Of a stretch of 33,000 nucleotides of DNA, positions 1 through 33,000 are shown piece after piece. The translations under genes were made by a program, and so were the position numbers. The notes beneath the pieces are model-generated. The model saw nothing but the letters and a program-made list of their open reading frames with translations. It searched no databases and was not told the origin of the DNA. Numbering within the stretch: the stretch's first letter is position 1; the number at the start of each line of letters is the position of its first letter. Source of the stretch: Botryllus schlosseri (Eukaryota); the NCBI GenBank assembly GCA_051294905.1, contig CM119376.1, positions 4,247,001 through 4,280,000 of the forward strand. The letters run 5' to 3'.

Positions 1-194
1 AAATAGTATTTACGGTGGCCGATCCTTTGTTTATTTACTATAGTTGTGCTCACCGTAAATACTATTTTATTGAAATCACAATTTTTCGACGGCAATAACT
101 CCGCTTTCGCGGGTTGGAATTGAACCAAATTTGGTGAGCATCCTTTCTATATACAGCCTAACACTTTCATGGGGTGAACAGAAAATTTTCAAAA

Positions 195-364
195 TTTTTA
201 TTATTTATTTTTATGTAATAAATAAAAACTTTCTTCTCCTGTAGCAAAGCGGTTACTGGCTGGAATTGAACCAAATTTTGTGTGTAGGCTTAAATTAGGT
301 GACCTAACAATTTTATCACGTAGCCAGTACGATTTAAGAAAAAAAGTCATTTTTGAAGAGCCCT
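195..364. mobile_element. DNA-transposon-like end fragment, second copy at about 20161-20332
   Basis: About 170 bp nearly identical to 20161-20332 (actttcttctcctgtagcaaagcggttactggc...tttttgaagagcccta). Both end in GAAGAGCCCTA, whose reverse complement TAGGG resembles a hAT terminus. Confidence 0.7.
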
Positions 365-373
365 AATGTTCAT

Positions 374-552
374 GGGAACCGCGAATTGGATTAGAACCAA
401 TATGATCGCATAGAAACAGTTCACACATTGGATTAAAATTAGAATTGGGGCAAAGAAACATCTCACAAATTAGACTAGATGTTAGATCAACGCCAGTTCG
501 CTCTATAATTAGTCAAATTAGATAACTAGAATCATCTAGCTTTCCAAGTCTG
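374..552. mobile_element. Partial MITE of the CAGACTTGG family (right end)
   Basis: Ends in CCAAGTCTG and carries (A/G)ATTAG-rich internal repeats shared with 5876-6245, 15137-15593, 25756-26212 and 27078-27437. Confidence 0.65.
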
Positions 553-673
553 CTAGCAACCTTATACTTGATATAAAAACAAAAGCGGTATTCATTTCAA
601 TAATTCGCAGCATCAAAATATTGAGTTTGAAAACCGCCCGTACAGTCCAAGTTGTTCGCCGGTGGCTATACAC

Positions 674-2084
674 CAGTGGTCGGGAACCTTTTTCATCCGA
701 AGAGCCATATTGACCCTATATTTTCCATTTTAACTCCTAAAGAGCCATACATGCGAATCAGCTATTACGTCACAATTGAAAAATCGTGACGTAATCGTAG
801 GACAAATTCGAAATTACTAAATGGGATTCGTCGTTTGCACCTATTTCCTCGGTAAAAACTCGTAATAATCATGCTGATCGTCTTATTGGAGTAATGAGTA
901 TGCAAACTTGAGTTACATAGATCTTTTGCAAGTTATATATTTTTATTTGATTTGAACTGAGGGGCCGGTGATATTTTGTGAGGCTCAAGACAAGTAACAT
1001 TTAGAATTCCAACAGACGTAGACAACAGTAAAAGTATGAATATACTTTTTACACGCTTTTTACAGTTTATGCATCTTTTGATGTTGCATGCTGGTATTCC
1101 TTATGGCTTTGTAGTTTGGTTGATAATTGTTGTTCATACAAAATTTGAGACTTTCTTCAGTTATACGAGATCGTAGGCTCGTCTTGATGCTTCTCTTAAA
1201 TGCGAGGACCCATGGTGATATACGTAGGTTGAGCCAGACATGGTCACTATACAGCAGTATACATACCCACTGTAATGTGTGATGTGTCAGTGACGTGGGG
1301 TCAGGGGAGGCAGGTGACGCAGCGCCTCACCTACCTACCAGATTTCGAACATTTTTACTACCAAATTGTTCGAAAACACAGCGCGAAAGGTGAGGTATGG
1401 CATATGTGAGGCACGGCTGGGCCATGCCTTACCTTACCTGTGATAGCGCAATTCGTCGTAAATTTCATGGAACTTATAATAACTGATATTAATCGAATGT
1501 ATTTGTCGGACTGATTCCGATTCGATATCTCAATTTGGCGGTATTCGGCGGTATCATAACGTTGCGCCACTCGCCTATATTTTAACAGTTACTATAAAGC
1601 TACGTTGTCAATCAATAACATGGATGGCTAGGGCGTTGTTTATAGTTTGAACTTGTAATTGTGAATGTCTCTTCCACCCACGACAGTTCATTTCTCGCCG
1701 TAGATCAGGAAGAAAATGTGTATTTGTAAACTGCATTGTGATGAAGGCGCCGCCATGTCTCCTATAGTCTCTTTGATCAATCAACGTATCGTGCAATCCA
1801 GGATTTCGTGGCGGGTATATCGAAATCCGGTGTTATATTGGTCGCTGGTGATACAGTAGCTTAAATTTGTGGATTTTGAAAAGGGGGTCCGAGCCCCAAA
1901 CCCTTAATACGCTACTGTATAAACTTCTCATAGACATGTTTATACTACCAAAATAACAATTATACTGGTGGTACTGATGATTAAATAACAAGTTGCTGCA
2001 GTTTTGATAAATTAGGCACAAAAACAAAAAATTCGAAAAGAGCCATATCTTATGCCTAAAAGAGCCATAGGCTCCCGACCACTG
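674..2084. mobile_element. Non-autonomous hAT element containing nested element fragments
   Basis: TIRs CAGTGGTCGGGAACCT / AGGCTCCCGACCACTG (15/16). Flanking 8-mers ctatacac / ctatagac (7/8 TSD). Subterminal AGAGCCATA repeats. Internal hAT-like ends at 1288 (CAGTGACGTGGGGTCAGG) and 1917 (TACGCTACTG). Confidence 0.85.
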
Positions 2085-2640
2085 CTATAGACACTCCGTA
2101 AATATTATATATAAAATGTTTCTCAACCCAGACTGCAACGTCTCGCGACCCACTATTGACTAATCTCTGTTCTTCAACACGAATGCTGCCGATTTTCTGC
2201 TCTGGTATACAATTAATACGAAATTTGTATAATGACTATCTGCAACTGCGGGCAGTTCTTAAGCATACGCTATAGCCTTGGAGTCTCGCCTTCTTTAGTG
2301 AATAGATGCATTATTTGAATATATATCCAGCGTTCTATTTCGAACTTGAGCCATCCACGTTTAAAAATAGTTTCATTCGAAATTGATTCTTGGAACTTTG
2401 GTCTAATAGGTTATAGCCCTACACATGATTCTAAATTGGTGATCTTTGCCTATTTCGGGATATTCTACAGACAACATATTTAGTATATATTTTCAACATA
2501 GGTTAACTCTAAAAGCTGGTTCCTCGAACATTAAGTTGGGTGTGTATCAAACCTGGAGTGGTCGGTTCGTCATGTGCTGTACGGTGTTCGACTATATTCG
2601 TCATTTTACGTCAGCTTTCATTATGATTCCTGGTCTGCCG

Positions 2641-3068
2641 ATTTATTTACTCATGAAATCATGTTATGGTGCTCATAACAGCGTTGGTCTTTTGCACCAA
2701 TAGCCAAAAAATGTCACCAATTACACCTGCTAATTCAGTATAAGATATTCTCAGTAGAAAGTTAATAGTCAATAATTATATACGTTGTCCCTATAGGTAT
2801 AGCTACAAAATCGATTACGTGTTGTAAGATAACAGGGCCTGTAAATTAATTGTCCAAGTTGAATGGGATTTTCTTTTGCTATGCACTGCTTCTTAGTATC
2901 CGTCGGCGCTATTCCAGTATAAGACAGTCCATCAGAAAATGGCTGACGTCTTCGATGACTCCAGAATGGCACAAATAGCCGTCGCAGAAACCACTATTTT
3001 ATGGAGGTGTCCTAACTAACCTAACCGTAGGTTAGTTATCTATAGTCCATTCAATCCGCAGTGTCCCA
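2641..3068 (-). mobile_element. Degenerate 3' fragment of an I-group LINE (inverted copy of about 3825-4210)
   Basis: Reverse complement aligns to the plus-strand copy (cactgcggattgaatggac; aatcccattcaacttgga; tggtgcaaaagacc). The shifted-frame ORFs 2769-2972(-) and 3879-4088(+) are visibly homologous. A 32-bp insert lies at 3013-3044. Confidence 0.85.
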
Positions 3069-3570
3069 CTTTCGTCCAAAGCTTTTTAAGACATAGTGTA
3101 CGTGGATCAGATGGCGAGGAAGCGCCTAAATAAGCATAGGTAGGGAACGTACCAATGGGGCTGCATTGAAAACAAACATGTTTAATATCTGTTTTTGTGA
3201 TGATGTCACAAGTCTTCATTTATGACGTTACAGTGGATTAAAGTTGTTATATGGTTCTTTAGGATTTCCAACCCCTGTCCTAAACTAGGATTATCATACG
3301 TCCTTAATTTGTTATAGAAATTGAAAAGGTCCCCCGAGGACGCCCCACTGTCCTCCTTTTCGGTAATTCCTCCCCATTTATAGCCTTGACAGTCAGGCGA
3401 TTGTACTGGCACAACTAAAAACGCCACAAATTACGTGACATGTGGATTGCGACGGCTATGATGACTAAAAGAAGGTCAACAAAAACAAAAATTATGCTAG
3501 GGTGGGTCTTCCGTGGTCTTCTTTAGACAAAACATATTTTCCGTAAATATTTTAAAATAATCCTTTCTCT

Positions 3571-4223
3571 GTCAGAGGAAACGAAATTGCAGATCGACTT
3601 GCAAAAGAAGCCACAAACATTGCGCATGAAGTCACGACCGACGATCCACAGCTAACAGACGCGAAAGCCTTAATGTTCCATCATTGTAAGTCGATCTGGA
3701 ATGGGCAATACCAAAGTACTGACCAGGGAGCAACGTATCGTGAATACCGACCTAACGTCGACACGACAATTCCAAGACAAGTATCGCGAAGAAATGAATC
3801 CACGTTATTTCGGTTACGAACGGTACACTGCGGATTGAATGGACATCTCCACAGAATAGGAGTGTCTGCGACACCTCTTTGTGCACATTCTGGAGTTATC
3901 GAAGATGTGCGACATTTTTTGATGGATTTTCCGGCACTGGAACCACGCAGACAAATACTAAGAAACAGTGCACACCGAAAGCGAATCCCATTCAACTTGG
4001 AAAACTTATTGACGGACATCAATATATTACAACACGTGATCGACTTTGTAGCATCATCGTGGCGACGTATATAATTACCGTCATTTGACTTCCCAATGAG
4101 AATATCGTGTACTGAAATTGTTATGTAGCTTGTGTTATTGATGGAATTTATTGTCGTGTGGTGCATAAGACCACGTTGTTTTATGCACAATAACACAGTT
4201 TTAATAATAAATAATAATAATAA
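3571..4223 (+). mobile_element. 5'-truncated non-LTR retrotransposon (I/Nimb-like): end of RNase H, CCHC-like C-terminal domain, 3' UTR and (TAA)n tail
   Basis: In frame from 3571: VRGNEIADRLAKEA (RNase H C-terminal motif), then STLFRLRTVHCGLNGHLHRIG..LCAHSGVIEDVRHFLMD. Stop at 4074, 3' hairpin at 4161-4188, taa repeats at about 4201-4223. Confidence 0.9.
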
Positions 4224-4483
4224 TACCCCTTTTATCGTCCGATGTTATAAGTTTTTTGATTTTTAAGGAGTGTCCTCTTTTCCGTATCTCAGCATATGGT
4301 AACTCTATATACTTGAACGGACCAAAAATATATTTGTCCAGGACTACATCGCCATGCAGAATTTTTGCGGTTGGCAGTCATCGTCATCAAAACATCCATT
4401 CCGTTCCAGTTTTACTTAACTACGTGCTATAACTGTTGAACCGACGCCGATTTCTAGTGTTCTAATCATTCCATATCGCATAT

Positions 4484-4660
4484 AATATTTCGCTTCGAGT
4501 CTCGAGAGTCAATTCACGTATCTGAAACGCCGAGTCAAGTAAAGTAATTTTAGCAAAGTGAGTCGAAAAACTCAAGTCGTGCGAAAAAGTTGACTCGACT
4601 TGAGTTACTTCAACTGTAAAAACGAGACTGACTTAGGACTCGAAACCTGTGACTTCGTCA
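4484..4660. mobile_element. Fragment of the GACTCGAGTC-rich hAT MITE family
   Basis: Reverse complement of about 4490-4560 matches the left end of the 7459-8365 element (cactttgctaaaat..acttgactcggcgt). Confidence 0.7.
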
Positions 4661-4792
4661 CAACCGTAATAGAATTCAATAATGAAACAAAAATCAATGC
4701 CCACCCACCCACCTCTCCACGCTGTCTGCCAATTCATACGTATCCTATGTTCATAACTCGTTCATGCTATTATTATATTCTCATAAGATCAT

Positions 4793-5173
4793 TGGGGTTG
4801 CATTTAAAACCAACGGTGTTTTAAACAAGACCCTTTAACAAAATTGTGTTTTTTCAAGTTGTAAAATTATGCCATAATTGTGTAAATACTTTCCCAAAAA
4901 CGTGTTGTATGAGCCTACAGACAGTTATCACCCGATATACCCGAAGTATATCGATATGGGATGGTTGGAACCCTCAAAATAGTCGGTTCAACATTAATAA
5001 TACAGATATTTCGTCGAAGGAGCATTATTTACCCTATATTTTCAATTGTCCATGTCAATCCAGTATGACGTGACAATTGAATATTCGTGACGTCATTGCT
5101 AACAAAACAAAACAAAAAACATGTTTTAAATTAGGGCCTCGTTTTAAACATGTTTGTTTTAAATGCAACCCTA
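4793..5173. mobile_element. MITE with GGGTTGCATTTAAAAC terminal inverted repeats
   Basis: Perfect 16-bp TIR pair gggttgcatttaaaac / gttttaaatgcaaccc; the TSD is degenerate. Confidence 0.7.
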
Positions 5174-5875
5174 TGACCAATATATTGCGAAGCCTTCATC
5201 AGGATAGAGGAAGCGGGCGGTCCTCACTAAAACCATTTATGGCGTATTTACGGACAATTTGTTTTTAAAATGCGAAACGGGCGTCTCATTTACGTGGAAT
5301 ATTCCAAATATAAGGTATTATGGAACCAGACGGAAGTTATTTTCGGAATCCAAATTTCAAAATGGCGGTAATCATAGTGACCAAATTTGAAGCATGCGGG
5401 GTATCGTATAAAGATGTTTTATTTTCCCATAATGAATGAATAATATTTGCTTACGGTCCGAGGACCTATTCCTGGTAGAAAATGCATGATTCAAACCCAG
5501 GCACTGTCTCATGTACCACACTGAACTTTCAAAACCTAAGTCGACAGCCTTCAAGTGGTTGGCCGCAAGTGAAAATTCCCCCGGGTATCCGTGAAGTATG
5601 TCAGTCGAAAAGTTGCGGGAATCAGCGGAATTTCTTATCTTTCATGTCACTCGAGTTCGCAATACTGCAACCCGTAGCGAGGGCGGTTTGAACGCGTACG
5701 ATACAAAGAATTTCATTACCATAGATATATCTGGGATTCACATCTGCTGCTGTGTTGGCGTTATACTTGTAAGCCGGTTTCAACCTAGATTGATCATAGG
5801 CGTCATTCGAATCCAAACTTTTGTACGGGTCGGCGCAAATGGTTCTCACACGTCAAAAGACGATGGACTATGGAC

Positions 5876-6245
5876 CAGAGCTGGGCAACTATAATATTTT
5901 TAGATTTCTAAATTAGATTAGCAATAAAATTCTAGCTGCACGCTTTTTCTTAGAATTACTGATATCGTGAAAACTTGGAAATTGAATTCAATCAAATCAA
6001 ATTCAATTCGTACCAAATCATATTTCATTCTTATAAAGCAAGATATCGGCAAATATGGTAAATGGTCCGTCTGTAGCATTGTCATGGAAACCATAAACTA
6101 GATTAGAATTAAAATTAGAGCATAGAAACATTTCACAAACTAGATAAGGATTAGAATAAAGAAACATTTAAAAATTAGATTAGAGTTATATCACCGGCAT
6201 TGCACTATAGTTAGTCAATTAGAATTATCTGTTTGTCCAAGTCTG
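5876..6245. mobile_element. MITE, CAGACTTGG family
   Basis: Ends CAGAGCTGGGCAA / TGTCCAAGTCTG with ATTAG-rich interior; no clean 8-bp TSD at the termini. Confidence 0.65.
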
Positions 6246-6284
6246 CATAATATGGACCTGTATTAAAAGCACACACCCCTATGG

Positions 6285-6666
6285 TAGGCTTACCATACGT
6301 CCTCTTTTAAGAGGATTTGTCCTCTTTTTTGACTTTTTTGAAAGTGTCCTCGGAGGACGCCCTTTTGTCCTCTTTTTTGAGATTTTGTCCTCTTTTTTGA
6401 AAATTTAGGTCAGATTTAGAGTAAATTGCGAGTGATATGCCACAAATTAGCGCAGAAGTGAAGCTCCGGCGGGTATTTCGGAGGGCAAAGTGGTGATTTC
6501 AGCTCTGAGCGAAAAGAAGACCTTTTTTTTTTTTTTTTTTTTTTTAGTCAACCGTTCATGAAGCGGGTGAAATTTACCTGTTTTTGAGAATTCTTCTCCA
6601 GTTTTGCTTGTCTGAAATTTCTGAAAAAGTGTCCTCTTTTTTCATTTCCGAAATATGGTAAGCCTA
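6285..6666. mobile_element. hAT-type MITE, 382 bp, intact
   Basis: Perfect TIRs TAGGCTTACCATA / TATGGTAAGCCTA and a perfect 8-bp TSD CCCTATGG. Close sister copy at 32377-32767. Confidence 0.92.
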
Positions 6667-7389
6667 CCCTATGGTATGCACACAATAACAATTGCCATTG
6701 CTAACCACCACGCAAACGACGCTGTAAAGCACTGAATGAACTTTCTAAAAGCTATATGCCTCCGATCTGTCAATCCAACCTATCGATGGATTTCTGCAAG
6801 ACTACTTTTCAGGCATAGATGCGGACTCTGCTCGTGCGAAATTTCATCGTGATAAGACGAGGGTGTCCTAAATCTGATGGTGATGAATGAGTTTGTGTTT
6901 CCTGAATAGGAGTGAATTATATGGCTTTCCATGACAAGATTGTGGAACCAGTTCGAGACGAGAGCAATTAGAGACCAATTTGTTGTTTGTTGGAGTTGAC
7001 GCGTTCTCTAATGACGCCATGCCCTTTTCCACACCGCTTGCAAGAATTTATCAAACCACTGCTCTCCAACTCTCCGCGACTTTGTAAGCACTAATATTCA
7101 ATTCGCTCCTCCGGTAACAGTAAGCATTCGGCCTACCGCAAATACTCATGAAAGATAGAACAAATCCACAATCTCTTTCATTTGTGTTAGATTTTTCGCG
7201 TTGATAGGGTCATGCACTATAAATATTGCATGGTATAATATAATATGTCATACTTGGGACAGTATAGGGAGCTATTTTACAACGTAATGAGAACGCGACC
7301 AAGATGCAGTATGGGGCAATTGATATGTCCTTGTTGTTTGTGGTATTCATGGAGTTTGTCGACTACTATGGTCATTTACACCAAGCCAA

Positions 7390-8490
7390 TTTTCTTCATT
7401 TTTTCCGTAGCTGACGTCTTGTAGCACGGCCCACAGGCTTTTATAAGACATCGCATACCAGTGTTGGGATGACTCGAGTCATGACTTGACTCGAGTCACT
7501 TTGCTAAAATGACTTGACTCGGCGTGTCCGAAATGTGGATTGACTCGTGACTCGGAGCAAAATTCACGAGTCAATTTCAAGTCATCAAGTAATCGGTGTC
7601 GATAAAAATCACTGTATCTTGCATATGTTCGGATTGTTCGCGCAACATTGGTGTAACCCGTGAGAGCGACCAATCATTCAATGATCGTGCGTTTTACCGA
7701 GCCTACATTGTTCTCTCACAAATATATTGATCGCAAACGAAGTGATCGAAGCTTACAGCCAACGTTGTCGCAAACTATGATATAGTGAGGTATTTTAATA
7801 GCAAAATGTCCATTTCTGTTGTGTTCTTAACTCAACCAAACCTCTTGTTTTATTGAAATTATATTAGAAAATAGTTTATATAGTCCTCAACCATTGGCGC
7901 AGGCTCGAATTGTATCATATCAATTTGCAAAAGGGTAATGTATTGCATCTTATCAATTCGTTTCGCTATTCGTTATTTTGGCTGGTAACTATAAACTGAG
8001 GCTGTGCAATTACTTACGTAGTCTATTAGTTCTACTTAGATGTGAGCGATACAGCGCCTTACTTGCGTGCATATTTAACTCTATATTCGTTAATTGGTTC
8101 AAAATCAATGACCACTCAATCTGTATTTCAGACAGCAATCAAAATACAATGACGTAATCACGCCTCATACTTCTAAAAGGCAATTTGACTTGAATTGTGA
8201 CTTGACTCGTGACTTGACTTGACTCGAGTCACCTCCAAAAATCGAGTGACTTGACTTGACTCGAGTCACCTTCGAAAGTCGATTGACTTGACTTGACTCG
8301 AGTCAAAATGTGCAATGACTTGAAATGACTCGTGACTCGAAGGTAGTGACTTGATCCCAGCACCGCCGCGTACACGGACTGGATGGCGAGAAGGAGCCTA
8401 GTTACACCTCCAACACTTCGATAGGAATTCTAAAGCCGACCTCGGTTGGACTCGAACCCATTGGTGTTTCGGCCACTACGCTATCTCGCC
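7390..8490 (-). mobile_element. tRNA-derived SINE, interrupted by the 7459-8365 hAT element
   Basis: Minus strand: A box TAGCGTAGTGG (8483-8473), B box GGTTCGAGTCC (8458-8448). The body continues across the insertion to a 3' hairpin (7405-7429) and an A-rich tail. Confidence 0.7.
7459..8365. mobile_element. Non-autonomous hAT element with GACTTGACTCGAGTC subterminal repeats
   Basis: TIRs CAGTGTTGGGAT / ATCCCAGCACCG; flanks tcgcatac / ccgcgtac (6/8, differences are transitions). Internally deleted sister at 16111-16628. Confidence 0.88.
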
Positions 8491-9597
8491 ACTGATATGT
8501 CCTAAATAATCGTTGCATGATTCTATGTACCAGTGATGTGCACGAGTGCATCAACTAGCGGCCCGCAAGAGAAAAATCATGCACTCGCTAAGAAGTGCCA
8601 ATATTGAGGAGTGTGTGGCCCACGAAGTGAGTGTAATAATGAAGCTTATAGTCTGGTACATTCGACTTAAGCTCAAGTAGGCTAATACAATGGACACAAA
8701 CTTTAAAATATGCATTTACTGACTTCGTACACGAATATTTTCGACAAAATTCATTCAATAACGTGGAATGTTTTCTCGCTATGCACGATTTATTCCCAGA
8801 TATTAATCATAATTCTTATTCATAGATATAGAGCTGCTATAAGCCCTCCTTTTTCACGAAATTTAAAATTTCCTCCGAGGATGCCCCTAAATGTCCTCCT
8901 ATTTGGCAATTCGTCCTCCTTTAGAGCTTTTACAGCTAGGATAAGGGGCATGTTCAATTGAAAATCATCATAAATGACATGAAACAGGTAATACGGACGG
9001 TCGAGCGGGTCATTCGGGAGTCGAATGAAAGTGATGATATGTTTTTAGTCAACACCACAAAATTAAAGTCACATTCGATACTTATACCTTAGCCCACTTC
9101 TGATGTTAGGCATGAGCAATCTTGTCATATACCATAGTAATATAGTTTAAAAGTTGGCGTTCATACTTTCTATGCTTGAGCAGGGATTTCATGTAACTTC
9201 GGACTTTTTTTATTCATTGTGGATTACAGTATTCCGATACTTGGTCCAGCCCCAGCATATCAGATTCATCTGAGATATATCCCTGATTCTAATTTAGAGA
9301 GTTCTATAATCAATTCGCATGCCGGTCAAATTGCGGAAAAGAACTACAAATAAAGCTACGTCTAAGTAGGTGCAGTTGCTTTTATTATCGTGTGGCTGCC
9401 GATGCGTTAACTCGCCTCGCCACACTGTTTATTTTCATCCTAACGCAAATTACTAATGGGGTTACTACAATTTTAGATGTTATTTTTCCTTGAAAGCAAA
9501 ATAGTTTTCCGCATATATCATATCTGCTTGACAGTGATGGATTACTTGAGTGGATTTGGGATAACGGAACTATATACGCTGCCGCCCAGGGGAAACC

Positions 9598-9847
9598 TCA
9601 CCGATTCATAATTATATCTAATAGGCGACATACACGAATTAGGTACCGACTGAGTAGCAGCAAACGACACGGCACACGCCTGAATTGCGATCTCCAAATG
9701 AAGTGTAACCACAAACAGCTCACGGATTGCAATGGGATTGAGATTATCGTTGCTAATTGGTAATAAAACACGACTGAAGCGTTTGCAATATTCCAAATCC
9801 ACAAATATTTAGTCCAGATAAAGAACATCATTGCAAGTGTAGCATAA
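9598..9847 (-). pseudogene. Possible exon or fragment of a multi-pass membrane protein (TLC-domain-like; GPCR C-terminus not excluded)
   Basis: YATLAMMFFIWTKYLWIWNIANASVVFYYQLATIISIPLQSVSCLWLHFIWRSQFRR has two hydrophobic helices. The LQxxxCxWxxxIxR pattern recalls the last helix of ceramide-synthase/TLC proteins (by-eye comparison only). Confidence 0.3.
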
Positions 9848-9940
9848 CTAGAACATAACTAGAACAACCATGAGCGCAAATTCAAAGCATATCAAGAAAC
9901 GTATAGGCGAAATATTGGGGTAATAGATGTTGCCATAAAC

Positions 9941-10562
9941 CAGTAGCTCTCAATCGCAGTTACGCGGACCGGTGCCGGTCCGTGGCAAGTTTCCTGCTGG
10001 TCCGCCAAATATTAGAATTTTATATCTCAATTCAAAAATGCGAGAAGTTGGGCGCATGTCCATTAATTAGAGAAATTAAACAATAACTTAATTAAAAATC
10101 TATTTTTTACGGTCTCGCAATAGAGAATTCATGGGCTACTGTGGACGGACGTATAGGCTACGCCTCAATGGAATAGGTGTTATAAGAAAGTGTTCAAAAG
10201 TATAAGAAAGTTATATGTGAAAGCTACGGACACTTTTAAGCAAATTTCGTAAATTCGGACACGACAATTAAACGACACTTTGCAGTGAGTAGCAGCGAAG
10301 GATACCAAACAATCACAGCCAGGTTAGTGATCCTTAACAGGACTTGGCGAGCTTCGCCTTGCAGAAACTTCAATAGTAACGCGTATAGATATCGGCTATC
10401 AAAAAGGCATTATTAATTGAAGTTTACGATATTACATTTAAGATGCGTGCTTTTGTCGTAATTAAATTTACGGTGAATTTTGATTTTTGAAGGTTTACCG
10501 ATTCGCAACATTTATTTTGATGGTTTACCGGTCCGCAAGGTCAAAGAGGTTGGGAACCACTG
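9941..10562. mobile_element. Non-autonomous hAT element (CAGTGGTTCCCAACC family)
   Basis: Ends CAGTAGCTCTCAA / GGTTGGGAACCACTG; subterminal GGACCGG/CCGGTCC repeats; flanks ccataaac / ttgtaaac. Confidence 0.75.
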
Positions 10563-10871
10563 TTGTAAACACCAAACTATTACCGTATGTTCCTGGATAA
10601 AATTGAATTCGTCGCATATCGATTTTCAATCACCGAAGAAAGGGTTGGTGTGATTATGTTCACAATAATATCAGTCTCAACGTTCACAATAAGATCAGTT
10701 ATGTTCGCAATAAACAACTCCCCACCCTCATGACTCTAACCCTTGATCGTGGACTTACCTTATTGTGAATATTATCGCGTCAACCTGTAGGATTCAGGTC
10801 CCTGCGATACATTATTTCGATCGAGTCTCATAGGTCGGCCACTGATCGCTTGTTTTTAGCACTTATTAGGG

Positions 10872-11069
10872 CTATCGGCGCTCACACTCGATGTCAGCAC
10901 AATTTGGAATGTCTAGTTGTGTTTTGCAACATATCCAATCCATTTGTGTCGACAGCAAAGCGTATCCTCTCCCAAGCGACAAGTCGCAGCTTTCATCTCC
11001 CCAATTCACGATGCCATACACCACCCAGCGGTGATGCTCCAAGCAAAATAATGGCGCGCCTGAAAATCC
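10872..11069 (-). CDS. Serine protease (S1A) exon 7, terminal, with catalytic Ser
   Basis: cgaaag|GFSGAPLFCLEHHRWVVYGIVNWGDESCDLSLGRGYALLSTQMDWICCKTQLDIPNCADIECERR*. 198 nt, phase 0, continues ...DVPCK from exon 6. Confidence 0.9.
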   Translation of the reverse strand, partial: GFSGAPLFCLEHHRWVVYGIVNWGDESCDLSLGRGYALLSTQMDWICCKTQLDIPNCADIECERR

Positions 11070-11203
11070 CTTTCGAAAGATATGTAAGAATTAAACGCTC
11101 CGCGACAGGTATCGAGAAAAGATAACAATTACCCGTACCAAAGAGATATGCACATGAGCGGACCGGTAATCGCACGAACGACATTATTAAGACAAGCCTA
11201 CAT

Positions 11204-11956
11204 CATGGGCGGCCAACCCAACCCATGGCCCGCAAGGTAATTGCCGAAATTAGTAATATGTAAAAAAAAATCAATTATCCAGGTAATTTATTATGAGCTT
11301 GCAAAGGCAACCAAAAATTTGATTAGCCTGATCGCGAAATTTAGGATGTTGATGACTGAGGCATCAGTTATACGACACATAGGCGTAGCCACGGGCCACC
11401 CACAATTTACTTCGATCTTCGTATATGACCATAAAGTACAGTAAATCAAGACATATTTATTGGACTTGAAATTTTTCTCAGCACTCCGCTCGATTTCTGG
11501 CTTTTAGTATGGGTAACCCAAATACGATCAGAATACTGAAGTGAGCCTAACTATAATCGCAATTACGAGAGAACGTGTCGTCCAACATGCGACTTCGCGA
11601 CTGCACTGGCAGAAAGTTCGTCAGCGATAAAACCTTTGTCGAAGCGCCGAATTAATCCTGTCCTTGCCAAATGAGCGTAGCGGTTGACAAAGGCGACCCA
11701 CAATATATGCAAGTAACAATATTATCGACCAAATTCATTCATTAACTTTGAATATTTTTCCTTTAGAGCAGCTAGGAGATTTCATGAAATAATAGTTATT
11801 GATTTTGATGCGCAGTAAGTCTTTTTTCACCGTTAACTAATCCTTTTCACTCTTATCGGACGACTAAAAAGGTCATCAACATTCAAGTGGCACGCGCAAT
11901 GGTTCGTATATCGTATGTGGCCCACTGGCCGAGAAGGTTGGCCCTGGCCACTCCTG
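11204..11956. mobile_element. Non-autonomous hAT element in protease intron 6
   Basis: Ends CATGGGCGGCCAACC / GGTTGGCCCTGGCCACTCCTG; subterminal TGGCCC motifs; flanks gcctacat / tcctaaat (6/8). Confidence 0.65.
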
Positions 11957-12016
11957 TCCTAAATCAATTGCTATCGCAATCTTGTGGTGTATTGATTTTA
12001 TTTAAATTTTAATAAA

Positions 12017-12310
12017 ATGATGATGATGATGATGAATGATGAATGGCTATCAGTGGTTCACTGAGCCAGTCTCAGGGTTCCACTGCAGGGCGGGACACAC
12101 TCAATCCTTACATATAATATGCAGGGCGGGACACACTCAATCCTTCCATACAATATGTGATAACACGAAATCGAATCCCTTCATTCTGAAATGCCGGATC
12201 TCCAATATTTATCAGCTCATTTGCAAACAGGCAACTTTTATCATGCTGTTGCGTTTCGTCCGAACAAAACGAAGGCACTTTCTGAGGAGAAGTCTCGTAT
12301 TTCTAACTGT
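12017..12310 (-). mobile_element. 3' end of a LINE (L2/Daphne/Crack-like) with (CAT)n tail
   Basis: (CAT)n microsatellite tail, a 3' hairpin CAGTGG..CTGAG..CTCAG..CCACTG (12051-12085), an upstream peptide RNTR...RTKRNSMI resembling LINE ORF2 C-termini, and a 36-bp-period internal duplication (12085/12121). The clade call is tentative. Confidence 0.55.
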
Positions 12311-13105
12311 CTCTGAAGAGGTATAGCTGACGGCTGACTGGTTTGCAATTAATATAGATTATGTTTTCGTACTGGGTGAAACTCATAGTTTAATTGTGTT
12401 GTTCCTAAGACCTTGTAGACGTAGGCCTGCAGCTCATTTTGTGCACCAGTAATGTATTAGATGTGTGGTGAGATGTGTAATATGGTAGACTTTCGTTTTT
12501 GAGACTGGAAAGTTCGGGCCCCCGAAGGCTCGCGGATTAGCGTTAGGGTTCGTCGGGTTATCAAAGGTGAGGAACCACTGACCAAAATTATTGTCGTGAG
12601 ACGAATTCGCAGCCATGTGCTTTCTTACAGAAACACAAAATGTTTGGAAATAAATCGTACTCTTAAGAGAACCCAAAAGATGGTACACGATAAAAGAACC
12701 TCTCAGAATTAAGTAGGCCTAACCCGGTTCTGGGGCCGCCATCGAATAGTCCACCGGACTTGTAAGAGACTGGACAGTATTCCCTTATTTCTGTGTTTAA
12801 TTTAATTACTATACGGTTTTAGCATATCATCATTATCAGTCGGCGTTTGTCGTTCTCTGTTATTCAATCGCTATAGCTTGGTTCTTCTGGTTGATTCATA
12901 TTGTAATGTAAATCATTATTGTTATAAACCCTGCGCGCATAGTTTCGTACGTTATCCCTTCGTACTCCATTTGTGTTTATTCCAATCTGTCAAGCATCAT
13001 TTGGATGAAAATGCCGTGTTAGATTTATAGCGCGGTACGAATCTGAGTCTGTTTTCGTGCATCACATTTTGGGTGTGTATCTTCTCGCTCAGAGTTTATA
13101 CTTAC

Positions 13106-13249
13106 TTTGCAAGGAACATCGAGTGGAATCCCTTGCGAGTCATTTCTGACAGGCCTTGTGCTTTTGATCTTGTCACAGATATTGTAATTAACGTCGTACT
13201 TCATTCGTTTGTACCTCCTTTGGCAGGATGTCGGATCCTCCAACTCTAC
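13106..13249 (-). CDS. Serine protease exon 6
   Basis: ttcaag|VELEDPTSCQRRYKRMKYDVNYNICDKIKSTRPVRNDSQGIPLDVPCK|gtaagt. 144 nt, phase 0-0, contains the Cys168/182/191 equivalents. Confidence 0.88.
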
Positions 13250-13318
13250 CTTGAATCCCAGGAATCGCGAGTTTGACGGTGCTGAATGCGTGTAATTGAA
13301 GGTATGATGGGTGCTTAC

Positions 13319-13483
13319 GTTTAATGCAATATACTGAAGCTTGTGTTTACCTAGAATGTTTTCGTTTTCTTCCGCTTTTGAGATCACGCCCCACCCACCA
13401 TAATAACAGGTTCGGCTTTCCATCGGTACTACGTTGGGGTTTGGTAGACAAACTGGATTTTCGTGATATCTCAGTAACGGAAC
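13319..13483 (-). CDS. Serine protease exon 5
   Basis: aatag|VPLLRYHENPVCLPNPNVVPMESRTCYYGGWGVISKAEENENILGKHKLQYIALN|gtaagc. 165 nt, phase 0-0, with PVCLP and GWG motifs. Confidence 0.9.
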
Positions 13484-13550
13484 CTATTCACAAAAAGGCA
13501 ATTCGCCATATAGTTCAGGTCAAAGTTCACGATCGACAATATGTCGTCAC

Positions 13551-14410
13551 CAGAGGTGGTCAGTAAAGAAGTACTTCTACTTTTTTTAAGTACTCAAGTA
13601 GTTTTCGCTACTTGGGTACTTACTCAAGTAGATCTAATTTACCGCTACTTCGACTTCGTAATATTTCGTGATCTACCTACTTACATTTCGCTATTTTCAG
13701 TTAGTCGAGTAGAAGTAGTTTAATCCTCTAATCAGGAAGATAGCCTGAGGAATTTCGGGGCTGTTTTCACTGAGTATCAACATAAAAGTTGAGTAACGCC
13801 CAGAATTTTCGTCGCGCTTCGCGCACAGTGGATATGGAGTAACCAATATGATTTCACGAAAGTATCGGTGACTATAACTAAAATAGCGCGTTGCGTGGTT
13901 CCGTTCACACAGCATTGTCGCCCATATGAAATATTTTAACACCGTAAGCCTACATATGGCCCATCATAACGTTTGAAAGTGATGTTTCGCAATCTAGCAT
14001 TTACTTATCGTATCGTAATCTAGCAGTCCATGGCGTGTCCTAATCTGGAAAAGTGGTCTCCGACTTCATTTTAGCTTTAGTTCTGATTTAGCATACCGTC
14101 TTCGAAACTTTCTGGGCAAAAGACATGGAATACATTTTCCGCATTTAGAAGTAGTATTTATATTTCTTTTTCATTTCCCAGTATCGTACTTTGAGTTCGA
14201 ATTAGTTTCAGTTCCTTTGTATAGAGGACATACATATCATACAGCAACTAATACAGAGATGTAACTTACAAATTTTCTCATTACACACTGTACTGATTAC
14301 AAGCACACACATTCTCACTACTAGTAAACATTGGTTAGAAACGAAATTTAGGAAGTAGTGAAATAGCATATATGTCTAGTCTATATGCATTTACTCAAGT
14401 ATTCGAGGAC
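13551..14410. mobile_element. Degenerate hAT-type element with TACTCAAGTA repeats, protease intron 4
   Basis: Left end CAGAGGTGG followed by repeated TACTCAAGTA; the same motif recurs near 14390-14400. The right TIR is not seen. Confidence 0.5.
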
Positions 14411-14479
14411 TAGAACATGCAGTCTTTCTTAATCATTTGTTTAAAGATATCTTTCAAAGCAATTGTTTTGGTAATACAG

Positions 14480-14660
14480 AAGTTGGAGTCGGAGTCAGGG
14501 TCCTTTACGCAAACTCCGACTCCAGTCAGTATTTTTTCCACGACTCCGACTCCAGCCACTATAGTTTTCACGAATCCGGCTCCAAGGCGTGCTAAAAGAG
14601 ACTCCGACTCCAGCAAGCGAGAATTAGCCGAACTCCGACTACACCGACTCCACAGCCCTG
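14480..14660. mobile_element. Right end of a hAT MITE with ACTCCGACTCC repeats
   Basis: Repeated ACTCCGACTCC units ending in GACTCCACAGCCCTG; explains the spurious ORFs 14410-14667 and 14417-14722. Confidence 0.7.
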
Positions 14661-14936
14661 TCAGCAAGTTATATAGATGTCAGTCGCAGTTGTGTCTGGA
14701 CTTTCCTTTCATGCCTAAATAATTGATCCAGCAGATCGCTGTGATTTCGACAATTTATAAATTTAATACTGCAGTCGTATCCGCTTAATTTGGGCACCGT
14801 ATAACCTGGACATGATACAAAATTGCAGTACAAAGAAAGGGTATAGTAAGGACTCTCACGTACGGGTTGGTTAACCCTACAGATCAAGCACCACCGCGAC
14901 ATACAGTAAGGGAAGTGAAGGGGTTCAAATTCTTAC

Positions 14937-15120
14937 CGACAATCTCAACAAAGCGATGTCATTCTTTTTCACGGCGCTGTCGTACGCTGGATGCAAAAAC
15001 AGCTCTTTAATCTCCGCGAAAGAATCAGTAATTCCTCTCACAACTTCCCAGTCGGGACGACCGCGAATAACCACTCTTTGTTGCCAAACATGATATGCAT
15101 TATGTAAGCCAACCGTCCAA
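14937..15120 (-). CDS. Serine protease exon 4, with catalytic Asp
   Basis: gtaaag|T-WTVGLHNAYHVWQQRVVIRGRPDWEVVRGITDSFAEIKELFLHPAYDSAVKKNDIALLRLS|gtaaga. 184 nt, phase 2-0, missed by the ORF track. Confidence 0.9.
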
Positions 15121-15136
15121 CTTTACGCGAGATGAT

Positions 15137-15593
15137 CAGACTTGTGCAAACTAATGGTTTTAGTATAGTGCTAGATCTAGTTCTGGTTCGGATTTTTGAA
15201 AAGTGAGTAGTTCTAATTGCGTAATATTTCGAAAAGCCAGTATAGTTCTAATTCTACTTCTAGGTGTCCATTAACACAAATTAGTTGCCAAACAACTAGA
15301 AAACACGTGTCGACGGTTATCGTGAATCGCGATACCGCTGCTTCAGTTCTTGCAGTCACGTATACTAGAGGCGTATAGGCAGAGGGTGGGTACTGGGTAT
15401 GGGGTCGGAACCCCGTCCCTTTGAAATGCGAATTTTATATCCAGTATTAATTAGCTAATTTGCACATCAGTAATTGTAGTTGCTTCGGAATTGAATTTAG
15501 TTGTGTTGTGTTGTAGTTAGTTAGTTGCGGTCGTTAGTTCTAGTTCTAGTTCTAGTTGCACATTTTGAGAATTCAGTAGTTTGCCCAAGTCTG
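15137..15593. mobile_element. MITE (CAGACTTGG family) filling most of protease intron 3
   Basis: TIRs CAGACTTGTGCAAACTA / TAGTTTGCCCAAGTCTG; flanks gagatgat / gatattat (6/8); nested GC-rich fragment at about 15365-15430. Confidence 0.8.
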
Positions 15594-15607
15594 GATATTA
15601 TACTTAC

Positions 15608-15845
15608 TTCAAATACCTATTGTCGTTCACGCAATGCAAGGCCGTTAGTCCCCAACGCGAGCTTATCATAGCTCCCCCACAAATACTTAGGACTCGCCTT
15701 ATTTTCGTAACGTTGTTTCGGAGAAGATAGTTCCTTTCTGCTAATTTCGCGATGGATAATGAGGTCTCGGATTTGTTGGGATTGAGAATCGCAATACTTA
15801 TCATCCAATGCGGGACTAGAGCATAGATAGATACGATTAGTGATC
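15608..15845 (-). CDS. Serine protease exon 3, with catalytic His
   Basis: atcag|GSLIVSIYALVPHWMISIAIL...ICGGAMISSRWGLTALHCVNDNRYL|gtaagt. 238 nt, phase 1-2. In-phase alternatives exist: acceptor at 15815, donor at 15617. Confidence 0.85.
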
Positions 15846-15888
15846 CTGATATATGCATAAAGCAACTGATATTCCGATAAAGATTTAC

Positions 15889-16017
15889 CTCTAGGCAGCT
15901 TCTTTATTGACACATCACCGCAGTTGTACCGTAAATATCTCGCTTCTTTGCGATCTGGCTCGGTGAGCCTTGCTTCATCCATTTTGGGCAACGCGCCGAA
16001 GTAGAAATCAATGACTT
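15889..16017 (-). CDS. Serine protease exon 2 (pro-region with the Cys1 equivalent)
   Basis: gttcag|EVIDFYFGALPKMDEARLTEPDRKEARYLRYNCGDVSIKKLPR-G|gtaaat. 129 nt, phase 1-1. Confidence 0.78.
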
Positions 16018-16110
16018 CTGAACAGCATATATGAATGCATACGAACGGATTTTGTCTCAACGAAGAACTTGGTATGGTTCTTTTAATTGGTACTACTCAG
16101 GCATAATTAT

Positions 16111-16628
16111 CAGTGTTGGGTTGACTCGAGTCATGACTTACAGCTTAGGTTGTCGTAAACTAGTAGTAAAGAAATTTAATAGCAAAATGTATCAATTTGT
16201 AAAGGGGTATGTATTGCATCTTATCAATTCGTTTCTCTATTCTCTATTCTCTATTTTGGCTGGTAACTATAAACTGAGGCTATGCAATTACTTACGTAGT
16301 TCAGCAGTTCTACATATATGTGGGCGATACAGCGCCTTCTTGCGTGTACATTTAACTCTTTATACGTTCATCGGTTCGGAATCAATTACCAATCAATCTG
16401 TATTTCAGACAGCTCGCAAAATGCAATGACGTAATCATGCCTCATACTTTGAAAAGGCAACTTGACTTGACTTGACTCGACTTGACTCGAGTCACCTCCA
16501 AAAATCGAGTGACTTGACTTGACTCGAGTCACCTTCGAAAATCGATTGAATTGACTTGACTCGAGTCAAAATGTGCACTGACTCGAATTGACTCGTGACT
16601 CGAAGGTAGTGATTTGATCCCAACACTG
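16111..16628. mobile_element. hAT MITE, deletion derivative of the 7459-8365 element
   Basis: TIRs CAGTGTTGGG / CCCAACACTG; perfect TSD ATAATTAT; interior matches about 7780-8365. Confidence 0.93.
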
Positions 16629-16636
16629 ATAATTAT

Positions 16637-18323
16637 TAGGGATGGTGTGGACGTGAGGTTCACGTTCGCGTTCTGTGTGTGAGCCTCAGGCGTTTAGAGA
16701 TTCCAGTTCACAAACGAACCTTGGTAAATTCTGCACTGTGGACCGTTTTCATAGATTGCTATATCAGGTCATTATAACATCTTTGGTTGACATTCTTTGC
16801 ATTTCAACTTCGGCCCACTCTATGCATGGCGCTGGCAGCACAATAAAATCAACAATAAACGAGCATATGCACCATCCCAATCTCGAAACTTTTACTTTCT
16901 TTGTTACAAAAGCTTGCTCGAAATAGCCAGTTTTACGCTTGTGAATATTTAGTGACTCTCTGCTGTCCGCTTGACCCGCAATCACACAACATCAAGAGCG
17001 AAATACGCTACATGTAAGTATAGTCAGTGAATGGTGTTTATTCATTATATATTCAACCAATCAATAAAATTTATGTAAAGAACACAGCGTTGTCTAATGT
17101 AACAGATCTAGCAGGAGTATACGGGATCAATCTTGATTTGATATGTAGCCTATATTGTACCATAAAACCAAATCCGTGCGATTGCGGTGTTGGCTACTGT
17201 ATAAACTTGTTAATGGAGTAATAGAGTATAGCAAGTATAGAAACCCGTTTTACGCTCTGCTTAATATTAATATAGCAATAGTCAGACGCCCAATACATTA
17301 TCCGGTCTGGCTTAGACAGTTAAGGCGCTAGCGAACTTGAACCTTTCAGAGGTTCACACTAGGGATGGTGTGATCCTCTGAAAGGTTCAGGTTCGTGTGA
17401 ACGCGAACCTCATGGCGTCATATTGATAAGTCCCACCCTAAATTTCCGTGAAGTGATAGCCTATATTATTGTACACGATGCCTAGCGACGATTCGGGCCA
17501 CATAATGCCAGAATGCTGAAGTACATATTGACGTTTCAAACGTCGCCAAATGTATCAACTGGGTCAATCAAATGATATAATAATCCCATAAAATCAATAT
17601 CTTGCGTCGCTTTGCCAACTATTTCGACGAGGACTTGCAAGGGGATATAAGCTTACGCCTTAACGGCCTGGGCCAGACCGGACAATGTATTCGGCATCTG
17701 AGTATTGCTACGTTGATATTGATCACAGCATAAAACGGGTTTCTATACTTGCTACCGATATTATACCCGTAAACGTTATACAGCAGTAGCCAAGCCAACA
17801 CACCAATCGCACGGATTTGATTTTTATGATACAATAAACATATGAAATCAAGATTAACCCCGTACGCCTGCTAGATTTTTTACATCACACAACGACATTA
17901 ATTTCATTGAAATGGTTGAATAAGCATCATTCGCTGACTACATATTTCGATCCGGATGTTGTGTGATTGCGGGTCAAGCTCACAGCAGCGGGTAACCGAA
18001 TAATCACAATCGGAAAGCTGGAGATATCGAGCAAACTTTTGTATCAAAGTTAATATATTTTAGATTGTCATGGTGCATGCTCGTTTAGTGTTGATATTTT
18101 TATGCTACCAGCGCCATGCATAGAGTGACCCGCAGTTGAAATAAATTTCAATCAACGATGTTATAATGAAATCAAAATTGTAACGTATCGAAAAGGTTCA
18201 CAGTGCAGCTGCAGAACCTTCCAAGGTTCGTTTGTGAATGTGAACCTCTAAATTTCTGAGGTTCACACACAGACGCGAACGTGTACCTCATGTTCACACC
18301 CACCCTGGTTCACACCATCGCTT
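16637..18323. mobile_element. hAT element A (TAGGGATGGTGTG family), its right TIR split by element B
   Basis: Left TIR TAGGGATGGTGTGGAC at 16637. The right TIR reads GTTCACAC (17352-17359), then element B, then GTTCACAC-CATCGCTT (18308-18323). Confidence 0.75.
17360..18307. mobile_element. hAT element B, same family as A, opposite orientation
   Basis: TIRs TAGGGATGGTGTGATC / GTTCACACCCACCCTG; perfect 8-bp TSD GTTCACAC; reverse complement of about 17660-18307 aligns with 16637-17330. Confidence 0.85.
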
Positions 18324-18455
18324 TATTACTGATAGCTCTGAATAAGCTAGCAAATTAGCCCAAGTGTTCCCCGGGTTAGCAAAGATTATTATATTCGCGA
18401 CTCCTACACATCTACAAATAATCTTTTATATCGTGAACGGTCCGTGGACAGTGGA

Positions 18456-18728
18456 CATATGAGCATGCGACATTATGGCATGCGACAATTGGACATATGA
18501 CACATGAGCATATGGGTTAAATTTAGGTTAGGGGTGGGTTAGGGTTGAATTTAGGCTTGGGATAGGGTAAGGCTTGGGGTTAGGATTTATAAAGCGGTTC
18601 ATCCCAGGGTTATGTTTCGGGTTAGGGTTGGTTTTGGGGTTATAAAGTCACATGCTGAAGTGACGCATGCTAAAGTGTGACATGCTCAATTGTCGTTTTC
18701 CATTGTATCGCATGCTCATGCTCATATG
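18456..18728. repeat. MITE-like element with inverted ends and a degenerate (TTAGGG)-like core
   Basis: Ends CATATGAGCATGCGA / TCGCATGCTCA(TGCTCA)TATG; interior about 18514-18640 made of GGGTTAGGG/TTAGG-like units. Confidence 0.65.
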
Positions 18729-19205
18729 GCGGGCAACCATCATGAACTTGTTAGTTTTGATGAGTATACCGACGGGTTTGGCCAGAAGAATTGAGAATAT
18801 ACTCGTCAGATAGCTGATCAGTGGTCACATGTATTGATGTTGGACATTGATGAAACTAGCAACGTGTCAGTGCAGACAAGTTCGATGAGTAGGCGATTCC
18901 CATGAAACTCATATACCATACAGAGTTCTGTTTCTTCTAGTGACGCTACGGCAGTCACCAGAGTGAGTTGCAAAGTGAGCCTACCGACACACTGGCAAAC
19001 TGGCATGCTAGCTTATTGGGAGATTTAAACGTCACAACGCCAGTGCTTACTAGTTTCCAACCTGAAGAGTCGAGCGCGTCTTCTTTACCGGGAGAGAAGG
19101 CTTCGATATTATTCCCTTGACTCTTCTGATGCATTGCGACTATACACACTGATAGAAATAAGTTGGTTTGTCATCCACGTACCACGATAATATACCTGAC
19201 CTGAC

Positions 19206-19317
19206 CTGAGACAACAGAAACCACCAGTGCAGTAAGCATAAGGACTCCAACAACACGAAGCGATGTCGTTCTGGGGCGGATGTATTTGTTCATCTTCACT
19301 ATTCGGTTCACTTCCAT
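19206..19317 (-). CDS. Serine protease exon 1 (signal peptide or type II signal-anchor)
   Basis: MEVNRIVKMNKYIRPRTTSLRVVGVLMLTALVVSVVS-G|gtcagg. 112 nt, basic N-terminus then a hydrophobic stretch; the phase 1 donor matches exon 2. The joined CDS is 1170 nt (389 aa) with no internal stop. Confidence 0.7.
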
Positions 19318-19540
19318 TGTAGATCTAGCTTATTTGACCATAGATAACTAACCTACGGTAACTTAGTTATCTATAAATTGACAGTCGGTTCCGGTCACTA
19401 CTACAACTCTTCACTGAACTGATTGCCTAATCATGGAAAACTGATCTGGATACCGGTAGGTGACCGTGACCAGTAATATTCGCAATTTCGTTAGTGACGT
19501 AATAATGTAGTGTAATATTGAGAGGCGCATGTAATAATAA

Positions 19541-20160
19541 TAAATTAAAATAATGATCAAGCCCTGATCCACCTAGAATCTGTCCTCCAAGTTTGAAATA
19601 TCGGCATTGTTCAGAACAATCGGGTAACCGTAACACAATGGCTATAACAATGACCCGTTGCGACTCTCCGATTGTTCGAACAATGCCGATATTTCAGACT
19701 TGGAGGACGGATTCTAGGTGGATCAGTGCCTGATCATTATTTTAATCTATATTTTCGGAATCGGTGCAACAGTAGCTTTCGATCAAGACTAGATTCAATA
19801 ATTTCTGCGCTCGGGAAGATAGCTTTTGGATTGCCAGAAATCCTACAGTCGCTTACGCAAAACAATTCTCCACTCCACCCTCGGTGAAGCGGAACGAAGC
19901 TGCAAAATCGGTCTATATAAATTAATCACTGTACGCGACCGATTTTGCAGCTTCGTTCCGCTTCGCTGAGACTGGGGTGGAAAATTGTTTTGCGTAAGCG
20001 ACCGTAGGATTTCTGGCAATCCAAAAGCTATCTTCCCGAGCGCAGAAATTATTGAATCTGGTTTTGATCGAAAGCTACTGTTGCACCGATTCCGAAAATA
20101 TAAATTAAAATATTGATCAGGCACTGATCCACCTAGAATCTGTCCTCGAAGTCTGAAATA
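19541..20160. repeat. Compound foldback (two overlapping inverted repeats)
   Basis: Arms 19690-19913 / 19937-20160 (224 bp, about 13 mismatches by eye, 23-nt spacer) and arms 19541-19623 / 19668-19749. Confidence 0.9.
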
Positions 20161-20892
20161 TTTTTTATCATTTATTTTTATAGAATAAATAGAAACTTTC
20201 TTCTCCTGTAGCAAAGCGGTTACTGGCAGGAACTGAACCAAGTTTCGTGTGTAGGCTTAAATTAGGTAACCTAACAATTTTATCAAGTAGCCAGTACGAT
20301 TTGAGAAAAAAAATCATTTTTGAAGAGCCCTACTGTACAGTGTGCAGTGTACACAGTCGGCTAAAAGCAGCGTAATTGGTAGTCCTATAGCTGGCGCCCC
20401 GTGAGCTGAAATTTAATTAAACTGGTCTCAATCAAAGCTAGTGTCGCGCTGATTCCGAATACGTTAACATGGCAATGGAACCACTTCAAAATAGTCGTCA
20501 AGGCCGATTGTTCCTAACAATCGGAGCGCCGCAACACAACACAATGATCAGTTGACCATGATATTGGAAATTATATCGAGTGATTATTCGAAAAAATGCC
20601 GATTTTCAAACCAGCATTTAAATTGTATTTCCGGAATCAGGGCAACTATAGCTTTCGATTAAGATCAGTATTGTTAAATTTTAGCGCTCGGAGGGCCTGG
20701 CCAACTATAGGATGAACATGATCAATGGCCATTGACCAATTATGCTACTTTTAGCTGTCTCAGCAGTAGGCTTGTCTGGGTATTCAAGTGTGACAACTAA
20801 GTGGCACATCTATCCGCAGGTTAGTGATCTATACTTTAGGTTACGATTTGGTAAAGCAGACCGAGATAGCTGTGACCGAGATAGCTATGCAG

Positions 20893-21520
20893 ACCGAAAA
20901 CTTCGTCATATAGGCCTATACAAAATACATGTAGGTTTAATTGTCCATAGGCGCTTAAATGACTGGAGTCGAATGTTCCTGTCTTGGCAATCTGAACCTC
21001 ACAAGACAGATACCACCCGCATGGAAAAATTATAAGCCACTGCAAAAATAACAATTTCAAATCTTGTGGTCTTATAGTTTAGTACGTTTGGGCGATTATA
21101 TATTTCTATATAGCAGACAGGAATTCGCGAAATAACATTAGGCCTACGTAACGAAGTCATACCAACGGATCCGCCCGCCCGAAGATGTTTAATTATTATT
21201 GACGAGTCCTACCTTTTCAAACACACCTCACTCAACTCTACCGGTAAATCAGATTAGGTGAGCAGAGAGAGGATAAAAATTGATAGCAATATATATGCAA
21301 TTCCCCGTCATAATGACCGGTTCAATCATGAATAATATAAATAGGCGAGTAAAGCTGACTATCAGGAATGGACACACAATGTAGACGAAAAGTAGCGATA
21401 AACAGCGAATAGCGTGAGGGGGGTCTGGGGGGCGAGCCCACCAGAAGTTCGGTTTATCACCCTACGGGGGGCAAGACCAACGTTTTGGGGGCCTGACGAA
21501 GTGCTGTTACGGCCCTGGGT
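20893..21520. repeat. Interspersed repeat, inverted copy at about 27970-28620
   Basis: Shared blocks such as ctctaccggtaaatc(a/t)gatta(g/c)gtgagcagagagaggataaaaa and ggcaatctgaacc.cacaagaca. Confidence 0.8.
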
Positions 21521-21859
21521 CTACTTAGGGGGCGGCATTTTGAGCGAGAGCCAGGGGCGGCAGCGCATGCTGCTACGCCAGTGCTTGTGACTCGGAGCCT
21601 TGTGACATGGTTACAGCCCTGAGGCTACATATGTGGTCGAAATGCGGCCGTGAATAGTAAAAAGGTTGGCTACCCCTGCCCTAACGCAATTGAGAAAGCC
21701 GTGCCTAGGTGATAGCATTGTACCGTTCTAAAGTCGTGCCCTTCTTGCCTGCCCTGTCGTGAATAACCAATTATTTTTTATCATACTTACACCACCCATA
21801 TATTTCTATAAAAATGCAATGCTGTATAACGGAACGTGTTAGCGATAGAATCTATATAG

Positions 21860-22221
21860 CAGTGGTTCCCAACCTTTTTCGACTCATCGCCCTCTTATCA
21901 TTCTCGACACAAAATCACCAAAAAGGTCATTTCTCTCTCGACCTATTTTTTCGCGTCATATGCGCAATAAGCAGTCTTCACGTGCATTTTTTGGCCGTGA
22001 TAGTTGAATATATCTCACCGGACGTTCTAACATTCTCTCCCCCTATCGCCCTCCAGTCGCCCCCCTTGGTATTACTATAGATTACCAACCTAGTAATCTA
22101 TGGCCTAGTATGGACGATTCTCACCGCTTTAGCGCCCCTTGTGAAGGGATGGCGGCCGCCGCCCACTTGTTTATCAAAATCGCCCACTGGGGGGCGATAT
22201 CACCCACGTTGGGAACCACTG
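21860..22221. mobile_element. hAT MITE (CAGTGGTTCCCAAC family)
   Basis: Perfect TIRs CAGTGGTTCCCAAC / GTTGGGAACCACTG with subterminal ATCGCCC repeats; weak TSD. Confidence 0.8.
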
Positions 22222-22712
22222 CTCCATGAGGTTACCATATTTTCAGATCCGAGAAAGAGGACACTTTCGACAAGGAACATTAACCGACATTAAATCGCGA
22301 TACCTCTAAGAAAATTGGTGATCGCTCGTATAGGTTGAATAAAAAAGGTCATTTTTCCGAGTCGATATAGGTCGACTTTTATTTAGTCTACATTCACATC
22401 AATTGCATTACAATCCATATTTCACGTGCAGGCTTGTGCGATGCGACCTTCAAAGGACGAGCAATGGCGAAAAAGAGGACAAATCCTCTTAGGACATATT
22501 TCTCAGCAATTATCATTGATCTTGCGGTATAAAGTGCTTGCGCCAGAATTGGTGCGTTTGTGTATGCTTTCGGTATGCTGGTATCATTGTAGAATGTGCC
22601 TTCCGGCCACATAAACAGTTCAATTCGATTTGGAAAAAAGTCTTACCATATTCAATATTTTTGCCCCCCACTGTGATTTATGAACGTCTCATGAATCCCG
22701 ACCCTCAAGCAA

Positions 22713-23070
22713 TCATATTAAGGTTTCTTTGTGGAGCCTCGTGACTTCAACTACGGAACAGTCGCTGTACGTTGAGTAGACTATTTCGACCATTCCATTT
22801 TCGCGAACTTCCACTTTCCTGGATTTCGGATGTCTTTTGGCTTCCGCAAACTTGGTACTTCTGGGTAGTGTTTTTCGCCGTGAATTCACCAAGGGCCCCC
22901 TTTCCACTAATTGCTTCGGGATTAGTGGCAAGTCTTTTTGTCTTGTCAAAAAACTCCGCTGGAGGTCGGCAAATCTAAATTCCTTATTGGCTCTGATATT
23001 TCTTCTGCGTGTCATATACAACCGAAAGTATTCCTTTATTGGTCTGTCAAGAAATGTCGTTTGATAACAC
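22713..23070 (-). CDS. Type I membrane protein, distal terminal exon (cytoplasmic tail)
   Basis: ataccag|G-CYQTTFLDRPIKEYFRLYMTRRRNIRANKEFRF...VVEVTRLHKETLI*. Phase 2 matches the TM exon donor; 119 codons; basic; ends in ETLI. Confidence 0.65.
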
Positions 23071-25408
23071 CTGGTATATATAGAATATATATTACCGATA
23101 TATATATATTTGTTATTTATTATACACCCACGGCCCTGCAGTCTCCTGTTGGTGCTATTTTGTACTATAACATCGTCTTTCGCCTATGTGCAACACGTAG
23201 ATTTCTGTGTACAGTAGCCTATATTTGTAACAATCAGAACAAAGCTGGAAGGGCCGAACGTGCAATCAGCAGCCAGTCGCATTGAGGGATATATGGGGAA
23301 CGCGCGGGCTGCAATGGGGAAAACTTGGATATAACCAAAATAACGTAATGTTGCTCTCCTACTGTTAACATATTTTGAGATCCGGTAAAAAGGACACTTT
23401 CCACAAATCGCAAAGTTTATAAAATTGGATGAGAATACGGGTAATTTGAAAATTTTGAATGGAAATACCACGCTTGTGTTGACTAAAATAAACTATATGC
23501 TCTCCACAACGATCAGAAGTTTTTTATGTGCCGTATCTTGATAGTATCTGCTTATGTGATACTGTAATTCCGATTTTCCTCTAGTAAAGGAAATGTAGCC
23601 TCTGGTCCTAGGTATTATATAGATGGACTTGGATTGTCCATGAACTCCGTCGAATTTTATTTTAATTTTTGGCCAGTGATGGATTCACACTTTTTCTGAT
23701 AAAGCTGGATTCGGAGCTATATTCCATTTAAAAAATAACGAGATCGGAGTCGGACTAGGGAATTGGTTGACCTGCCCCAGATATACACCAGTGGCCCTCC
23801 AGCTTGATTGCGTAACACGGAGTCTCAGAAAGACGCAATTGGTTCGTTTCCACATATTATAATCCTCTGAATTCCATAGCCCCATACTTCTATGCAAGAC
23901 TCCCCCTCAACTAAGGAGTTTGGATGGGAACGTTACAGCCATGCATGTTGAAACACCATGAATTTAAAATAATAACAACAGCGGACGTCTACAGTCTACT
24001 CTTCTAGTGGTTTAGATTCAGTAAAATACTGTATCCTCAATCTATACAGTCTACACACACTAGTGGTTCTAAACCTTTTGCCTTCAGCGTCCATATCCAC
24101 CAATTTTCATGATCTGGCATGCCACGGTCCGTACTTTAACGGCTGTACTATAAAGTATAGATCGGGTAGAGGTCGAAGTCCTGTCGGGCTTTTCGATTTT
24201 ACTTCAACAATCAACATGAATGTCAACAACTTATATTATAACGCGTGGATATGTGATTTGTGCGTCACATCACTAAACTGAATCATTTTTAATGGTACGA
24301 TGAAGAGATAACCAAAAATTTCATTTCGTAACCCTAAATTACAGCGACGTTTCGGGCAGAAAGCTTCTAGTGTACCAGAACTCTTAAACTTAATATTGGT
24401 ATAGAGACATTTCCGAGATTCGGTACCCGTGTGTAGAAATATCGCAATAGTTTTAAGTATTTTGTTGCGAAAACCCCTATCTAATGTCTTTAAAGTGTGG
24501 TGTTTAGTGGGATGTTACCTAAAAGTACGCTCACGAACCACGTAACCCACATTTACAATCAATATAATGACCATTGCTTTCATGGAAACATATTACCCAT
24601 CGTCGATACATTTCGCGCGTACAGCGACGAAATTTTGGGATTTGAACATTTTTGTCAAATGTAAATTCCTAATGAGAACGAGATCATAATCCTGATACGC
24701 CATTTTATCCCCCCGCGTTATCCCAGCGTCCGCCATATCACATTCATTCATTTCCACACATTCAAAATCAATATCGCACCCTGGAGGGGCGTAGCGACAA
24801 GGTAAGGACCACTGGCCTACTGGTAACGCAAATACAAAACTAAACCATCAGCGTAACAGACTTTTATTTCAGTCAACAGTCTAGGGAACAATGGTTTCTA
24901 CATTGCTAAGAAGCACAGAAATTCGCGATTGCTGTCGACAAAGAGAAGAACGGTATTTGAACTATGCGATTGTGAAAATATGCTTCACTTCTAATTTCCG
25001 AGTCCTATAGCTCATTCTGATATTGCGATCTCGACAAGAAAATGTTCGTTGCATGCAAACTGATTTCGTGCGTACTTGGGCACATAAAAGTCTTCACGCT
25101 TTTCACGTTTTAAATCAAAAATAATCATCGCGATGTTGATACCACGTCTCATCATCATTGCAGACAATCAACAGTCTGGAACCGAAGTAGCGGGTGATCA
25201 TAATGTTGAATTTAGCCAAGTTCGGCTTGGACGCAGGCCCACTGGGTATATCAGGCACTGTGACACTTGTCCATACTATTACATTGAGATCGTTCGGCTA
25301 TCATGCACGCCTGGTCCCCTTTAGTTCCACTCTGTTAATGCGAGCTGACACGTAGGCATAGATATATGCTAACGTTTCATGTATTATGGAGAAAGGCACA
25401 TCGTATCA

Positions 25409-25538
25409 TTAAGGTTGTATGGTGGTTTTTGAAGTTGATTCGACGATTGCAAAAGATCCGTTCGTAGACGATTTGTTTTGCTTCATGGACGCTCGCAACC
25501 GGAAATACGCTTCAATGCTTTCCAGTCTCTGTTTACGA
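25409..25538 (-). CDS. Type I membrane protein, proximal alternative terminal exon
   Basis: cctttgcag|T-RKQRLESIEAYFRLRASMKQNKSSTNGSFAIVESTSKTTIQP*. Phase 2, strong acceptor, shares IxxYFRL with the distal exon. Confidence 0.55.
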
Positions 25539-25755
25539 CTGCAAAGGTATTATTACTCAATCTATTGTAGTCTATTGTAAACGTCATCTCGTGGTAGTAA
25601 CCATAATCATGTGGTGTAGCACCATCATGTCCCAGTATTCTAAACAGGTTGCCCGGTGCCTTTGCTATGCCACTGGAGTATAATCAGTCACCCCAAGTCA
25701 GTTTTGTTAAAACATGTCACATTAGGTTCTCGGAAATGTGATACAGCCTTCCAAT

Positions 25756-26212
25756 CACACTTGGTCAACCTCAAATTTTTCAGCTTTTCAAAATTACATC
25801 AGAATTAGAATTATATCTACACCGGTTTTTTCAAATTAGATTAGAATAATTAATAGCAATACATTTTTTCAAAATAGATTAGGATTAGAATAACTGAATT
25901 CGCGACAACTTGGAAATTGAATCATCTATAACAGTTCATATCATATCAGAGATCATTCTCGTATGCATGAGAATGACAAATGTCTCTTTAGCACCTTTGG
26001 CCCATTTCGTACCATACAGTTCTGCTGTAGCATTTTCAGGAGAACGCGAAATCGGATTAGCATTTAAATGATAGCATAGAAGCATTTCACAAATTGGATG
26101 AGGATTAAAATTTGAGCCAAGAAGCGTTTCACACATCAGATTATAGCACCGAGATTTCGCTCTTATTCTTCAAATTAGACAATAACTAGAATTATTTTGC
26201 TGTCCAAACCCG
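25756..26212. mobile_element. Degenerate MITE, CAGACTTGG family
   Basis: Ends CACACTTGGTCAA / TGTCCAAACCCG; ATTAG-rich interior similar to 27078-27437. Confidence 0.6.
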
Positions 26213-26707
26213 ATGCCGTATTAGTAAACACGAATCATCTCAAATAGGCTTGGTTAAAACCTGACATATTAGGCCCGAGAAATGTGATAGGGCCTCCCAA
26301 TTTGTATTCAATGTTGAACACGAACGATATATATTTCCCAGTGAAGTTTGTTGACTTGATGTTTGCTGTTTTACACGAGGGGATTGAGACAATAGGCCAA
26401 GCGCTTGCTGCAATCAATTTCAACTGCAGTGACAACACTAGCTACTGAAATAATTGTGACGAGCGCAGACTCGATAGGTAATGCTGTCAGCATTTGACTC
26501 GGCTTTTAATCAAGTGCTGCCAATGACTTTATGCCGGGCAATCGCGAATGCAAGTTTTTTTCTATTTTCTCAATCACATGACATCGCATCGCATCTAAAT
26601 CCTACTACAGCCATCTACAGTAATCTACAATTCATGACTACCCCTAGCACAGTATTGGACGGGACATAAAGCTATGACAAGCAACGGCATTCGTCATTGA
26701 AGATTAC

Positions 26708-26941
26708 CTGCGCGATTCCACAATCACAACCAACACAAGGAGTAGAAGAAGACAACCGCATATTATCGGAATGGCAACTGTGTTCGCTGCAATCTTCTCT
26801 GGTACCATTCTTTCTCCGTCGATTTGCGAAACTCGGAATGTAAACCTGGGCGTGTAATGAATCGTGGACCCTGCCGCAATCAAGTCGTTCTGTAGTTGCT
26901 TGCGATTCCTCTTTATAATCTCTGTAAAAGATTTTCGAATT
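26708..26941 (-). CDS. Type I membrane protein, transmembrane exon
   Basis: gtaacag|A-IRKSFTEIIKRNRKQLQNDLIAAGSTIHYTPRFTFRVSQIDGERMVPEKIAANTVAIPIICGCLLLLLVLVVIVESR-AG|gtaatc. 234 nt, phase 2-2, TM helix of more than 20 aa. Confidence 0.8.
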
Positions 26942-27077
26942 CTGTTACAGGTAGAACATCGACAATGGGTTTCACTTTATGTAAGTTTAAACATGACGAT
27001 ACCAACGCTTTTATGATGTCACTATGAAGCCGTCGCTGTATGTATTGCATATCTATTTGCCATCCTCTATGATCAAG

Positions 27078-27437
27078 CAGGCTCGCACCACTAGAAGGTT
27101 TTCGGCTTTTCCAAATAAGATTAGAATTTATAGCTTCACAGAATTTTCTAAATTTTAAAATAATTAGAATTACTGAATTGGCAAAAACTTATGCATTGAA
27201 TAATGTTCAGTTCATATCAAATCAAATCACAGTTTTCTCATAAGCATGAGAACGGCAAATGTCTGTACTGCAAGCTTCTCTAGTTTCGCACCAGCATTTT
27301 CAGGAAAACCAGAAATTACATAACAATTAAAATTAGATCATAGTAACATTTCACAAATTAGCTTACAATTACATTGCCGACATTCCGATTCACTTCGTCT
27401 AATTAGAGTAATAGAATTATCTAGTTGGCCAAGTCTG
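27078..27437. mobile_element. MITE, CAGACTTGG family (intronic)
   Basis: Right end TTGGCCAAGTCTG; the left end is degenerate and approximate. Confidence 0.6.
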
Positions 27438-27511
27438 AATGTAACCGATAGGCTCGTTCCTATCAAATCGGACAGGAACCTTTGAAAATTCTTTTTCGAA
27501 GAAAGACACAC

Positions 27512-27665
27512 GCGGAGTTCAAAACTTCATCATCCGGCAGCTTGATAACGACCGTCAATACGGAGCTTTTAGCGCCCCCTGGCACTGGCTTGTTGCTAAC
27601 GAGGATGACGTTTGATGACGTGATAGACCTGGAAGGGGATTGAGATTTAAAAAGCAGCATTATGT
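27512..27665 (-). CDS. Type I membrane protein, extracellular exon (SEA-like by eye)
   Basis: cacag|IMLLFKSQSPSRSITSSNVILVSNKPVPGGAKSSVLTVVIKLPDDEVLNS-GC|gtgtgt. The phase 2 donor joins as EVLNSAIRKSF. An alternative acceptor lies at 27628. Confidence 0.6.
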
Positions 27666-27804
27666 CTGTGATCAACTGATCATGCACGATTAACCGGATT
27701 GCATTTGTTGCCCGATGTGCTGCGGACTGCTGGTCAGTAAATGATCATAGTAGGATGATACATCGATCGCAGCGAAAGGATATTCCCACATTTGCCTCAC
27801 TTAC

Positions 27805-27852
27805 TGTTAGCTAACAATCCGGCAATCCCAGCGCGGTTATACAATGCAGCGA
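27805..27852 (-). CDS. Candidate small upstream exon of the membrane protein
   Basis: cgctaag|..AALYNRAGIAGLLAN-A|gtaagt. 48 nt, phase 1-1; strong donor whose phase fits the 27665 acceptor. Confidence 0.35.
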
Positions 27853-27969
27853 CTTAGCGAAACGACAGTGAAGTATGAATCGTGCAGTTGCGACGGCCAG
27901 CATGTAGTGTAATGCAACATGTATGCATTCGTATACTGATATATCTCTTACGTATTTCCGCCCATATCT

Positions 27970-28620
27970 ACACCCAGGATGAAAACAGCACCCCGTCAGC
28001 CTCCTCCCAAAAACGTTGGTCTTCGGCCCCCCATATGGTGATAAAACAAACTACTCCAGACCCCCCATCAGGCTCTACGTTTTTGCCCCTACTTATCAGC
28101 GATAGCTGTTGTACTGTTTCGTGAGCCAGGACATATCGCCTGAGCGCGCGAAGCGTGAAAAATGTATATAATTCATGATTTAATCAGTCAATACGATCGG
28201 GAACTGCATATATATTGCTATCAATTTTTTATCCTCTCTCTGCTCACGTAATCAGATTTACCGGTAGAGCTGAGTGAGTTGTCTTAAAAAATGTATGGCC
28301 CTGGCCCGTCAATAATAATTTAAACAGCTTCGGGTGGGCCTGTTGGTATGATGACTTCGTTACATGATGTTATTTCCTGACCTCTTTGTCTGCTATGTCA
28401 AAAGATATCGAAATCGCACAAAAGTACTACTAAAAGACGCACACGATTTCAAATTGGTATTTCTTCACTGGTAAATACTTTTTCCCTGCTGATGGATGGC
28501 ATTTGTCTTGTGGGGTTCAGATTGCCAGCACAGTAACATTCGGACCCAGTCATTTAGCGCTTATGGACAATTAATCATATATGTAGGCCTGTAGTATATA
28601 TATCGACGTTTTCGGTCAGC
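27970..28620. repeat. Interspersed repeat, inverted copy of about 20893-21520
   Basis: Reverse complement is colinear with 20893-21520. Confidence 0.8.
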
Positions 28621-28859
28621 GTAAGGTCATTCTTTTTCAGCTAAGGTTTTCTCGCTGCCGATCGTTCTGGCACACTTCTCGAAGCCGCATGTTACATCGC
28701 CTAAGACTTCATATGTATTGGTGCGTCGTGGCGTGGTGATGGCCGACGCCGAAATGCCTATTTCTATAAATCATGCGATAATAAAGAAACTAGGCAACAT
28801 TAAATTTTGAAAAAGTTGCAAAGTCATGTTAATTGACTATAGTATTTATTCAGTAGAAA

Positions 28860-28937
28860 TTGCCTGTATTTCGACTTGATTGTGGAAATATTCGACGATT
28901 GCCTGTATTTCGACTTGATTGTGGAAATATTCGACGA
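28860..28937. repeat. Perfect tandem duplication, 2 x 39 bp
   Basis: ttgcctgtatttcgacttgattgtggaaatattcgacga occurs twice. Confidence 0.95.
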
Positions 28938-29789
28938 CTGTCGGATAGTCGGCGAGATGCTATACCACAATTCAGGTTCGCCATATTTGATAGAGCGATG
29001 AACTTTTACGGCAGCGACCCAAAATTTCGATTTGAAAATGATCCGCGACCCCCCTCTCCATTTAACGTGCTTAAAACTAAAAACTGGTCAGCGCTTTCGC
29101 TCAAACCTATACTCTCGGCATATAGTGAAAGTTGGCGACTATATGGAGCAGTAATAGCAATTTGGCAATTATGAACTCGCCCATCTCCGTCCATAGATTA
29201 GGAAACTTATTCAAGACATATAGCAACGTATTTAGGTCGTTTGCAACGATTTCAATCTAACCGAAGTAGTAAACTATTGCTACGTGGAATTCTACTTCAG
29301 GACAAATGCTGATAACGATCTATAATACCTTATTCGACCGCGCAGTGCGCGTGTGTACGTGTATGTATATTTGTTAACACATAGCACTTGGAATTTACCC
29401 AGAAAAATTAGCGTCATATTGGGTTCTGTGCTCCCGACACATTAATCTTCATACTAATAGCCAGACACCAACCTTACGTTATATACTAAGTGGCGCTTTA
29501 AAATGACGATTCGACTGATCTGATACCTTCTTTATTGCCGGTTCGTATTCTCCAGAGGTCGTTTTTCTTTCTATTTTGAAAAATGAACTTGAATATTCAG
29601 AAATGAGCCGCCGATAGCATCCTCCTGATTGATATTCTGGTAATGGTGATTGGTATTTAATTTTCGTCTCCGTGACCCCAGAGGATAGGCAAACGACCCC
29701 GTTGGAGTCGCGACCCCTAGTTTGGTAACCCATATTTTAGATCGACCCTATGATAGTTGGACGACGACGAAGGTCAATTTCACATTTGT

Positions 29790-30125
29790 GGCTTTGACTC
29801 GAGTCAAGTCGAGTCATTTTCAACCCGCCACCGCGTCAAGTCCGAGTCAAATTCATGGAGCGAAGGGTCAAGTCGGAGTCATAGTGTTGAGAGTCCACGT
29901 CACAGTGTCCACTGTTATAATCGGGTTTCAAGTCCGCTTCAAGTCACTTTTGTAAAACGTTTGTTGGTATCGACGGGCACCCAATCCATAATATACTTAT
30001 TTTTCTTACTTTTAAGATGTCCATTCAACCAGATAAACGGCAGTTTCTGGGCCAATTTTTCAAGTAATGGTCCTGATACACGAGACCTGAATCAAGTCAT
30101 ATGCCTTGTTCGAGTCATGCGGCTC
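29790..30125. mobile_element. Degenerate GAGTCAAGTC-rich hAT MITE relative
   Basis: Repeated GACTCGAGTCAAGTC/GAGTCA units, complementary to those in 7459-8365. Confidence 0.5.
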
Positions 30126-30667
30126 TGATTGACTTCTATATATGCCACAAAATATGATAGTTGTTTGTTTCTATGAATAGCTATAGCCAATTTCGGTGTA
30201 CGAATGCTGAAATGAGGGATATTAGTTATGTCTAAAGCCGTCCAAGCCCGCTTCTGAAAACCGGGAAAGAGAATTCTTGCAGACTAGCGTAAAACGCATG
30301 GATGAATACCCGTCAGACAAGAATGTATCAGGAGTTCTGCTGGTCACAGGTCTTTATGTATCGTATCTGTGAAGAGTAAATTTCGACACAACTTCAACAA
30401 CATCAAAATAACAGCTCATAGTTAAGTATAAACGGCAATATTAAATCCAATATTACTCAGAGTATAATCCCCCGCAAACTTGCGCCTTAAATGCCGGAAT
30501 GTATGAAGACTGAAGAGCTATCACATAACGACATGATATGCATTTTCCGCTTATTTCAATGATAGCACTCGCCAATCTACTCTATCAATGCTAAAATACC
30601 CGATATATAATCTATAGAAGTCTATATGTAATTATGCATGCTTTTAAATTATCTGCATGGTGAGATC

Positions 30668-30995
30668 CAGGGGTAGGCTACTAGGCTAGCTACCATTAAA
30701 TTTTCGTTAGCCTACTCGAGTGTTTTCATGCGGCTCCACAGCAATGTTCCCTCTAATTTTTGACGAGTCTGCGCACGATCACCAACTTACTGCGCAAACC
30801 CTTGGACAACAGTGCGTAACGACTAAAAAAAAGGTCATCACTTCAGATTTTTTGTGCGCAACGGAGATTTTCTGTGCGCAGAGACCGTTTCAGCACTGCG
30901 CATTTGCGCACGTGCGCAGCTTGGAGGGAACATTGCTCCACAGGTACTCTGAACTTTAAATGCGGCTCCGACATCAATAAAGGTTGTAACCACTG
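30668..30995. mobile_element. Degenerate hAT MITE hosting a nested MITE
   Basis: Ends CAGGGGTAGGC / GGTTGTAACCACTG; subterminal TGCGGCTCC repeats. Confidence 0.55.
30742..30935. mobile_element. Nested hAT MITE, 194 bp
   Basis: TIRs CAATGTTCCCTCTAA / TTGGAGGGAACATTG (14/15); perfect TSD CTCCACAG; TGCGCA repeats. Confidence 0.92.
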
Positions 30996-32376
30996 CTATA
31001 GTCCCCGGGATATCTAGATACCCCTGTATAGCCCATGTCGCCAACTCCATGGGAATTAAAGAAGACCATGAGATATTTACATGCATTTCCGAGCACCCTA
31101 ATCGTGATGATACTATCAGCAAACCACTTGATCGGGGAAACTTACCGTGATGCTGAACTTGACAATAGCTCAATATATGTCGTTACATATATTTCGTAAG
31201 GGAATGGACGATATGCAATATGCATTTTTGTAGTCTCTCAGCATCGCGCGAATCCGGAACCTCTAACACGGACGCGCTAACGCTTTGTACCGCAACCGTC
31301 ACGTAATTGGCGTATCGAGTGTTGTCGGCGTGTTAGACGTATAACCAGGGATATCTAGAACTCCCTCGACGTAAGGTATCATTAATGAATTCTATTTCTA
31401 GATATGTTACTCCGTGACACATTTCCTGAAATTCAATTACTTGCGAATTATGAGCGTTGAATTTTACATTACGTCGATCGGTATACATCAATTATGGGCA
31501 ACGTTACCCTTCAATTTCAATTTGAATAATTGATATTTAAATTTCATTTCTAGTTTGATTTGTGTGTGCCATGTGAAAGCAGATGAACGAGTGCACACTG
31601 CACATATAAAGTCTTACCGCATTGAAAGCATTGAGCGCATCCATAGAGCTCTGGATAATGTGCTCATCAATGCAAACAGACTGTTTCGATTCATTTATAA
31701 ACTTGTACAATTCGAAGCGTAATGGTTTGTGACTGAACCCGTTTTAATCGCCGATGCATGTACGATTGAGCAATGTACATGTATAATGAACCCATAAGCA
31801 TCACGACATTCTTCCGTGCATATAACACGATTTCAAAATATACGCTGCGATAACCAACTGAGTGACATATGGAAGTTGCTGATTACAATTTATTCGGTGG
31901 GCTCTTCGACATATCTCTCGAACGGGACATCGCTAGTGGGCTATACTTTGCCACTATCAATGAAACACATGAACGTTAGACTTAGTGGGATTCTATAGCT
32001 TCCACATCTATAGGGTTACGTAAATTTTCGTAGCTATTTCGTCTTCGTGGTAGGCATTAGAATTGGGGATTAAAATATCACAATGATTCCTCTTCAAGGG
32101 AACTGCATATATACTCATCAGATTCAGACATTTCAATTGATATCAAGGATTAATTTGAGTCGTATCGATTAATTAGTGCGAGAAGATCGCGTTGTTCATT
32201 GATATAGAATTTACATTTTACTCTTAGGTAGGATTACTATTTTTATGCCTCACAACCGCAGACTAGTACCCAGTACGGTCATCATCAGTAGAACTATTTC
32301 CTCACTACTGTAGATAAGGGGTGTCAAACTCGACATCGGTCAAGGGCCAGTCAAATGTGATTCCGAACATGTTACC

Positions 32377-32767
32377 TAGGGTTACCATACGTCCTCTTTT
32401 AAGAGGATTTGTCCTCTTTTTTGACTTTTTTGAAAGTATCCTCGGAGGACGGCCTTTTGTCCTCTTTTTTGAGATTTTGCCCTCTTTTTTGAAAATTTAG
32501 GCCAGAATGAGAGCAAATTGTGAGTGACATGCCGTAAATTAGCACAGAAGTGACGCTCCGGTGGTTTTTTTTTAGTCATCCACCTAGCAATGTGGAGAGA
32601 AAAACAGTATTTTGAGCTCTGAGCGGAAAGATGACCTTTTTTTTTTAGTCAACCGATCACAAAGTGGGAAAAATTCACTGGGTTTTGAGAATTCTTCTCC
32701 GGTTTTGCAAGTCTCAAATTTCTGAAAAAGTGTCCTCTTTTTAGATTTCCAAAATATGGTAAGCCTA
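32377..32767. mobile_element. hAT-type MITE, 391 bp, intact
   Basis: TIRs TAGGGTTACCATA / TATGGTAAGCCTA; perfect TSD ATGTTACC; sister of 6285-6666. Confidence 0.92.
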
Positions 32768-33000
32768 ATGTTACCTCCAAATCCATACTTTAGTTTTTGA
32801 CATGAGTACGTAAAGCCCATATACAGAATGGCATACTGCATTATATCACGGATCCCATGTGATCAATTCTACCAACATCTTTATTTACAAACAACGCAAT
32901 TGACACAATGCGATGATTATGCCGTGTTACATACAGCAACCGTATTCAGCCATGCGCTATAGATGTAATGCCAAAATTCATTTATAATTTATACTGTAGA

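What the first reader, a model, noticed from the sequence alone, without database searches (positions are those of the whole stretch)
10872..19317. Serine protease with an intact triad but no canonical zymogen-activation switch
Seen: His (TALHC), Asp (NDIALL) and Ser (CKGFSGAP) are present, along with Cys pairs equivalent to 1-122, 42-58, 136-201, 168-182 and 191-220. However, Asp194 is Phe, Gly197 is Ala, Ser214 is Asn (IVNWG), residue 189 is Val, and R-IVGG is replaced by KKLPRGSLIVSI. Known: S1A activation needs the new Ile16 N-terminus to pair with Asp194; complement factor B and C2 are exceptions that use other mechanisms. Inference: joint loss of both partners with a retained triad points to a non-canonical activation route (single-chain or cofactor-driven) or a triad-retaining pseudoenzyme, with non-tryptic S1 specificity. 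This is the strongest protein-level novelty in the window.
Basis: partly seen in the sequence, partly recalled or inferred. Interest (0 to 1): 0.75.

Follow-up and report, generated by a model that had tools for sequence, protein, structure and literature searches.

The report
Switch-less membrane serine protease homologue
This is a real, transcribed gene for a trypsin-like protease domain that keeps its catalytic His-Asp-Ser but has lost both halves of the usual "cleave-to-activate" switch. The same loss is conserved in three other sea-squirt species, so it is a small undescribed family and not a decaying copy, and it resembles the recently described vertebrate pseudoprotease PRSS23.

Summary
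The core observation holds. A minus-strand multi-exon gene (about 10872-16017, possibly up to 19317) encodes an S1A domain. It has His57, Asp102, Ser195 and five canonical cysteine pairs, but Phe at 194, Ala197, Asn214 and no Arg-IVGG.

Two details need correcting. A 69-nt intron removes 23 codons in the fourth protease-domain exon. The 5' exon at 19317 is unverified.

Orthologues in Clavelina lepadiformis, Ciona intestinalis and C. savignyi keep the triad and Gly193, have Leu or Phe at 194 and Asn214, and have no basic P1 or IVGG. They are type II membrane proteins. A sister paralogue in the same genome has the same stem motif and intron positions but canonical K|IVGG and GDSGGP. All 39 other readable S1 active-site exons sampled from this genome have Asp194.

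The best reading is an ascidian-specific, membrane-tethered, single-chain S1A domain that cannot be activated by cleavage. It is either PRSS23-like (catalytically silent, about 0.45) or constitutively active with a hydrophobic residue 194 filling the Ile16 pocket (about 0.35). I class it as a new variant of a known kind, with moderate interest.

The parts
19195..19317 (-). Candidate first coding exon: ATG at 19317-19315, a short basic N-terminus, then a hydrophobic stretch of about 20 residues (signal anchor). Several possible GT donors lie at about 19206-19195.
   Evidence: Sequence read. Orthologues are type II membrane proteins, so such an exon is expected. There is no RNA or homology support here. 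Unverified.
15889..16017 (-). Exon A: stem/pro-region with the conserved motif FG.LP.M...RLTEP...A.YL.Y.CG, Cys1, then DVSIKKLPR and the first base of a split codon (phase 1).
   Evidence: The donor at 15889/15888 is confirmed by an X1 contig joint. The acceptor (cag at 16018) is inferred. It is 58% identical to Clavelina over 36 aa. Only one other gene in the genome has this motif.
15816..15888 (-). 73-nt GT..AG intron. The ancestral acceptor (cag at 15846) lies inside it.
   Evidence: Joint 15815->15889 in an X1 contig of 188 nt. Spacing compared with Clavelina, Ciona and the canonical paralogue.
15617..15815 (-). Exon B: Pro28-His-Trp, a long 37-loop insertion, Cys42, TALHC with the His57 codon at 15636-15634 and Cys58. 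It ends in phase 2.
   Evidence: Acceptor confirmed by RNA. Pfam Trypsin 21.9 bits, above the cut-off. The donor ag|gtattt is inferred, at the same place and phase as in the paralogue.
14937..15075 (-). Exon C with the Asp102 codon at 14960-14958 (NDIALLRLS).
   Evidence: Trypsin E 0.025. Both junctions are inferred. One X1 contig (14805-15098) is unspliced across both.
13351..13483 (-). Exon D1: Cys122 (PVCLP), Cys136, Gly-Trp-Gly, with an aromatic Tyr at 138.
   Evidence: The donor at 13351/13350 is confirmed by an X1 contig joint.
13282..13350 (-). 69-nt in-frame GT..AG intron with no stop codon, so it reads as coding. It lies at the same place as an intron of the Clavelina gene.
   Evidence: Joint 13281->13351. 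Clavelina exon map.
13106..13281 (-). Exon D2: Cys168, Cys182, an extended 186-loop, Val189, Cys191-Lys192. Phase-0 donor AAA|gtaagt.
   Evidence: 53-65% identity to fragments P0004 and P0006, both of which also end at CK|gt. The same intron position is seen in Clavelina and in the paralogue.
10872..11069 (-). Last exon: Gly193, Phe194 (11066-11064), Ser195 (11063-11061), Gly196, Ala197, Pro198, Cys201, Asn214 (11006-11004), Trp215, Gly216, Cys220, GRGYALLST, a Cys-rich tail WICC..C..C, and the stop codon at 10874-10872.
   Evidence: 61% identity to Clavelina and 66% to C. savignyi. X1 and X2 contigs cover 10801-11001 and run on into the 3' UTR. The acceptor aaag|GGA is inferred from frame and from the conserved intron position.

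Best explanation
The gene encodes the local member of a small, apparently tunicate-restricted family of membrane-anchored S1A (chymotrypsin-fold) domains. The anchor topology is type II in the orthologues and only inferred here. The family arose by duplication of a canonical K|IVGG / GDSGGP protease that still sits elsewhere in the genome.

In this family both partners of the Ile16-Asp194 activation switch were dismantled before the ascidian radiation. Residue 194 became a bulky hydrophobic (Phe or Leu). The P1 Lys/Arg and IVGG were lost, and His40 is absent. In this species a shifted splice acceptor has additionally removed residues 17-27. The protein is therefore made as a single chain that no cleavage can switch on.

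By analogy with vertebrate PRSS23, the only such protein tested so far, I think it most likely acts as a catalytically silent or nearly silent protease-fold module held at the cell surface. It would work by binding a partner through its conserved pseudo-active-site cleft.

Shown: the gene structure in part, transcription, conservation, and origin from a canonical sister gene. Inferred: membrane topology in this species, lack of activity, and a binding function.
For: Motifs and reading frame. Spliced transcripts.

Orthologues P0002/P0008 (Clavelina), P0009 (C. intestinalis) and P0005+P0010 (C. savignyi) have His57, Asp102, Gly193, Ser195 and Asn214 invariant. Residue 194 is L/F/F. The segment between Cys1 and Pro28 has canonical length but reads T-LGLY, ET-GRY or E-IGRY instead of K/R-IVGG.

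The tree is (paralogue,(ours,(Clavelina,(Ciona,Ciona)))).

The sister paralogue on G000:C2 has the same stem motif and all five intron positions and phases, but splices to QGK|IVGGEN and QCR|GDSGGP. Only these two genes in the genome carry the stem motif.

All 39 readable S1 active-site exons sampled elsewhere in the genome have Asp194.

Precedent: PRSS23 keeps the triad, has Ala194 and no Ile16, and these changes are conserved across vertebrates. It shows no probe labelling or peptidase activity, and its function survives Ser-to-Ala mutation. The authors state that all known non-canonical activations still need an acidic residue at 194 (PMC13194640).

The AlphaFold2 model of the Ciona domain is a confident chymotrypsin fold (pTM 0.86; best PDB match chymotrypsinogen, E 2e-17). 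DSSP marks a helix over residues 187-194, which in my recollection of solved S1 structures is not helical, at only moderate confidence.
Against: The triad, Gly193 and the most conserved exon (the one with the active-site Ser, 61-66% identity against 37-43% overall) have been kept across deeply diverged, fast-evolving ascidians. Only 29% of aligned columns are invariant. That pattern is what one expects of a working enzyme.

The orthologues keep an acidic residue at 189. Residue 194 is always bulky and hydrophobic, not small as in PRSS23, which suggests a structural role. No activity data exist for any member. The PRSS23 analogy rests on one protein that is not shown to be related beyond the S1 fold.
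Confidence: 0.45

Rival explanations
1. It is a constitutively active, zymogen-free single-chain protease. The uncharged bulky Phe/Leu194, helped by the aromatic residue at 138 that all four family members share, buries itself in the hydrophobic Ile16 pocket. That would hold the 193-195 backbone (the oxyanion hole) in the active orientation without any N-terminal insertion. Control would then come from membrane tethering, expression or inhibitors, not from cleavage.
For: His57, Asp102, Ser195 and Gly193 are invariant, as are the Cys42-58 and Cys191-220 pairs. The active-site exon is the best conserved part. Residue 194 is F/F/F/L and never small or polar. Residue 138 is Y/Y/F/F, against Val in the canonical paralogue. 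Glu or Asp at 189 in the three orthologues fits a working S1 pocket. This species can drop residues 17-27 altogether, which makes sense if the N-terminal segment no longer has a job. From memory and not checked here: neutralising Asp194 raises the activity of trypsinogen (Hedstrom laboratory).
Against: No active S1A enzyme without an acidic residue at 194 is known (PMC13194640). The one natural case tested, PRSS23, is inactive. The orthologues have Ser216. An Arg at 225 or 226 (GRGY) may obstruct S1. This copy has Val189. The pocket-filling idea could not be inspected because the tools return no model coordinates.
Confidence: 0.35
2. The family is functional in other ascidians, but this species' copy is drifting towards a pseudogene. 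It would be poorly spliced, weakly expressed and under relaxed constraint.
For: The ancestral acceptor was lost and 10 residues deleted. There are large lineage-specific insertions (37-loop, after Gly-Trp-Gly, 186-loop). It has Val189 where the orthologues have an acidic residue. One X1 contig is unspliced across the Asp102 exon (14937-15075), and intronic contigs are present. Two bulk RNA-seq runs gave no exon reads. The 5' exons were not found by homology.
Against: The reading frame is open across six exon segments (323 codons) with consensus splice sites. All catalytic and cysteine positions are kept. In run X2, 0 of 8 differences from the reference fall in the 137 coding bases covered, against 8 in 257 non-coding bases (roughly p 0.03 by my count). 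The branch is long, but not out of line for the earliest-branching species.
Confidence: 0.12
3. It is a gene-model artefact: the real mRNA uses other exons and restores a canonical protease.
For: Three junctions and the 5' end rest on inference. A stronger-looking acceptor (ttttcag at 11059) lies 10 nt inside the last exon.
Against: The two junctions seen in RNA move the protein further from canonical. Using the 11059 acceptor with the AAA|gt donor shifts the frame into a stop. The CK|G intron position and phase are shared with Clavelina, the paralogue and fragments P0004 and P0006. The window holds no other trypsin-like exon. Independent gene models in three species give the same features.
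Confidence: 0.03

Closest known systems
PRSS23 (and its paralogue PRSS35), vertebrate secreted S1 'pseudoprotease' (PMC13194640, J Biol Chem 2026)
   Same: S1 domain with the His-Asp-Ser triad retained. A non-acidic residue at 194, no Ile/Val16 N-terminus and no His40. All of this is conserved across orthologues.
   Different: PRSS23 has Ala194 where this family has Phe or Leu. PRSS23 is secreted after prodomain removal, whereas this family is membrane-anchored. Here the loss can be traced to a duplication of a canonical ascidian protease, so it looks independent.
Type II transmembrane serine proteases (enteropeptidase light chain 1ekb, TMPRSS2 7xyd): the best solved-structure sequence matches
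   Same: N-terminal signal anchor in the orthologues, a C-terminal S1A domain, a Cys1-Cys122 link to the stem, and the best PDB sequence hits (E about 5e-15 to 3e-14).
   Different: No Arg/Lys-IVGG activation site and no Asp194. No recognised stem domain (SEA, LDLa, SRCR or CUB); Pfam finds only Trypsin. The match is weak (about 58 bits).
Canonical sister paralogue in the same genome (G000:C2, about 7738940-7741100; locus L010)
   Same: The same RLTEP...Y..Y.CG stem motif, identical intron positions and phases, a long 37-loop, Asn214, and the WICC...C...C tail.
   Different: The paralogue keeps Lys15|Ile16-Val-Gly-Gly, Asp194 (GDSGGP), Gly226 and Val138. It is only 33-36% identical to the switch-less clade.
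Single-chain tPA, and complement C2a / factor B
   Same: S1A enzymes that are active, or partly active, without insertion of a new Ile16 N-terminus.
   Different: As summarised in PMC13194640, single-chain tPA (Lys156-Asp194) and C2a (Glu194-Arg) still rely on an acidic residue at 194. This family has no acid at 194 and no Lys at 156.

Membership tests
Peptidase S1A / Pfam PF00089 Trypsin (chymotrypsin fold) | Profile match to PF00089 | tested here: met
   The exon with His57 (15617-15815) scores 21.9 bits against a cut-off of 20.6. The exons with Asp102 and Ser195 match at E 0.025 and 0.0049. All orthologues carry PF00089.
Peptidase S1A / Pfam PF00089 Trypsin (chymotrypsin fold) | Catalytic triad His57, Asp102, Ser195, plus oxyanion-hole Gly193 | tested here: met
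   TALHC, NDIALL and KGFSG are present. These residues are invariant in four species.
Peptidase S1A / Pfam PF00089 Trypsin (chymotrypsin fold) | Two-barrel chymotrypsin fold | tested here: met
   Tested on the Ciona orthologue only. AlphaFold2 gives pLDDT 84 and pTM 0.86. Foldseek's best match is chymotrypsinogen 2cga, E 2.4e-17, TM 0.78. This species' spliced protein could not be submitted by reference.
Peptidase S1A / Pfam PF00089 Trypsin (chymotrypsin fold) | Ile16-Asp194 zymogen activation switch (basic P1, I/V16-V-G-G, Asp194) | tested here: not met
   Phe194 is present. There is no IVGG in either splice form. The orthologues have Leu or Phe at 194 and Thr or Glu before a degenerate segment.
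Type II transmembrane serine proteases | N-terminal signal anchor | tested here: inconclusive
   The three orthologues have a hydrophobic stretch of about 22 residues at roughly positions 30-75 and no signal peptide (read). In this window a candidate exists at 19317-19195, but it is unsupported by RNA or homology.
Type II transmembrane serine proteases | Activation cleavage at Arg/Lys-IVGG, with a disulfide holding the two chains together | tested here: not met
   The Cys1 and Cys122 equivalents are present, but there is no cleavage motif.
Type II transmembrane serine proteases | Recognised stem domain(s) (SEA, LDLa, SRCR, CUB, etc.) | tested here: not met
   Pfam finds nothing in the stem exon or in upstream open frames. 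The orthologues list only PF00089.
PRSS23/PRSS35-type switch-less S1 pseudoproteases | Triad kept while residue 194 is non-acidic and no Ile16 N-terminus can form | tested here: met
   The definition is taken from PMC13194640.
PRSS23/PRSS35-type switch-less S1 pseudoproteases | Orthology or close sequence kinship to PRSS23 | not tested
Indirect evidence is against kinship: the nearest relative is a canonical ascidian paralogue, and protein searches returned only ascidian proteins.
PRSS23/PRSS35-type switch-less S1 pseudoproteases | No serine-hydrolase activity | not testable with these tools
   This needs probe labelling or substrate assays.

The most novel reading that the evidence does not exclude
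Ascidians have evolved an S1A protease that needs no zymogen step. A bulky hydrophobic residue at 194, together with an aromatic residue at 138, plugs the Ile16 pocket from within. The single-chain, membrane-tethered enzyme would then be permanently in the active conformation, and one lineage has been able to delete residues 17-27 outright. This would be the first active S1A enzyme with no acidic residue at 194.
Probability: 0.3. Interest if true: 0.75.

Novelty: new variant of a known kind. Interest (0 to 1): 0.5.

Why it matters
The Ile16-Asp194 ion pair is treated as near-universal for S1A proteases. PRSS23 was recently put forward as a distinct example of a triad-retaining member that has dismantled it.

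This family is probably a second, independent case, and it is arguably more tractable. It has a canonical sister gene for direct comparison. Residue 194 is a conserved bulky hydrophobic, not Ala. There is a natural variant lacking the whole 17-27 segment. Orthologues exist in Ciona, where knock-outs and expression studies are routine.

Either outcome is informative. An active enzyme would overturn the rule that an acid at 194 is required. An inactive one would show that conserved 'intact triads' recur in pseudoproteases and mislead annotation; these proteins are currently labelled 'mastin-like' and 'chymotrypsin B-like'.

Tried and rejected
- **Bulk RNA-seq:** raw reads from runs X8 and X12 (6% and 13% of each run sampled) gave no exon reads, only repeat hits. 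This says little about expression.
- **Calls used up:** Read laying and the look-up of sequencing runs were exhausted, so the junctions on either side of the Asp102 exon (14937-15075), the junction into the last exon, and the 5' exons could not be checked.
- **My own error:** an off-by-one join of the last two exons gave 'CKGAP'. It was corrected.
- **Alternative acceptor at 11059 (ttttcag):** rejected. With the AAA|gt donor it frameshifts into a stop, and the CK|G intron position is conserved.
- **Alternative GTAAGC donor inside the fourth protease-domain exon (13106-13483):** I first favoured it, then rejected it in favour of the RNA-observed 13350-13282 intron.
- **5' stem and anchor exons:** tblastn with orthologue N-termini and a small HMM of the stem found nothing convincing between 16018 and 24000. 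Pfam on upstream open frames found nothing.
- **Representative search with the fourth protease-domain exon (13109-13483, read through the 69-nt intron):** the top hits P0001 and P0003 are FN3-repeat proteins. They match the stretch spanning the Gly-Trp-Gly region and the intron-encoded residues through many repeated short segments. I judged them spurious.
- **Encoding contigs:** The look-up of encoding contigs had no record for P0002 and no DNA for P0004.
- **ESM Atlas:** returned only generic trypsin clusters.
- **Literature:** searches found no description of this ascidian family.
- **Arg in GRGY:** the register is ambiguous (225 or 226), so I make no claim of granzyme-B-like specificity.
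- **Neighbouring open frames in the window:** no Pfam match.

Full report
**What is there.** The window is eukaryotic DNA of about 40% GC, from contig C6 of a 495.5-Mb assembly. On the minus strand, between about 16017 and 10872, open segments carry the hallmarks of an S1A protease domain:
- TALHC (His57; 15645-15631)
- NDIALL (Asp102; 14963-14946)
- PVCLP and CYYGGWG
- CK|GFSGAPLFC (Phe194-Ser195; 11069-11058)
- IVNWG (Asn214; 11012-10998)

Assembled with consensus splice sites, these give one uninterrupted frame of 323 codons ending at the stop at 10874-10872. The cysteines for pairs 1-122, 42-58, 136-201, 168-182 and 191-220 are all in place. A further four lie in a C-terminal tail (WICC..C..C). 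Single exons hit Pfam Trypsin. No other trypsin-like exon is in the window.

**Transcript evidence and corrections.** No run is on record as an RNA holder. However, Logan contigs of run X1 contain two joints whose skipped parts begin GT and end AG on the gene's strand.
- Joint 15889->15815 skips 73 nt. It shows that the exon ending KKLPR plus one base joins directly to the base before CCG-CAT-TGG.
- Joint 13351->13281 skips 69 nt. It removes 23 stop-free codons that look like coding sequence.

X1 also holds an unspliced contig across the Asp102 exon (14937-15075) and intronic contigs, so much of the signal is unprocessed RNA at low depth (3-7). Two bulk RNA-seq runs, sampled at 6% and 13%, gave no exon reads. 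The junctions on either side of the Asp102 exon (14937-15075) and the junction into the last exon are inferred, and so is the 5' end. It is plausible but unsupported.

**Relatives.** A full-library phmmer search with the fourth protease-domain exon (13109-13483) found very few proteins. The real hits are:
- a Clavelina lepadiformis protein (P0002/P0008, annotated 'mastin-like')
- a Ciona savignyi model (P0005)
- two short unnamed fragments (P0004, P0006)

A profile search added Ciona intestinalis P0009 ('chymotrypsin B-like') and the other half of the C. savignyi gene (P0010). The organism is therefore very probably an ascidian.

All three orthologues share these features:
- a hydrophobic anchor near the N-terminus and a short stem ending in the motif FG.LP.M...RLTEP...A.YL.Y.CG
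- His57 (TARHC), Asp102, Gly193 and Ser195
- Leu (Clavelina) or Phe (both Ciona) at 194
- Asn214-Trp215
- GRGYAL after Cys220

Between Cys1 and Pro28 they have the canonical number of residues. The activation site, however, reads FT-LGLY, ET-GRY or E-IGRY, with no basic P1 and no IVGG. His40 is absent.

Overall identity to this gene is 37-43%. In the last exon, which carries Ser195, it is 61-66%. Only 29% of columns are invariant across the four species, yet the triad and Gly193 all are.

**Origin.** The genome holds exactly one other gene with the stem motif, on contig C2. I assembled it from locus L010. It has introns at the same five positions and phases, a long 37-loop, Asn214 and the WICC tail. 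It splices to ...SIMQGK|IVGGENAVSHAWPW, TAAHC, FDVALL and QCR|GDSGGP, so it is a fully canonical zymogen. It is 33-36% identical to every member of the switch-less clade and roots the tree as (paralogue,(ours,(Clavelina,(C. intestinalis, C. savignyi)))). The switch was therefore dismantled once, after a duplication and before the ascidian lineages split, and has been kept since.

As a control, I sampled 40 of the best-scoring S1 active-site exons elsewhere in this genome. Thirty-nine were readable and all have Asp194: 38 GDSGG and one GDYGG. The sample is biased to canonical sequences.

**Gene structure comparison.** The Clavelina gene (locus L009) and the paralogue both have a phase-1 intron in the Gly18 codon. 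It is followed by 9-10 residues before Pro28. In this species it would leave an intron of only 43 nt, whereas the other small introns seen in these genes are about 55-105 nt. The RNA uses the next AG, 30 nt downstream. The skipped codons also lack the Tyr and Phe that the orthologues conserve in this segment. This lineage has therefore lost residues 17-27 in addition to the switch. The 69-nt intron and the CK|G (192/193, phase 0) intron coincide with Clavelina introns. That supports both the RNA joint and the inferred last junction. The stronger-looking acceptor at 11059 would frameshift into a stop.

**Structure.** The spliced protein of this window cannot be given by reference, so I folded the C. 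intestinalis domain with a small family alignment. The model has pLDDT 84 and pTM 0.86. Its best PDB matches are chymotrypsinogen, chymotrypsin, elastase and plasma kallikrein (E about 1e-17 to 1e-16, TM about 0.78). The degenerate 16-27 segment is modelled with confidence (block pLDDT 89). DSSP marks a helix over residues 187-194, which in my recollection of solved S1 structures is not helical, at moderate confidence. Coordinates are not returned, so the oxyanion hole and the Ile16 pocket could not be inspected. By sequence, the closest solved structures are enteropeptidase, tPA, HGFA, plasma kallikrein and TMPRSS2, at only about 58 bits.

**How it probably works.** What is shown is that no cleavage can create an Ile16 N-terminus and no carboxylate at 194 could receive one. 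The protein must therefore function as a single chain.

The literature offers one tested precedent, vertebrate PRSS23. It keeps the triad, has Ala194 and lacks Ile16 and His40, and these features are conserved across orthologues. It shows no probe labelling or peptidase activity and keeps its cellular function after Ser-to-Ala mutation. The authors note that every known non-canonical activation still uses an acidic 194 (PMC13194640). On that base rate I favour a PRSS23-like, catalytically silent or very weak, surface-tethered binding module (about 0.45).

The rival is a constitutively active enzyme in which Phe/Leu194 and the clade-specific aromatic at 138 fill the Ile16 pocket from within (about 0.35). 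Several observations support it: the strict retention of the triad and Gly193, the high conservation of the active-site exon, the acidic 189 in the orthologues, and the fact that residue 194 is always bulky and hydrophobic. A drifting local copy (about 0.12) and a model artefact (about 0.03) are less likely. The frame is open, and in run X2 all eight differences from the reference fall outside the coding bases it covers.

**Novelty.** The proteins exist in databases under generic names, but I found no description of this feature or family. The kind of protein (triad kept, switch gone) is now known from PRSS23. This is a separate and probably independent ascidian lineage, with a different residue at 194, a membrane anchor and a canonical sister gene. 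I rate it a new variant of a known kind, of moderate interest. It becomes high interest only if activity is demonstrated.

Noticed in passing
window 16672-17332 and 17651-18273: A large inverted repeat with arms of about 620-660 nt, seen as four collinear segments 82-88% complementary around a loop of about 318 nt. It lies upstream of the stem exon (15889-16017), in the presumed intron. Positions 16400-16800 have depths in the thousands to tens of thousands in all runs, so it is a high-copy foldback or transposon-like element.
   Followed up: partly
window 13401-14200: A second high-copy repeat, in the intron between the Asp102 exon (14937-15075) and the next exon downstream (13351-13483). Contig depth is 600-8000 in X1 and X2, with many loose ends. 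It abuts the start of the exon at 13483.
   Followed up: no
G000:C2:7738940-7741100 (locus L010 7640-9803): The canonical sister gene of the finding. It has the same RLTEP stem motif and intron positions but K|IVGG, TAAHC and GDSGGP. Its residue 189 is Met, and it also has Asn214 and Lys156.
   Followed up: yes
G000:C10 15.37-15.60 Mb, 26.36-26.37 Mb and 27.86 Mb (loci L001, L003-L007): A cluster of S1 genes whose last exon starts inside the Ser195 codon (phase 2: ..|SGGP or SGSP). They share the C-terminal W[IF]CC...P.C...C tail with the finding. This is a wider ascidian subfamily with an extra Cys-rich tail.
   Followed up: partly
G000:C9:8383110-8383277 (locus L050): An S1 active-site exon reading GDYGGP (Ser195 replaced by Tyr, Asp194 kept). 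This is a conventional triad-mutant protease homologue in the same genome.
   Followed up: no
window 13109-13483 (minus), translated through the 69-nt intron: The stretch GWGVISKAEENENIL plus the intron-encoded residues resembles a repeated motif (..SWGVVSELDQNGVILSYTVTYEAL..) of FN3-repeat proteins P0001 and P0003. The E-values are inflated by 5-13 repeated matches. It is probably chance.
   Followed up: partly
window 10801-11255: Run X2 differs from the reference at 10847, 10856 and 10863 (3' UTR) and at 11113, 11121, 11155 and 11188 (intron), but nowhere in the coding part of the last exon that it covers.
   Followed up: partly
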